Positions 1 through 64,000 of a stretch of DNA of 64,000 bases are shown in pieces; positions within the stretch are counted from its first letter, which is position 1, and the number at the start of each line of letters is the position of its first letter. The translations under genes were made by a program, and so were the position numbers. This DNA comes from Dictyostelium discoideum (taxonomy: Eukaryota): NCBI GenBank assembly GCA_000004695.1, contig CM000154.2, forward strand, positions 128,001 through 192,000, in the 5' to 3' direction. The notes beneath the pieces were generated by a model. The model ran no database searches, had not been told where the DNA came from, and was given only the letters and a program-made list of their open reading frames with translations.

Positions 1-1876
1 ATTTTTTTTTTTTTTTTTTAGTGGTCAGTTTTGTTTTATTTTATTGTTTGTTGTTTTTGGTGGTGGTTGGGTGTGTTGGTTTTCATTCCCCCACTCCCAT
101 TTAAACCCACCCTGCTATAAATTCTTTCCCCTAAAAAAAAAAAAAAAAAATTAAAATAAAAAAAAAAAAACCAATTAACTATCCCATTATTTTTGTGTGT
201 TTGTGTTATTTGAATTTCCAAAAAAAAAAAAAAAAAAAAACTAGCATTTTTTTTTTTTTTTTTTATATATCTATTTACATACTAACAGTATTGAAAAAAA
301 AAAATTTATTATTTAAACTACAAATAAAATTTTTATATACTAATAAAAACAAAAAAAAAAAAAAAATAAAAAAAAAACAATAATGATAAAAATAGTAACC
401 CCTACCATTTTATTCAAAATAAATTAAATGCTCCAATGCATTCAAAAAAATTTTATCTTGCCAAACAATACAAATGGGGTGAAAAAATACTCTATTTAAT
501 TGAAAGATTTCCAAAACAACCGATACTAAAACACTCATACTATTAATTTGAAAGCAATTAAAAAAAAAAAAAAAAAAAAAAAGAGTGAGCCACACATAGA
601 ACTGCAAATATCTGACAAAAAAAAAAAAAAAAAGAATGTGCATCATAACAACAATAAATAGATTTATTCATAGAGACCATTCCAATTTCAAAAGTTAACC
701 TTCCTTATTCATAATATGATGTGTTGGTGTACGAATTATAAACGCTATAAAAACGCATGTATAACCGTATAAAAACAAACATACATTTATATACCAATTA
801 TATTATTTCATTCATATATATAAATAAGAGAGGAACTGTTAAGAAAAAAAAAAAAAAAAAAAAATTAAAAAAAAAAAAAAAAATGAATTGAAAAAAAAAG
901 ATTAAATTTATTTTTAAATATTGGTATATTTTTTTTAAAAAATAACAATTATTATAATAATAATATAAATATGCTTTGAAATATAAATAAATAAAATTTT
1001 ATTGCAATTTACAAAAAAAAAATAAAAAATAAAAAAAAATAAAAAATAAAAAAAAATAAAAAAAATAAAAAATAAAAAATAAAAAATAAATACCACAAAC
1101 TTTAATAATGAGAGTAATAATTATTACAATAATTATTATTTTAAGATTGAAAAACTATGAGTTGAGCGAAAATATTTGAAAGCTCGTTTTTGGAAAAAGC
1201 AAAAGAAAAAAAAATAAAAAAAAAAATAACGGTTTTGGCCAAAACCACGAAAAAAAAAAAAAAAAAAAAAATTTAACCTATTCATCATTTTAAAACATAA
1301 ACTTTAAAAACCATCAAAAAAAATATTTCAAACACAAATATAAATTCATCTAACCAATTATTTTGATCTATTTTTAATTTTTTAAACAAATTAAACAATT
1401 TTTTTATTTATTTATTTATATTTTCTAAACTACCCCCCCCCCCCCCACACACCACACACCTCAAAAGTAAACTCATTTCAATAAATAATATCAAAAAAAA
1501 AAAAAAAAAAAAAAACAAAAACAACAATAATAATAATAATAATAAATTCACATGCTATGGGATATAAAAAAAAACAATTACTTTACAAATTTATAAATTT
1601 TCCAACCCCTTAACAAACAAATAATTAATTTGTAAAAAAAAGAATATAGAAATAATTAATAATATTTTTAATTTTCATTATAATAATTAAAATAATAATA
1701 ACAATAAATAAAAGTATTATCAATTGATAATATTAGGCGCACTCTTATTATACATTTTCACAGTACGATATTACACTAGGTATAGATAGAGATAATCATA
1801 TATTCATTCGATCTCTTAATATATATTTTCAAAATAACATAAAATAAAAATAAAAATAAAAATAAAAATAAAAATA

Positions 1877-2923
1877 ATGAAATCAATAATATCAAATATA
1901 AATAATATAGATAATAATCATTTAGCAGGAGGTGCATTAGCATTATGGTTTATATTAAATATTAGTACATTAATATTAAATAAATATATTTATTCATCAT
2001 TGTATTTCTATTATCCTATAACATTGACGGCGATACATATGTTTGTATGTTGGATTGGAAGTGTGGCAGTATTGCGAGTATATAAATTGATACCATTGAT
2101 AACGGTACAATGGAGTGGTAAACAATTTATAAATATAATGATTCTATCGATTTTATTTTGTTCAAATATTGTATTTGGAAATGTTTCATTACGTTGGGTT
2201 CCAGTATCGTTTATGCAAACTGTAAAGAGTTCAGTACCATTGTTTACTGTTATCTTGACTACATTATTCTTTAGTAATATTGGTGGAAAGAAAACAACAT
2301 TCACTCGTGGCACTTATTTATCGATGATTCCAATCGTTGGTGGTGTTTGCGTTGCCTCGCTATCAGAGGTGAATTTCAATCAAGCAGGTTTCATCGCTGC
2401 TTTAGCCTCAAGTATTTTATCAGCTGTTTTTGCAATCGTTTCAGGTTTGATTCTAACTCAACAAATGAATGCCGTCAATTTACTCTATTATATGTCCCCA
2501 ATATCTTGTTGTCTCCTCTTCCCTTTGAGCGCTTTCATGGAATGGAATGCTATCGCAAATGAATGGCCACTCTATGGCGAGAGTAAACCAATCGTCATTC
2601 TATTACTATCGGGTTTAATTGCTTTCCTTTTAAATACTTTCACCTTTTTAGTCATTAAATTAACTTCACCTTTAACCTACACCGTATCTGGTAATCTTAA
2701 AGTGGTCCTAAGTATTTCAATCTCAATTTTAGTCTTTAAAAATGAAACAAACTTTTTCAATGTTTTAGGTTGTGCCATAGCTATCATGGGTGTAGTTTGT
2801 TATAGTAACATTAAATATGAAGAATCAAAAGCAAAATTAGAACAACAACAACAACAATCTTTAAAACAATTAGAATCAATTTATGAAGAGAAATTAGATA
2901 AAGAATCTTTATTATCTAAATAA
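1877..2923 (+). CDS. Triose-phosphate/nucleotide-sugar transporter family (SLC35/TPT, EamA-like) multi-pass membrane protein, 348 aa
   Basis: Single uninterrupted ORF with ATG start. About 9-10 hydrophobic helices. The N-terminal segment LAGGALALWFILNISTLILNKYIY and the overall helix pattern resemble the SLC35E/TPT drug-metabolite transporter family. The C-terminus carries a poly-Q and K-rich tail. Confidence 0.6.
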   Translation: MKSIISNINNIDNNHLAGGALALWFILNISTLILNKYIYSSLYFYYPITLTAIHMFVCWIGSVAVLRVYKLIPLITVQWSGKQFINIMILSILFCSNIVFGNVSLRWVPVSFMQTVKSSVPLFTVILTTLFFSNIGGKKTTFTRGTYLSMIPIVGGVCVASLSEVNFNQAGFIAALASSILSAVFAIVSGLILTQQMNAVNLLYYMSPISCCLLFPLSAFMEWNAIANEWPLYGESKPIVILLLSGLIAFLLNTFTFLVIKLTSPLTYTVSGNLKVVLSISISILVFKNETNFFNVLGCAIAIMGVVCYSNIKYEESKAKLEQQQQQSLKQLESIYEEKLDKESLLSK

Positions 2924-2950
2924 ATAAATAAAATTAAAAATAAAAGATTG

Positions 2951-2989
<39 letters not shown>

Positions 2990-3269
2990 ATTTTTTTATT
3001 TACTAAATATTGAAGGGATTTGCATTAAGCTTTTATTTTGATTTTAAAATTGGAATAATATTATTATTATATATAAACAAAAAGCAAAAAATAAAATAAA
3101 GATCTTTTTTTTTTTTTTTTTATAAGATAGTCCAAACCAATTTATTGGTAATACAGGTGTTGTTGGTTTTAACCCCATCCATGAAGTTAAATTTTCATTT
3201 TATTTTTTTATTTTTTTTTGAAAATACATTATATTGTTATATTCTTTATCATTTAGGAGATTTTGAATT

Positions 3270-3920
3270 TTAATTTATATTATTTGTCATTTTTAAAATT
3301 TCATCAATTATTAAATTTGTATTAAAAGATTGATAATGAATTAAAGTTGGATCTATGTTGAATTGAGTTGTTTTTTTAATTTGATCTTTTTCAATAGGTG
3401 AAAACTCGACTATAATTGTTTTTTGTTTACCAAAGTGACTAATTAAATAACCCATTTCAAGTAATAAACTTAAATTTGGTTGTACCATTTCTTGATAGGC
3501 CTCAAAAAAATTATTAGTCTTTTTAAAAAATCTATTTTCATATGTAATTAAAATAATGCAAAAATCACATTTCTTAACTTCTTTTTCAATGGTATCTATT
3601 GATTTAGTAAATTCGCTATTATCATTTTGTGGTACTATTATCATATCGATTTTTAATTTAATTAACATTTCTTTTATAAAATTATTTGATTTTTCATTAT
3701 CACTATGTGCAATATACGCTCTTGCATTTCTCTTTGTAGTAATAATTGAATTTGTTGTATTAATAGTATTTGTAGTTGTGGTTGTTTTCTTTAATTGATT
3801 AAAGTTTGGTGGTATATATAAATTACTATTTCTAAATTCTAAATCTAAATCAACAACCTTATTATTATTTTTATTAAAATGGTATATGATTGGTTGATCT
3901 AAATCTGGATCTCTCCTCTT
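3270..3920 (-). CDS. Protein with a TIR-like predicted nucleotide-binding domain (PF10137/COG4271-like). Partial model; 5' extent unresolved.
   Basis: The reading frame is open on the minus strand from an AG acceptor-like site at about 3921 down to the stop at 3270. The track ORF 3270..3668 is the same frame from its first Met. RAYIAHSDNE, CDFCIILITYEN, QPNLSLLLEMGYLISHFGKQKTIIVEF and FNIDPTLIHY match the hFIxHghD / DxaIvLlTpDD / RxNVifElGyFiGkLG / LPSDl pattern of bacterial TIR-like domains. An ORF upstream in a different frame (about 3925-4268, Ser/Pro/Thr- and poly-Asn-rich, no start codon) suggests further exons, or a frame problem across the (AAT)n tract at 3947-4027. Confidence 0.45.
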   Translation of the reverse strand, partial: KRRDPDLDQPIIYHFNKNNNKVVDLDLEFRNSNLYIPPNFNQLKKTTTTTNTINTTNSIITTKRNARAYIAHSDNEKSNNFIKEMLIKLKIDMIIVPQNDNSEFTKSIDTIEKEVKKCDFCIILITYENRFFKKTNNFFEAYQEMVQPNLSLLLEMGYLISHFGKQKTIIVEFSPIEKDQIKKTTQFNIDPTLIHYQSFNTNLIIDEILKMTNNIN

Positions 3921-3945
3921 CTAAATTTGTAATATTATAATTATA

Positions 3946-4028
<83 letters not shown>

Positions 4029-4402
4029 CTAATAAAGGTATATTGTGGGATAAACTAGTTCTTAAAGGTGGGGTTGTTATATTAATAGATTCTTTATAAT
4101 TGGTGGGTGAAGTTTTTAATTTTTTAAATGGTGTCTCTGGATGTGATTGTTCTGTTGGTGGTTCTTCATTTTTTATTAATGAGGAAGATGTATTTAAAGG
4201 TGAACCTATTGTTTCAATGGGTGGTGATGGTATATTATCCTTATCATTTTTAAAAAAATCCCAAATATTTTTTTTTCTTTCAATTTCCTTTTTACTTCCA
4301 ATACCCCCTTCACTATTGTTCTATATTTAATTAATTAGTGTTTTAGTTGGATTTTGATTTTAATTTTGTTTTTTTGTTTTTTTTTTTCTCCATACAATTA
4401 AT

Positions 4403-4648
4403 TTATAAATAAATAATTTGTTTAAAACATACTAAACCTTCTAATATTTTTTCAATTTCAATATTTTTAGGTTGTGTTTGAATGGTACCAGTGGATAAAT
4501 AAAGAGTAATTGTAATTTTTTGGTAATCAATTAAAATTTTAAAAAAGATTTTATTTGGTTGTTCATTTGAGTTTAAAAATATGACCTGACTAAAAATAGT
4601 TTTCAAATGTTCATATGCCGATTCTGGTGTGATAAAAATTTTTTTCAT
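4403..4648 (-). CDS. Hypothetical 81-aa protein, possibly the 5' exon of the downstream TIR-like gene
   Basis: ATG-initiated ORF MKKIFITPESAYEHLKTIFSQVIFLNSNEQ... with composition unlike AT-rich noise. It lies on the same strand immediately upstream of the startless frame-A ORF and the TIR-like ORF. No homology recognised. Confidence 0.25.
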   Translation of the reverse strand: MKKIFITPESAYEHLKTIFSQVIFLNSNEQPNKIFFKILIDYQKITITLYLSTGTIQTQPKNIEIEKILEGLVCFKQIIYL

Positions 4649-5012
4649 GTTGATGTGGCATTTTTGTTTTTACAAACAAATAAAAAAAAAAATTAAAAAA
4701 AATTAAAAAAAAAAAAAAAAAAAAAAATCCAAATCTATTTTGACATTATTTTTATTTACCACACTTGCATTGGTGGTGTTTCTTTGTTAGCAAAATGACT
4801 CATCTTTATTTCCAGTCAATTTTTAAATATATTTGGTAGTGACTAAACAAAGATATTTTTATTTTATTTTCATTTTTAAACACAAATAAATTTCTTTTAT
4901 TTTATTTTTTTTTTTTTAATGTTTTTTTTTATTGTTTTTTTTAATTGTATTCAATTATCTATCTTTTAACATTTTTAAAAAGATTTAAACTATTAATACT
5001 AAATATAATAAA

Positions 5013-6305
5013 ATGGAAAATGAAATTGAAAATGAAGAAAAGAAATTTGATAATGATAAAATTGTAAAACTAATTATAATTGGGTGTGGTCAAAGAGGAT
5101 TTGTTTATAGTAGATATGCTATCGAAAGACCAAATAGATTAAAGATTGTTGCAGTTTGTGATCCAATTAAATTTAGAAGAGATAAATTTGGTTTAGAATT
5201 TGGATTAAACTCTAATATGATATTTGAAAATTGGAATGAAATTATTTCAATAGATAAATTTGCTGATGCAGTATTGATAGCAACACCTGATCAATTACAT
5301 TGTGAACCTGCAATTGCATTCGCCAGTAAAAAGTATCATTTATTAGTTGAGAAACCATTGGCAATAACTCTAGAAGATTGTGAAAAAATTACAGCAGCCT
5401 GCAAAGCCAACAATGTAATGTTATCAGTATGTCATGTATTAAGATATGCACCAGTGAATATAAAAATTAAACATTTAATTGATAGTGGTTTAATTGGTGA
5501 AGTATTAAATATTCAACATTTAGAACCAGTTGGATATTATCATCAAGCTCATTCATATGTTAGAGGTAATTGGAGAAACCTTTCAGGTTCAACCTTTATG
5601 TTATTATCAAAATCATGTCATGATCTTGATTTAATTCATTATTTTATGGGAGGCAGGAAATGTAAAAAAGTTTCATCATTTGGTAGTTTAACATACTTTA
5701 AAAAGGAAAATAAACCAATTGAAGCTGGTAATGCAATGAAATGTTTTGAATGTCCAATTAGTAATAAATGTCCATATAGTGCTCAAAAGATTTATTTAGA
5801 ACGTTATCCTTGGAAAAATCATGTACTAGTACCAGATAGAGAACCAACCAAAGAGAATGTTCAATTTGCCATTGAAAATGGTCCATATGGTAGATGCGTC
5901 TATGAGAGTGATAATGATGTGGTTGATCAACAAATTGTAAATTTAGAGTTTGAAGGTGGTGCACTATCTTCTTTTAGTATGGTAGCATTCACTGAGAGCA
6001 TGTGTGTACGTAAAATTAGAATCTTTGGTTCAATGGGTCAATTAGAATGTAACAATGGATATGATATCATCTATGATGACTTTAAATTTGGTCAAAAGGA
6101 AATCTTTAAACCACCTGTAATTCAAAAAACTAAAATGTCAAATCATGGTTCCTCAGATTATTATCTCATGAGATCATTTATTTATGCTATATCTGAAAAT
6201 GATCCAACTCAAATATTATCTGGTCCTGATGATACTCTAGCTTCCCATAAATTAGTATTTGATTCTGAAAATTCAAGATTAAATAATACAATTTTAAATT
6301 TTTAA
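5013..6305 (+). CDS. Gfo/Idh/MocA-family NAD(P)-dependent oxidoreductase, 430 aa
   Basis: N-terminal Rossmann motif KLIIIGCGQRGFVYSRYA. The stretch VAVCDP...FADAVLIATPDQLHCEPAIAFASKKYHLLVEKPLA is typical of the Gfo/Idh/MocA N-terminal domain, and the EKP motif is conserved. Single exon. Confidence 0.75.
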   Translation: MENEIENEEKKFDNDKIVKLIIIGCGQRGFVYSRYAIERPNRLKIVAVCDPIKFRRDKFGLEFGLNSNMIFENWNEIISIDKFADAVLIATPDQLHCEPAIAFASKKYHLLVEKPLAITLEDCEKITAACKANNVMLSVCHVLRYAPVNIKIKHLIDSGLIGEVLNIQHLEPVGYYHQAHSYVRGNWRNLSGSTFMLLSKSCHDLDLIHYFMGGRKCKKVSSFGSLTYFKKENKPIEAGNAMKCFECPISNKCPYSAQKIYLERYPWKNHVLVPDREPTKENVQFAIENGPYGRCVYESDNDVVDQQIVNLEFEGGALSSFSMVAFTESMCVRKIRIFGSMGQLECNNGYDIIYDDFKFGQKEIFKPPVIQKTKMSNHGSSDYYLMRSFIYAISENDPTQILSGPDDTLASHKLVFDSENSRLNNTILNF

Positions 6306-6429
6306 ATAAAATTAAATAAATAAATTTAAAAAAAAACCAAATGTTTTTTTTTTTTTTTTTTTTTTTAAGTGTTCAATGTAATTAGTTACATTGATATTTA
6401 TTTATTTTTTTAACTTGTCAATCGAAAAA

Positions 6430-6640
6430 ATAAGGGGATTAATAATATTATGGAAGAGGAATAAAAAGAATGAAGAGAAGAAAGAAGTATAGAAGAAAAG
6501 GAGTATAGAAGTAGAGGAGAGGGAGGAAAAGTGGAGAGGAAGGAAGGAAAGAAGGGGTGAAGAGGTATAAAGGAAGGAGGTATAAAGGAAGGAGGTATAA
6601 AGGGAGGGAAGTTGAAAAGTATGGGGGTTGAGACACATAA
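6430..6640. repeat. About 200-bp polypurine (GA-rich) tract containing three tandem copies of GGTATAAAGGAAGGAG
   Basis: The plus strand at 6430-6640 is almost entirely A/G (gaagaggaataaaaagaatgaagagaag...ggtataaaggaaggaggtataaaggaaggaggtataaaggg). It lies between the convergent 3' ends of the oxidoreductase and p80-like genes. Minus-strand ORFs 6402-6661 are artefacts of this repeat. Confidence 0.6.
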
Positions 6641-6721
6641 AATTACTGATCCACCTTCCATATTTTCTTTTGGTTTTTTTTTTGTTTTTGATTTTGATTT
6701 TGATTTGGTGTATATATAAAT

Positions 6722-6760
<39 letters not shown>

Positions 6761-6805
6761 TACTTATCATTTATATTTCTTTAAGGTGTCAAGATCTTCG
6801 GAAGT

Positions 6806-8581
6806 TCACTCGCAACAAGTAACTCTTGGAGTATAGTTACGATATCTACCAAAGAGAATATTACCAACTAAAACTCCTGCAATTACTGCAAAAAAGAGTG
6901 CAACATTAAATGTCATTCTGTAAATTAATTGGTAATAATAAAAAAAAAACATTAATATTTCATTATGTATAAAAAAAATTAATAAAATTAAAAAAAAGGT
7001 TCAACTTACGCAACAAGCATTAAAGCATAACTACATGTTAGTTCGATAGCATGTAAACATCCTCTCTGTTTTAATAAAAAAAAAAAAAAAAACAAAAAAA
7101 AATTATTATTAGTATGAATAAATTAAATAAAAAAAATAAAAAGAATTTATACATACAATTATATCTCTATAAGAGAATTTTGGATAAGAACCACTTAAGA
7201 AAGATGAATTAATTAAATTATTATCTTCTGAATCTTTTTTGTTTGGAGTCCATCTTTTTTCTAAAATACTTCTAAGGGTTTTTTCGAGTTCAAAAAAGAT
7301 AGCAAAGAAAAAGATGGCAAACCATGAACCAGCAAATTGACGGTCAGTTCTTGGTACCCAAGATTTAAAGAGGATATAGTCCAAGATACCAGTGTGAAAG
7401 TACATTCTCATGATTGGAACGGCGTCAGCAACAGAGGCGACACAATAGTCTGATGTGATTTGAGAGTTGTAGAGTTGACCAGAGGAGGAACACATCTTGG
7501 TCCAATTGGCACATTGTGACATATCAGGCATAGCCATACAAAGGGAGGAGTAAACTGGCAAAACATCACAGGTGGTAGTTGGTGAATTTCCTGAACATTT
7601 CTCACAACCATCCATTGCCATCTCTGTGCAAATACTTTTAATACCAGCGAATAATTGCATTGTGGTTGGTAAATTACTAATTGAATCGACTGATGAACAT
7701 TGTTCAACAACTGAACCTGATGCGCAGAGTTTCTTAAAGTTTGAACAACCATTCATACCTGGCATATCATGGAGACAGCTATCACCAAGAATTGAAAATG
7801 GAGCACAAATACCACTTGTTGATGATTCTTGATTACATGATTTTTGAATGGAGCATACTGTCATGTATGGCATACTCTTACAAAGGTTAAGGATATCGGC
7901 ATTTGCATTGGCAGCAGTATAAACATAGTCTGCACAACTTGGATCGGATGGATTGGTGAAACAATCTGTTGCAGGTGTTGGCTCATCAGTACAAATTCCC
8001 GAGGAGATTGGTGAACTTGCCATGTTACCAGAAGAAGCACACATTTGGGTCCAGTTGGCACATTGACCCATCTCTGGCATTGCAAGACAAAGAGTGGAAT
8101 AAACTGTTAATACATCACAAGTGGCATTTAATATTGTGCATTTTTCACAACCTGTCATTGTCATTTCATTACAAATACTTTTAATATTTGCCCACATTTT
8201 CATTGTAGTTGGAAGATCGGTAACAGAGTCAACGGTTGAACATTGTTCAACGACTGAACCGGATGCACATAATTTCTTAAAGTTATTACAACCACTCATG
8301 CCTGGCATATCGTGAAGACAACTATCACCAAGAATTGAGAATGGATCACAAATACCACTTGTTGAGGATTCTTGATTACATGATTGTTGAATGGTACAAA
8401 CTGGCATATAAGGCATGCTACCACATAAATTATTGATATCTGCTGTTATATTTGCCAATGGATATTGAAAATTGGTACAACTAGCATCACTTGAATTTGT
8501 GACACAATCAACTTGTCCTTGAACTAAAAATAAAGAACAACTAATTAAAATGAAAAATAATAAGCCTGATATTACTTTCAT
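6806..8581 (-). CDS. p80: p80-like Ctr-family copper-transporter-like membrane protein with a large duplicated Cys-rich lumenal N-terminal domain; 3 exons, about 530 aa
   Basis: Exons approximately complement(7157..8581), complement(7010..7065) and complement(6806..6917). Signal peptide MKVISGLLFFILISCSLFLVQG. Two about 190-aa Cys-rich repeats (NLCGSMPYMPVCTIQQSCNQESSTSGICDPFSILGDSCLHDMPGM... then NLCKSMPYMTVCSIQKSCNQESSTSGICAPFSILGDSCLHDMPGM...). The C-terminus carries the Ctr signature: TM1 MRMYFHTGILDYILFKSW..FAGSWFAIFFFAIFFE, an MxxxM motif (MLVAM) in spliced exon 2, GxxxG (GVLVG) and a terminal CC in exon 3. Introns use GTATGT/GTAAGT donors and AG acceptors and the frame is restored. The architecture matches the described Dictyostelium p80 endosomal protein. 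Confidence 0.7.
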
Positions 8582-9311
8582 TTTTTTCTATATATATATT
8601 ATATTGCTTGTATGTTTGGGTGTGTGAGTGTGTGTTTTTATTATTTTTTTTTTTTTTTCTATTTTATTTTTTATTTTTATTTTTTTTTTAATTGATTTTT
8701 AATTATTAATAATTTATTATTATTTATTACTATTATTTATTAAAAAAAAAATAATAAAATAAAGAAAAAAAAATAAATAAATTTAGACAATTAGAATTTT
8801 AATTTACCCAATAATTGTATTTGAACGAATGAAACTCAAAAATAAAAAAAATAAAAAAATAAAAAAAAAAATAAAAAAAATTAAAAAAATTAAAATGAAA
8901 AAAAAAAAAAAAAAAAAAAAAATCTTGTGGGGACAAATGTTTTTCAATTAAAATTGAACTTGGGTATTTTTGTAAAAACACAATTAAATAATAAAGAAAT
9001 AATAAAAAAAAAATAAAAACTATATATTCTTTTTTTTTTTTATTTTTTATTTTTCCTTTTTCAATTTATTCAATCATTTCTTTTAATTTATTTTTTTCCC
9101 AATTTATTTAATCATTTTTTTTTTTATTATTTTTTTTTCCCATTTAAAATTTATTTTTTTTAATTTTTTTTTTTTATTTTTTTTTTTTTTTTTTTTTACT
9201 TTTATAATTTTTTTTTTTAATTTATTTTTTTTTTTAATTTTTTTTTTTTACTTTTATTTTTTTTTTCAATTTTTTTATTAATTGTGATTTATATATTTGT
9301 TTATTCAATAA

Positions 9312-12300
9312 ATGAGGAGCGAAGCACAAGTTCCTCCAGCACAAAAAGTTTATTATGAAGAACTTTTTCAAATTGCTGATGTGGACAAAGATGGAGTAAT
9401 TGGTTTAAACGATGCATCATTTTTTAGAAATTCAATGTTATCAAATGATATTTTAAGAGATGTAATTACTTTTTTTTAATTTATAATAATAAATAAGTAA
9501 ATAAAAAAAAATAAAAAAAACAAACCAATAGTTTTACTAAATTTTTTTTATTATTATTTTATTCATTAATAATTTTAGATTTGGCAATTATCAGATGTGA
9601 ATAATGGATATTTAAATATTGACGATTTTTTTGTAGCATTAAAATTAGTTTCATTGGCACAAATGGGAGCACCAGTTACTTTGGATAGTATTAAATTAAT
9701 ACCAGTTATTCCACCACCAAAATTAAATGATATTCCCCCATTAAAAAATGATGTAGGTTTTAATTCAAAAAAAAAAAAAAAAAAAAAAAAAAACCATTTA
9801 TAAACACTCATATTTCTAATAATAACATAATAATAATAATAATAATAATAATTAATAAAAGTGGATAATAAGTAATGGTGAAAAACAAAATTATATAGAT
9901 TTATTTAATAAATATGATGAGGATGGTGATGGATTTATTTTAGGATCACAAGCTAAAACTATATTTGGTACAAGTGGATTGCCAACAAAAATGTTGAGCC
10001 ATATTTGGAATTTATCAGATGTTAGTAAGGATCAAAAATTGGATTGTCAAGAGTTTATAATGGCAACATTTCTCATTAGATCAGTATTAAAAGGTTATGA
10101 ACTACCAAATAAATTACCAGAATCATTGATTACATCTTCACATTATATTAGTTCGGCTGGTGTACCATCACCAAAGATTCCAGAATGGTTAATACCACCA
10201 CCCGAGAGAATAATATATGAAGATTTATTCAATAAGAACCAACAGGGAGGTATATTCACAGGTTCTCAAGCAAAAGTTCTCTTTGAGAAATCTGGTCTCT
10301 CCAATCAAGATTTGAAATTGATTTGGGATTTAGCTGACCACAATCAAGAACAAGTTTTAGATAAACATAAATTTGTAATTGCAATGTTTTTAATCTCTCA
10401 AAGAAAAAAAGGTAAAGAATTACCTCAATCACTTCCTCAACTATTATTAGAATCTTCAAAGAGTACATTCAATCCTTCTTCAATAACTTCACCACCACCA
10501 CAATCTTCACCACAATCTTCTCAACTACAACAACAACCACCACAACAGCAACAACAAACTGGTGATTCAAAATATAATATAAATTTAAATGATTTAGTTT
10601 CAAATACCACACCAATTGGCCAACCAAATATACAACCAACTACTACTACTACTACAACACCTGCAACTGCTTCAGGTGGCTTGAATGTTAGTGGTTTACT
10701 TTCACCACCACCTCAACAGCAATCACCTTCAATTGTAGGTACACCACCTTCTACTATAACAAGAGAAGGATCATTTACATTTGATAATAGTGGTGGTGGT
10801 AATAATTTATTAGCAAAACCACCAAGAAGTAATAGTATTACACGTATGAATTCATTCCAACATCAATTACCACAACAACAACAACAACAAGTTTCACCAC
10901 AATCGACCATTTCAAATACTAGTATTGGTAGTGGTAGTAGTAGTTTCTTATCAACTAATGCTACAACATCATCACCACCACCAATACCATCAACATCTTC
11001 ACAACCAACTTCATCAAATAATAGTTCTATAACTAGTAATAATAACAATCCAATTAGTCCAACATCCACCAATATTACTCAATTATTTGAAAACATTGAA
11101 AAAGTTAAACAACAAGTATTTGAACAAGAGAGAATTAGACAAGAGGAAATTCAAGTTAAATTGAACCAAGAATTACAATTGGAAGCAGAGTTAAAACAAC
11201 AACTCGCACAAGAACAACAACAATTAGATGAGGTTAGGGAAAATGTAAAAGAAGAGGAAATCAAACTATCCTCTATTAAAGCTGATAATCAATCATTGAA
11301 AGAACAAATTTCAACCGCTAGAGTCGATATTAAATCATTAAAATCACAGTTGGAACAACAATCATCACTACTCAGAGAAAAGAGTGAATTGTTTGACGAA
11401 CAAAATGAAGCACTCTCACACTTGAATGATGATCTTAAAGAAAAACAACAAGAGTTACAAAAGAATAAACAACAAATCGAACAATTATTGTCATCAATTG
11501 AATCGATTAAACAAAATCGTACCGATGTAAAGAATCAAATTTCAACTGTAACCAAACAATTGAATGACTCTAAATTAGAATTAAAACAATTAGCTGAGGA
11601 ACAAAAACAACAAAAACAAAAATTAGCAGAAGAACAAAAACAATTACAACAATTACAACAACAACAACAACAACAAGCAACTTCAAAATCTTTAACCTCT
11701 GTTAAATCTGATGATAATATAACTTTCCTTAGTGGTATTAATACAAATACCACCTCTACAAACACAGCAACTTCAATTCCAACTGCAAGTGTAAGTGGAA
11801 ATGATAATTGGGACTTTTTTAATTCACCACCAGTTAAATCATCATCATCCTTACCAACTTCACCATTTGATGATGATAAAACTTTTGTACCAACATTTAC
11901 AACTACCACCACCACAACTAATAATAATAATAATAATAACACTATAAATACTAGTAATGGTAATTTAACATTTACATCACCAGTTAAATCAACTGTTAAT
12001 CAATTGAAATCATCAAATTCATCAGTTGGTGGAACAGGTGGTAGTGTTTCAACTAGAAAATTAAGTGGTGCAAGTGTCAGTAGTAACAATAGTTTCAATG
12101 ATAATACTAGTATAGATACATTAAATAATCATTTTGGTTCCGATCAATTTTCATTCAACTCATTTGGAAGTAATAATTTAACAGCACCACCAACAACCTC
12201 ATCTTCAACAAATAAAGTTCAATCAGATTTCTTTGGTGTCGGTGGAGGAAATAAAGATCCATTTGGTGGTGATTCAAATAATAATCCATTTGGTGAGGAA

Positions 12301-12604
12301 AGTACATCATCAATTAGGGATGGTGGTTCTGAAACTTTATCAGAAGCTCATACTCTCTTTGATAAAGATCCACTTTTTGAAACAAATGATGCATTTCAAT
12401 CCAGTAAAGATCCATTTGGTCAAATTTTATTCTCAAACTTTACAAAAGATTCATTTGGTGGTGAAAGTGTATCAAACAATAGTAATAATAGTAGTATAAT
12501 TTCTTCAAATACAATACCTTCATCAAATTTTACTTTTAATACAAATTCAACAACAACCAATAATCGCCAATCACCAATTGATTCTGATTTATTTAGTGAC
12601 AATC

Positions 12605-12672
<68 letters not shown>

Positions 12673-13128
12673 CCAACTCAGTCAAATCAAAATAATCAAA
12701 GTTTTACAAGTAATGATTCTTTTGATGATTTCCAAACTACACCAACACCAACCAATAACAACAACAACACTACAACAACAGAGTTTGGTGTAAAGTTTAG
12801 TGATACAACTTTTGGTGATAGTTCAAATGGTGATTTTGATTTTGGAAGTAATGTATTTGGTCAACCAAGTGCAAATGATCCATTTTCATCATCAATTGAA
12901 CCTCAACATCAACCTGATACAAACAATGTATCCTCTGATCCATTTAAAGGTGGTTTTGATGATTTTGGAAGTGCACCATTCTCTTTTGATAATAAATTCA
13001 ATGAAGTAGTTGGCGATGATTCACCATCATTAACAACAGCAACAACAACAACAACAAATGATAATGATAATGGCACTTTTGTTTTTAATGACAATAATAA
13101 TAATACACCTTCACCATTTGATTCTTAA
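9312..13128 (+). CDS. Eps15-like endocytic adaptor with three EH domains, a coiled coil, poly-Q and C-terminal DPF/NPF motifs; about 1196 aa, 3 exons
   Basis: Exons approximately 9312..9461, 9579..9752 and 9862..13128 (donors GTAATT and GTAGGT; acceptors ttttag and aaaag). EH domain 1 is YYEELFQIADVDKDGVIGLNDASFF...IWQLSDVNNGYLNIDDFFVALKLV. EH domain 2 is YIDLFNKYDEDGDGFILGSQAKTIF...IWNLSDVSKDQKLDCQEFIMATFLI. EH domain 3 is YEDLFNKNQQGGIFTGSQAKVLF...IWDLADHNQEQVLDKHKFVIAMFLI. A central coiled coil is rich in E, K and Q. The C-terminus carries DPFGG, DPFSS, DPFKG and NPFGEE motifs, which bind AP-2 and EH domains. Confidence 0.75.
12604..12672 (+). repeat. (CAA)n microsatellite encoding about 23 Gln inside the Eps15-like CDS
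   Basis: Uninterrupted CAA repeats; in-frame poly-Q. Confidence 0.9.
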
Positions 13129-13256
13129 GAATTATATTAAAAAAAAAAAAACATCAATTATTATTGTATTTTAAAAGTAAAAATAAATAAAAAAAATAAA
13201 AATAAAAATATTAAAAATAAAAGGAAAACTTAAAATAAATTTATTTAAATCTTTCT

Positions 13257-15280
13257 TTAAAGACCAATATAATATGATCTACCACCAACATTTTGAATTG
13301 GAGTAATTGTTGGTGATAATAAACACCATTCATACCAAACTTTACTCTTTGAAACATTTCTCCAAAATGCACATTTAGCTTTTATATTATTATTATTATT
13401 ATTATTTAAATTTCCATTTGAGAAATAAACTGGTTGTTTTAATGGGAAATAAATTGGAAACCAACTAAACATACCAGTTGAAAAATTACTTGGATTAATA
13501 CTTATATGAACATCTTTATATAGACAACAATCGAAATAACCAATGAAACCATGACAAGTGGTTGATGGAATTGTTAATTCAAATTCTAATGATTCATATC
13601 TAGAGTTATCAATGATTTCATCTCTATTTGGATGTGAGAATGTAAATAATGGTTTTGATTCTGCTAATTGATGGAAATTATGAGGTTTAACAACGTATGG
13701 TGTTTCTGAATGTTTTAAATCACCATAGGCAGTAACTTCATTAAAAAGTTTTGATGAACTAATTGGTGCAATATAAGAGGTATACCAAGTTGGAATACTA
13801 ATACCTGTATCTTTTTTTAAATATCTTTGTGCTCCATCTAAACATTCTGGACTTAATTCATTATCACCAAATGATCCTAATAATTCACTAACCATAATAT
13901 CTGCTCTATATTCTGTATTCCAATCTCTCATATCACTATCAATAACTGTAACAATTTCTTCCCATCCTTCCATTATAATTCTATTTCTTAATCTATTTAT
14001 TTAAAAAGAAATAATGATTAGATAATTTAATTTTTTTTTTTTTTTTTTTTTTTTTTTCAGTTTTTATTTAATATAGTAAATACTTACGTAACGATAGCGT
14101 TTGGATTTTTTTCAACAGCAAAAACTTTAACAAATTTATTAGCTTCAATTGAAGCTTGAATTGAAGAATTTACTAAAGGACCTCTACCAGCACCAACTAC
14201 CATAATAATGATTGGATCATCTTTTGAATCTTTTTTATCCAAATCCAATAAAGCCAATCTAACAGCATTTTGATATTGTTTATATTTGATTGGATCTTTT
14301 TCAAAGACTTCATAAGTTTGTGATTCTAAATTATCCATTAATGGTTGAAGTGGTGCTTGAAGGAAATCTAAATATGGCATTTCAAAGTATTCCTCTTGAG
14401 TTAATGGATTTTGATTTGTATGTAAAAATTTCAAATAGGTTTTGTAGTCTTTTAAAGTATCCATAGATGCACCACTAACAACAAATTGAATATTATAGTT
14501 GAATAGCTGTAAAAGAAATTGTTGATGTGCTTTTGATAATGTTGGAAAACCCGCTTTATTAGTTAAGAAAACTGATGTTGGTATAATTACACATTTCACT
14601 GGTTCACCTAACCATTGTTGTAATTGTTCTTTTGATGGTAAATCTGATGTCATCTCTAAAACTGCTGATAAATTTGGATGTTGATTACAAAGTAATCTAA
14701 AATTGTTCCACCATTCCCATGGATTATCATTATCAACTAAATTATTACCACTACCACCACTAGTATTATGATCTTGATAATAATCAAATTTATTCAATAA
14801 TTGTGATTTTGGTGAAACTAATGGTATTCTAATCCAAACTTTCATATAGGAAAGTGATTGGAGTGATTGATTTACAACTTGTGCATAATTTGTACTATTG
14901 AATGATGGTGTTGGTAAGAGAATTGATGGTAATGATAAATGTGCTGCCCATGATATCTCTTGTTTTAATGTTTTAACACTATTACTACGAATTGTTGGAT
15001 CAATTGAATCTAAATCTATACCATTGGTACTGGTTTTACCAACGATTGATGATCTCCAATAATTTGATTGTAATAATGTATCTGATCTTGTAAATGCTAC
15101 TTTGTTACTAAAACTATTACCAATTGATGCTTTGGTAAAATCACGATTAAATCTTGGATGTGAAATTGAGGTCATTATAAATTGATATTCCAAATCATAT
15201 GCACGCTCGATATCAAGTTGAATATCAACCGATTCTAATTCAACCCCACATGAAAATTCATATTGTGCACTATTTATCAT
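13257..15280 (-). CDS. prmt5: Protein arginine N-methyltransferase 5 (PRMT5/Skb1/JBP1 ortholog), about 642 aa, 2 exons
   Basis: Exons complement(14088..15280) and complement(13257..about 13992). The donor is GTAAGT at 14087. The acceptor is one of three in-frame AG sites at 13993, 13987 or 13981; the first gives the conserved TL of ...NAVVTLENW. The sequence is collinear with human PRMT5 throughout: [151 protein letters not shown]. Confidence 0.88.
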
Positions 15281-15312
15281 TTTTATCTAAAAAATTTAAA
15301 AATAAATAATTG

Positions 15313-15351
<39 letters not shown>

Positions 15352-15365
15352 ATGGGGCGAGCGAG

Positions 15366-15400
<35 letters not shown>

Positions 15401-15680
15401 GTCGTTTTGGAAAATGGTTGTTTAGGAGAAAGAAAAAAAAAAAAAGTGATTATTGGGTCATTACCATAAATATTTATGGTAATGGCACCCAGTCCAACTT
15501 TATTTGGTTTACAAATTTTTTTTTCTTTGTCATTTATTTTATTCTTTTAAAAAATTAAGTTAAATAAAAAATAATAAAAAAAAAAAAATAAAAAAAAGTT
15601 GAGGTAGTTTTACTGTTTAATAAATCCTTTTTTTTTTTTTTTTTTTTTTGAGTTACATATATATATTCTTTTTTTTTTTT

Positions 15681-16010
15681 TTAACAAGAGACTGAATGAT
15701 ATGGTAAAAGTGAAAAGATTGCACGTGGAGCAAAGTTTTGAGCTAATCTTGAAAAAATGGCAAATGCAAAGGCAGCAACAATTGCACCACCAAACATAGG
15801 CATACTTGATGATGTCATTGATGAACTTCCACTAGCTAAAAACAAAAATAAAAAAAATTATTGAATATTTTATTTTATTTCATTTTATTTAATTTAATTT
15901 TATTTAATTTTATTTTATTTAATTTTATTTTATTAATAAAACTTACCATATGTGAATGTTAAAAGACTAAGTAAAACTAATAAAGTGGCAAAGATGAAAT
16001 TTGATTGCAT
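15681..16010 (-). CDS. Hypothetical small secreted or membrane protein, about 72 aa, 2 exons. Not in the ORF track.
   Basis: Exon 1 is complement(15947..16010) and encodes MQSNFIFATLLVLLSLLTFTY plus one G (signal-peptide-like), followed by a GTAAGT donor. Exon 2 is complement(15681..15835) after a ttttag acceptor and encodes ASGSSSMTSSSMPMFGGAIVAAFAFAIFSRLAQNFAPRAIFSLLPYHSVSC. The Ala/Gly/Ser composition is clearly non-random against the AT-rich surroundings. Support is splice consensus plus coding composition only. Confidence 0.3.
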
Positions 16011-16606
16011 TGTAATTGTTATAGTGTTTGATAAAATTTAAAAATAAAAATTTAAACTGTTTTTTTATAAAATTTAAAAAATGAAAAAAAAAAAAAAAAA
16101 AAAAAAAAATTTAAAAAATTTAATCCAGTCGTTTCAAGAAAAAATGGAGAAAGATAGATGATGTGGATTATTGTCCTTTAAAAAATATTTTCTTTGAATT
16201 GTCGAATAATTTTAAATAAAAATTTGTCATCAAAAAAAATAAAAAAAAAATAAAAAAAACAAAATAATTATTATCAATTATTTAAAAATATAATATTAAA
16301 ATATAACATTTTTTTTTTTTTTTTTTTTCAATCAAAATTATGATTTTCCGTTAACCAATCAATTTCATTCGAAATTTAATTATTTGGACAAATTGATTAA
16401 GTTGGCAATTACTTTAAATGTTTCAATATTTAATTTGGACTTTACTAAAATAAAAAAAAGATTCCACTTTCAAAAAAAAATTAAAAATTAAAAATTAAAA
16501 ATTAAAAATTAAAATAAAATATATATAATTAAAACAATACCCCTTTTAAATTATTTTTTCAAACAAAACCCACACACTAATTACAACAATAGATTCATCG
16601 AAAAAG

Positions 16607-16645
<39 letters not shown>

Positions 16646-16714
16646 AAATTTTTTTTTTATTTGAAGTCTCATTTTAATTTTTCAAATTATTTTTTTTTAT
16701 TTTTTTATTAAAAA

Positions 16715-18939
16715 ATGACAATAGTTAGATCAATAGCAAATTCACAAATAATTTCAACACTAAGTAATCATAGTAATAAATTAGTATTAAATACATTTTT
16801 ACCACTATGCTATGGTTATAAAAAAAATTATTATTACCAAAATGCTAAAAAGTACTATTCAACCACCAATACAAATACACAATTTGTGAATGAAGAGGTA
16901 CCTGTTATTTATCTATTTATTTAATAATAATTTTATTATTATTTATTAACTTTTTATTTTATTTTATTTTATTTCATCTTATAAAGTTTAATAAAGCTAG
17001 AAAAATGATTGCAAAAGATTTACATAAGAAAACATTAGCATCAATGGAGAAAGCATATGGTATAATGACAGAATATGATAGAACTACATATAATAAATCA
17101 CCATTAGCATCATCATTAGGATCATTTAAAGATAGTATTGATCAATTAAAGGATAACTCATTTTTATTGGTAGTTGTTGGAGAATTCAATAGTGGTAAAT
17201 CATCATTTTTAAATGCATTATTAGGTGATAGATATTTGAAAGAAGGTATAACACCAACAACTCATAGAATCAATAGAATTGAATTTGGTGAAACGATATC
17301 ACAACATACGATTCCATCAAGATTAAGCAATACAGAACATGAAATCATTCAATTACCAGTGGAATGGTTAAAAGAGTTTTCATTAGTAGATACACCAGGT
17401 ACAAACGCAGTGATTGAAGGTCATCAAGAGATCACTGAACATTTCATACCAAAGAGTGATTTAGTATTATTTGTAACTTCAATCGATCGTGCATTCAGTG
17501 AAAGTGAAAAAATATTCTTAGAAAAAGTTAAAAAATGGGGTAAAAAGATCGTAGTAATCATTTCAAAGACTGATCTCATTGAAAATAATCCACTCTCTTC
17601 GAATGCACAATCTGAATTAAATGAAGTCATTAATTTTGTAAAAGATAATTTTAAATCACAATTAAATGTTGAACCAATGATTTTCCCATTAAGTTCAAAA
17701 TTAGCATTAAAAGCAAAATTAGAATTATCTTCATCAATTAATAATTTAAATAATAATTTAAATAATAATAATAATTCATCAAATATAAATTATAATAATT
17801 TACTATCATCAACATCAGTTGAACCAAATAATATCAATAATAATAATAAATATACACAAAAGTTTTATCAAGAATTAGAAAATAATATTAATTGGAAAAA
17901 GAGTAAATTTTTAGATTTAGAGAAATATATTTTACAATCATTGGATAGTAATGAACGTGTGAAATTAAAATTATTAAATCCATTGGGTGTTGCAGATAAA
18001 TTGTATTCAGAATTTGATGAAGAATATCGTTCTCAACAAAGTGTTTTAGATTTTGATTTTGAAAATATTAATTTAGCCGTGGCACAAATTAATGAACATC
18101 AAATCGATTTGAATAAGGATTTACGTCACCAATTGGAAAGAATTGATACTATACTCTTGAGAATGGAGAATAGAGCCAATACATTTTTAGATAATGAAAT
18201 TCAGTTTAGTAATCTTTTGAAATTGTTAAGAGGTGAAGAAATTAGAAACCAATTTGAAAAACACGTTATCGATGGCACCAATCAAGAGATTGAACAATTG
18301 GTTAGAAATTTAGTTGATAACATTGTCGATAAGAATACGAAAAGATGGAAATCGATCATTGATTTAATCAATCAGAAATCATCAAATAAATCTCAAAAAG
18401 TGGTTGGTTTCATTAGAGACACTCATGACTCTAGTGATTTCTCTTCGAATAGACAACAAACTATAAATGATATGGGTGAAAGAACCACTAAAACTTTATC
18501 ATCCTATGATAGAGATAACGAATCTTTATTGGTTAGTCGAGATATTAAAAATGCAATCTATCAAGCGATTCTATTCGAAGCTGGTACCGTTGGTGTTGCA
18601 ACCATCCTTTCAACAGCATTCTTTGATTTAACTGGTGTTTTAGGTATTGGTGCTTTAGCCATCACTGGTTTAGCTTGGGTACCATTTAAAAAAGCTCAAT
18701 TAAAACGTTCCATCTCTTCAAAGATTACAAATCTTCGTCTTCAATTACATGATACCATTCAAGATCATATTGGTGAAGAAATTAGGATTAGTTCAAATAA
18801 AATTCAATTAGGTATTCAACCTTATATCGATTTTACAAATAATGAAAGTAAAAAAATTAATGATTTATCAATTAAATTAGGTGAATGTAAAGATGAAAGA
18901 CAAACTTTAATTTATGATATTGAAAAATATTTTAAATAA
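16715..18939 (+). CDS. Dynamin-superfamily large GTPase (mitofusin/Fzo- or BDLP-like) with a C-terminal transmembrane hairpin; possible mitochondrial presequence exon
   Basis: The main exon 17005..18939 (644 aa) has G1 VVGEFNSGKSSFLNALLG, G3 DTPGT, G4 ISKTD, a long helical middle region, and two adjacent hydrophobic segments near the C-terminus (AGTVGVATILSTAFFDLTGVLGIGALAITGLAWVPF). A candidate 5' exon 16715..16897 encodes MTIVRSIANSQIISTLSNHSNKLVLNTFLPLCYGYKK..., which looks like a mitochondrial presequence. It joins in frame through a GTACCT donor and a ttataaag acceptor at 16986 (89-nt intron). The upstream-exon model is tentative. Confidence 0.6.
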
Positions 18940-19099
18940 ATAAATAATAAATAACAATAACAATAACAATAACAATAACAATAACAAAAACAATAACAAT
19001 AAATAAATATATATATATAATGTATAAATAAAATAATGAATAATTATTTATTTTTTTATTATTTTTTATTATTTATTTATTTATTAATTAATTTACTAT

Positions 19100-19337
19100 T
19101 TACATAAAATCATCATCATCAAAATCATCATAGTTTTGTAATTCATTTCCCATGTGAATCTTTTTTGGTGCAACCTTTGTTTTTGTTTTATTACCACCTT
19201 TACCAGATTTTTCATTCTTTAATTTTTCATTAATTAAAACTGTTAAAGTTTTTGAAATATCATTCATATCTGATGATGATACATTAACTAAAACTTTTTT
19301 CATTAATGATTTAAAGAAAGTAGCATAATGAATTGAT

Positions 19338-19368
<31 letters not shown>

Positions 19369-19856
19369 CAAAAAATAATAATTAGTACATATAATCATAA
19401 ATCTTTTTTTTTTAAAAAAAAAATTAATATATTAAATATTTAATATTTACATCATATTTTAATAAATAATCAGAAACGATTTGAGAATATTGTTCAAAAT
19501 CTTTTTCAGTTTTTGGAATAAAAGTTGAAATTGGTTCACCTGATGATGATTCTTTAACGGATAAACCAGAGAATAAATTTTTACTGTTTTCTAAATCAGA
19601 TGCTTCTTGTAATTCTTTCTTTCTTTTCTCTTCTAAATAAATATCAAAGTCACCTTGTGGTTCTTTTAATTCTTTTTCTTTTAATTCAATTGCTCTTTGC
19701 AATGCTTGTTTCTTTGTTAATTGTTTAACAACTGGTTTTGGTGGTTCTTTAATTTCTTCTTCAACTTTTTCTACTTCATCTTCTGATGATGCATCCCATG
19801 CATCAACTTCTTCAACTTCTCTATTTTCATTAATCCATTTATCTTTTTGAAGGTCA

Positions 19857-19890
<34 letters not shown>

Positions 19891-20019
19891 AATATTTATT
19901 AATAATCAAATCTTTTTTTTTTTTTTAAAAAGAAATAATAAATAATAATAAAAAAAAAAAAAAAAAATAGAAAAAAAAAAAAAAAACTATTTTTGTCATA
20001 ACTTACTCCAATCTGACAT
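19100..20019 (-). CDS. eif3J: Eukaryotic translation initiation factor 3 subunit J (eIF3j), about 219 aa, 3 exons including a 13-nt first exon
   Basis: Exons complement(20007..20019) ATGTCAGATTGGA with a GTAAGT donor, complement(19451..19857) and complement(19100..19339). The product is MSDWSDLQKDKWINENREVEEVDAWDASSEDE...KKQALQRAIELKEKELKE...LEEKRKKELQEASDLENSKNLFSGL...SSIHYATFFKSLMKKVLVNVSSSDMNDISKTLTVL...NYDDFDDDDFM. It is collinear with human EIF3J: N-terminal acidic W motifs, a central ...KRLEEPEE.LTPEEQLADKLRLKKLQEESDLELAKETFG stretch, and the C-terminal ...ITNSLTVL...YEDFM. Confidence 0.78.
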
Positions 20020-20114
20020 TTTCTATACGTTTTATTTCTATTTAAAAAAAAAAATTAATCAAAATTAAAGTTTTTTTTTTTTTTTTTTTTTTATAAAAAA
20101 CGATAAAAAAAAAC

Positions 20115-20152
<38 letters not shown>

Positions 20153-20218
20153 AATAAATTTTTTTTTTTATGCCAAAAGTTTTAAAACCAAAACACTCAA
20201 AACATATAAAACTTCAGA

Positions 20219-20494
20219 ATGAATAATAAAATTTTTGTCTCCCAATTACCATGGTCCGTTTGCAGAGAAGCACTCAAACAACATTTTTCAAAATATGGTT
20301 CAATCAATCATTCCTATGTTGTAGTCGATAAAGTTACTAAACGTTCAAGAGGTTTTGGTTTTGTCACTTTCGATCAATCAGACTCCGTTCAAAAGGCCAT
20401 GGAAGCTGAAAATGAAATGGGTGGTAGAAAATTAGTTGTCTCCTTTGCTCAAGAGAAAACCGAAAATAATCAACAAAAACCAACAGACAATTAA
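20219..20494 (+). CDS. Small RRM-domain RNA-binding protein, 91 aa
   Basis: RNP-2 IFVSQL and RNP-1 RGFGFVTF motifs at the correct spacing. Single exon with ATG start. Confidence 0.7.
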   Translation: MNNKIFVSQLPWSVCREALKQHFSKYGSINHSYVVVDKVTKRSRGFGFVTFDQSDSVQKAMEAENEMGGRKLVVSFAQEKTENNQQKPTDN

Positions 20495-20728
20495 AAAAAT
20501 AAAAAAAAAAGGAAAAATAAAAAATAATTTTAAAAAAAGCACCAAATATTTAAACTTTTTTTTTTTTTTATTATTTTTTTTTTAGTAAAATACCTTGAAA
20601 TTCCAAAAAAAAAAAATTTTAAATTTAATTTATAGACATAGCATCATTTATCATATCATAAATTAAATTCCCAAAAAAAAAAAAAAAAAAAAAAATCTTA
20701 TTTTAGTACTTTTTATTTTTTTTTAAAT

Positions 20729-21720
20729 TTAGTTAAAAATGAAATAACCAATGAAACCTGATAAAATACTTGTACAAAGACAAGATAAGAAATTGACTTG
20801 ATGATTATCTAAAATATTTGCGCCACTGATATGTTTGGTTTTTTCATTTGGTAATAATTTATCAACATTATTTATAACCACTTTTCTATCGATTGAAAAC
20901 AATGAGAGTTGTAATGTTGAACCCATTAATGAATCAATTAATGATCCTAATAAACCAGAGATAGTTGATAATAACAATATTGATATTATTTGTTGTTGTT
21001 GATGATAGAATGGTAAATTGAAAAAGTAACTTGATATATAAAACATTAAACCAATGAAAAAACCACCTGCAATACTCGCACCAATACCTAAAGGACTAAG
21101 TCCACCATTTGTACCTTTTGGTACTTTTTTAAAAGTTGTTATTAAAATTGGTTCACCCTTGCTTAGTATACCCAATTCACTTGCCCATGTATCGCCATTA
21201 CAACATGAATAATGTCTATTTTTATTTTTATTTTTATTTTTATTAAAAATTAATATTTTATTATTATTATAGTTTTTTATTTTATTTTTTTTTTATTTTT
21301 TTTTTATTTATTTATTTACCCTATAAAACAACATATAATAAAACTTGAAAAGAAGTCATTATTAAAATTAATTAAAGTATTTGAACTTTTTGAAAAGAAA
21401 TAAAAGATAGCAGCAAAAATTGTACCAGGTAAACTATTGGATAATACTTGTATATAATTTCTTTGACCACCTGCTGTATGACCATCTTCTATAGTTTTCT
21501 TTATTGATGATTTATATTTTGTAAGATAAGAAGATGAAAAATAAAATGATAATAATAAAGTTGCAAATGTTGATCCAAATATACAAGTTGATACACCAGT
21601 TAGCCATGCTGTTATTGTTCCTGATTGATTCAATGATTTCTTTCTATATCCATGAATTGCAAATAAAGTCACTATACCAATAATAGTTGGTAATTTATTC
21701 ATTAGTTCATTAGAACTCAT
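20729..21720 (-). CDS. TMEM19/DUF92-family integral membrane protein, about 295 aa, 2 exons
   Basis: Exons complement(21320..21720) and complement(20729..21215). The donor is GTAAAT and the acceptor aaaatag. Splicing creates the DUF92 signature ...CCNGDTWASELG (the CCxGDTxASExG motif). There are multiple TM helices and a Gly-rich segment GTNGGLSPLGIGASIAGGFFIG. Confidence 0.6.
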
Positions 21721-22254
21721 TCTTTTATTTTTATTTTTTTATTTATTTATTTATCTGTTTATTTATTTATTTAATTATTTATTATTTTTTTTTTTTTTTT
21801 GAGAATAGAAAAAATAAAAAAATAAAAAAAAGTTTTTTTTATAAAATTAATTAAAAAAATAAAAAAATAAAAAAAAAAAATAAAATTTTCAAATATTTTA
21901 AAATCTTAAAACCAAAAAAGATATATCTTTTGATTGGGGTGGGGGTCATAGTTGCCATTTGTTTTTTTATTTTTTTTATTAAGAATTAATTAATTTTTGT
22001 AAAAAATGGTTTATTTTTAAAATTTTTTAAAAAAATAAAAAACATTTGGAAAACCTCTCTGTTTAATCTTCATCTAATTATTTTAATTTGTTTTTTTTTT
22101 TTTTTTTTTTTGATAATTTACTTCATTTGATAAAGATTCGATATTTTAATATAAAATTTATTTATAACTAATTTTTGATTTTATTTTTTTTTTTTTTTTT
22201 AATTTTTAATTTCATTTTTTTTTTTTTTTTTTTTTTTTTTTCATTTTTTATTTT

Positions 22255-22287
<33 letters not shown>

Positions 22288-22446
22288 TGTGAATTATTAT
22301 TATTCATTGTTATACAGATAACAAAAGTTAAATAATATATAATATATATTATTAAAATAAAACCGAAAAATATATGTAAATTAAATAAAAACATACCAAC
22401 TTGTACAGATTTCATCTTTTAAACATAAATATTAATATAATATAAA

Positions 22447-25588
<3,142 letters not shown>

Positions 25589-26136
25589 ATAAAAAAAAAA
25601 TAAAAATAAAAATAAAAAATAAAATTAAAAAAATAATAAAATAAATTTTTAAAATCAGATAATATAAAAGTAATAGATTTAACAACAACAACAACAATAA
25701 CAACCACAACAAAAACAAAAATAAAATAAAAAATTCATTTTTTTTTTTTTTTTTTATAATTTTGAAAGAATATTAATATTAGATTATATTTTTTTTAAAA
25801 TAAAAAATTAAATCATATAAATTTTTATTTTTTTATAATTAAAATTAAATCAAATCGAAAAAATGTAAATTTAATGAACACACAAAAAAACACACTAACA
25901 TACACACACTCGATCCCAAAAAATACAAAAACACTAAAAAGTGTTTATTTTTATTATTATTTATTTATTTAAAAATAATTTGTGTAGTTTTAATTTTTTT
26001 TTTTTTTTATTTTTTTTTTTTTTAATTTAGATTATTTTAAATAATTTTTTTTATTTAAATACAAATATTAACAATTATAAATTAACCATATTAATTGAAT
26101 AACAAAATTAAAAAAATTCGAGATATTTTTTATTTA

Positions 26137-26167
<31 letters not shown>

Positions 26168-26224
26168 AAGATTAAAAAAAAAATTAAAATATAAAACTAT
26201 ATATCAATTACATTTTTAAAAAAA

Positions 26225-26823
26225 ATGAATTATAAAATATCAACTATTTTAATTTATCTAATTTTATATATAAATAAAAGTATACTTTCTTTTTCCAGAT
26301 TAAAATAATATTTTTTTTTTCTTTTTTTTTTTTTTCTCTAAACATAATTTTTTTTTATTTTTTTTTTTTTATTTTCCTTTTAGATTATGGACATAAAAAA
26401 ATAGAAGTGTTTATATCACCACATGAATATATAATAAAGAATGAAGAAGGATCAAATGTTCCAATAGTGTTATCACCAATTTGTAATATTTCATATTATC
26501 CAATTTTATTAATGGGTAAAAACTTATTAAAATCAAATAATAATAATATAAATAATAATAAAAATTCAATTTATATTGGAAAGATACCATGTACAGATGT
26601 TATTCAATTTAAAAATGATAGTAGTATACTTGAATACTATGGTGATATAAATAACGATTTAGATAGTTTTGATAATTATTCACTCGATAAACAATATATA
26701 AATATTTTATTAAATTATACAAACAAACATTCAGATATTGAAATATTGAAATGTAATTTACAAACTAAATTTATATCACCTCCTGATCTTTTAGAACAAG
26801 ATATCTATATTGCTATAAACAAC

Positions 26824-26866
<43 letters not shown>

Positions 26867-27045
26867 GTAATAATGAAGATATGCATGAATCACAAAATTA
26901 TATTCTTTATAAAGGAGTATCAAAATATCAAAGTAACACAGATATTTGTAATAGTCATAGTCAATGTTTATTAACTATTTGTTTATGTGACTCATTTTCT
27001 TTGGATGGTCCATTGTGTAATCTTAAAACTGATAATAGTGATAAT

Positions 27046-27125
<80 letters not shown>

Positions 27126-28434
27126 TAGTAAAAGAAAATTTTTAAAAGAAAATAATTATAAAATAAATAAGAAACAACCATTGTATAATCAAAAATTACC
27201 AGAAATAATTTATTCAAATTCAAATAGTAGTTGGACAATAAGATTTACAGAGATTAGAATAGCTGGTGTAGATAATAGAGATATTAAATCAATTTATTAT
27301 AACCAATTCATTCAATTCTTTCATCATGATTGGTCAATTAAAAAACTTTATAAATTAAATGATAATAATTATTATGAAAAAGATAATTCTAGTGACAGTA
27401 ATATTAATGAAGAAGAGTCAGAAGAAGAAGAAGAAGATAATAATAATAATAATGATGATGATGATGATCAAGTTTATAGATATAAATTAATAACATCAGA
27501 TATTAGTATAAATATCGAAGTTTATACTATTAATAATAATAATTCAAATATTTTATTAAATGATAGATTTAAATATTATAAAATTGGTGATATTTTAATA
27601 TCAATAACATTATCAAATGTTTCAACACCATTAAAAACTGGTTATAGATTTAAAATGGTATTTGAAGTTCAAACTAATATTCAACAAAAACCAATTTGTG
27701 GTATCAATAGTGATCTTGATCCATTCGAATTTGAATATGGTAAAAATTTCAATGGTGATCTTAAATGGCTTTCAACTACAAGTAATTTCTCAACATTATA
27801 TACAAGATTTAATGTTGATAATTTAAATAATAAAAATAATAATAATAATAATAATAATAATAAACTACAATATTATAATGAAATAGATAATGGTGTATCA
27901 TTTGATATTATTAAAGATCCATATAATCAAATTAAGGGTAATTCAGAAGTTTTCATTTTTTTTGAACCTTTTAATGATAGTATTACAATTTATTCAGATT
28001 TTAAAATTTTAGGATTTATTGAATTTCCAAATATTTCTCATCATCCATGTAAAGAAGTTTTACCAATTGCTGATGCTACTGTTTATTTAATACCAACAAT
28101 TATTCCTGTAATATCACTAGCTTTAATTTGTTTAGTTAGTGTTGTTGTTAATTTAGTTAAAACTAATAATGCTTCACTACAGTTTAATAGGTTTGGTAGT
28201 AATTTTAAATCAATAGATGATACTGATAATAATTCAAATAATATTTCAAATAATAATAATAATTCAAATAGTAATAATTCAAATAATAAATATAATAATA
28301 ATAAATTAAAAAGTTATAATGAACCACTTTTTAAAACCAATTTCCAAGATATAGATGAATATTTTAATACAAGTATTAGTAATATACATTCAATTGGTTG
28401 TAATGGTGCTTTAACTGATGAGAATTTTATTTAA
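26225..28434 (+). CDS. Hypothetical poly-Asn-rich type I membrane protein (signal peptide plus single C-terminal TM), about 700 aa, tentative 2-exon model
   Basis: Proposed exon 1 is 26225..26279 (MNYKISTILIYLILYINK, signal-peptide-like) with a GTATAC donor. The acceptor is ttttag at 26383, so exon 2 is 26384..28434 and includes the track ORF starting at GTG 26407. The body has several long N runs, acidic stretches, Cys-containing segments and a C-terminal TM LIPTIIPVISLALICLVSVVVNLV. No family recognised. Confidence 0.4.
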
Positions 28435-28868
28435 CAAGGTTAAATCTTAAACATATGGAATTTAAAAAAATAAATATAATCATTCATTCATTTACCAATA
28501 AAATAAAATTTAATCGATATTTGTTTTAGAAAATTGGGTTGTATTTTCATCTTTTTTTTTTTTTTTTTTTTTTTTTTTTCTATTAAATAATATTATTGAA
28601 AGAAGGAAATCAAAATTTCACAAATTTTTCCTATTCATATTTTAAAATATAATAATCAAAAGAATTTATTTTAACTTTCAAAAGCAAATAAAAATACCTA
28701 TAGGGATTTATTTATTATTCCAATTAAAAAAAAATGTTAAAAAAAAAAAAAAAATAATTATTTAAATAAAAAAAAAAATTATATAAAAAAATAGGATTTA
28801 AATTTGGGGTGTTTTTTATAACACTGTTATAATTTATTAAAAAATTTCCAAAAAAAATTTTTAATTTT

Positions 28869-28918
<50 letters not shown>

Positions 28919-29066
28919 ACACACTACCGAAGCAAAAAAACAAATTAATAATATAAATATATAAATAGAGTTTTATTAATGATGAGATAATTAATTATAA
29001 AAAGCTTTATAAAAAAATAAAAACAACAAGAAAAATATAAAATACTTATAAATAAAAATAAAAAAA

Positions 29067-29192
29067 ATGAATAGTTTAAAATTTAAACTAACATTTTATA
29101 CACTTTTTGGATTAATTTGGTCATTATTAGTTTTTTTCTTTTTATGTAAGAATTTTATTATTAAAAAACAAAACAAAAAAAAATACATTTCC

Positions 29193-29227
<35 letters not shown>

Positions 29228-30037
29228 TTTTTTAACCCAAATAAATAAAATAGCACCATGGTATGAAGAAACATTAAAAAAAGATATATTTGAATTAAAA
29301 CAATATAAATTTAGTAATTTTTTAATTTTATATGATAAAATAGAATATAATAAATTTGATTATGTTGATGGAGCAGAAACTTATTTTAGAGATGCATTTG
29401 GTTTTGAAACTAAAACGTTAGAAGGGATTATGACATCGATTAAAGTATTATCAACATTAGCTTTTCTCAGTACAACATTTTTAATTTATTTTACAATTAT
29501 ATTCTATGTTCATATAAAATTTATATTCGATACAGAGAATCATAGAAGATTAGGTAAAAAAGTATGGTGTTATGTTTTAATTGGTTCACCATTAGTTTCT
29601 TTCTTTTTATCATTTATTACTCTATTCTTAATAATTGGTATACCAAGTGCTGTTAGAAATGTAAATTATAAAAAAATTTATTACATATTTATAATTATAG
29701 TATAATTTCATTTCTTCATTTTACTAATTTTATTAAATATTAATTTTATTTTTTATTTTTTTTTTTGAAAAAAAAAAAAAAAAAGGATTGTTATAAAGAA
29801 TATGGTAAAAAATTTTGTAATTCACAACTTAGATATCATACATCATTTATTGGAGAGAATCAAGTTTGGTTATGGGGACCATCAAGAGGTTGGATAATAT
29901 TAATGGTTGATACAATTTTAACATTTTTTGCAACAATTTATTGTTGGAGAAATGCTCATAAATTTGATGAAGTTAAAATGAAAAAAAAGAAAAAAAATTA
30001 CTTGAATAATAATAATAATAAAAATAACATATTATAA
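29067..30037 (+). CDS. Hypothetical multi-pass membrane protein, tentative 3-exon model
   Basis: The track ORFs 29067..29705 and 29765..30037 can be joined in frame through a GTAAAT donor after ...SAVRN and an aaaaag acceptor before DCYKEYGKKFCNSQ... An internal intron at 29143-29254 (GTAAGA...aaaatag) removes an (ATTT)n tract. Multiple hydrophobic helices. No homology recognised. Confidence 0.35.
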
Positions 30038-30289
30038 TTATATAATAATAATAATTAATAATAATAATAAAGGTTCGATCAAAATGTACCACTATAGAGA
30101 TTTTAATTTAAAATAAAATTTTATTTTTCTTTCTTTTATTATTACTATATGTATTAATACTTTTTATCATGATATTGTTAAGTAATAAAGGAAAAAAAAA
30201 AAAAAAATTATTATTATTATTATTTTTATTATTTTTATTATTATTATTATTATTATTATTAAGCACCATATTTTGGTACTTTACCTAAT

Positions 30290-31262
30290 TTGAAAGCTAA
30301 TTCTCTAAAATGTTGAAATAATAAAATTTTACCATTTGATCCATTAATAAATTCAGATTCACAAAATGATTTAGTATTATCTTTTCTTGTAAAAATTGAA
30401 TTATAATGAATTGTGAATAATGGAGATGTTAATCTAAATAAATAAATTAATTAAATAATCATATTAGTAATTATATATATATATATATATTTAAATAATT
30501 ATTAATTAATTTACCTTGGATCATATGGTAAACTATTTGAGAGTGTATAACTTTGTTTTGGTAAATTAAACCAATTTGGTATGTTTGTAGATTGTTGTTG
30601 TTGTTGAGCAGTTAATGGTATTTCTATATTTGTTTGACTATAACCAATTACAATATTAATATAATAATTTTTATTATTATTACCATCATTTTGATTTTTT
30701 TTTAATAAATTTGATAAAATTAAATCAATATTAAATAATGTTTTTCTTCTCTCTTCTAATGAATTATTAATAGTTTGATAATGAATCATTATTAATTGTT
30801 CATTTGATTCAGAAATTGTATCTAATAATTCTTGATTTGTTTGTTTTTGAGTATCTAATTTTACACTATCACTAAATATACATAATTCTTTTTCTATATT
30901 ACTTATTAATTTAATCTTTAAATCCATATATCTATATAAAAACATAAAAATTATGTATTAGTGTGTGTGTATTATTATTATTATTATTTTAAATTATATT
31001 ATTTCTAATAATATTACTTCTCTTTGAAAGATTGTTCCGTTAATTTTTCATCATGTTTAAAACCTAATAATTCTTGAAATTCTCCAAATGTATCTTTATT
31101 GGTTGTTGTATCTTTTTGAGAATATAAAAGTTGACCAACACAACCATCATTAACTATTGAATTTAATGTATTTAATTCCAAATCTTTATATAATTCTTTT
31201 TCTTCAAATTCTTTATCAAAGACTCCATCAATCCAAATTAGTATGCTTTGTAAGTTGTTCAT
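30290..31262 (-). CDS. Hypothetical protein, about 280 aa, tentative 3-exon model
   Basis: Track ORFs 31014..31262 and 30511..30945 join in frame through a GTAATA donor and a tatatag acceptor. A third exon at about 30290..30455 (...LTSPLFTIHYNSIFTRKDNTKSFCESEFINGSNGKILLFQHFRELAFKLGKVPKYGA*) follows a GTAAAT donor. The composition is non-random. No confident family assignment. Confidence 0.35.
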
Positions 31263-31444
31263 TGTATTGTGTTGTTGTAAAAGTGAAATTTTAAAAAAAA
31301 AAAATAAAAAAAATGAAAAATGGAGTCAAAAAAAAAAAAAAAAAAAAACATGAAAATAAGAATCCATCTGGATTTTAAAAAAAAGTTTATTAAATTAAAA
31401 AAAAAAAAAATTTCTTTACATATACATATTTAAAATTCTTTATT

Positions 31445-32052
31445 TTACTTTAACAATTGAATAGGTTTCATTTTATTTTTATCTAAAATATTAGGATCAG
31501 CACCAAATTGTAATAATAAATTAACTATTTCCATATTACCTTGTTGGTAAGCTTTATGAAGTGGTGTCATACCATCTGAATCTATTAAATCAACTTTGGT
31601 TATACCTTTTTTTAATAATAATTTTGTATTCTTTAAAAATAAAATAAAATAAAAAATTAATTTTTAATAAAAATAATAACAAAAAATAAAAATAAAAAAA
31701 AAACACAACTTACATTTATAGAATTACAAAAACATGATCTATGAAGAGGTGTTGCACCACCACTAGTTTGACAATTAATGTTTGCACCATTATCTAATAA
31801 CAATTGAACTATGTCATTATTTTTATCATTTCTAACTGCATAGTGCAATGGATAATAACCTGATGAATCCATAGTATTTGAAAGTGATGAATTTTTATAT
31901 AACAATTGTTCAACCTTTTTAAAATCTGAATTTATAATTGAACCCCATATTCCTCTTTCAAAATTTAATTCATCCAATGATTGTGTAACTGAGTCAACTT
32001 GAACATGATTACATTCGTGCCCATTACATTCATGATTATGATGTTTGTCCAT
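31445..32052 (-). CDS. Ankyrin-repeat protein, about 174 aa, 2 exons
   Basis: Exons complement(31714..32052) and complement(31445..31630), with a GTAAGT donor and a ttaaag acceptor. Ankyrin consensus is present in [89 protein letters not shown]. The N-terminus is His/Cys-rich ([12 protein letters not shown]). Confidence 0.65.
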
Positions 32053-32212
32053 CTGTTGTTTCTTTTTGTTTTTTTTATTATTTTTTTATTTTTTTATTTT
32101 TTCATTTTTTTTTCAATTCCCAAAAATAAATTTTTTATGACTTTAAAAAAAAAAAAAAATTTCCTTTTCATCTTCTTTTTTTTTTTTTTAACAATTATCC
32201 AATTTTATTTAT

Positions 32213-32620
32213 TTTTAATATGAATTTAGTATAGATAAATATAAAACTCTAAAATACACAAATCATATTAAAAATAATAAAAAAAAATAAATGTTACCAT
32301 TCTTTTTTTTTTTTTTGAATTTTTTTAACCAATTTAAAATTTTATTCTAAAAATAAACCAAATCAAATCAATTTTTTATTTTTTATTTTTTATTTTTTTT
32401 ATAAAAATCTATTTTTTTATATAAAATTTATTCCCTACTTGTTGTTCAAAATAAAAAAACAATTACAAAAAATGTGTGTTAAAAAATTAAATTTAAGATT
32501 CTAAAAAAAAAAAAAAAAAATTTTATAAAACATAATGATTACATTCATTTTTTTTATATTTTATATCATTTTGTGTATTTTTGAATGTTCTATTTATCTA
32601 TACTAAATTCATATTAAAAA
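32213..32620. mobile_element. MITE-like non-autonomous element: about 55-60-bp terminal inverted repeats flanking about 300 bp of non-coding AT-rich DNA
   Basis: The left end at 32213-32270 is the reverse complement of the right end at 32560-32620; the shared core is cattttgtgtatttttgaatgttctatttatctatactaaattcatattaaaaa. A third copy of the same end sequence occurs at 44445-44525. There is no ORF between the repeats. Possibly related to Dictyostelium thug/DDT-type small elements, but no family assignment is possible without a repeat library. Confidence 0.4.
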
Positions 32621-33055
32621 TAAATAAAATTGAATAATTGTTAAAAAAAAGAAAAACAAATAAAAAAAAAAAAAAAAAAAAAAGAAAAGTAAAATGAAAA
32701 AAAAATGAAAATATTTTTTTTTTTTATTTTTTTTTTTATTTTTTTTTTAATTTGCTCATTTGCAGAAATAAAAAAAAAAAAATATGCGATAATTTTTTTC
32801 ATTAAAAACATTATTAAAAAAAAAAAAGTAAAAATATATATATTTACAATTCTAAACATTTATTATATGTTATTAGAAATACTTAAATATGATGGATCCA
32901 TACGCAACAACTCATAGAAGATTGAAACAGATACAGTTTGTATTTTTAGTAAAAAAAAAAAAAAAAAAAAAAATAGAAAAAATTACAAAATCTATATATT
33001 AACATTTTTATTTTTATTCTTTTTAATTGTTTAAAACTACAATAGGGGTCATTTT

Positions 33056-33637
33056 ATGACACCACAATCATTAAGAGTACTACCACAATTTACATTAAAT
33101 TCATTAAATAATAAATCAAACATTTCTTCAATGTGGAGAAAATTAACAACTTCTTCTCGAGTATTTATTATTATTATTATTTAATATTTAATTTATAAAA
33201 AAAAAAATACATTATTTTTATTTTTTGGAAGTAATTATTAATATTTAATAATAATAATAAAATTAAAGATAGGAGCAGTATCAATACCACCATTAACAGC
33301 ATATTATATATTTAAATTATTTAAAGGAAAACATAGAAAATTTATAAATGATAAAGATATTGAAATTATTATAAAAGAGATCTCTGGTAATGATATATTT
33401 GATCAAGTTGTAAAATTAGCAAGTAAAGTCATTGGATTTTTGGGTGTAATTCAAATATCAAATAGAATGGAAACTCATTTAGGTGTAAAATTAACATTTT
33501 CAAAATCTTATCAATTATTAGTTACACTCTCTTCAATTTTAGATACAATTTTATCATTTACAAAATTAACTCAAAAGTTTGTATTTGAAATTAATAATAA
33601 AAAAAAAAAAAAAAAAAGAAAGGAAAAAAAATGTTAA
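33056..33637 (+). CDS. Hypothetical small protein with presequence-like N-terminus; tentative 2-exon model
   Basis: Exon 1 is 33056..33160 (MTPQSLRVLPQFTLNSLNNKSNISSMWRKLTTSSR; Arg/Ser/Thr-rich, mitochondrial-presequence-like) with a GTATTT donor. The acceptor aaag is at 33268. Exon 2 from 33269 encodes IGAVSIPPLTAYYIFKLFKGKHRKFINDKDIEIIIKEISGNDIFDQVVKLASKVIGFLGVIQISNRMETHLGVKLTFSK... and is in frame with the track ORF 33440..33637. The 3' end is uncertain and it may continue into the next ORF. Confidence 0.35.
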
Positions 33638-33738
33638 TTCTATTTTATTTTATTAACTAAAAATTATTTATTTATTATAAAAGATGGGGAATAATATTTT
33701 GTATAGTTAGTATTTTATATTGTATAATTAATATAAGA

Positions 33739-34182
33739 ATGTTATATTTAACATTGGCACATAATAAAACGGTTGAAAGATTATTATCAGTGACAAGAAC
33801 AAAATGTCAAGGATTTAAAATGAATATACCAGCATTGGGGGCATGGGGATCAGTAGTTGCAATTACATTTTACATTTGGTTAAAAGAAGCAAAGAAATTA
33901 GCACAATCTACAGGTGGTATTTTAACGATGACAGCTTTTCTTTTATCAGCAATCGCAGCGATTAGAGTTGGATTAAGAGCTGCAATGACATCTTTTCCAG
34001 GTTTAACACCTTTTGAAGGTAGTTCTGCAGTTGTAATCGCTATTATTTTAGGTGCATTACCATTAATACCTTATTATACAACTTCTGAATGGTCAAGAAC
34101 TCTATTATCAGGTTATTTATCAATTGTAATTTCAATGATAATTAATTCATTTTTTGCTTGGAAAACTCCTTCAATGCTTTAA
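33739..34182 (+). CDS. Hypothetical small 3-4-helix membrane protein, 147 aa
   Basis: ATG ORF with Ala/Gly-rich TM helices (ALGAWGSVVAITFYIW; GGILTMTAFLLSAIAAIRVGLRAAM; SAVVIAIILGALPLIPYY; LLSGYLSIVISMIINSFFAW). The frame stays open upstream to 33661, so it may be a 3' exon of the preceding gene. No family recognised. Confidence 0.35.
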   Translation: MLYLTLAHNKTVERLLSVTRTKCQGFKMNIPALGAWGSVVAITFYIWLKEAKKLAQSTGGILTMTAFLLSAIAAIRVGLRAAMTSFPGLTPFEGSSAVVIAIILGALPLIPYYTTSEWSRTLLSGYLSIVISMIINSFFAWKTPSML

Positions 34183-34246
34183 ATAAAATAAAATAAAATA
34201 AATAAAAAAATAAAATAGTTTTTTTTTTTTAAAAAGTAATATTTAT

Positions 34247-36900
34247 TTAATGATCATAATTATTTATTGGATTATTATCATTATTATTATTATTATTACT
34301 ATTTAAAATACTATTATTTAAAGCAGATATTAACGGACTACTTCCACTCCTTTTTTTAACAATTGTATTATTATTATTATTTATATTATTATTATTATTA
34401 TTATTATTAATATTATTTATATTATTTAAAAAGTTATCATTATTTAAAATTGTTTCAGTTGTTGAGATGAAATAATGATTAATTTCTTTTAAACTCCATG
34501 AATAAATTTGATTAGATTGATGAAATGTTAATAATTGAAATGATTGATCATGAATTGTTGGTTCACAACCACCAAATGTTGAAATAAGTATTCTTTGTAC
34601 CTTTGTTTTATCCATTAATGGAATTATTAAAATTGGTGTTGATGGTAATTCATAGTCAAGAGCACATATTGCATTTCTATGACTACCAGCGAATACCAAT
34701 AGATTATTAGATTGATCAATAACAACTTTAATTTGATTATATGATGAGAATTTAAAATTTCCATCTAAATTATATTGATTATTTTCTTTTTGGTTATTTG
34801 AATTTGATGTAAAATGTAAATCTTTTTGATTTTTAAATTTAAAAATATTAAAATAATTATTATTATTATTAATAATATCATTTATTGAAAAACTATTATC
34901 ATCATTATTATCGTTATTATTAAAAAGATTATTTGAATTTGATATTGAAGATAAAGAAATACAACCAATACATTTTGTACTTGAACCAGTGTAAACACTA
35001 TTTCCAGTTACTCTTTGTTGTTGTTTATTAAAAATGAAATGCCAACTCTTTGAAATACCACTTGTAGAGATTGCATTAATAAATACACCTTCTTCACCAC
35101 CACTAATGAGTACTTTTGAAATTGGATCATCACCTTCATTACATAATGTATAGGTTGAAGCAAAATAAAATCTATCCATATTATCACGTACACTTTTATA
35201 AAGGAAATGAACTACACCATCATCAGTACCCAATACTAATACTGATTTTAATCTACCACCATTTGTAATTATTGATGAATTTAAACATGTTACTAAGGGT
35301 GAACAATTATTATTATTCCTTATTCTTCTTTTATTTATAATTTCATTTATTATATTTTGTTGATTATTATTATTATTATTATTTTCATTTCCATATATTG
35401 AATTTGGGTTATTATTATTATTAATATTTGTGTTGTTGTTGGTTATGTTATTATTATTATTTGTTAAAGAGAAACCAAATGTATTATGAAAAAATTCAGG
35501 ATCATATAGTTTATAAATTTCATCTATTGACCATTCCCAATTTCTTTTTATATTTTGTTTTAGTTCATACACTTTACTATTTGAACATGCAATAAATAAT
35601 GAACTTTCATTTGAATTTGCTATTCCCGAAACTCTATCCTCCAATATTATTACTTTAAAATTATTATTTTGATTATTTTGATTATTTTGATTATTTTGAT
35701 TATTTTGGTTAATTTGATTATTTTGATTAATTTGATTATTATTTGAAACTAAATTAATTTGATCAGCTAAATCAACGATTGTAATTAAACCATACATTGA
35801 TATACAAGCTAAAAATGAATTACTAATTAAGAAATGAAAATAATCAATATCATGATTAATTGTAATATCCCTTTCTTTAATCTAAATGTAATAATTAATA
35901 CTTTTTGCACTATTACTTTATGTTTAAAAAAAAAAAAAAAAAAAAAAATTACCTACTTTTACTTTCATATGATGATAATCTAAATCTATGAACCAAATTA
36001 AAACTTTTCTTTCAGTAGAAGTACGTGCTGCTAATGAAAATGATGTTGTTTCATTTAAATCATTTTTCAATATTCTTGCGGTTAACTCTTTAATATGATA
36101 TTCATTTGAAAAACAAAGATGTGTTAATATTTTAACCCATTGAAATGACATTCCCTTATATCTATAATTTATTATTTTTATATTAATATATGTATTCTCT
36201 CTATTATTACTTTTAATATTTATACTTGCATCCAAATTTCTAAATAACCATCATTAAAATACAATGCCATAATATTTGCTTTTATTACTGCATGTAGTAT
36301 TTTCCTATTGTTATTATTACTATTATTGATAATAATATTATTATTATTTGAAGTTAATGGTAATTTTGAAATGAAATAAATTCCACCTGCTACACTTGTA
36401 ATATTTGAAATATTTATTTTATGTTGAATTAATGCAGATAATCTATCAACACCATAAAAGTCAACTTCTCTATAGACATTATTTAAAGACATTCTATATG
36501 GTAATGTAAATGTTCCTGTTCTCATAAAACTGAGTATTGGTGAAAATAACTCTCCATCTCTATCAATAAAATAATAACCTATATTATTTTGTATTTAAAA
36601 ATTAATATCAAAATAATTATCATCAATATATTCTACTACTACTCTTTTAATGAAGTGGGATTAAGAGGTATTCTTTTTTTTTTTTCAAATCATCATCATA
36701 CCTTTTGAGTCTATAACTGTACCACAATCACTATTTAATAATCCATTAAAAAAACTACTATTTAATATTAATGTTTCTCTTGTGGTAATGTATTTAAATC
36801 CACCAATATTTAATTTTATAATGTTATTATTATTGTTGCTATTAACAGAATGTAACATTATGACAAAAATTGAAAAAAATAAAAAATAAAAATAAATCAC
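34247..36900 (-). CDS. BTB/POZ (KCTD T1-type) domain protein with a long Asn-rich C-terminal region, tentative 4-exon model
   Basis: Exon 1 is about complement(36702..36900) and encodes a hydrophobic N-terminus plus IKLNIGGFKYITTRETLILNSSFFNGLL (the KCTD/T1 BTB consensus VxLNVGGxxFxTxxxTL). Exon 2 is about complement(36226..36578) and continues YYFIDRDGELFSPILSFMRTGTFTLP...VDFYGVDRL. Exons 3 and 4 are about complement(35962..36153) and complement(34247..35879), with GTAGGT/GTATAA donors and tataag/atttag acceptors. The final exon carries poly-N tracts and beta-strand-like segments (VLVLGTDDGVVHFLY). Whether exons 3-4 belong to the BTB gene is inferred from frame and splice consistency only. 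Confidence 0.5.
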
Positions 36901-37025
36901 GAAATTTCATCAAATTTTTTTTTTTGTTTTTTTTTTTAATTTGGGTTTAATCAAAAAAAAAAAAAAATAATAAAAAAAATAAAAATCAAATATTTATTTT
37001 ATTTATAAAAAAAAATTAATTTTAT

Positions 37026-40000
37026 TTATTTAATTAATAAAGGATTAATTTTAACAGTATCTAAAGGTGGCCACATTGATTTTAAAATGTTTGGTTTAAT
37101 TGTATTAATATTTAACCAAGATAAATATTGATCAAATAGATAATTTGGATTTTCAATCCATTGTTGTAAGAGTTTTTCTTTGGTTGAGATACCTTTTGAT
37201 TTGAGGGTTGAAATTAATTGATAAACTTTTGATTGAGTATTCATTTGAACGATAATTGAAGGATTTGTATTTAAATAGGGTAATAGATATTTTAGAGGTG
37301 AGAAAACTTCGCCCTCTAGTAAAGCCTTGGCAAAGTAACGTATTGATTCCAATTTATCAGGATGATCAATTTTTAGCATTGGCAATTCCCAATGATGAAC
37401 ACCATAATTTGGTTTGATACAACATCTAACACGATCGTGTTTTAGTGAATAATGAGGTGCAGGTTGTTCCAATGGTTTAAACTCTGAACATAATGGTTTA
37501 CCCAATAATGGTAACCAAGATGGATTAATCTCTGTAACCAACTTCATATATGGTCTTGAAGTTTCAATGATATCACAATAGATTACATATTCAGCTTGAG
37601 TATTAACACCACCTAAATTTGAAGTTGGATGAATGAAACATGTTCCATCACCACCACCACTACTATTTGAATATGAGGTTGTGCAAGTTTGATATTCAAT
37701 TAAATGTTTTGGATGATTTTTACCAGTGATTGATTGAGTTTCTTTAACTTTTGAAATTTGATCAATTAAACCAGCTGTTATAACTTGTTTAATGAATAAT
37801 TCTTGTTTTTGAGTTGGTGGTTTAATTGATTGATCAGGATTAACTAAAGTTATAATTGGATTTGAAATTGGATCTAATTCATGATTGGTTTGATTAATTG
37901 AATTTACAATCTCTGTTAATTGATGACGAAGTTTATGAATTTCAGACATTGATTTTGTATTTAAAAAGTTTTGAGAACAAAAATGATCAATATCTTTTGG
38001 TGATTTTCTAATTTGGTAATCATAAGCACCAACAACTTTTAAAATTGATAAAAGATCAGATTCTTTGTGTAACCATTTTCTCATACTATTTCTAAGACGT
38101 TGAAGATGTTTTTGTCTTTCTTCTTTTTCTTTTTCAATAAATTCTTTTTCACTTTGTGATGATGAATCAATTTGTTGTTTTTCATTGTTATCATCATTTT
38201 CATCATTATTTTGATTTGCTTCATAGGCTTCTTTTAAAAATGGATCTTTAACAGTTAAAATTGAAACGATTGCAATGATATAAGGTAAACAATTATGCTC
38301 TTGACCTAATAATAACATTTTAGAATGACGTGGTGAAACTGGAAATTGTGACATTTTCATACCCAATTCAGTGATTGAAAAAGTTTTAACCTCTAAAGCA
38401 CCCAAATTAATTAAAGTACGTAATGCCAATTTCAAAGAAGATTCATCAGGTGGTGTTGGAAATGGAAAACCTGTAATTTTTTGAATACCCATACTTTTCA
38501 TTTGTAATATCATACCATCGATTGGGATCATTAAAATTTCAGGTTTTGAAAATTGTTGGAAATGATCATTGAAAACAGCACTTGAATAAATTCTATAGCA
38601 ATGACCTGGACCTGTTCTACCTGCTCTACCTGCTCTTTGATCTGCTGATGCTTTAGATGTCCAACCAACTTCAAAACTACTAATACCATTATCCTTATTA
38701 TAATATCTTTGTTTAACTCTACCTGTATCAACTACATATTTAATATTTGGTATTGTTAATGATGTCTCTGCCAAATTTGTTGCAACTACTACCAATCTTG
38801 ATCCTAATGGTGGTGTTTGAAAAACTCTCATTTGTTTTGATGTTGGTAATGTTGAATATAATGGTAATACAAATAATGGTCCTGCTGGTTTTTCATCATC
38901 TTCTGTAATTATATCTTCTTTACCAATTTCAAATTCATCTTCATCTTCATTATTATTATTATTATTATTTTCATTTTCATCAACTTCTTCTTCTTCTTCA
39001 ACTTCTTCTTCTTCAACTTCTTCTTCTTCAACCTCCTCTTCTTCAACCTCCTCTTCTTCAACCTCCTCTTCTTCAACCTCCTCTTCTTCAACCTCCTCTT
39101 CTTCAACTTCTTCTTCCTCTACTTCTTCTTCATCATTAACAATAAATTGATCATCATTTAAAACATCTAAATTTTCAATATCATCATTATCATCATCATT
39201 ATCATTATCATCATCATCATCATGATTATCAATATTAAAAGTATCATCAACAGTATTATCAAAATCAAAATCTTCAGCATCACCATAAACTAAATTACTT
39301 GATTTAATATTATTTTGATTTTCTTGATCATCAGATTTAAATTGTTGATTAATTTTATCAATTTCAACTTTAAAAGATTTATTGATTGCTTTAATTGGGA
39401 AAGCTCTTCTTAATTTTGAACAAAGATATTCAATTTCTTGTTTACCTGTAACGAAAACTAAAATACCACCAGATGGTAGGTTTTTATGAATTTTCACCAC
39501 TTTTTTATAACATTCATCGATATAGTTAACTAATTCAGTTTTCTTATTGAAATGGATTGTAACAGGGAATTGTCTAGTTGGTATATTGATGACTGGTGGT
39601 GGTCTAGAAAATAAAGTTTTATTCTTTGTAAAATCTTCAACTCTTAAAGTTGCTGACATCACCACTAATTTCAATGGGTAAATCATATCCACACCAATGG
39701 TACCATTGGCTTTATTAGTAGCCAATGATTTTAAATATAATTTCTTTCTTAATGGTACAATTCTTGATAAAAGTCCAATTAAAATATCAGTATTTAAATT
39801 ACGTTCGTGTGCTTCGTCGATTAAAATTGAAGAATATTGTGATAGGAGGAAATCAGTTTGAACCTCTCTCATTAAGATACCATCAGTCATAAATTTGATT
39901 TTATTAACACTACTATCTAATTTCTTATCATAACGAATTTGGTAACCCACTTCCTTACCAAACTCAACGTTTAACTCTTCAGCGACACGTTTTGCTGTTG

Positions 40001-41497
40001 AAACAGCAGCCACTCTTCTTGGTTGAGTTACACCAATAATTCCTGGGAAATCACCACTTTCACGATGACCAAAACCACTTTCATATAGGAATTGTGGGAC
40101 TTGGGTAGTTTTACCAGACCCTGTTTCACCACAAATGATTACCACATCATTATCTTTAATTTTTTCAACAATACTATGCTCTTCCAACATAATTGGTAAA
40201 TTATCTCTAACTGCATCAATCTCTGGTTTACGTTCAACTTTAACATTAAATACATTATATTCAATTGGTTTTGCATCAACCTCTTCACTCATTGCATCTT
40301 CAATAGTTTCAATACCTGTCTTTGTACTTAAAAATACTTCCCTATTCTCTTCTTCCTCTTTACCAAATACTTCAATTGAATAATTATATCTATCAATTTC
40401 ACTATTAACTTGATTAGCAATTTCTTCCAATTCCTCCTTTTTAATTTCTTCTTCTTCTTCTTCTTCTTTAACTTTTTCTTCAACTTTATTTTTTTGTTTT
40501 TTATTTTGTTTTTTATTTTCATTTGTTTTTGTTTTAATTGTATTTATATTTGATTGTGTAGTAGTAGTTGTTGTAGTAGTAGTTGTGGTTGTTGTAGTTT
40601 GTGTCTTATTATTATCATTTACTTTCTTTTTCTTTTTAGTATCATTTTCAGATTGTTCAATTGTTTTTCTCTTTTTTTGTTCTGTTTCAGGTTGTGGTGG
40701 TGGTGGTGGTGGTGGTGGTTGTTGTTCTTCTTTATTATTATCTTTAGTATGTTTATTATTATGTTTTTTAATTTCAACATTTTTATTTGTACTATTTAAT
40801 TCAATTGTATTTTCATCTTCAGAATCATCTTGTTCTTTTTGTTGATCTTTTAAATAGGAACCTTTATCTTGATGAGAATCATTATATTCTTGATAATCTC
40901 TTTCAACATCTTGATCTTTCCAAAAGAAGAATTTCTTTTTTGATTTCTCTTCTCTACGTTTTTCAATTGCTTTATGTTGTTTATCAAATTCGATTCTATC
41001 TAGAGTTTCTGGTTCCAATTGTGGTATTTCAATTGGTGTACTCTTTTCAATGATTGGTTCTAAATAGTCATCCCAATCATCTGATATTTTCTCTGGTCTA
41101 ATCACTTTTTTATTTATATCTGCATCTTTAAAATATTTTATATCTTTTGGTATTAATCCTACAACATTTAATTCTGCTTCTTTCTTTTGTCTTTCAATAG
41201 ATGCTTTATTAGTTTCTTTACTACCAATACTTGCTGAGGTTTTTAACAATTCTCTATTTTTTTCACTCATTGAATTAGTTCTATAAAAAAAAAAAAAAAA
41301 AATATATTTTAATTTATTAGTAATTTATAAAACAATATATGTGTGTGTATGTATGAATGTATGTAAGATACTTTACTGTAATTGATCCATTAAAACTTTT
41401 CTTTCAGCATGTTTATCAATTTTCTTTCTGATTGTTGCTTTTAATCTCTCCTCTCTTGTTAACTTTTTTTTCTTTGCCAACGCTCTTTTTAATGCAT
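37026..41497 (-). CDS. dhx37: DEAH-box RNA helicase DHX37/Dhr1 ortholog (small-subunit processome), about 1461 aa, 2 exons
   Basis: Exons complement(41367..41497) (MTTDALKRALAKKKKLTREERLKATIRKKIDKHAERKVLMDQLQ, GTAAAG donor) and complement(37026..41280) (tatag acceptor). Motif I is VVIICGETGSGKTTQVPQFLYE. GVTQPRRVAAVSTAKRVAEE, DEAHER, SATL, FVTGQEEIE, TNLAETSLTIP..KYVVDTGRVKQ, QRAGRAGRTGPGHCYRIYS and the OB/HA2 region are all present. The sequence is collinear with human DHX37, including C-terminal ...WPP. The N-terminus is Lys-rich with a poly-Thr run and P8. An acidic insertion in RecA2 carries (EEEEV)n. Confidence 0.88.
38981..39115. repeat. 15-bp tandem repeat (about 8 copies; caacctcctcttctt and variants) encoding (EEEEV)n inside DHX37
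   Basis: Near-perfect direct repeats on the plus strand. In frame on the minus strand they give EEEVEEEEVEEEEV.... Confidence 0.85.
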
Positions 41498-41674
41498 CTG
41501 TAGTCATTTTATAAAATTACTATTATCCAAATAAATGAATAATTTAGTTCTGTGTATATAAATTAATTGGGAAAAAAAAATAAGATTGTGTAAAAAAAAA
41601 TAAAAATTGGAAAAAAAATTAAAAATATTAAAAAAATAAAAAATAAATTTGTAAAAAAAAAAACGAACGAAAAA

Positions 41675-41725
<51 letters not shown>

Positions 41726-41844
41726 CCAATTTAAGTCTTAAATTAAATTAATGAAATATAAAATAATTACATGAATAATGTTTAGAATTTTTTAAAAATT
41801 ATAATAATAATTAACATATGTTTTTTATTTTTTTTTTTTTTTTT

Positions 41845-43686
<1,842 letters not shown>

Positions 43687-44097
43687 ATTATAAATGTCTG
43701 TTTTAATGTATCATTACATTTGGAGAAGAAGAAAAAAAAAAAATAAAAAAAAAAAATAAAAAAAATAAAAAAAATAAAAAAATAAAAAATTTCATCGTTG
43801 TGACAAAACATTACCTGTTCAAAAAAAAAAAAAAAATATTTTTTTTTTTTTTTTTTTTTGCGACACAATAAGTTTTCATTTTAAAAAATAAATAAAAAAA
43901 ATATTTTTAAATATCTAAAGATTCTAATCTCTTTTATTAGTTTTTTAAATTTTATTAGATAAACTAACACCAATGGTCAAACAAAATGTTTTTGCTGAAA
44001 TTAATAATGGTTTTTTCAAACTCATTCAGTTTTAACTTCGAATGGTTTAATCTATGGCGCAAAGTTTAGAAATGTTAATGACGATTTTCAAGTGAAA

Positions 44098-44266
44098 CAG
44101 GAATTTGAAAAAAACCACTTCCCAAAGTCGTATCAGGTGGCCAATTTTTATCAAGGAAAGCTGTATCATCAAGTGCCTCCCTCTGTCTCTTGATGATTCA
44201 GCCTTCCTTGACAAAAATTGCCCACCTGATACGACTGGGAAGTTGGTTTTTCAAATTCAATCTGTA
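44098..44266. repeat. Long near-perfect inverted repeat (about 78-bp arms, about 90% identical, 12-nt central spacer) forming a potential 170-nt hairpin, with a second 17-20-bp hairpin at 44285-44355
   Basis: The left arm is caggaatttgaaaaaaaccacttcccaaagtcgtatcaggtggccaatttttatcaaggaaagctgtatcatcaagtg. The reverse complement of the right arm is cagattgaatttgaaaaaccaacttcccagtcgtatcaggtgggcaatttttgtcaaggaaggctgaatcatcaaga. The loop is cctccctctgtc. The downstream perfect palindrome is atatattatatattcac...gtgaatatataatatat. The GC content is high relative to the surrounding intergenic DNA. It lies between the FDXR start at 43686 and the 3' end of the TPP1-like gene at 44540. Confidence 0.7.
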
Positions 44267-44539
44267 GAACAATTTCTTGATTGACGAAAGGCATATATTA
44301 TATATTCACCCAATATTTTGATTCTTCTCTGATCGAGTGAATATATAATATATAAATTTTAAAATAAAAAATATACTCACCCATCAAACCAATTTTTTTA
44401 TTTTTTTTTTTTTTTTTTTTCATATCTATTTTTTTTATTATAAATGTCATTTTTTGTATTTTTGTGTGCTCTATTTATCTATACTAAATTCATATTAAAA
44501 AAAATGAATGTAATCATTCTAGAATTGTTTTTTTATTTT

Positions 44540-44668
44540 TTATTTTTGTGATAAAATATAATTTTCCATATTTGAATATACAATACTACCTAACCCACTT
44601 GCAGGGTCAAAACCAGTTATAGCCTTATAACCAAATTCACAGCAATACATACGATTACAATTATTATT

Positions 44669-44702
<34 letters not shown>

Positions 44703-46823
44703 AAATTATATTTATAATTAGTACTATAATTAGAAATATAAAATATAATATAATAATTACCATTTATAATATCATTAAAAACATTTGGACTTTCTTCAGC
44801 AGCTTGGTATAATAAAGGATTTAAGAAACCTAATGTTGATTTTCCAGAATTTAATAATTTATCATTTATTAATGAAAACATTGCAGCAATTGATGGTGAT
44901 GAGCATGATGTACCATCAACTGATATAGTTATACAAGGGCATAAATTCGATGAAACATTATTAGATTGTACAATTGAGTATTTAGAACCAGCAAGTGAAA
45001 TATCAGGATATGCACGATTTGATGAATTAAAACTGAATGATGGGGGTAATGAGGATGGTTGTTGCTCGAGATACCTATTTACAGCATTAGTTTGATATTG
45101 TGGTTGAGATTGTGTAACTGAAAAACCACCACCAGATGTAATGATTGAACCTGACTGAATTGAACAAACTGATTCAGGTTGTGGTGATTCATAAATTTCA
45201 GTTGCACCTACTGATGTAACATAGGGTGAACTTGCAGGGAATTCTGGGTTGAAGACAGGTCCATTTGATGGATCAAAACTGTATCCAACCATTTTAAAAC
45301 CTTCACCTGATACTGGAGTTAAATCTTCACATAAACATGAAGAATAAATATGTGTATAACCAAACACATCAAACTCATATTGAAAATCACAATGAGCATT
45401 AACTTGTTGGAAAGTACCCAATGCATCAATTACCTCTGGAACAATGATTAATTCTCTACATGCAATACCCATTTGGTTGACTGGATAAAAACAGTTTGGT
45501 GATTCTGTAAAATTTGAATTTACAATTGTAATAGTTGCACAATTGGTAGTTGTGTGCTCACAACCACCAAATGGACAATAACCATTGATACCATCTACTG
45601 GACAATTACCAAACACATCAAAAAATCCAGGGGAACCATCGTCACCTGAACTTACGAATATTGAAGTACCACGTAACCCAATTTTTTGAAATTCAACATT
45701 AGTTCTCTCAATGTAAACCGTAGAATCCACACCAAGATTATTACAATCTTGTGTGATTTCACATTGTTCCATTTCAATCCACCCATAGGAAATCGAAGCT
45801 ACATTTGGAATTGGATCAAATGCTTGAATCGATGTACACCAATCCAATACCCATTCACCACTACCCGATTCAAGAAACATTGTTGTAATATTATTACCAA
45901 TGGCAGTCATATACTGAACATCTAAATCCGATTCAAGTTGTCCACAACCTTGTTCATAACAAAGTGGACTTCCAGCATTTAAAACTCTAACATTTTCAAT
46001 TGAAAATTGTTGATCAAATGTTTCCAATGCACCAGTACTATAATAATCTGAAAAAGCACCTATTGATTGAACATTCTTTGAATTTGTACCAATAGTATCA
46101 TTTGGAATACCATAATAATCTTTCAATACTTGAGGTGAAATTGACAACTGTTTTGAAATACCAACAATATCATCTCTTGATTTTCTCATAGTCTCACTCA
46201 TTTTATTATCTTCAATAAAATCTGATAAACCCAAAACCAAATCAATTTTATTTAAAACATTTATTGGGATTGATGCATCACCAATAATTCTAATTCTTTC
46301 TTTATTTGAAATTTCTGATTTATAAATTCCAAAATTTGTTTTAAATAAATTTGATGCTTTTAAAATATTAATTCTAATTTTAATATAATCTGAAAAAACA
46401 ATCATTTCACTTTTATTAATTTTATTATCAAATAACCAATTTAAAATAATTTCAACATCTTTTTTTGAAGGTGAAATAATTGAATCAATCTCTTTTGAAC
46501 TTAAAAATTTTCCATAATTTAAACTTTTTGGATTTGAAATATCCCAAAATTTTTCTTTTAAAATATTTAAATTATTCTTTTTTTTTTTTTATATATTAGT
46601 ACCTATTTATTTTTTATTTTTTTTTTTTTTAAATAAAACTCACTTGTTTGATTAAAATTTTAAATTCTATTATTTCATTTTCATTTGGTAAACTTTTAAA
46701 ATTAAAGTATGAAGGTGGATTTCTAATATTTGCAATAGTTTCACGTTTTAAACCATCACCACTATTCTCTTTTGCATTTGCAAATAAAATAATAACTAAT
46801 AATATGATTAACTTTAAAATCAT
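44540..46823 (-). CDS. Sedolisin/tripeptidyl-peptidase I-like serine peptidase (MEROPS S53) with signal peptide and pro-domain, about 708 aa, 3 exons
   Basis: Exons complement(46644..46823) (MILKLIILLVIILFANA signal plus start of pro-domain, GTGAGT donor), complement(44761..46576) and complement(44540..44670), with GTAATT donor and aaaaag acceptor. The catalytic-Ser motif SGTSCSSPSIAAMFSLINDKLLNSGKSTLGFLNPLLY corresponds to GTSAAAP...LGFLNPxLY of TPP1. The C-terminal ...CCEFGYKAITGFDPASGLG corresponds to the TPP1 GWDPVTGLG. The pro-domain has the typical KFWDISNPKSLNYGKFLSSKEI pattern. Dictyostelium carries several tpp1 paralogs and I cannot say which this is. Confidence 0.75.
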
Positions 46824-47064
46824 TTTATAAGTGCACTTGTAAATTAATGAAAAAAAAAAAAAAAATAAAAAAATGAAAAATAAAAAAAAAAAACGAATGG
46901 GCGAAAACACACATCATCATAACCTTAGATTTTTCAAAATATCTTTTTTTTTTTTTTTTTTCCAAAATATCTTTTTTTTTTTTTTTTTTTTCAAATATCT
47001 TTTTTTTTTTTTTTAAAAAAAAAAGTTTTAAATTAATTAAACAATTGTTTATTTATTTATTTTT

Positions 47065-48646
47065 TTAATTAAGTTTAATAACTTTTAAATTTGAATGAGT
47101 TTCAGTGAAATCATTTAAATTTAAAACATCATAAATCTTATCATCAGTATAGTATAAAGTATTTACAGAAGTTGGTAAGTTATCATTTGAGAAACGATGG
47201 AAATAGTATTTACATTTTAAAGTTAGAGTAGTTAATGATTTTGGAAGACCATTACCAATTGGTTGATTAAAACATTCACCAATTGATAGGGTTTCAACAC
47301 TTGAAGGTATTGCATTTGGTTCAATTGGTTGATTGAATCTATAGCCTAATACTAAACTTTTCACACTTGATGGTATAGCATTTGGTAACAACTCCTCATT
47401 ATAGAATTCACCCAATGTTAAACAAGTCACAGATGTTGGAACTAAACCAATTGGTAAACGTTGTTTATTGCAACCTAATAAATGTAGTGAAGTCAATGAT
47501 GGTGGTAAACAACCCTTTTTACATTTCTTTAAATTCAAATTCAAAGTTAGACCAACCAATTTCAAAGGCATAGAACCCTGTTCAAGCGATCCTTGAAACC
47601 CTTCACCAAAACGTAACCATTGAAGATTTGGTGGGAGTGTGCCCTTTTTAATGGATTGACTGAATCTACTACCAAATTCCAATGTCAATAAAGATGATGG
47701 TAAATAACCTTTTTTAATTTTTTGGTTAAATAGTTGACCAAATATCAATGTTTCTAAATTTGGTGGAATACATTTCTTTGATACCAATGGTTGATTGAAA
47801 TGAAATCCTAACCTTAAAAACTTTAATGTAACTGGTAAACAATTCTTTGGTATTGGTTGATTAAAACTTTCGCCCATATCTAAATGTGTTAATGATGGTG
47901 GTAAATAATTTATAAACGATGATGACGATGATGATGATGATAATGGTAAAGAACAAATTGGATGATTAAATGATGCTGAAAACTTTAAATGAATAATATT
48001 CTTTGGTAAAGTATTTGCTTTCAATGGTTGATTGAATGATTCATTACCAAGATCTAAAAAAGTCAATGATTGTGGTAACTCTCCCAATGGTTGATTGAAA
48101 TCATCACCAAATTCAATGTATTCCAAATTATCACATTCTTTCAATGATAAAGGTTGATTAAAATGTTCACCAAATACAATCTTATTAATTGATTGTGGTA
48201 CACCTCCTGCCTTTAATGGTTGATTAAATGATCTTCCAAATTTTAATTCATTAACTGATAATGGTATACCTCTTTTTGGTATATTTCTATTATTATCTTT
48301 AATAAATAATGATGTAATATATTCTAAAAAAAAAATAAAAAAATAAAAAAAAAATTAAAAAATTAAAATGTTAATAAAACTATTTTTAATTTTTATTTTT
48401 TTTTTTTTTTTTTTTTTTTTATTTTTTTTTTTTTTTTTTTATTTAATTTAATATTTTACCTCTATGTTCATATTTAATTAATTCATCAACTTTAAATTCT
48501 AAAACTTGTTTATGTTTATTAAATAAACGCAAATGATGGAAAATAATATTTCTGATGTATTTATTTCTATAAATTTTAAAGAATTTATAATCCTGTCCTG
48601 TTTCTGAATGATCGTTGCTATTGCAACTACAATGCATTATCATCAT
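47065..48646 (-). CDS. FNIP-repeat-containing protein (Dictyostelium-type FNIP family), about 481 aa, 2 exons
   Basis: Exons complement(48460..48646) (MMIMHCSCNSNDHSETGQDYKFFKIYRNKYIRNIIFHHLRLFNKHKQVLEFKVDELIKYEHR, GTAAAA donor) and complement(47065..48323) (tttag acceptor). There are at least 14 tandem about 22-aa repeats with the FNQPL/FNQPI signature (LKFGRSFNQPLKAGGVP..., FGEHFNQPLS..., FGDDFNQPLGELPQSL..., ...). The N-terminal KFFKIYRNKYIRNIIF is typical of this family. Confidence 0.75.
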
Positions 48647-49576
48647 CTTTTTTTTTTGTTTTTTTTTTGTTTAAATTTTTTTGTTTTTTTATTTATTTAA
48701 AAAACTAAAATTTTTTTTTTTTTTATATATATAAAAATATGTGATAGTAATAAATACTACCACATACACTTAATATTAAAATTAATATTATGTATGTAGT
48801 GTGTATGTGAGAGTGTGTTAATTTTTCTCGATTTGTTGGATAGTTTGAAAATTGGTTAAAAAAAAAAAAAATAAAAATTAAAAAATAAAAAAAAAAAAAT
48901 GTTGTAAAAAAAAAAATAAAAAAAATAAAAAATAAAATAAAAAATAAAAAAAAATAAAAAAAAAAATGATTTAAAAATAAATTTTTTTTGTTTTTGCTTG
49001 GAAAAATTTAAGATATTAACCAGAGTCAGAATTCGGTAACAATTCTACCACTGGTTCAACAATCCACGAAAATAGATTTTTTTAAAATTTTTAAAAAATT
49101 GTTGAAGTAACGAAAAAAAAAAAAAAAATAAAAAAAATTAAAAAAACAAATAAAATTGGAAAATAAATATCTTTTTTTTTTTTTTTTTTTTTCTTCTGTA
49201 TAAGCCAATTACAAAAAAAACAAATAAAATTAAAAAATGTTTATTTTTATTATTAAAAATAAAAAAAATAAAAAAAAAAACAAAAAAATTTAAAATGAAA
49301 TGTCTAAAAATATATATGATTAAACATAAAGAAAATAAAATTACTTAATATATAAAAAAATCGAATAAAAAACCAGTGGTCAAACTGAGACCTCCATTTT
49401 TTTTTTTTTTTTTATTTTTTATTTTTTTTTTTTTTTTAATTTCAATTTTTTTTTTTTTTTAAATTTTAATTTTTTTTTTTTTTTTTTTGGTATTTTTTAT
49501 TATATATTTTTTTTTTTTTTATTAATTTTATTTAATAATATATAATATAAAATAAAAAAATAAAAAACTAAAAAAA

Positions 49577-50451
49577 ATGTCACAATCAATTAGTGATATT
49601 AAATTAGTAAAATTTTATTATAGACATTATAAATTAGGACCACAAGATTTTTGTAGAGAATATGGTGGAAATGTTGATGGATTAAATAAATTTTTAACAG
49701 GAAATTATGATTCATTAGCAGCAAGAGATGCATTAAGATCATTTTGGGAGCGTTTTAATACCAATCAATTAATGAAATCTCAAGCTGGTGATGAAGATGA
49801 TGGTGACGAATTCAATAGTACATTTGGTGGTGGTGATAGTATGTTATTGTCACCAATTAAAGTCACATCACCAATGTCATCAAGTAGTAGTAGTACAAAC
49901 ACAACCAATAGTAATGGGCAAATCATAGGTAACCGATCATTTTCATCATTAGCAGAGGCAACTAGTAATGCAACAACAACAACAACATCGACAACAACCA
50001 CAGGTGGTAAACCAGAATCAAAACGTGTTAGAAATCTATTGAAAACCTATTACGGACCAGGTATTGGTGAAGGTAGTGATTCATCATCAATGAATGATCC
50101 ATTGAATATCGATGGTCCATCATTCAATTTAAATAGTTATTTCGATAGTATCGTTAAATCAAGTACACTCAACCAATTAATTCAAAAAGATAATCAAATG
50201 GTAAGTGAAATTCGTACATTAGATGGTGATATGAAAACATTGGTCTATGATAACTATACAAAATTCATCAATGCTACCGATATCATTAAGAAAATGAAAA
50301 CCAACGTTGAAAATATGGAAGAAGGTATGGCTTTACTTTCAAAAAATATGGATTTAATTACAAATTGTAGTGAAAAAATTAATTCAACTTTATCTGTAAG
50401 AAGAGATAGAATTGATCAATTAAGTGGTTTACAAAAATTTTTTCAAAAAGT

Positions 50452-50504
<53 letters not shown>

Positions 50505-52699
50505 TAATAATTAAAAAAAAAGTTACAATTTTTAACAGCATTACCATCAAGTTTAAATCATTGTTTAGCAATGCAAGCATATAATCAAGCTGTTAGATAT
50601 TATAATAGTAATAGTGGTATTTTAAAACAATATAGTCATATACCATCATTTCAAAATATTCAAAATGAATGTGATTCAATAATGAAAACAATGAAAGATA
50701 AATTATATGAAAGATTATCAAGTTTATCTGTATGTATAAATTTTAAAAAGAAAATGAAAAAAAAAAAAAAAAAAAAAAAAATTCATATTTTAATTTATTA
50801 TTATTTATTATTTATTAATTGGAAAAGACATCACAAACTGATTGTGTTGAATCAGCAGAAGTTTTAATGGATTTGTTAGAACCAGTTGAATTGGTTAGAT
50901 CAAAATATTTAGAGAGTAGAAAACATCATACAATTACATTATTAGAGAATTTAGAAAAGAAATCGGTTGAACATATTACAGATTATATAAAGGAATTGAA
51001 TGCAAATTTCTTATCGGAATATTCTTATAATATCACTTCGTACAAGTCATTGTTTATAAATAGATTGGATGGTAGTGATAGTAAGAAGGAGAGACAACAA
51101 AGTTTACTTCAATTGGAGGACTTTTCAAAGGACTTATTCAACAAGTATTTAAATATTGCAAAATCGAAATTATCTTCATTCAAAGATCCAATTGAAAAGA
51201 TTATGGCATTGGAGATTATTAATTCCGATGTTTCAAGATTGGGTTCAGAGTTGTCCTCTCATGAAAAGATTACTAATATTATCAATTCCACAGTACATGA
51301 CCAAATCGATTTCTATTTTGATAATCTTCAAAAAACAATTAAAGAACATATTCATCAATTGAATTCAACACTCAATGAGAGGAGAGATGAGGTGTTGGAG
51401 GGTCATAATCTACAAGAGCTATCAGATGCAACCTCAAAGGCAATTGTAAATGATATCATTTTGCTATTTGCAAATTTGAAACCATTCTTCCTTCCAACAG
51501 AAACTCAATTCCTCTCAAGTTATCAAGACACAATCTTCACCAAAATTCAAGTAAAACTACAACAATTCTTTTTATTTTTAGTTAATATTCACTTTTTAGA
51601 GTATTTAGATATCATTGCAACCACATCCAACCGTGAGCAATTTAGTGGTCGTTTCCTATTGGTACTCTCATCGATTTGTTTATACTTTGAAAATAAAGGT
51701 ATCACATTGGTCGTTCAATTGATGAGTGAATTCATAACGGTGGCAAAACAAGGTGCAAAGAAAGAACTCAACGTTTTCAGTTTCAATGCTCCTGATCTCT
51801 GTAAGAGAGTCAGAGAAACTGGTTTACAAATTTTAAATGTTTTCACTCGTTTATCAAGTCAAAAATTGGATAAAATCTTAAAGAAAGGTTTAGAATCAAT
51901 TCCAAATAATAATTGGTTAGTATTGAAAGAACCAAGAGATGTTAGATCAGTAAATGATATCTATTTAGAAGAGATACTAAAATTCCAAAATGAAACTTCA
52001 AAACTTTTACCAGTTATAAATCATCATCATCATTCTTTAAAATCTCATTCAAGAACTGGTAGTGGTGGTAATAGTGTTTCTTCAAATAACTCTTCCTCGA
52101 ATACACCAGATGGTCATAGAAGAAATCCTTCAGCATCATCATCATCATCATCAAATAATACAAATACAACTTTATTCGAAAAGAAAGTTGACCATGTCGA
52201 TTTTAATACTCTTAGTGTTTTAATTGCTATCATTAAACTTTCACTTAAATCTTTTAATGAATCTTTAAGATTAAAAACTTTTGGTACAAATGGTTGTCAT
52301 CAAATTCAAATTGATTTACATTATTTAAAATTATCATTATATGATTTATTTGGAAGGTTTGTATATTTAAATTTTATTTTGGTTATTTTTTTTTTGGATT
52401 TTGGAAAAAAGTGGAAAAAAAAAAAAAAACTTATTAACAATTTTTTATTTTGATTTTTTTATAGTAATTCGTTTGATAATTTATTACAAGAATGTGAAAA
52501 TACTGTAACTGAAAGATGCGTTGACCCATTACCATTGGCAAAATCTGTAAGGAGTAAAAAAAAAAAAAAAAAATACCTCCTAAAATCGAATTTTACTAAC
52601 TTTTTTAATTTTTTTTTTTTTTTTTTTTTTTTATAGATTGTATCAAAAATTTGTGAAACAAAAATGAATAAAAAGAAAAATAATGAAGCTGAAAGCTAA
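49577..52699 (+). CDS. vps51: VPS51 (Ang2/fat-free) subunit of the GARP/EARP tethering complexes, about 917 aa, 5 exons
   Basis: Exons 49577..50449, 50523..50729, 50828..52356, 52465..52546 and 52637..52699. The Vps51 signature [44 protein letters not shown] matches [35 protein letters not shown]. Splicing across the A40-containing intron yields ...QLSGLQKFFQK|LQFLTALPSSLNHCLAMQAYNQAVRYY (human [37 protein letters not shown]). ...QYSHIPSFQNIQNECDSIM corresponds to human QYQHLPSFRAIQDDCQVI. The C-terminus has LKTFGTNGCHQIQIDLHYLKLSLYD (human [24 protein letters not shown]) and ends ...ICETK (human ...ICERG). The first donor is the non-canonical GTTTTT. Confidence 0.82.
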
Positions 52700-53546
52700 T
52701 AAAAATTTAAAATTATAAAAAAAAAAAAAAAAACCTTTTCGAAAATAGAAATATCAATATACAACAATTTTAAAAAAAAACAATTTTGGAAATTAAGTTT
52801 ACTTTTTTTAAAAATAATTTTTTATTTTTAATTTTTTTTTATTTTTATTTTCATTTTTAATTTTTTTTTTTTATTATTTTTTTTTTCTTTAACTCCAATG
52901 GAATTTCATATGGATATTCATTATTAATATTTTCACCCACATTTAAAAAAAAAAACCTTAAAAAAAAATTTTATTTTTATAAAAATAAATTTAAAAATTT
53001 TACCAAAAATGGAAAAAACGTGTGAATATATGTTATAGATTTTGATATATTTTTCAAATGTATTTCGTTTCGTGTTACCAAAAGTAAACTTTTAAAGTAA
53101 TTAAATTATGATCTATGAAAGAAATCTAAGATTTAAATAAGTATTTTTTTTTTATATTATTTTATAGTTTTTATTTTTTTTCATTTTAGAAAATTAATAA
53201 AAAATGATTTAATTATCAAAAAAAAACAAAAAACAAAAAACAAAAAAAAAAAAAAACAATTATCTGTAAGTTTTAATTTTGTTTATTTTTTTTTTTTTTT
53301 TCCTCTCTAAAAAAAAAAAACAAAATAATTTAATTTACTAAACCATAATCAAATTATTTTATTTTTATTATTATTATTATTATTATTTTTAAAAAGTAAA
53401 AAAAAATAATAAAAAAATAAAAAGGTACATAAATTATTATTATTATTATTATTTCCATAAAATTATTAAATAATAAAATAAAAATTAACTTTTTTAAAAA
53501 AAAAAAAAAAATAATTATTATTTTTTTATTATTTTTTATTTTAGTT

Positions 53547-54171
53547 ATGAACCAACAAGTTTTAAAAAGACAACAATTCCAAAATCAACAAGATTATTTT
53601 TATCAGCAACAATTAAATAATCAACCACATTTAAATTTAACTCAACAAATTAATAATTCATTTCCTTCTTCATGTCAATATTATAATAATAATAGTTATT
53701 ATAATCTTCAACAAGTACCAGATTATACATTTAGTACATTATCAACAATGCCAAATAATAATTCAAATTTCTTTATAGATAGTAGTAATTTACAATTTAC
53801 AAATTCTGGAAATAATTATCTTCAAAATTCATATCCATATTTAATGGAAAATGGAAGTTGTACATCTTCAATTGAACAAACAACAACAACAACATCAACA
53901 ACAACAAATCAATTAACTCAACAACAACAATTATATAGTAATAATAGCCAATATTTTGAATTTAATAATTCACAACAACAACAACATGAACAACAACAAC
54001 AAACTGAAAATAGAAATATAAAATATGATATTGAAAATGGAACTTATTCATATACAAATAACAATATGGTTTCAAAAACTAGTTCAGTATATCAACAAAA
54101 TTTTTATAATACAAATAATCCATCTTTACAAATGGCTCAAGAAAATCCAACATATTATAAACAACCAATTC

Positions 54172-54251
<80 letters not shown>

Positions 54252-55026
54252 AGACCAGTTCAACAAAAGTCACAACCAATTGCCCAACAAAAGCAACAAC
54301 AACAACAAGCTCAACAATTTGTCCAACAGCAACAACAAAAATCAATAATTGAAACTCAAAAACAAGATGATTTTGTTGAAAAACAACAAAATAAATATCA
54401 AAAAACTTCAAACATTAAAGAAATTGAAAAAATTACAATTGTAAAAGAAAAAAATAATAAAAATGAAAAAGTAATTGAAAAAGATTTAATTGAAAAAACA
54501 TTAGAATATCAACAACAAATGGTTGAATTAAAATCAAATGACCAAGAGAAGGAAACAATAGTTCAACAACAAAAACAACACCAAATTGAAAAAGAAAAAC
54601 ATGAAAAACTTTATAAAAAATCATATTTAATGAAAGCTGGTGTCAATGAAATGTTTCCTAAAGCAATCTCTTTAGAAAGTTGGAATTTTGTTGGTGAAAC
54701 CACTTCAAGAATTTATCAAACTTTAAATTCAAGAGCGGAATTCCATAAGAAATCATCATATTGTAGAGTTTTATTAGTTAAAAAAATATTTTCATGGTTA
54801 GTTTGTCATGATAAAGAATTCATTAAAAATCATAAAACTGTTGATCTTGTAATTGCAATTAGTGATATCATTAATATGATCATAAGTTTAATAGAATTAC
54901 ATCGTGCACCATCATCTTCAACTTTATACTTAATAATTTATTCATCTGATAGATTTGTTGAAAGAACTGGTATAAATCATCATCAAATTTTTAATTTATT
55001 ATTAACAAGGTAAATTAACTAATTAA

Positions 55027-55088
<62 letters not shown>

Positions 55089-55381
55089 GGTAAAATTAAA
55101 AATAATCCAAAAAATATTAATTAGTTTTTTATTTATATACATATGTATATATTTTTAATTAAAGTGCAATTGTTAATTTAAAATTTTGGAATGAATCATT
55201 ATATATTCAAAATAAAACAATTGCAGATATTTTTTCATTTAGTGTTAAAGATTTAAATACAATGGAAAGAAGATTTTTATATGGTTTAGATTATAACTTA
55301 TGTGTAACACCAAATGAATTAGAATTATTTATAAATTCTTTAAAAAAACAATCAATTTCTTCTTTAAACTTTTTAAAATAA
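53547..55381 (+). CDS. PHO80-like (Pcl/cyclin-U type) cyclin with a long Gln/Asn-rich N-terminal region, about 559 aa, 2 exons
   Basis: Exons 53547..55009 (GTAAAT donor) and 55165..55381 (ttaaag acceptor). The cyclin box spans the junction: ...FPKAISLESWNFVGETTSRIYQTLN...CRVLLVKKIFSWLVCHDKEFIKNHKTVDLVIAISDIINMII.LIELHRAP...LIIYSSDRFVERTGINHHQIFNLLLT|SAIVNLKFWNESLYIQNKTIADIFSFSVKDLNTMERRFLYGLDYNLCVTPNELELF. The ...ELNxLExxFLxxLDFxLxV pattern is characteristic of Pho85/CDK5-type cyclins. A (CAA)n poly-Q tract lies at 54171-54251. Confidence 0.55.
54171..54251 (+). repeat. (CAA)n microsatellite, about 27 Gln, inside the cyclin CDS
   Basis: Uninterrupted CAA repeats in frame. Confidence 0.9.
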
Positions 55382-55546
55382 ATAATAAATAATAAATAAT
55401 AATAAATAATAGTAATAATAATAATAATAACAAATAATGGATTAAAAAAAGTTCTTTATTGAAAAATTATTTTAAAAAAAAAAAAAAAGAAAGAAAGAAA
55501 TGAATGGAAAAAAAAAAAAAAAGAAAGAAGAATATTTTTTTTTTTT

Positions 55547-57687
<2,141 letters not shown>

Positions 57688-57921
57688 TTATTTGAATTTA
57701 ATTGTATTTATTTGTATTTATTTGTATTTATTTGTATTTATTTGAAGTTATTTCTATTTCTAATTAGAAATAGAAAAATAAAAAAATAAAAAAAAATATT
57801 TTCATTTTTTGCTTTTTTCTAAAATTTTCTTTTTTTTTATTTTTTTTATTTTTTTTTTATTTTTTTTTTTTCAAAAATATCAATTTACGAATTTTCGTCA
57901 AAATCAAACGATAAAGGAAGG

Positions 57922-58011
57922 ATGGAAGACGATTTATTAGATTTTGCATCCGATCAATTATTTAAAAAACCAAATATTCCCTCAATATCAAATTCAACAA
58001 CTGTTTCAACA

Positions 58012-58105
<94 letters not shown>

Positions 58106-58251
58106 GTGATAATTCTAATAGTATTAGTGATAGTAGTGGTGGTGGAACTATTAATAATTCAATAACATCTCCATCACCTTTATTAGGTCAACAGATTTCT
58201 TTTACAAGCAATAGTAGTGGTAGTAATAATTCTAATTTAAGTTTAAATAAA

Positions 58252-58286
<35 letters not shown>

Positions 58287-59274
58287 TAGATATGAAGAAT
58301 CAGAAATACTTCAATCTCAAAATACAGTAGAAATTGAAGCAATTCAAGAAAATCCAACTCATTATATATCAAAAATTCAAAATAATAAAAGAACATATGA
58401 AGATATGGATAACTATGATAATCCAACACTCGATGATTTAATAAATAATACACAATATCCCTCAACTTATGAACCTGAAAATCATGACAATCATAATCAT
58501 CATGCGAATAATAAGGATTCTAATGATACTAATAACAACAACAACAACAACAATAATAATAATGTAATTAATGTAAATAATGTAAATAATATAAATAACG
58601 GAATTGATAGAAAATTACCAACTTGGATGAAGAAAAAAGATAATGTCAATGAACACGAAGAACAATATAAACAAGCTATCTCATCATTTGAAGAAAAAAC
58701 AATAAAAAAACAAAAAATATCTGATAATGATAATAATGACCAAAATAATAATAATAATTTAGAATGGTTAAAATTATATAAAGGATTTAAAGAAGTTGAT
58801 ATACCAATTAAAAAAGGTAGAGTGATTTGTTTTGATTTAGAGACATCAGGAGTTACATCAAGTGATACGATCATTGAAATTGGTGCAGTTGAATTAATTG
58901 ATGGTTGTAGAACTGGTGTTATCTTTCAAAGTTATGCTCAACCTAAAGCACAAATTCATCCAGTATCTGAACAAATTCATCAACTAACTTCACTCCAATT
59001 AATGAGTGCACCACCAATTGAAATCATATTGGCAAGTTTTATGGATTGGGTTGGTAATTCACCTTTAGTAGCTCACAATTTAGCTTTCGATAAAAGAATA
59101 TTGATTCAAGAATTAATTCGTTATAATATACCTTTCAATATTGACCATATTTGTTTTTGTACAATGAAATATTTTAAAAAAATTTATAATGGTTTAAATT
59201 ATTCTTTAGATTCAATTAGGTAAATAAATAATAATTTTAATAATAATAATTTTTTTAAATTTAAATAATACATT

Positions 59275-59343
<69 letters not shown>

Positions 59344-59515
59344 CTCATAATCATTTAAAAGTCAAAAATTGAAAATTAATAAATTATTATTAAGAAAAAC
59401 ACATGGTGCTTTAATTGACTCTGAAATACTTGCGATTATTTACACACATCTATTAATTGTTGACCCAAATACAGCTGTAAAAAAAATTATTGCAAATAGT
59501 ACCACAAATAAATAA
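57922..59515 (+). CDS. DEDDh-family 3'-5' exonuclease (DnaQ/DNA polymerase III epsilon-like domain) with a long Asn-rich N-terminal region, about 472 aa, 2 exons
   Basis: Exons 57922..59219 (GTAAAT donor) and 59395..59515 (ttaag acceptor). Exo I is VICFDLETSG (DxE). Exo II is PLVAHNLAFDKRIL. Exo III is created only by splicing: ...LDSI|RKTHGALIDSEILAIIY (H-x4-D). The N-terminus carries a poly-Asn run encoded by (AAT)n at 58008-58102. Confidence 0.68.
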
Positions 59516-59948
59516 TGGATGTTAATACCAACACTACTTTTTTTTTTTTTCAAAAGATTGTGGTAAATAACACAAACAAGTAATGGATTTTTTTTTTTTT
59601 TTTTTTTTTTCTATCCCTCTTACATTCATTTTTTAGTATCGAAAAGAAAATAATAATAATAATAATAAAAGATTGATTAAAAAAAAAAAATAATAAAAAA
59701 AAAGTAATAATAATAATAATAATAAATAACTATTATCTGTTCATCTTTTAACAAAAATATGTATTTTTAAAAAAAAAAAAAAAGAAAAAAAAATAAAAAA
59801 AAAAATTTTCACCTTTTTGTCCTGATGAAACTTTCACAACGTCGTGCCTTAATTTTTTAATTTTATTTTTTATTTTTTATTTTTTTTTTTTTTTTAGTTT
59901 TTTTTTTTTTATTTTTTTTATTTTTTTTTTATTATTTGAAAATAAACC

Positions 59949-59984
<36 letters not shown>

Positions 59985-60398
59985 AAAAAAAAGAAAAAAA
60001 ATTCTATAAATAATATTTTTGACCCTGTAAATTTATTCAATCACCTTTTTTTATTTTTATTTTTCTATTTTTATTTTTTTTTTTTTTTATTTTTTTATTT
60101 TTTTTTTTTTTTTACACACACACACAACTACCTTTAAAAAAAACACATTTACCCACCAGATTAGGGTTTATTTATTTATTTATTTATTTATTAAATTTTA
60201 TTTTATTTATTTATATTTATTAAATTTAATTATTAAAAAATTTTTTTTTTATTTTCTTTTTTTTTTTTTTTTATATATCAATTATTATTATTTACAACCA
60301 CATCTTGGGTTCACACAATTCAAAAAGAAAGTTTAATTTATTTTTTAAAATAAAGAAAAAAAAAAAAAAAAACAAACATCAACATTTACTTTTTTGCC

Positions 60399-60438
<40 letters not shown>

Positions 60439-60894
60439 AAAACCTTTATAATATTACCTTTTTTTTTAAAAAGGGGAAAAAAGGGGAAATTAGCTTAAAA
60501 AAAATAAGTTAAAATGGGGGCCATTGGTTAAATTGGGGGGGGATTTTAAAGGGAAAATTAAAATTAAAAATTAAAATTAAAATTAAAATTAAAATTAAAA
60601 TTAAAATTATTCAAATTTTTAAAAAGGATAAAAGGATAAACCACCAGTGATCAAATTTTAATTTTGGGAGGGGGGAAAGGTTAATAAATTTTTTAATTAA
60701 TTTTAAAAAATTTTAATTTTTCCTTCTAAAAAGGGTTTTACAGGACCCTTTTGGATTTATTTTAAAAGGGCCGCCGATAAAAAAACCTTCCGTAGTGTTG
60801 CCGTTTTTTTGGTTAGGGCAGTTATTTTATTGATTTTTGCCGCTTTTGGTAATATAGGGTCCATCAAAAAAAGTAAAATTCTTTTGTTAAAAGT

Positions 60895-60938
<44 letters not shown>

Positions 60939-61076
60939 TAATAATAATAATCACTTTTAGATTTAATATTATTTTTATTTTTTTTGATTTTACTGACCTT
61001 ATTTCTTTTTTTTTTTTTTTTTTTTTTTTATTATTATTAATAATGATAATAATAGTTTTCAATTATAAATATAATT

Positions 61077-61365
61077 ATGTTATTATTTGGAATTGCACAA
61101 ATTATTGTTACAAATGTTGTTGATTGTGAAAATGATCCAGATAATAGTTTTTCATTCCTTTGTTCAAATTCAGAAGGTGCATATTATGCTCCAATGATCC
61201 TTTTATTAGCTGTTAATGTAAATTTTACTATTTTTTAGTTTTAATTTTAATTTATTTTGACTATCATATACTAACTATTTTTTATTTTTTTAGTTGTGTG
61301 GCGCTGTTTTTGGTTTAATCTTAAGATATGTAATTGTTCATGACACAAAAGGAAACTATTATTAA
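61077..61365 (+). CDS. Hypothetical 70-aa two-helix membrane protein, 2 exons. Not in the ORF track.
   Basis: Exon 1 is 61077..61217 (MLLFGIAQIIVTNVVDCENDPDNSFSFLCSNSEGAYYAPMILLLAVN) with a GTAAAT donor. The intron has a TACTAAC branch-point-like motif at 61269-61275. The acceptor is ttttag at 61293. Exon 2 is 61294..61365 (LCGAVFGLILRYVIVHDTKGNYY*). Support is splice consensus and non-random composition only. Confidence 0.3.
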
Positions 61366-61972
61366 AAAAAAATAAAAATAAAAATAAAAAAAAAAAATAA
61401 AAAAAATAAAACAAAATAAAAATAATAAAAATTAAAATTAAAATGATAAAAATATTATTGTTGGATTTTTATTGTTAAAAAACAATTTCAAATTAAAATG
61501 ATAAAAATATTATTGTTGGATTTTTATTGTTAAAAAAAAAAAAATTTCTTAGGATTCCACGAAAAAATTGATGACGTTTAAAATATCTATCACTAAAAAT
61601 TTGATTAATCAAATTTTTCATTTTAAAAAAAAAAATAAAAAAAAAATAAAAAAAAAAAATAAAAAAAAAAAATAAACTTTATGGATTTTATTAAAAAAAA
61701 AAATAAAAAAAAAAAATTATCATTTTTTCAAAACTCGAAAAAAAAAAAAAAATCATTTGGTTTTAGGAAAGATAGCAAAAAAAAAAATAATAAATTAAAT
61801 TTTTGCGTGTAAATTTGTGATTGTAATGTCGTGTGTTTTAATTGTAAATTAAATTGTAAATAATAAATAGTAATAAATAATAAATAATAAATAGTAATAA
61901 ATAACAAACAATAAATAATAATAATCTTAATATATAAAAAGAAAAGATATAAAAATATAAAAATAAAATAAA

Positions 61973-63154
<1,182 letters not shown>

Positions 63155-63927
63155 TAAAAGAATAAAAAAAAAAAAAAAAGAAGGAAAATATAAATTATAT
63201 TTTTCCATTTTTAAAAATATGTTTTTCATTTATTTTTTTTTTTTTTTTTTTTTTAAAATTAAAAAATATTACGGTATTTTGGAATTAAACAATAAAGATA
63301 AAAATATTAATTTTAAAAATAGAAAATAAATTAAAAATAGAAAAAAAAGATTTGTAAAAACTTTTTTTCTATTTTTATTTTTTAAAACCATAAAATTTAA
63401 TTTAAAATTAATTTTTTTTTTTTAAAATTAGTTAAAGTTTTTTTTTTTTTTTATTTATTATTTTTTTTTTCTAAAATTATTAGATCTAATAATTTTAATT
63501 ATATTATATTATTTAGTTTAAACTTTTTTTTTTTTTTTTTTTTTTTATTTTTTAAATTATTAAAATTAAAATTATGATGTCATATAAATAAAGAAAATGT
63601 AATTACTAACTGAAATTTCACAATTTCTTGAATGTCAGTTAATAAACATAAATAATTTAATTTTGATACTATGTTTAGAATTTTAAATCTTTATAAAATT
63701 TTAAATTATCCAAAGTAGGAAAATTTGGATTTTTTATAATATAATCTGTATTTTTAAAATGTTTGAAATATAGTTTTTATAAAACTATAAATAGGTTTAA
63801 AATTTTTTTTTCTAAGTCATTCAAATCAATTCAAATTAAAAAATAAAATAAAAATATTAAAATTACATTTTATAACATTAAAATAATAATTAATAATTAA
63901 ATAATTCAAGTGCTCTCAAAATTCAAA

Positions 63928-64000
63928 AATGAATATTAAAAATTCTTTAATCTTAATTATTTCAACAATCTTTGTTTTATCAATGATTAATGGTGGTTTA
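63928..64000 (+). CDS. 5' end of a gene encoding a signal-peptide-bearing protein (partial, runs off the window)
   Basis: ATG followed by MNIKNSLILIISTIFVLSMINGGL, a typical Dictyostelium signal peptide. Truncated by the window edge. Confidence 0.25.

Follow-up and report, generated by a model that had tools for sequence, protein, structure and literature searches.

Among the closest described relatives of the gene treated here are TIR effectors of bacterial anti-phage systems. TIR-STING and PycTIR are anti-phage effectors of this TIR class, and the domain PF10137 is common to bacterial SfTIR-STING (PDB 7un8), TIR-STING (9lmq), PycTIR (8jsj), the PDC-S35 candidates and the TirD protein of Dictyostelium. 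By homology, ligand-driven oligomerisation in the bacterial relatives would build a composite NADase site around a conserved glutamate and so switch on NAD+ hydrolysis. The canonical eukaryotic TIRs (PF01582/PF13676; TLR, MyD88, SARM1, plant TNLs and Dictyostelium TirA) have a TIR/flavodoxin-like fold class and an oligomerisation-driven action in common with the TirD class, but their Pfam families are not matched by TirD itself.

Dictyostelium TirB, TirC and TirD are paralogues that nest within the bacterial and archaeal CAP12/Pycsar TIRs, near SfTIR-STING, and the locus under study is tirD, a gene whose name and characterisation date from May 2026 (Culbertson et al. 2026, bioRxiv 10.64898/2026.04.30.722052). 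In the AX4 annotation tirD appears as two genes, DDB_G0287437 and DDB_G0287321, and in AX2 as one gene with one intron (Culbertson et al. 2026).

We analysed a stretch of 64,000 nt from the AX4 reference of Dictyostelium discoideum (GCA_000004695.1 CM000154.2:128001-192000), here called the window, from whose first letter all coordinates are counted; tirD lies on its minus strand. Our reading, to which we give a probability of about 85%, is of one tirD gene with two exons encoding 421 aa and ending in a CAP12/Pycsar TIR domain, its AX4 sequence carrying one extra base, and its product acting as a scaffold or as an NADase in need of a trigger. Family membership, gene structure and the location of the frame error were observed directly in this analysis. 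The gene is a rediscovery and was already known: its name, phylogeny, gene-model correction, biochemistry and knock-outs have been published. What is added here is the pinpointing of the AX4 reference errors, and a flag on two misleading deposited models, the 132-aa DDB_G0287321 and the 338-aa protein P0002 of the sister species D. cf. discoideum (GCA_054859205.1).

The TIR domain and its family

Translation of 3920-3273 in the TIR frame gives 216 aa, of which residues 69-172 (3716-3405 in the window) match positions 3-99 of the 119 in the Pfam profile PF10137 (CAP12-PCTIR_TIR), with E=3.6e-13 and a score of 50 bits (gathering cutoff 24.7). PADLOC matches were to five PDC-S35 models (best E=3.8e-12), two CBASS 'Effector TIR' models and PycTIR, and motif alignment supports the same assignment. 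An earlier reading made by a model from the sequence alone (the sequence-only reading) had placed the domain in PF10137/COG4271, and the Pfam and PADLOC scores bear this out. Of the three families it had singled out for a profile search of 3270-3920, only PF10137 was matched; PF13676 and PF08937, together with PF01582, gave no match in Pfam at E values up to 10. NCBIfam had no model for the 216-aa translation. Beyond the Pfam match, the TIR fold probably continues to about 3290.

With a COG4271-like consensus as the seed, more than 7,800 PF10137 proteins were recovered from prokaryotic genomes and metagenomes. In an alignment with 23 bacterial members, the glutamate of the TirD motif LLLEMGY (codon GAA, 3458-3456, minus strand) occupies the invariant E column, which aligns with the E in RDNVVFEFG of PDB 9lmq; the conserved Glu of the motif (R)xNV(i/l)xE(l/f)GyF, which is catalytic in TIR NADases, is thereby accounted for in TirD. 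The motifs H..(S/G), L-x-T and E-x-G-Y, and the Glu at the catalytic position, are common to TirD and the bacterial CAP12/Pycsar TIRs.

Compared with one narrow bacterial subfamily, a reference that overstates conservation, TirD keeps H277, T310, I316-E317-K318, L329, T331, E360, G362 and D395, and has replacements at other sites (G278S, D333/D334 to E/N, R352Q and the RQN triplet). Against the same narrow set, strand A (AYIAHSDNE in TirD, (F)IvHGhD in the bacteria) keeps its H and has G changed to S, and strand C (CIILITYEN for vLLTpDD) keeps L-x-T and has DD changed to EN. These replacements suggest degraded catalytic surroundings.

A family profile that includes TirD matched TIR-STING/Cap12 9lmq at 4.6e-11, 7un8 at 3.4e-8 and PycTIR 8jsj at 1.5e-4. 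When TirD alone was set against a narrow bacteria-only alignment, hhalign gave P=3.2e-4 and a probability of 39%, the best of 30 shuffles reaching P=2.1e-3. A single-sequence AlphaFold2 model of the domain has alternating beta/alpha elements at a pLDDT of 56, and with this low-confidence model Foldseek found nothing significant in the PDB (best E=0.13; TIR-STING 9lmq at rank 4, E=0.19). Confident AlphaFold models of TirD resemble SfTIR-STING (Culbertson et al. 2026). There was no real match to the TIR region among PDB sequences by phmmer, and none among plasmids by tblastn.

Gene structure and the intron

Three-frame translation gives three minus-strand pieces, each in its own frame: a Met-initiated piece from 4648, a start-less Ser/Pro/Thr and poly-Asn piece, and the TIR piece. 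All three are joined in P0002 (338 aa), the NCBI protein model of D. cf. discoideum, which has 68% identity over the entire 216-aa query.

An ordinary Dictyostelium intron forms the first junction. Exon 1 (4648-4433) begins with the ATG at 4648 and encodes 72 aa, MKKIFITPES...EKILEGL. The intron (4432-4321; 112 nt, GTATGT...ATATAG) has its donor TTA/GTATGT at 4432 and its acceptor ATATAG/AAC at 4321, and its GC content is 14%, against 22% in the exons. Exon 2 (4320-3270) contains the frame switch and ends in the stop TAA at 3272-3270. The exon-exon junction GGTTTA/AACAATAG is identical to the AX2 exonic sequence given in Supplementary Table 2 of Culbertson et al. (2026), as is the spliced junction GGTTTA/AACAATAGTGAAGG, and the first 399 nt of tirD in the window are identical to the AX2 genomic sequence in that table. 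The intron position also agrees with that in P0002. RNA-seq and cDNA support for the intron has been reported, and cDNA PCR across both AX4 'genes' gave one product, supporting a single transcript (Culbertson et al. 2026). Mapped onto the window, the primers of that PCR fall at 4223-4199 (ECO105) and 3719-3690 (ECO106), and both the repeat and the frame error lie between them.

The unannotated introns that the sequence-only reading had allowed for upstream come down to this one, between the Met-initiated ORF and the Ser/Pro/Thr ORF. Its Met-initiated 81-aa ORF (4403-4648) exists, but is exonic only for the first 72 codons, the rest being intron read-through. The start-less ORF rich in Ser/Pro/Thr and poly-N that it described at 4268-3925 is real as well, but runs from 4320 to 3877: it is the upstream part of exon 2 in the entry frame, Ser/Pro/Thr-rich and then poly-Asn, and in AX4 it forms the 3′ part of DDB_G0287437. 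The amino-acid sequence of this linker is conserved in D. cf. discoideum. The poly-Asn-coding (AAT)n tract is present too, with its limits at 4028-3933 (32 units, TRF) and not at the claimed 4027-3947; by length comparison in the alignment the tract of D. cf. discoideum exceeds it by about 48 nt. The downstream part of exon 2, in the TIR frame, occupies 3920-3270. From N- to C-terminus the protein thus has an alpha/beta domain of 72 aa, a disordered linker (about 200 aa) of Ser/Pro/Thr-rich and poly-Asn sequence, and the TIR domain.

The probable frame error in the AX4 reference

The frame in which exon 2 is entered stays open from 4320 to a TAA at 3876-3874, and the TIR frame is closed upstream by a TAG at 3923-3921; the switch between them must therefore fall within the 44 nt 3920-3877. 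This interval lies immediately 3′ of the (AAT)32 tract, outside the repeat. The AX4 discordance is one extra base within it; neither an intron nor an altered repeat length explains it. Where a frameshift or length polymorphism masked by the (AAT)n tract had been suspected, the single-base error stands, about 15-20 nt downstream of the tract; its placement inside the tract and the change in repeat length do not.

DNA alignment to the sister-species locus (L001, 91% identity) gives a 1-nt difference here, AX4 reading GGAGAGATCC and the sister species GGA-AGATCC. On this alignment the extra base most likely sits in GGAGAGATCC, at about 3916-3912. Removal of one base there yields a continuous CDS of 1266 nt, or 421 aa; the corrected protein contains ...NITNLEEEDPDLDQP... 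where the sister species has ...ITNLEKEDPDLDQP..., and its ...NYNYNITNLEEEDPDLDQPIIYHF... likewise corresponds to ...YITNLEKEDPDLDQPIIYHF.... Counted in the corrected model, the LLLEMGY glutamate falls at residue 360. The putative catalytic glutamate of TirD was numbered E360 from AX2 (Culbertson et al. 2026), so that the two numberings agree; this serves as an independent check on the single intron, the retained poly-Asn and the one-base correction.

Two substitutions accompany the extra base. In the available part of the AX2 sequence, A stands at 4161 and at 4140 where AX4 has C, and D. cf. discoideum agrees with AX2 at both. The window and AX2 tirD are thus the same locus, AX4 having one extra base in 3920-3877 and these two substitutions; together the three AX4-specific differences fall within 250 nt of the long trinucleotide repeat. 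AX2 and AX4 are laboratory strains with a common isolate of origin, and three clustered differences specific to one of them therefore point to read errors in the reference and not to mutations. The stop is stated to be absent from other D. discoideum genomes (Culbertson et al. 2026). Given that statement and the sister-species alignment, the extra base is most probably a sequencing error adjoining (AAT)32; the bases at 4161 and 4140 are probable further errors of the AX4 reference.

Alternative gene models

The extra base might instead be real in the AX3/AX4 lineage, or tirD might be decaying clade-wide, so that AX4 tirD would be a frameshifted pseudogene; we consider this quite unlikely. The products of such a pseudogene would be a truncated N-terminal protein and at most a 132-aa TIR fragment. 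The AX4 sequence as given is indeed frame-discordant, and D. cf. discoideum has disruptions of its own: its assembly is also discordant near the repeat end, at a different position, where it has an extra A, and 28 nt bordered by AAAT microhomology are deleted from its TIR core, shifting the frame. The NCBI model of this orthologue conceals both disruptions behind invented introns, and has no precomputed PF10137 hit. A pseudogene would also suit the very low expression of tirD and the lack of NADase activity in TirD (Culbertson et al. 2026). Against this, AX2 and/or the sister species oppose AX4 at each of the two substitutions and the indel, a pattern typical of read errors beside a long repeat; the stop is missing from the other D. 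discoideum genomes noted above; and past the shift the TIR frame holds 216 open codons at 22% GC, which would be unlikely in an old pseudogene.

Frame repair by introns alone was explored by exhaustive GT..AG enumeration. It yielded 245 two-intron solutions, of which the sole one sparing most of exon 2 is an in-frame second intron across the (AAT)n tract, from A/GTTTAT at 4055 to GGAGAG/ at 3911 (145 nt), which would leave the poly-Asn untranslated. The sister-species model P0002 has an analogous intron (INITTPPL/GIKKEDPD). Dictyostelium introns in general have GTAAGT or GTATGT donors and AT-rich acceptors, and the candidate's GTTTAT and GGAGAG are unlike the validated GTATGT..ATATAG intron of the same gene. 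Its excision would also remove ITNLE(E/K)E, which is conserved in the read-through frame, and would bring the Glu to about residue 312, against the published E360. We rejected it for these poor splice sites, the loss of conserved residues and the contradicted numbering, and hold a second intron to be highly improbable; AX2 is annotated with one intron only, and the poly-N is counted as part of TirD (Culbertson et al. 2026).

The AX4 division into two separate genes, DDB_G0287437 for the N terminus and linker and DDB_G0287321 for a 132-aa TIR fragment from Met 3668, is barely credible, although it is the reference annotation and the 132-aa protein is present in NCBI and UniProt. The PF10137 match begins at 3716, 48 nt upstream of Met 3668, so that the fragment would lack the first beta-strand motif AYIAHSDNE; neither a Met nor a promoter-like AT-rich spacer separates the parts; protein-level conservation with the sister species runs through the 'intergenic' stretch; and a single cDNA PCR product spans both parts (Culbertson et al. 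2026). The 132-aa minus-strand ORF at 3668-3270 (P0001), identical at 100% to AX4 DDB_G0287321, starts at an internal Met within the TIR domain, and the deposited protein is an annotation artefact that has lost the first strand of that domain.

The N-terminal domain

Exon 1 encodes a sequence that shares 94% identity with the P0002 N-terminus. A phmmer search with the 72-aa domain against 1.84 billion representatives returned nothing beyond the orthologue of the sister species and two spurious hits to repeat proteins, and the domain had no match in Pfam (E up to 10), PADLOC, NCBIfam or the PDB sequences. Its single-sequence AlphaFold2 model has a pLDDT of 53, and a Foldseek search of the PDB with it gave no significant match. 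A partial KH-like fold has been described for the small N-terminal domain of TirB and of some TirD homologues (Culbertson et al. 2026).

Two ideas about the domain were rejected. A 'YxSGxxxxQ' motif and a beta-alpha-beta-beta-beta-alpha topology had given rise to the idea of a likeness to the N-terminal domain of RNase HIII (PF11858/DUF3378); hhalign gave P=0.14 and a probability of 0.4%, equal to shuffles. Co-transfer of the N-terminus from bacteria was the other: 39 bacterial PF10137 proteins (about 250 aa) have heterogeneous helical N-termini unlike that of TirD. In place of those unrelated segments TirD has its 72-aa domain, an orphan by sequence, and the poly-Asn linker.

Comparison with bacterial systems and likely function

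TirD has the domain of CBASS, Pycsar and PDC-S35 and is a member of none of these systems. In those systems the TIR effector is fused to, or adjoins, a cyclic-nucleotide sensor (STING, SAVED or cNMP-binding) and a cyclase within an operon. TirD lacks STING, cNMP-binding and any other bacterial sensor domain and stands in no operon; its neighbours are of eukaryotic housekeeping type, an intron interrupts the gene, and its GC content is 22%.

Within Dictyostelium, one TIR clade of horizontal origin unites TirB, TirC and TirD (Culbertson et al. 2026). TirC, which has an N-terminal hydrophobic helix, is a potent, toxic, filament-forming NADase, whereas purified TirD showed no NADase activity in vitro, in full-length and truncated forms alike and whether or not PEG was added as a crowding agent (Culbertson et al. 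2026). The NAD+-processing module that the sequence-only reading had envisaged has so far found no support for TirD in these assays on the purified protein. TirD oligomerises like the bacterial CAP12/Pycsar TIR effectors: in yeast it self-assembles into puncta and is mildly toxic, both independently of E360 (Culbertson et al. 2026).

We infer that TirD may act through TIR-TIR self-association into higher-order assemblies, E360 being kept in a site where several neighbouring family-conserved residues are replaced. The N-terminal domain would be a probable sensor or regulatory module which, with the linker, takes the place of the bacterial sensor domain. Because TirD showed no NADase activity and its puncta and toxicity did not depend on E360, it would be either a catalytically silent protein that oligomerises and serves as a scaffold or regulator, or an NADase awaiting a trigger; on present analysis one of these two roles is the most likely.

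Origin and genomic context

Horizontal origin in the amoeba, raised as a possibility from the sequence alone, is the conclusion of the published phylogenetic study of tirD itself, in which the entry of tirC from prokaryotes is placed at the base of Dictyostelia and the duplication that gave rise to tirD at the root of the genus Dictyostelium, the loci being syntenic and without bacterial neighbours (Culbertson et al. 2026). The window is AT-rich (17-31% GC), as expected for Dictyostelium, and no paralogue of TirD was found elsewhere in it; positions 1-12000 hold no tRNA and no Rfam family. A TPT-family transporter gene (1877-2923) and a GFO/IDH/MocA oxidoreductase gene (5013-6305), both on the plus strand, flank tirD, and both are its neighbours in D. 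cf. discoideum as well. The exon GC of 22%, the intron and the synteny of these flanking genes mark tirD as resident in a eukaryotic genome.

We regard it as unlikely that tirD is being lost in the D. discoideum clade, or that the 72-aa N-terminal domain is an amoeba-invented sensor gating TIR assembly. The loss requires that the AX4 frameshift and the 28-nt deletion of D. cf. discoideum are both real; if true, a horizontally acquired, potentially toxic immune domain would have been pseudogenised independently in close relatives.

The gene tirD is part of a recent, well-documented transfer of an anti-phage TIR effector domain from bacteria to eukaryotes, and is useful for the study of how eukaryotes tame toxic bacterial immune modules.

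The sister-species locus

In the assembly of Dictyostelium cf. discoideum, the sister species, the tirD locus (L001:4001-5351) carries two frame disruptions. The first is an additional A (AATAAATAAT) where the (AAT)n tract, longer here than in AX4, comes to its end. The second is a 28-nt deletion within the TIR domain, opposite window positions of about 3600-3573 and flanked by two AAAT microhomologies; the residues IDTIEKEVK are lost, and the resulting frameshift leads to a stop codon. Either the locus is a pseudogene in this species or the assembly is wrong here.

Deposited proteins

Both disruptions are spanned by invented introns in the gene model of the deposited protein from this species (P0002; NCBI ACTFIY_002647, 338 aa), and as a result neither the poly-Asn tract nor the core strand CDFCIILITYEN is present in the protein. 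No precomputed PF10137 match is available for P0002. The AX4 protein DDB_G0287321 (UniProt, 132 aa, window 3270-3668) takes as its first residue an internal Met whose codon lies 48 nt into the Pfam TIR match, and is therefore an N-terminally truncated fragment of the TIR domain.

Flanking sequences

Immediately upstream of the tirD start lies a near-pure T run of about 55 nt on the gene strand (4670-4727), within the 364-nt intergenic region that tirD shares with its divergent neighbour, a GFO/IDH/MocA gene on the plus strand (5013-6305). T runs of this kind are a typical feature of Dictyostelium promoters. On the other side of the gene, 3' of the stop codon, lies a relatively GC-rich segment (3120-3180, containing ACCAATAAATTGGTTTGGACTATC), which is kept in D. 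cf. discoideum (L001, about 5385-5420), there nearer the stop codon than in AX4; tRNA and Rfam searches of this segment gave no match.

Reference accuracy in AX4

At window positions 4161 and 4140, on the minus strand that encodes tirD, AX4 has C whereas D. cf. discoideum has A, and A is also found at both positions in the exonic tirD sequence of AX2 (Supplementary Table 2 of Culbertson et al. 2026, bioRxiv 10.64898/2026.04.30.722052). The AX4 bases produce two Thr-to-Pro changes, both in the tirD linker. These two C residues, together with the extra base at about 3912-3916, suggest that the AX4 reference is error-prone near the (AAT)32 tract.

Follow-up and report, generated by a model that had tools for sequence, protein, structure and literature searches.

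Results

DDB_G0287331 is a two-exon nuclear gene encoding a hairpin-bearing GTPase

We wanted to establish what kind of GTPase is encoded at positions 16715 to 18939 of the window (the whole 64,000-nucleotide stretch of Dictyostelium discoideum DNA analysed here) and on which membrane, and which side of it, such a protein would act. The locus is the already annotated nuclear gene DDB_G0287331 of D. discoideum AX4, and its spliced 711-amino acid product matches the annotated protein with 100% identity over 100% of the length, so that the coordinates and gene structure proposed in a first-pass annotation, made from the sequence alone, were right. The adjoining genes are ordinary nuclear genes, and the locus is therefore not bacterial contamination. 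A 2021 review describes DDB_G0287331 as "similar to Fzo-1, function unknown" and gives it as the sole mitofusin-shaped GTPase of Dictyostelium. The gene is built as follows, with an in-frame TAA two codons 5' of the exon 1 ATG.

16715..16897, + strand: exon 1, 61 codons (aa 1-61) from the ATG; the spliced product is DDB_G0287331
16898..16986, + strand: intron, 89 nt, GT..AG, phase 0, 10% GC
16987..18939, + strand: exon 2, aa 62-711 plus the TAA stop

The following features were located in the 711-amino acid protein.

16715..16858, + strand: presequence-like peptide, aa 1-48, ending KYY|S, a possible R-3-type processing site
17161..17718, + strand: dynamin-type GTPase domain, aa 120-305, Pfam Dynamin_N 86.7 bits
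17179-17202, + strand: P-loop (G1), GEFNSGKS
17389-17400, + strand: G3, DTPG
17563-17574, + strand: G4, SKTD
17746..17868, + strand: Asn-rich low-complexity insertion, aa 315-355, a gap in at least 90% of bacterial homologs
17842..18564, + strand: helical bundle region, aa 347-587, counterpart of the BDLP/mitofusin neck and trunk
18565..18693, + strand: hydrophobic hairpin, aa 588-630, two segments of ~19 aa, D-x-T-G turn, basic flank PFKKAQLKR
18694..18936, + strand: C-terminal long helix, aa 631-711

Both the assignment to the dynamin superfamily and the two-helix hydrophobic hairpin near the C terminus, as read in the first pass, were borne out. The Dynamin_N score compares with a Pfam gathering cut-off of 27 bits, and the motifs G1 to G4 are all intact (GEFNSGKS, TPTT, DTPG, and SKTD), with their key residues invariant in an alignment of 60 homologs that has 76 invariant columns. 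In the AF2 model, the region of aa 347-566 forms long helices (pLDDT 80-93), and the Asn-rich insertion, whose coding sequence holds AAT-type tandem repeats, falls below a pLDDT of 50 at aa 333-344. The hydropathy profile shows two adjacent hydrophobic segments within aa 584-630 (Kyte-Doolittle up to 1.73); this pair is kept in position in 120 of 120 homologs among the matches listed and is followed by a tail of ~82 aa. Residues Asp-608, Gly-611, Gly-597, Gly-622, and Pro-627 of the hairpin are invariant in the homolog alignment. Further, charge counts over the aligned family give the C-terminal flank of the hairpin 5-8 Lys/Arg; so strongly basic a flank agrees with the positive-inside rule if both ends lie on the matrix or cytoplasmic side.

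The protein has the BDLP/mitofusin fold and full-length bacterial relatives

The first-pass annotation had called the architecture mitofusin- or BDLP-like and unlike that of classical dynamins. The top Foldseek match was BDLP (2j69, 8.7e-17), and the best sequence matches in the PDB were IniA (6.7e-7) and BDLP (8e-7), with an identity in the structural alignments of only 12-19%. The elements that define the class are all present, namely a G-proximal bundle, a second bundle, a hydrophobic tip, and a returning C-terminal helix, which would pack back onto the N-terminal helices to complete the G-proximal bundle. We conclude that DDB_G0287331 is a membrane-anchored dynamin-superfamily GTPase of the BDLP/mitofusin fold class. 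In both fold searches, BDLP and the mitofusins outranked Drp1, dynamin, and Mgm1, and neither Pfam Dynamin_M nor Pfam GED matched DDB_G0287331 at E≤1; lacking these domains, it is not a classical dynamin or DRP (dynamin, Drp1, Mgm1/Opa1, or MidX), and the distinction drawn in the first pass holds.

The identity that we first suspected was MidX, a dynamin-superfamily protein that is predicted to be mitochondrial, works inside the matrix, and occurs in Amoebozoa among others (Sheikh et al. 2023, PMC10280142). Superfamily, predicted mitochondrial location, and occurrence in Amoebozoa are shared with DDB_G0287331. We rejected this identity because Dictyostelium goes unmentioned in the MidX paper and because MidX is Mgm1-like, being a classical DRP (BSE and stalk) that is shared with giant viruses (PMC10280142). 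DDB_G0287331, in contrast, is built like BDLP, and no relatives of it turned up when giant-virus and other viral contigs (IMG/VR) were scanned.

Membership of the Fzo/mitofusin family, as opposed to the shared architecture and fold, did not hold up. Of the Pfam profiles suggested in the first pass, Dynamin_N scored above its cut-off and Fzo_mitofusin (HR2) gave no match in DDB_G0287331 at E≤1. The sequence comparison pointed the same way, with E=0.004 for Mfn1 and E=0.14 for Mfn2 versus E~1e-124 (36-39% identity) for full-length bacterial homologs. Overall, full-length bacterial dynamin-family proteins match aa ~103-708 with 31-39% identity (E 1e-100 to 1e-134) and come from at least 586 bacterial species, mostly Chloroflexota. 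By alignment, aa ~58-711 are the full-length counterpart of a single-gene, Chloroflexota-rich bacterial DLP family, the G domain, bundles, D-x-TG hairpin, and ~82-aa tail all aligning. The members of this family are ~580-aa proteins, which are unnamed and annotated as "dynamin family protein". At the two bacterial loci examined, the neighbourhoods differed and offered neither a functional clue nor a paired second DLP; the flanking genes were unrelated ones (isochorismatase, 2H phosphodiesterase, transglutaminases, IclR, and an AMP-binding enzyme).

The top matches would suggest a recent horizontal gene transfer (HGT) from Caldilineaceae, as the Physarum, Filamoeba, and Balamuthia proteins are 47-48% identical to proteins of that family. 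This is not supported by a 37-taxon ScoreDist/NJ tree, since the amoebozoan proteins are not nested inside Chloroflexota. In that tree, which has no PVC or proteobacterial sequences and in which long-branch NJ can group eukaryotes artificially, the eukaryotes stand apart from the sampled bacteria with 96% support, and amoebozoan monophyly receives 82.5%. An NJ tree of 143 representatives at 50% identity gave no resolution, with 19% support for the amoebozoan clade. Two further homologs, "Syssomonas" P0176 and P0146 from a marine eukaryote, served as search seeds; the sequences that they retrieved were mainly from Chloroflexota, and no kinetoplastid, haptophyte, or stramenopile was named among them. 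No kinetoplastid sequence was among the homologs retrieved with DDB_G0287331, P0176, or P0146 as the query.

Eukaryotic members carry a basic, acid-poor N-terminal extension

Alignment with the bacterial homologs delimits aa 1-57 of DDB_G0287331 as an extension. The first 59 residues hold no Asp or Glu and six Lys or Arg, and an acid-free stretch of this length has P=1.7e-4 given the 13.7% Asp+Glu of the remaining protein. The peptide is rich in Asn, Thr, Tyr, Ser, and Lys and is disordered in the AF2 model (pLDDT ~31). We note that its helical hydrophobic moment is not above that of shuffled sequences. All of the eukaryotic homologs that we inspected bear an extension that is basic and poor in or free of acidic residues, the carriers including many Amoebozoa, Naegleria, Cyanophora, Galdieria, and marine protists, and bacterial homologs have none. 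The P-loop is placed accordingly; it starts near residue 57 in bacteria, between residues 114 and 171 in those amoebozoan homologs that are full-length, and no earlier than residue 87 in other eukaryote-like homologs. Many of the eukaryotic extensions are of classical appearance (MLxxRR..., R-x-F/Y|S), and in homologs other than that of D. discoideum they often end in R-x-(Y/F/L)|S, with variants R/K-x-(Y/F/L/M)-(S/T). The eukaryotic members have gained an N-terminal extension on a bacterial DLP body, and this extension looks like a mitochondrial targeting signal. Of the first-pass description of an Arg/Ser/Thr-rich peptide like a mitochondrial targeting sequence, the resemblance to a targeting peptide was retained and the Arg-richness was not (one Arg). 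A presequence of the cleavable type argues against an outer-membrane placement facing the cytosol and favours import and an inner-membrane placement facing the matrix.

The extension bears on three alternative explanations. First, DDB_G0287331 might be a true counterpart of mitofusin/Fzo1, anchored by its hairpin in the outer membrane with the G domain in the cytosol and acting in outer-membrane fusion. This would agree with both the first-pass label and the "Fzo1-like" of the literature, but we consider it unlikely in view of the absent Fzo_mitofusin match, the gap between Mfn1 and the bacterial DLPs in E value, and the basic, acid-poor extension that sets all inspected eukaryotic homologs apart from bacterial ones; further, as the authors of the study of the trypanosome protein TbMfnL argue, one would not expect a hairpin protein of the outer membrane to carry a presequence (10.1101/2023.06.28.546890). 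Second, the protein might remodel or repair a non-mitochondrial membrane (ER, contractile vacuole, endolysosomal, or plasma membrane), in the manner of DynA or IniA, with the extension as a linker or regulatory tail. The unremarkable hydrophobic moment and single Arg of the N terminus would be in keeping with this, the hairpin could by itself direct membrane insertion, and bacterial IniA is among the structural matches. We nevertheless find this quite improbable, given that basic, acid-poor extensions, many of them classical-looking, occur in independent eukaryotic lineages, that the first 59 residues of the Dictyostelium protein are free of Asp and Glu, and that the sole experimentally studied protein of such architecture (TbMfnL) is mitochondrial. 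Third, exon 1 could be a gene-prediction artefact, with translation from the ATG at 17005 (Met-68), where the single long ORF begins, giving 644 aa and no targeting peptide. The 5' splice site of the intron, GTACCT, which is not the commonest donor in Dictyostelium, would speak for this. We hold it to be very unlikely because joining exon 1 to exon 2 preserves the reading frame and yields the annotated protein, because in D. purpureum a phase-0 intron (85 nt) interrupts the ortholog at the same position with the VNE(E/D)| codons kept (..VNED|FKTKK.. versus ..VNEE|FNKARK.. in D. discoideum), because the conserved N-terminal helix of bacterial homologs starts upstream of the position equivalent to Met-68, and because extensions are also encoded in the intronless Tieghemostelium gene and in the transcript-derived Physarum, Filamoeba, and Clastostelium proteins.

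The upstream exon postulated in the first pass is thus real, its intron position being kept in D. purpureum and the spliced product being the annotated protein. The coincidence of exon 1 with the presequence is lineage-specific, as the Tieghemostelium gene has no intron and the one intron of the Cavenderia gene lies at a different position.

Discussion

The explanation that we favour, and hold to be reasonably probable, is that DDB_G0287331 is a hairpin-anchored GTPase of the bacterial DLP class that is imported by means of a presequence and remodels the mitochondrial inner membrane from the matrix side. The extension would act as a mitochondrial presequence driving import through the inner membrane and would probably be cleaved near KYY|S49. 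The hairpin of aa 588-630 would then serve as the inner-membrane anchor, leaving the G domain, helical bundles, and C-terminal helix all on the matrix side, an orientation that would be that of the cytoplasm-facing bacterial ancestor. As in BDLP and the mitofusins, GTP-dependent dimerisation of the G domains and rearrangement of the bundles may follow, and the outcome would be tethering or remodelling of the inner membrane (fusion, branching, or crista shaping).

In Dictyostelium, mitochondrial fusion and division take place roughly once per minute and require neither of the classical dynamin-related proteins DymA and DymB. DDB_G0287331 is a candidate for the mitochondrial fusion or branching machinery of this organism. 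Should it work on the matrix side as TbMfnL does, a free-living and genetically tractable organism would be available as a model of a recently described mode of mitochondrial remodelling, and the architecture would be widespread in Amoebozoa rather than confined to the two amoebae that were explained by HGT in the TbMfnL study; such breadth bears on the presence of a machine of this kind in early eukaryotes. A wider reading, which we regard as doubtful though deserving of weight, is that the protein belongs to an ancient pan-eukaryotic family of bacterial-type, matrix-facing inner-membrane DLPs, orthologous or sister to MfnL, and is the missing fusion or branching GTPase of Dictyostelium. Family members were found here in Amoebozoa, Naegleria, glaucophyte and red-algal lineages, and marine protists. 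If the wider reading is true, the machine would predate the Opimoda/Diphoda split and would have been lost in most opisthokonts, which contrast in having Opa1/Mgm1 acting from the intermembrane space.

Among known systems, TbMfnL (Tb927.7.2410) of Trypanosoma brucei, which was shown experimentally to reside in the inner membrane facing the matrix (Morel et al., bioRxiv 10.1101/2023.06.28.546890), is in our view the best analogue and may provide the best functional model for DDB_G0287331. It begins with an MTS and continues with a G domain (G1-G4), two adjacent C-proximal transmembrane segments (TMs) that form a loop, and a C-terminal helix. Homologs of TbMfnL are found in bacteria as well as in diverse eukaryotes; the bacterial ones, mainly from PVC bacteria and Proteobacteria, have no MTS. 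The authors reported none from animals, fungi, or land plants, and among Amoebozoa they saw homologs only in Acanthamoeba and Dracoamoeba, which they read as HGT (10.1101/2023.06.28.546890). Compared through this published description, DDB_G0287331 shares the MTS-type leader, the G domain, and the two C-proximal TMs, and thus shows the MfnL architecture with the MTS judged from composition. It differs in that its bacterial relatives are mainly Chloroflexota and Acidobacteriota instead of PVC bacteria and Proteobacteria, and in that the protein is widespread in Amoebozoa, occurring in many and not two. On kinship with the TbMfnL family, the indirect evidence thus cuts both ways, the taxonomic spread of relatives being different and the range of eukaryotes and their separation from the sampled bacteria in the 37-taxon tree being in favour.

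Fzo1 and the mitofusins (Mfn1 and Mfn2) lie in the outer membrane, face the cytosol, and have no presequence; the Fzo_mitofusin domain is theirs only, and their sequence similarity to DDB_G0287331 is marginal. BDLP of Nostoc punctiforme, SynDLP, Campylobacter DLP1/2, IniA, and LeoA share the fold class with DDB_G0287331, which differs from them in being nearer to another, single-gene bacterial subfamily and in adding the eukaryotic N-terminal extension. FZL, the Fzo-like protein of plant chloroplasts, combines a bacterial-type DLP with an organelle-targeting peptide and two TMs and sits in an internal membrane on the stromal side. Its target organelle is different, and it is related to cyanobacterial BDLP. 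Presumably, FZL and DDB_G0287331 embody the same concept, a targeting peptide added to a bacterial-type DLP that acts from the matrix-equivalent side.

Results

Between 16715 and 18939 on the forward strand of this AT-rich window (GC content about 17-31% in 2-kb windows; poly-A/T tracts and coding repeats rich in Asn are present), we found a short ORF from 16715 and a 644-aa ORF from 17005, which are arranged as follows.

16715-16897, +, exon 1
between the two exons, +, intron of 89 nt, GT..AG, 10% GC
16987-18939, +, exon 2

Splicing keeps the frame and gives a product of 711 aa, and an in-frame stop lies two codons 5' of the first ATG at 16715. From end to end, the spliced protein matches "hypothetical protein DDB_G0287331" (Dictyostelium discoideum AX4) at 100% identity, which confirms both the gene that the first-pass annotation had read from the sequence and its exon junction. 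DDB_G0287331 is thus already annotated, and it was flagged in a 2021 review, which found it by BLAST, described it as "similar to Fzo-1, function unknown" and was the only source to name it in the literature searched. We conclude that DDB_G0287331 is a normal chromosomal gene, not contamination, because the adjoining ORFs encode ordinary nuclear proteins.

9979-13128, +, EH-domain protein
13257-13973 and 14084-15280, -, PRMT5, in two ORF pieces
19100-19303 and 19424-19909, -, eIF3 subunit J (eIF3j), in two ORF pieces
20729-21720, -, DUF92/TMEM19-like protein
22447-25588, +, TAF5-like protein (NTD2+WD40)

These neighbours (9979-15280 and 19100-25588) are housekeeping genes, and the split ORFs of PRMT5 and eIF3 subunit J imply short introns. 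Further, an (AAAAATT)x5.6 repeat (16476-16514) and a 43-nt poly(A) tract (16601-16643) lie shortly 5' of the start codon, and an (AATAAC)x8.8 microsatellite (18950-19002) lies directly 3' of the stop codon, as is typical of Dictyostelium intergenic DNA.

A Pfam search with the 711-aa protein returned Dynamin_N at 86.7 bits (gathering score 27), bearing out the predicted dynamin-type GTPase domain, and gave no match to Dynamin_M, GED or Fzo_mitofusin at E<=1. The G motifs (GEFNSGKS, TPTT, DTPG and SKTD) are intact, with their key residues invariant in a 60-sequence alignment. In a sequence search of the PDB, IniA (6.7e-7) and the bacterial dynamin-like protein BDLP (8e-7) were the best matches. 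Bacterial proteins that align end to end number in the thousands, and "dynamin family proteins" of Caldilineaceae share 36-39% identity over ~85% of the query. By sequence the protein is not a mitofusin, given the missing Fzo_mitofusin match and an Mfn1 value of only E=0.004 compared with E~1e-124 for the bacterial proteins. A scan of one genome per species found a relative in at least 586 bacterial species, and when representatives at 50% identity were searched exhaustively with HMMER, a limit of E<=1e-30 retained 446 clusters and one of E<=1e-10 retained 2,701. The best 80 bacterial relatives are almost all Chloroflexota (Caldilineaceae, Anaerolineae and Ktedonobacteria), with a few Acidobacteriota, Gemmatimonadales and Bacteroidota; at each of the two bacterial loci inspected, it is a single gene flanked by unrelated ones.

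We noted that, for each eukaryotic lineage, identity to the Caldilineaceae proteins (36-48%) exceeds identity to most of the other eukaryotic members (28-41%). These star-like pairwise identities suggest that the bacterial sequences evolve slowly and that the eukaryotic ones have diverged fast and independently, so best-hit taxonomy would mislead for this family. The Balamuthia mandrillaris homolog P0498, which carries the NCBI name "Mitofusin-2", is, like the Dictyostelium protein, nearest to Chloroflexota proteins (47-48% identity).

An AlphaFold2 model built from the alignment (mean pLDDT 74, pTM 0.63) contains long helical bundles and the following parts.

aa 1-55, disordered N-terminus
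aa 55-116, N-terminal helices
aa 120-305, G domain
aa 591-621, hairpin, low confidence
aa 618-710, C-terminal helix, confident

An Asn-rich low-complexity insertion (17746-17868, aa 315-355) that separates the G domain from the helical bundle is absent from bacterial homologs, and model confidence is low there. Foldseek against the PDB ranked Nostoc BDLP first (8.7e-17), followed by SynDLP, the Campylobacter DLP pair, IniA and LeoA, then Mfn1, Mfn2 and Fzo1 at ~1e-10, with classical dynamins lower. Both fold searches place the modelled protein in the BDLP/mitofusin fold class, in agreement with the architecture first proposed. The model superposes well on truncated Fzo1, suggesting packing of the C-terminal helix onto those at the N-terminus, which would put both hairpin ends on one side of the membrane. 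Kyte-Doolittle hydropathy detected a single hydrophobic stretch, aa 584-630, made up of two ~19-aa segments, and a hydrophobic block of ~45-50 aa at the equivalent position, followed by a ~82-aa tail, is present in 120 of 120 homologs among the matches listed. In the family-wide alignment, a conserved D-x-T-G turn joins the two segments, Asp-608, Gly-611, Gly-597, Gly-622 and Pro-627 are invariant, and the flank C-terminal to the second segment is strongly basic (5-8 Lys/Arg).

In bacterial homologs ~56 residues precede the P-loop, starting with a conserved helix (MQRVLTAEQ..LLRRER...). All eukaryotic homologs inspected are longer at the N-terminus. The P-loop begins at residue 114-171 in the amoebozoan proteins that are full-length, and at residue 87 or beyond in the remaining eukaryote-like representatives. 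The D. discoideum extension (aa 1-57) is nearly coextensive with exon 1, is disordered in the AlphaFold2 model and contains six Lys+Arg and plentiful Ser, Thr, Asn and Tyr; the first 59 residues lack Asp and Glu (P=1.7e-4 with the remainder of the protein as reference). In many orthologs R/K-x-(Y/F/L/M) followed by S/T closes the extension, as in KYY|S (Dictyostelium), RSF|T (D. purpureum), RNY|S (Physarum), RVM|S (Filamoeba), RQF|S (Planoprotostelium) and RRL|S (homolog P0117), an ending that we take to resemble the R-3 motif of the matrix-processing peptidase.

Members occur in Amoebozoa (Dictyostelia, Synstelium, Physarum, Filamoeba, Clastostelium, Planoprotostelium, Vermistella and Balamuthia), Heterolobosea (Naegleria lovaniensis and N. 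fowleri, P0150/P0405), Cyanophora, Galdieria, an MMETSP protist and marine metagenome eukaryotes; N. fowleri is a pathogen. A large NJ tree left the branching unresolved. In a smaller ScoreDist/NJ tree of 37 taxa (572 columns, 200 bootstraps), all eukaryotes were split from the bacteria sampled at 96% support, and Amoebozoa formed a group at 82.5%. Provisionally, this speaks for a single old acquisition by eukaryotes and against repeated recent transfers out of Chloroflexota; the same tree could arise from long-branch attraction and from limited sampling of bacteria. P0176, filed under the holozoan Syssomonas multiformis (EukProt EP00128), is a full-length member with a presequence-like N-terminus, for which the homolog search of the database found no close eukaryotic relatives. 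If genuine, it would be an opisthokont member of a family reported absent from opisthokonts; it may stem from contamination of the transcriptome.

Discussion

Dictyostelium mitochondria show balanced fission and fusion without a need for DymA or DymB. We propose that the N-terminal extension of DDB_G0287331 would direct mitochondrial import and then be removed; that the hairpin would anchor the protein in the inner membrane with the remainder in the matrix, keeping the cytoplasm-facing arrangement of the bacterial ancestor; and that GTP-driven G-domain dimerisation and bundle movements would tether or remodel that membrane. Taken jointly, we consider these steps somewhat probable. The first-pass annotation was right about the architecture and the probable organelle; it was wrong if taken to mean the mitofusin family, and probably wrong about the membrane face.

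The hairpin pattern, with its turn and basic flank, fits both ends lying on the cytoplasmic or the matrix side. The fold class is shared with mitofusins; given the sequence relationship to bacterial proteins, we regard an outer-membrane mitofusin-like fusogen as unlikely. The single Arg in the extension is a weak point of the presequence reading, and the hydrophobic moment of the N-terminal peptide as a helix is not above that of shuffled sequences. The lack of acidic residues and the recurrent peptidase-like ending stand on the other side, and a DLP of a non-mitochondrial membrane seems improbable. That the first exon is mis-predicted is very doubtful: in D. purpureum, the ortholog is interrupted at this codon boundary too, by a phase-0 intron of 85 nt (..IVNED|FKTKK.. 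vs ..FVNEE|FNKARK..), which is support for the junction that does not depend on the gene model of D. discoideum.

Intron positions vary among dictyostelids, the intron after the presequence being common to D. discoideum and D. purpureum. The Tieghemostelium lacteum gene (L082, 1001-3145) has no intron and that of Cavenderia fasciculata (L083, 1001-3218) has one intron, of 82 nt, which lies past the hairpin at codon 641, so the "presequence exon" is a trait of the D. discoideum/D. purpureum lineage, not an ancient module.

DDB_G0287331 offers a clear experimental path. Identity with MidX, a matrix-acting dynamin-family protein found in Amoebozoa, was rejected because MidX belongs to a different, Mgm1-like family (PMC10280142). 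The closest described system is TbMfnL, the mitofusin-like protein of Trypanosoma brucei, compared here by published description; DDB_G0287331 may belong to its family or to a parallel one of like layout. For TbMfnL, its authors report homologs across many Diphoda and among bacteria (PVC and Proteobacteria for the most part), whereas the only Opimoda in which they found one were Acanthamoeba, Dracoamoeba (read as HGT) and Gefionella; that paper makes no mention of Dictyostelium (bioRxiv 10.1101/2023.06.28.546890). TbMfnL has a cleaved 41-aa mitochondrial targeting sequence, a G domain and, close to the C-terminus, two TMs for which a loop is predicted; it is integral to the inner membrane and is protected in mitoplasts, and thus faces the matrix, and its overexpression leads to more branching of mitochondria in a manner that requires the catalytic Lys (bioRxiv 10.1101/2023.06.28.546890).

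Follow-up and report, generated by a model that had tools for sequence, protein, structure and literature searches.

The window analysed here is a 64-kb stretch of the genome of Dictyostelium discoideum AX4, with a G+C content of 17-31%; judging by the offset of the published ddi-mir-1176 locus, it most likely covers positions 128001-192000 of chromosome 5. In this window an ankyrin-repeat gene and the gene DDB_G0287441 form a divergent pair, and the 836-bp spacer between them contains an inverted repeat, away from which both genes are transcribed. A third, partial copy of the repeat lies 12 kb away, in the primary transcript of the microRNA mir-1176. The features of the divergent locus are as follows.

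31445-32052, minus strand: ankyrin-repeat gene, two exons, ATG at 32052-32050 (from ORFs and sequence)
32139-32713, no strand: palindromic non-coding insertion of about 575 bp, its ends placed to within a few nucleotides inside A/T runs (from a multi-genome alignment and raw outgroup sequences)
32165-32346, minus strand: left arm, in which the repeated unit reads towards the ankyrin gene (from local alignment)
32347-32484, no strand: central spacer, 138 nt, with inner halves at z = 0.2 against shuffled sequences
32485-32667, plus strand: right arm, in which the unit reads towards DDB_G0287441 (from local alignment)
32526-32600, plus strand: conserved block of the right arm, 75 nt, comprising the B' motif AATGATTACATTCATTTTTTTT and the 5' half of the core
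32534-32556, plus strand: B' motif AATGATTACATTCATTTTTTTTA, whose exact reverse complement closes the third copy (23 of 23 positions, 44496-44518)
32889-34182, plus strand: DDB_G0287441, several exons, encoding an uncharacterised transmembrane protein of 322 aa (from a cluster look-up)

The earlier note placed the repeat immediately 5' of the ankyrin gene. This is correct, as the gene, whose ATG is at 32052, lies on the minus strand; the repeat is equally 5' of DDB_G0287441. The latter gene begins with an ATG at 32889, and its last exon is a 147-aa ORF at 33739-34182. Gene calls orthologous to the ankyrin gene have Pfam Ank matches. The spliced model of the ankyrin protein had no match, and the ORF overlapping the inverted repeat no record, in the protein collection searched. 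Among the homologue searches, one returned only matches from D. purpureum and EukProt and another a paralogue. A Logan contig with exon 1 of the ankyrin gene ends 40 bp upstream of the ATG. Two other ORFs of the window are exact matches to the AX4 proteins DDB_G0287319 and DDB_G0287323.

The inverted repeat and its copies in the window

The repeat has a 31-mer core, CTATTTATCTATACTAAATTCATATTAAAAA, which occurs at 32590-32620 and 44471-44501 on the plus strand and, with one mismatch, at 32212-32242 on the minus strand. None of 100 dinucleotide-preserving shuffles gave a match to this core. The length of the arms depends on the method. A repeat search yielded ungapped arms of 125 nt with 82% identity, and blastn an ungapped block of 87 nt with 93% identity (32176-32262 against 32570-32656). 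Gapped local alignment extended the arms to about 182 nt (32165-32346 against 32485-32667, z = 19 versus shuffles), with the centre of symmetry near 32416. Outward or inward of these arms similarity is not significant in comparison with shuffles, and the central spacer is palindromic only at the level of low-complexity similarity. The symmetry as such reaches both ends of the 575-bp insertion; its outermost elements, an A15 run at 32145-32159 and a T-run starting at 32714, are partly native in the outgroups. In each arm the unit reads outward, and its limits are AATGATT...AATCATT.

A profile built from the arms (nhmmer) matched exactly three sites in the 64-kb window, with E-values from 1e-17 to 1e-24; the match in the right arm spans 32526-32645 (E = 1.9e-24). 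Applied to eight related loci of about 21 kb each, some 170 kb in total, the same profile detected no further copy. Exact scans with a 24-mer of the core gave nothing in metagenome, prokaryote-genome and viral collections, all of which are without Dictyostelium, and a full-text literature search with the core sequence returned nothing relevant.

These results bear on several claims of the earlier note. The inverted repeat and its third copy are real and not a product of chance (0 of 100 shuffles; z = 19 for the arms). The note also named the circumstance that would undo its proposal, namely that the similarity is nothing but AT-rich low-complexity sequence. The repeat region does have only about 18% G+C and many A/T runs. 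Nevertheless, such an explanation has practically no chance of being right: it is ruled out by the shuffles of the 31-mer, by the arm score and by nhmmer E-values of 1e-17 to 1e-24 at these sites alone. The absence of an ORF between the arms was confirmed, as none of at least 40 aa lies wholly inside. A 54-mer reported in both orientations is indeed found in both, but it starts at 32567 rather than 32560, and its reverse-complement copy matches at about 89% and is not exact. The proposed 55-bp terminal inverted repeats turned out to be merely the best-preserved part of arms of about 182 nt within an end-to-end palindrome of about 575 bp.

Insertion history and evolution of the two arms

We compared the locus with seven related genomes: L003, L004, L008, L009, D. 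citrinum, D. dimigraforme and D. firmibasis. Orthologous loci were found by a cluster look-up of the 147-aa ORF of the last exon and were fetched with 10-kb flanks. In an alignment of about 4.2 kb, the neighbor-joining tree is ((((AX4,(L003,L004)),L009),L008),(D. citrinum, D. dimigraforme)), D. firmibasis. In this alignment AX4 diverges from L003 and L004 by 2.8-2.9%. For the other genomes it gives 3.8% (L009), 5.4% (L008), about 11% (D. citrinum and D. dimigraforme) and 15.5% (D. firmibasis).

The insertion is present in all five genomes of the D. discoideum complex (AX4, L003, L004, L008 and L009), in one of them with a single arm. L003, L004 and L008 have both arms. In L009 the right-arm unit alone is present; an A-run/TTTTA repeat marks its junction with the ankyrin side, and 3.6 kb of unrelated DNA is also found there. 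The repeat is absent from D. citrinum, D. dimigraforme and D. firmibasis, whose two genes, likewise divergent, are separated by only about 225-275 bp. D. purpureum has the two genes in tandem and has no copy of the repeat either. In the multi-genome alignment the extra DNA of AX4 lies at about 32139-32713 inside an oligo(dT) tract, and the proximal 175 bp or so upstream of DDB_G0287441 (32714-32888) are kept in all species, as the alignment and conservation tests indicate. The insertion is flanked by ...AAATTTTTTAT on the left and TTTTTTTTTTTT... on the right. Both ends fall in A/T runs, where no target-site duplication is readable.

Judging by this distribution, the palindrome is a derived insertion. 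It arose once D. citrinum and D. dimigraforme had branched off, yet before the lineages of the D. discoideum complex separated, and it has been fixed at one orthologous site ever since. L008, which has two arms, branches outside AX4, L003, L004 and L009, so the palindrome is ancestral to the complex. The single arm of L009 is therefore a secondary deletion, because L009 nests inside the two-armed clade; for the same reason the single unit of L009 is ruled out as an ancestral intermediate. The idea that the repeat is a footprint of an inversion of the ankyrin gene relative to D. purpureum is also ruled out, since the genes are already divergent in species without the repeat.

The two arms have evolved differently. 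Between AX4 and L003 the mismatch rate is 7.9% of aligned sites in intergenic and 2.9% in genic sequence; between AX4 and L008 the corresponding values are 13.6% and 5.0%. The arms compare with these rates as follows.

Right arm versus L003, 32526-32628: 2 mismatches in 103 nt, P = 0.010 against the intergenic rate
Right arm versus L008, 32526-32600: 4 mismatches in 75 nt, P = 0.019 against the intergenic rate
Left arm versus L003, 32187-32307: 20 mismatches in 111 nt, P = 0.0004 against the intergenic rate
Left arm versus L008, 32187-32307: 30 mismatches in 110 nt, P = 0.0001

By these counts the right arm is about as conserved as coding sequence and the left arm is unusually diverged and fast-evolving. 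The block 32526-32600 is nearly invariant across the five genomes. The right arm, which faces DDB_G0287441, is thus under purifying selection. It may have been co-opted as a putative upstream regulatory module of this gene, as conservation at P of about 0.01-0.02 suggests. The left arm, which faces the ankyrin gene, is decaying, and one lineage (L009) has lost it by deletion. Fixed differences between left and right that are common to AX4 and L003/L004 indicate that the two arms predate the split of these genomes. In their outer 55 nt or so, however, the arms of AX4 differ from each other at one base, while each is different from its orthologues in L003, L008 and L009. Such near-identity within AX4 is the mark of an exchange between the arms by gene conversion, which in the lineage of AX4 has patched the left arm.

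The third copy within pri-mir-1176

The second locus includes a known transcript and two segments specific to AX4.

43860-44528, plus strand: pri-mir-1176, known transcript, starting at a G after 21 Ts (from primers, RACE and the mature sequence)
43883-44317, plus strand: AX4 segment of 435 bp with the mir-1176 hairpin, absent from L003 and L004 (from alignment)
44350-44512, plus strand: AX4 segment of 163 bp with the third copy, absent from L003 and L004 (from alignment)
44428-44518, plus strand: third copy, a partial unit with the core and the B motif, at +288 to +378 of pri-mir-1176

The published ddi-mir-1176 locus is NC_007091.3:172131..172231. Its primary transcript was described as capped and 669 nt long, starting at a G after 21 Ts, with mir-5p beginning 281 nt downstream (PMC6161686). 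According to the same work it has a distinct non-polyadenylated end at +388, 12 nt ahead of the stop codon of the opposite-strand gene, and minor ends at +341 to +373. The window matches this description with the transcription start at 43860, the end at 44528, the opposite-strand stop codon at 44540 and the minor ends at 44481-44513. The mature 5p sequence of ddi-mir-1176, CCAAUUUUUAUCAAGGAAAGC, is at 44141-44161, and the primers F1023, F1022 and F1050, used for the 3' RACE of pri-mir-1176 (Liao et al. 2018), match the window. The mir-1176 hairpin occupies 44101-44258 with arms that are 82% complementary; it is richer in G+C and adjoins the third copy.

The third copy aligns with the right arm over 44428-44508 (32547-32628 in the arm) with about 88% identity, and a 55-nt stretch of it (44447-44501) is 92.7% identical to the right arm. 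At diagnostic sites it is also of the right-arm type. The reverse-complement motif that had been noticed next to it is exact over 23 nt (44496-44518 against 32534-32556), though its coordinates had been given about 5 nt off. What does not hold is the description of this copy as a recurring end motif of the element, because it is an internal piece of one arm and has neither the inner nor the outer arm end.

The third copy is the last 100 nt or so of pri-mir-1176. Published RACE data place the mapped 3' ends of this transcript within or just after the core and B motif of the copy, and the unit may supply its 3'-end-forming signal. The three copies could also be regarded as genes for a small structured non-coding RNA, a divergent pair and a single one, given that a DUSE-like sequence, ACCCATCAA, lies about 60 nt upstream of the third copy and that the right arm is conserved. 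This is highly improbable. The third copy is inside a mapped Pol II transcript, and the arms have no DUSE-like motif at the corresponding position. A search of Rfam 15 at the gathering score was negative for the whole window, and within 32000-32900 it was negative even up to E = 1. Folding compared with shuffles is unremarkable for the third copy (z = -0.27) and for the right arm (z = -0.25), and only the left arm of AX4 performs better.

The mir-1176 hairpin and the third copy are missing together from two genomes of the complex. The orthologous intergenic region of L003 and L004, between an adrenodoxin-reductase-like and a sedolisin-like gene, is about 260 bp long, compared with 854 bp in AX4, and only a 32-nt island is kept there between the 435-bp and 163-bp segments. 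The last 6 nt of the inverted 23-mer (ATCATT) are also found at the empty site of L003. The 5' part of the 163-bp segment resembles the spacer of the repeat (44383-44435 against 32362-32418, 82% in blastn). Another inverted duplication of the AX4-specific region is a 17-bp stem at 44292-44353.

The mir-1176 module and the third copy may have been gained in the lineage of AX4 or lost in L003 and L004. The outgroup loci covered here extend to just short of this region, and the internal evidence points in both directions. In favor of an old module that was lost in L003 and L004, divergence between the hairpin arms is 18%, and the copy has 8 differences from the right arm in the first 47 aligned positions. 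Alternatively, the copy may have been subject to recent copying, conversion or constraint, since no difference from the right arm occurs in the 35 nt that follow or in the 23-nt B motif.

The unit at the end of a genuine pri-miRNA suggests one more reading, in which the inverted repeat itself is a hairpin-RNA locus (a proto-miRNA or siRNA source) related to the mir-1176 module through the shared 3' unit of about 100 bp. A read-through RNA of the palindrome has a predicted fold of -113.9 kcal/mol (z = -11.9). [quoted passage not shown] We consider this reading improbable nonetheless. A transcript started at the inward T-runs would hold one arm only, and conservation of a single arm differs from what is expected for a selected stem. 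The supplement of the 2024 survey has no miRNA or candidate cluster at chr5:160,1xx-160,6xx, and the 2018 supplement has no matching small RNA.

Origin of the palindrome and of its copy

The feature is real: a palindromic non-coding insertion, specific to one lineage, that sits in a bidirectional promoter. As to its source, we tentatively favor a MITE/foldback-like origin of the palindrome, with somewhat less than even confidence. Such an origin is plausible in view of the inverted arms, the absence of an ORF and the empty sites in relatives; a duplication by repair is nearly as likely. The palindrome has terminal inverted repeats (arms of about 182 nt, z = 19), it is small and non-coding (about 575 bp, no ORF of at least 40 aa inside), and there are empty orthologous sites (three sister species for the palindrome, L003 and L004 for the third copy). 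A perfect terminal inverted repeat of 22-23 nt can be reconstructed from the 5' end of the right arm and the 3' end of the third copy. In one of two readings, the 163-bp segment looks like a diverged collinear copy of a MITE-like unit of about 117 bp with the ends AATGATTACATTCATTTTTTTT and AAAAAAAATGAATGTAATCATT. The arms would then have a degenerate 3' end (...AAATAAATAAAATTAAATCATT in L009) and the third copy a perfect one.

The comparison with MITEs and foldback transposons has two sides. The palindrome resembles them in its small size, non-coding content, inverted arms, AT-rich promoter site and empty sites in sister species, as well as in the apparent co-option of one arm and the embedding of a copy in a miRNA transcript. 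MITE-derived miRNAs have been described in plants. Unlike these elements, the palindrome has no readable target-site duplication, its extra copy is an internal fragment, and it has occupied a single site for a long time. It is also known from three copies, without a demonstrated multi-copy family or a known autonomous partner. In published work on miRNAs the mir-1176 locus is taken to be unique intergenic DNA and not repeat-derived, which makes a large repeat family unlikely. The MITE-like designation of the earlier note is partly supported. It stands as regards the discrete non-coding insertion, the long inverted arms, the three empty sites and the presence or absence of the third copy, but not in the details of arm length and ends corrected above. 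Against it stand the ends in A/T runs, the negative profile search for further copies in the window and the related loci, and the long fixation at one site with a constrained right arm. The label captures the form and the insertion history of the palindrome. [quoted passage not shown]

Under the favored mobile-element origin, a palindromic foldback-type DNA of about 575 bp would have inserted into the oligo(dT) tract of the short promoter that serves the ankyrin gene and DDB_G0287441 in both directions. It may have come from a low-copy MITE/foldback-like element or have been a copy of such a unit. The palindrome would then have stayed at one site, its arms exchanging sequence by gene conversion. 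The right arm may have been selected and co-opted for DDB_G0287441, with the left arm left to decay. A partial copy of the unit of about 100 bp lies 12 kb away, at the 3' terminus of pri-mir-1176, a capped transcript of Pol II. A mobile unit would be a low-copy MITE/foldback element new to the catalogue of a genome whose repeats count as well described, and a concrete case of an element built into both a bidirectional promoter and a miRNA primary transcript. Whatever its origin, the non-polyadenylated 3'-end region of pri-mir-1176 belongs to a repeat, another copy of which is conserved upstream of DDB_G0287441. Apart from this and from the turnover of the mir-1176 module, the feature is an ordinary structural variant in AT-rich intergenic DNA.

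The main competing explanation is a non-mobile palindrome that arose within the oligo(dT) tract through error-prone repair of a double-strand break or of replication, by template switching or fold-back synthesis. We regard it as a serious possibility, if a somewhat less probable one. Here the third copy would be either a later templated filler taken from the locus 12 kb away or an old duplicate deleted in L003 and L004. As in events of the MMBIR/FoSTeS type, the palindrome runs end to end around a short unique centre, and its outermost symmetric A15 and T-run include sequence native to the outgroups. The segment with the third copy likewise looks like a patchwork with microhomology at the junctions. 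It can be read as three patches, 32362-32418, 32547-32620 and the inverted 32556-32534, that join at short shared sequences (TAAAAA; TC(T)ATTTTTTT), and the last of them extends by a 6-nt overlap, ATCATT, into flanking sequence that is native in L003. Small inverted duplications cluster in the AX4-specific segment, with the mir-1176 hairpin and the 17-bp stem at 44292-44353 as two further cases, and no other family member was found in the 64-kb window or in the 170 kb or so of related loci. However, MMBIR/FoSTeS-type events normally copy local sequence, whereas the unit has no visible progenitor at the outgroup locus, so that the first event would still need an ectopic template. The 8 differences in 47 nt of the third copy followed by a perfect stretch are at odds both with a clean copy of recent date and with one that is old throughout, and hairpin arms that are only 82% complementary argue against a recent repair origin of the mir-1176 module.

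Returning to the mobile-element origin, a stronger version of it can be envisaged, in which the unit of about 100 bp belongs to a few related mobile modules that form hairpins and give rise to new non-coding transcription units in D. discoideum. Such a family would supply the non-polyadenylated 3' signal of pri-mir-1176, a proto-miRNA hairpin and the co-opted element in the promoter. [quoted passage not shown] A partial parallel is thug-S, a DNA-transposon family of D. discoideum that carries miRNA loci, as in both cases repeated DNA contributes to a miRNA transcript. In contrast to the situation here, in which the repeat is the 3' tail of a single-copy pri-miRNA, the miRNAs of thug-S are multi-copy and lie within the element (thug-S was compared by its description only).

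The absence of the mir-1176 module from L003 and L004 agrees with the published gain and loss of dictyostelid miRNA 'modules' (PMC11014262). In the manner of the group 4 modules (Edelbroek et al. 2024, PMC11014262), the hairpin and the third copy are missing together from a shortened intergenic region, and the same pattern was reported between D. discoideum and D. firmibasis (PMC11014262). Unlike in those cases, the difference found here is among genomes that are all labelled D. discoideum and are about 3.6% diverged, which means turnover of a miRNA module at the level of the species complex. The locus also differs from the published modules in that its unit of about 100 bp is shared with a second lineage-specific insertion 12 kb away.

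The ddi-mir-1176 gene and its module

ddi-mir-1176 is a known gene. Its T21-G start site and +388 end, its mature sequence and the RACE primers published for it could all be placed exactly in the window, which gives the following features:

43860-44528, + strand, ddi-mir-1176 gene
44101-44258, + strand, mir-1176 hairpin
44141-44161, + strand, mature 5p sequence

Rfam holds no family for mir-1176, and the matches obtained there were limited to generic miRNA hairpins below threshold. The mir-1176 module (43883-44317 and 44350-44512) is wholly missing, in comparison with AX4, from L003:19960-20444 and L004:19900-20444. These two genomes (GCA_054859385.1 and GCA_054859355.1) are labelled D. discoideum and diverge from AX4 by ~3.6%. 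A 32-nt island, 44318-44349, is the sole part of the module region that they keep.

One further inverted repeat was observed here:

44292-44353, 17-bp stem with arms CATATATTATATATTCAC ... GTGAATATATAATATAT

It reaches from the last part of the 435-bp AX4-specific segment across the retained island into the beginning of the 163-bp segment, and is a further small inverted duplication at the module junctions.

Surroundings of copy 3

The partial repeat unit in the tail of pri-mir-1176 (copy 3) faces a convergent gene:

44540-46405, - strand, ORF of a sedolisin-like gene

Only 12 nt separate the end of pri-mir-1176 from the stop codon of this gene (region 44428-44542). Because of this spacing, the predicted 3' UTR of the sedolisin-like gene must overlap copy 3 in antisense. 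In AX4 the two genes may thus form a natural sense/antisense pair, which is impossible at copy 3 in L003 or L004.

The motif ACCCATCAA lies at 44381-44389, ~60 nt upstream of copy 3, and differs by one base from the Dictyostelium upstream sequence element consensus. Its position matches the +243/+248 processing ends reported in drnB- cells. The likeness and placement of this motif are probably a coincidence.

The ankyrin/DDB_G0287441 locus

The ankyrin gene stands in tandem with the DDB_G0287441 orthologue in D. purpureum (L001:8270-10447), on one strand with ~360 bp between them, whereas the two genes are divergent in D. discoideum (31445-34182), D. citrinum, D. dimigraforme and D. firmibasis. 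The inversion of the ankyrin gene therefore predates the palindrome.

DDB_G0287441 (32889-34182) is annotated as a single 322-aa protein in AX4 and the latter three species, and as two genes of 205-210 and 147 aa in L003 and L004 (L003:9063-10444); its D. purpureum counterpart is likewise split, into 165 and 148 aa (L001:9225-10447). Conserved sequence at the exon junction suggests that the single-gene model is correct.

In D. cf. discoideum (GCA_054859205.1, L009:6250-9870) ~3.6 kb separates the remaining repeat unit from the DDB_G0287441 promoter, and this stretch contains two predicted genes, one for a 242-aa product and the other for a Ser/Pro-rich repeat protein of 238 aa. The intergenic site is a repeated target of structural change.

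The B motif is the 23-mer shared by copy 3 and the palindrome; its core (GAATGTAATCAT / ATGAATGTAAT) occurs twice more within the opening codons of the ankyrin gene:

32005-32016 and 32023-32033, - strand, B motif core repeats

Their significance in a 1-kb search is borderline (E = 0.04-0.17), and they could have arisen by chance or be remnants of a common origin.

Follow-up and report, generated by a model that had tools for sequence, protein, structure and literature searches.

The ddi-mir-1176 locus between the fdxr and peptidase S53 genes of Dictyostelium discoideum: hairpin structure, primary transcript and possible origin

Young plant miRNA genes, such as ath-MIR161 and ath-MIR163, are long near-perfect foldbacks, and an origin by inverted duplication has been proposed for them. 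They share with mir-1176 of Dictyostelium discoideum a long stem with few mismatches, an apparently lineage-specific distribution, and cleavage by a single nuclear Dicer-like enzyme acting with a dsRNA-binding partner; unlike theirs, the arms of mir-1176 yielded no similar parent or target gene in protein searches. Transposon-derived miRNAs (the thug-S loci and the MITE-derived miRNAs of plants) also resemble mir-1176 in having a hairpin-forming inverted repeat, and the mir-1176 primary transcript likewise holds a fragment of a transposon terminal inverted repeat (TIR). However, this transcript is transposon-like in its last ~100 nt only, and none of the elements seen has the mir-1176 hairpin as its TIR pair; the hairpin seems to exist in a single copy. 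The nearest relative in behavior is ddi-mir-1177, the other model miRNA, also on chromosome 5. Both genes are intergenic, with a T-tract promoter, a G start site and a Pol II cap, and both show DrnB/RbdB dependence and a developmental increase. They differ in distribution, with mir-1177 conserved among group 4 dictyostelids and mir-1176 species-specific, and also at the 3' end of the primary transcript: transcription of mir-1177 continues into the gene downstream, whereas the mir-1176 transcript has a discrete non-polyadenylated 3' end.

The gene ddi-mir-1176, first named mica1190, has been studied by Hinas 2007, Meier 2016, Liao 2018 (PMC6161686), and Edelbroek 2024. Mica1190 was reported as a cloned RNA with a ~22-nt species increasing in development (Hinas 2007). 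Meier 2016 reported loss of mature miR-1176 from drnB- and rbdB- cells and its over-accumulation in agnA- cells; its maturation needs the Dicer-like DrnB and the dsRNA-binding partner RbdB, both of which gather in nucleolar foci. The abundant strand is miR-1176-5p, which increases during development. Pol II synthesizes the primary transcript, an m7G-capped RNA with no poly(A) tail that builds up in drnB- cells (Liao 2018, PMC6161686). Here we describe a long hairpin found in a 64-kb stretch of DNA (the window, to which all positions below refer) and identify it, with a probability of about 0.97, as this published miRNA gene at NC_007091.3:172131-172231 on D. discoideum chromosome 5. The locus is thus already known and characterized in detail, and the hairpin is a correct rediscovery; as a calibration, the first-pass annotation, a reading of raw sequence, had picked out one of the two model Dictyostelium miRNA genes.

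Identity of the hairpin

The hairpin is present as first described, in the form of a long imperfect inverted repeat of ~170 nt at 44097-44265. Gapped alignment of the arm 44098-44175 with the reverse complement of 44188-44266 gave 67 identities in 74 aligned columns (90.5%) and 9 gap positions, which bears out the claimed arms of ~78 bp with ~90% identity. An inverted-repeat search returned a gap-free core of two 48-nt arms, 44126-44173 and 44189-44236, that are 92% complementary and 15 nt apart. In the minimum-energy RNA fold, 44097-44175 is paired to 44187-44265 around a terminal loop of 11 nt (44176-44186). The loop had been given as 12 nt; it is indeed short, with 11 nt in this fold and, if counted from one gap-free arm to the other, 15 nt (44174-44188). 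The arms contain bulges and mismatches of the kind usual in RNA precursors. The GC content of the hairpin (0.35-0.45) is well above that of the flanking intergenic DNA (0.11-0.19), again as noted in the first-pass annotation.

Prediction of the RNA fold, proposed there as a check, gave -94.5 kcal/mol for the + strand (z = -14.7), an energy reached by 0 of 200 shuffles. This is the most stable of 2553 sliding 200-nt folds of the + strand across the window, where the runner-up is at -55.9 and the mean is -24.7 with a standard deviation of 9.5. The - strand folds slightly better (-103.7 kcal/mol, z = -14.2), and since folding cannot pick the strand, the assignment of the miRNA to the + strand comes from the orientation of the primers and from the published RACE. 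Other strong 200-nt folds of the window (at 60651 and 14876) were inspected and found unremarkable. A candidate third copy of an arm, direct and upstream (44012-44030 against 44247-44265), was rejected as too weak, its score of 24 being equalled by 5 of 500 shuffles with a mean of 17.4.

The mature sequences published by Meier 2016 and Edelbroek 2024 each have a single exact match in the window, both on the + strand: ddi-miR-1176-5p (CCAAUUUUUAUCAAGGAAAGC), the dominant strand, at 44141-44161, and ddi-miR-1176-3p (CUUCCUUGACAAAAAUUGCCC) at 44203-44223. One hairpin carries both, one on each arm, and the duplex they form leaves a 2-nt 3' overhang at either end, the pattern that an RNase III cut produces. 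Of the 21 positions of miR-1176-5p, 18 are paired in the minimum-energy fold, 16 of them to bases of 3p. The energy amounts to -0.49 kcal/mol per nucleotide (-94.5 kcal/mol over 191 nt), against a canonical miRNA criterion of < -0.2. With its 2-nt overhangs, pairing of at least 60% and this energy, ddi-mir-1176 has the structure asked of a canonical miRNA by the miRBase high-confidence, plant and MirGeneDB criteria. The Edelbroek 2024 supplement records that mir-1176 satisfies each of these three sets, and gives for it a value of 98.5, which we interpret as read precision. [quoted passage not shown]

The coordinates lead to the same locus. Edelbroek 2024 places it at NC_007091.3:172131..172231 (+) and draws a structure beginning UAUCAGGUGG. 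This start is found at 44131, and the published 101-nt hairpin annotation therefore corresponds to 44131-44231; a window offset of exactly 128000 fits the published coordinates, so that the window is NC_007091.3:128001-192000. On comparison with published ddi-mir-1176, the mature sequences, hairpin, start site, T21 run, transcript length, neighbours and coordinates all agree and no sequence difference was found; we see nothing of substance that speaks against the identification. The stem described here is longer than the 101-nt annotation, reaching 44097 and 44265, and continues past the published hairpin for ~34 positions per arm (44097-44140 and 44224-44265).

A further line of evidence comes from published oligonucleotides. 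Five primers of Liao 2018 have exact matches in the window, and their order and orientation are those expected: F1025 (43793-43815, +) upstream of the start site, F1026 (43860-43880, +) at the start site, F1023 (44178-44201, +), F1050 (44201-44222, +), and RT1083 (44320-44341, -), which sits on the second stem-loop discussed below. Full-text search of the literature for substrings of the hairpin gave no match in main texts; F1050 (GCCTTCCTTGACAAAAATTGCC) was found in supplementary Table S2 of Liao 2018 (PMC6161686), where it serves for 3' RACE of pri-mir-1176. Three further listed primers (R1031, F964, and F1022) are one base off the window, each time in a homopolymer or C run, and these differences are probably typographical. 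The published stem-loop RT primer RT963 ends in GCTTTC, consistent with miR-1176-5p.

Two database comparisons gave candidates that were rejected. Rfam 15 contains no family for ddi-mir-1176, and its scan of 43000-45500 at permissive E-values returned sub-threshold hits only, namely MIR1319 (37.3 bits against a gathering threshold of 116.6) and mir-31_2 (26.6 against 97), both generic matches to a long hairpin. In the JGI metagenomes the exact 21-mer of miR-1176-5p has one match (L004, 6536-6556; contig Ga0058701_10003014), which we judge to be due to chance because the contig has ~47% GC and unrelated flanks and the collection is very large.

Promoter, primary transcript and processing

The hairpin lies between two protein-coding genes. 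Upstream, on the minus strand and divergent, is a homologue of adrenodoxin reductase (FDXR), as had been annotated, with the bovine structure 1CJC matched at E = 7e-79. The downstream convergent gene is the peptidase S53 gene DDB_G0287357, 100% identical to that of D. discoideum AX4; this identity and the exact primer matches together strongly support the assignment of the window to D. discoideum chromosome 5. Close to the 3' end of DDB_G0287357 lies an intron (44617-44763, minus strand) that is AT-rich, in frame and free of stops, and a mechanically called open reading frame (44540..46405) runs straight through it.

All published landmarks of the transcription unit (T21, G at -281, 669 nt, +243/+248, and +400) map to the exact base. 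Liao 2018 (PMC6161686) described 21 consecutive Ts followed by a G start site, and the window has this T21 run, the published putative promoter motif, at 43839-43859 (+), directly 5' of the start. With the start site 281 nt before the start of 5p and the 3' end at +388, pri-mir-1176 extends from 43860, where F1026 matches, to 44528 (+), which gives the published length of 669 nt for this capped non-polyadenylated RNA. The hairpin begins 237 nt into it. The 3' end is 12 nt short of the stop codon of the convergent DDB_G0287357, and +400 of the published numbering is 44540, the last base of that stop codon. On the other side, the fdxr ATG at 43686 (minus strand) is 174 bp from the miRNA start site, in divergent arrangement. 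According to the literature, Pol II initiates at the G at 43860, just past T21, and transcribes away from fdxr. Between the ATG and the start site there is an A16-TA-T21 homopolymer pair (43821-43859), which resembles a bidirectional promoter core shared by the two genes. Over 43600-44600 a second D. discoideum assembly differs only in the lengths of these tracts, A13/T19 against A16/T21. A scan for bacterial-type promoters and terminators gave counts at shuffle level, such a scan being uninformative for a eukaryote.

The same data bear on the suggestion, made in the first-pass annotation, of a cruciform-forming regulatory element in the fdxr promoter, and on a wider form of it in which the inverted repeat acts as DNA, either as a cruciform or as a protein-binding palindrome. 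In favor of such a role, the repeat is in the intergenic region that the divergent genes share, 412 bp upstream of the ATG of fdxr, but it is also 237 nt within a separately initiated capped transcript, its arms have the bulges and mismatches of an RNA precursor, and D. citrinum and D. firmibasis retain fdxr and its proximal block (43600-43791) without the repeat. Since a separate, divergent, capped transcript suffices to explain the hairpin, we have dropped the cruciform reading, which is hardly credible for this locus.

As to maturation of the miRNA precursor, the start of 5p (44141) is approximately two 21-nt steps from the stem base (~44099), a spacing that would fit sequential dicing from base to loop, the mode reported for mir-1180 and mir-7102. 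The mature miR-1176 would guide an Argonaute to complementary RNA; in the 64 kb of the window there are no sites complementary to miR-1176 besides the opposite arm.

Downstream of the hairpin the transcript contains a second stem-loop (44293-44353, +), made of a perfect 17-bp stem and a 6-bp inner stem. The 17-bp palindrome had already been noticed, at a range (44285-44355) that proved too wide; the arms, separated by a 27-nt spacer, occupy 44293-44309 (ATATATTATATATTCAC) and 44337-44353. Apart from repeats made of homopolymer runs, the window has no other perfect inverted repeat of at least 17 bp with a loop of at most 40 nt. The stem-loop has a fold z-score of -4.2 and is retained in the fold of the entire 669-nt transcript. 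No mention of it was found in the text of Liao 2018 (PMC6161686), where a search for secondary-structure or palindrome wording gave nothing.

This second structure may be related to RNA species observed in the Dicer mutant. In drnB- cells shorter 3' intermediates were detected, and some clones ending at +248 had short oligo(A) tails (Liao 2018, PMC6161686). The published ends of these intermediates, +243 and +248, correspond to 44383 and 44388 (+), and +248 is the last of three templated As (AAA at 44386-44388), as described in that work. They fall 30 and 35 nt past the last perfect base pair of the stem-loop (44353). The structure may block 3'-to-5' trimming, and the 30/35-nt spacing would fit an exosome stalled at it, while the oligo(A) tails at +248 would fit a TRAMP-like activity. 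Participation of TRAMP and the exosome was itself proposed by Liao 2018 (PMC6161686); that the intermediate ends may be tied to the second stem-loop is suggested by the present analysis only.

The locus in D. citrinum and D. firmibasis

We compared the locus with those of D. citrinum and D. firmibasis, whose peptidase orthologues are 86% and 81% identical, respectively. The gene order, peptidase then fdxr, is kept in all three species, with a peptidase-to-fdxr intergenic region of 848 bp in the second D. discoideum assembly (L003), 364 bp in D. citrinum (L002), and 209 bp in D. firmibasis (L001). Only 43600-43791 (the fdxr start and proximal upstream region) and 44533-44596 (the peptidase 3' end) can be aligned to the other two species. 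Their intergenic regions lack the T21 run, the entire primary transcript, the two hairpins and the solo TIR described below, leaving a D. discoideum-specific segment of 741 bp (43792-44532). In the D. citrinum and D. firmibasis spacers, sensitive local alignment found matches of A/T runs only, and folding gave no long hairpin.

Unusually long near-perfect hairpins are regarded in the literature as a sign of young miRNAs. With such a stem, and with no counterpart of the locus in D. citrinum or D. firmibasis, mir-1176 is marked as an evolutionarily young, species-specific miRNA. The absence agrees with the finding of Edelbroek 2024 that mir-1177 alone is conserved among group 4 species. The same authors noted that some miRNAs are gained or lost as whole "modules", and mir-1176 provides a concrete case of the whole-module gain that they described in general terms. 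New here are the absence of the module in two species, its right edge at a solo TIR, and the finding of no protein-coding parent. What the locus still adds is modest: a comparison that documents module gain, a solo TIR at the 3' end of the transcript, and a second stem-loop that had gone unreported.

The solo TIR and the origin of the locus

A copy of the end of a MITE-like element had been reported near the hairpin at 44445-44525; it is real, and somewhat longer than thought. The segment 44431-44530 (+), approximately the last 100 nt of the primary transcript, aligns over ~100 nt with the right TIR (32550-32643) of an AT-rich, MITE-like element of ~481 bp at 32176-32656, whose 87-nt terminal inverted repeats are 93% identical (score 118, shuffles 41.7 +/- 6.2). 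This solo copy begins ~165 nt downstream of the hairpin, inside the primary transcript, and is oriented so that the body of the element would extend toward the hairpin. Its outer terminus (44530) coincides with the right edge (44532) of the species-specific segment. The TIR is all that the locus and the 32176-32656 element have in common, no internal sequence of the element being shared, and alignment found no left partner TIR above shuffles at 43780-44000. Of the transposon-derived cluster that had been envisaged, one TIR copy stands and nothing beyond it. In the accessible part of the published mir-1176 literature the solo TIR is not mentioned.

Two explanations for the birth of the hairpin were weighed, neither of which we favor. 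The first-pass annotation had viewed the hairpin itself as a foldback or solo-TIR MITE, and a broader form of this idea, which concerns the origin of the locus and not its present function, takes the hairpin to be a foldback of two TIRs, or the module to have been brought by such an element, so that the miRNA would be a domesticated transposon hairpin. That D. citrinum and D. firmibasis have no 43792-44532 segment at the syntenic position speaks for it, as does the right edge formed at 44530 by the outer end of a solo TIR whose body side faces the hairpin; moreover, other D. discoideum miRNAs sit in thug-S repeats. For the hairpin itself the idea found no support: no second copy of the arms was seen in the 64 kb or in the compared loci, and there is no target-site duplication at the stem base (flanks ...AGTGAA and AGAACA...). 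In addition, no matching left TIR was found at 43780-44000 and nothing internal to the element is shared; the literature places mir-1176 as intergenic, outside the thug-S repeats that hold multicopy miRNA loci; and AT-rich intergenic DNA diverges so fast that a BLAST miss alone is no proof of insertion. Taken as a whole this explanation seems unlikely, although the pattern of edge and TIR orientation is suggestive, not proven, of a transposon contribution. If an insertion did take place, the solo TIR (44530) would also supply the 3' end region of the transcript (44528), and a module bounded by a transposon terminal repeat hints at how miRNA modules arise, an incremental addition.

The other explanation, that the hairpin was born when a piece of its future target gene was duplicated in inverted orientation, would make the arms decayed coding sequence. 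They are GC-richer than intergenic DNA and open in several reading frames, and newly born miRNAs typically have a long near-perfect stem of this kind. Nevertheless, peptides translated in all frames from both arms had no match at E <= 10 among 5.8 billion proteins, a database that includes the D. discoideum proteome, in a test that has little power with short peptides and would miss non-coding parents; the window, as noted above, has no complementary site other than the opposite arm. We consider this origin improbable, more so than the transposon explanation. A combined proposal, in which mir-1176 was gained by a transposon-associated insertion in the D. discoideum lineage and the second stem-loop is a trimming roadblock, is put forward tentatively; it is possible, and slightly more plausible to us than a domesticated transposon hairpin.

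Finally, D. citrinum and D. firmibasis have in common a 29-nt block, TTTCACGAAAYAATTATGTGTAAARACGA, upstream of fdxr (~8516-8545 of L002 and ~8444-8473 of L001, respectively). It is located just beyond the part alignable to D. discoideum, at the place where D. discoideum has the miRNA promoter instead.
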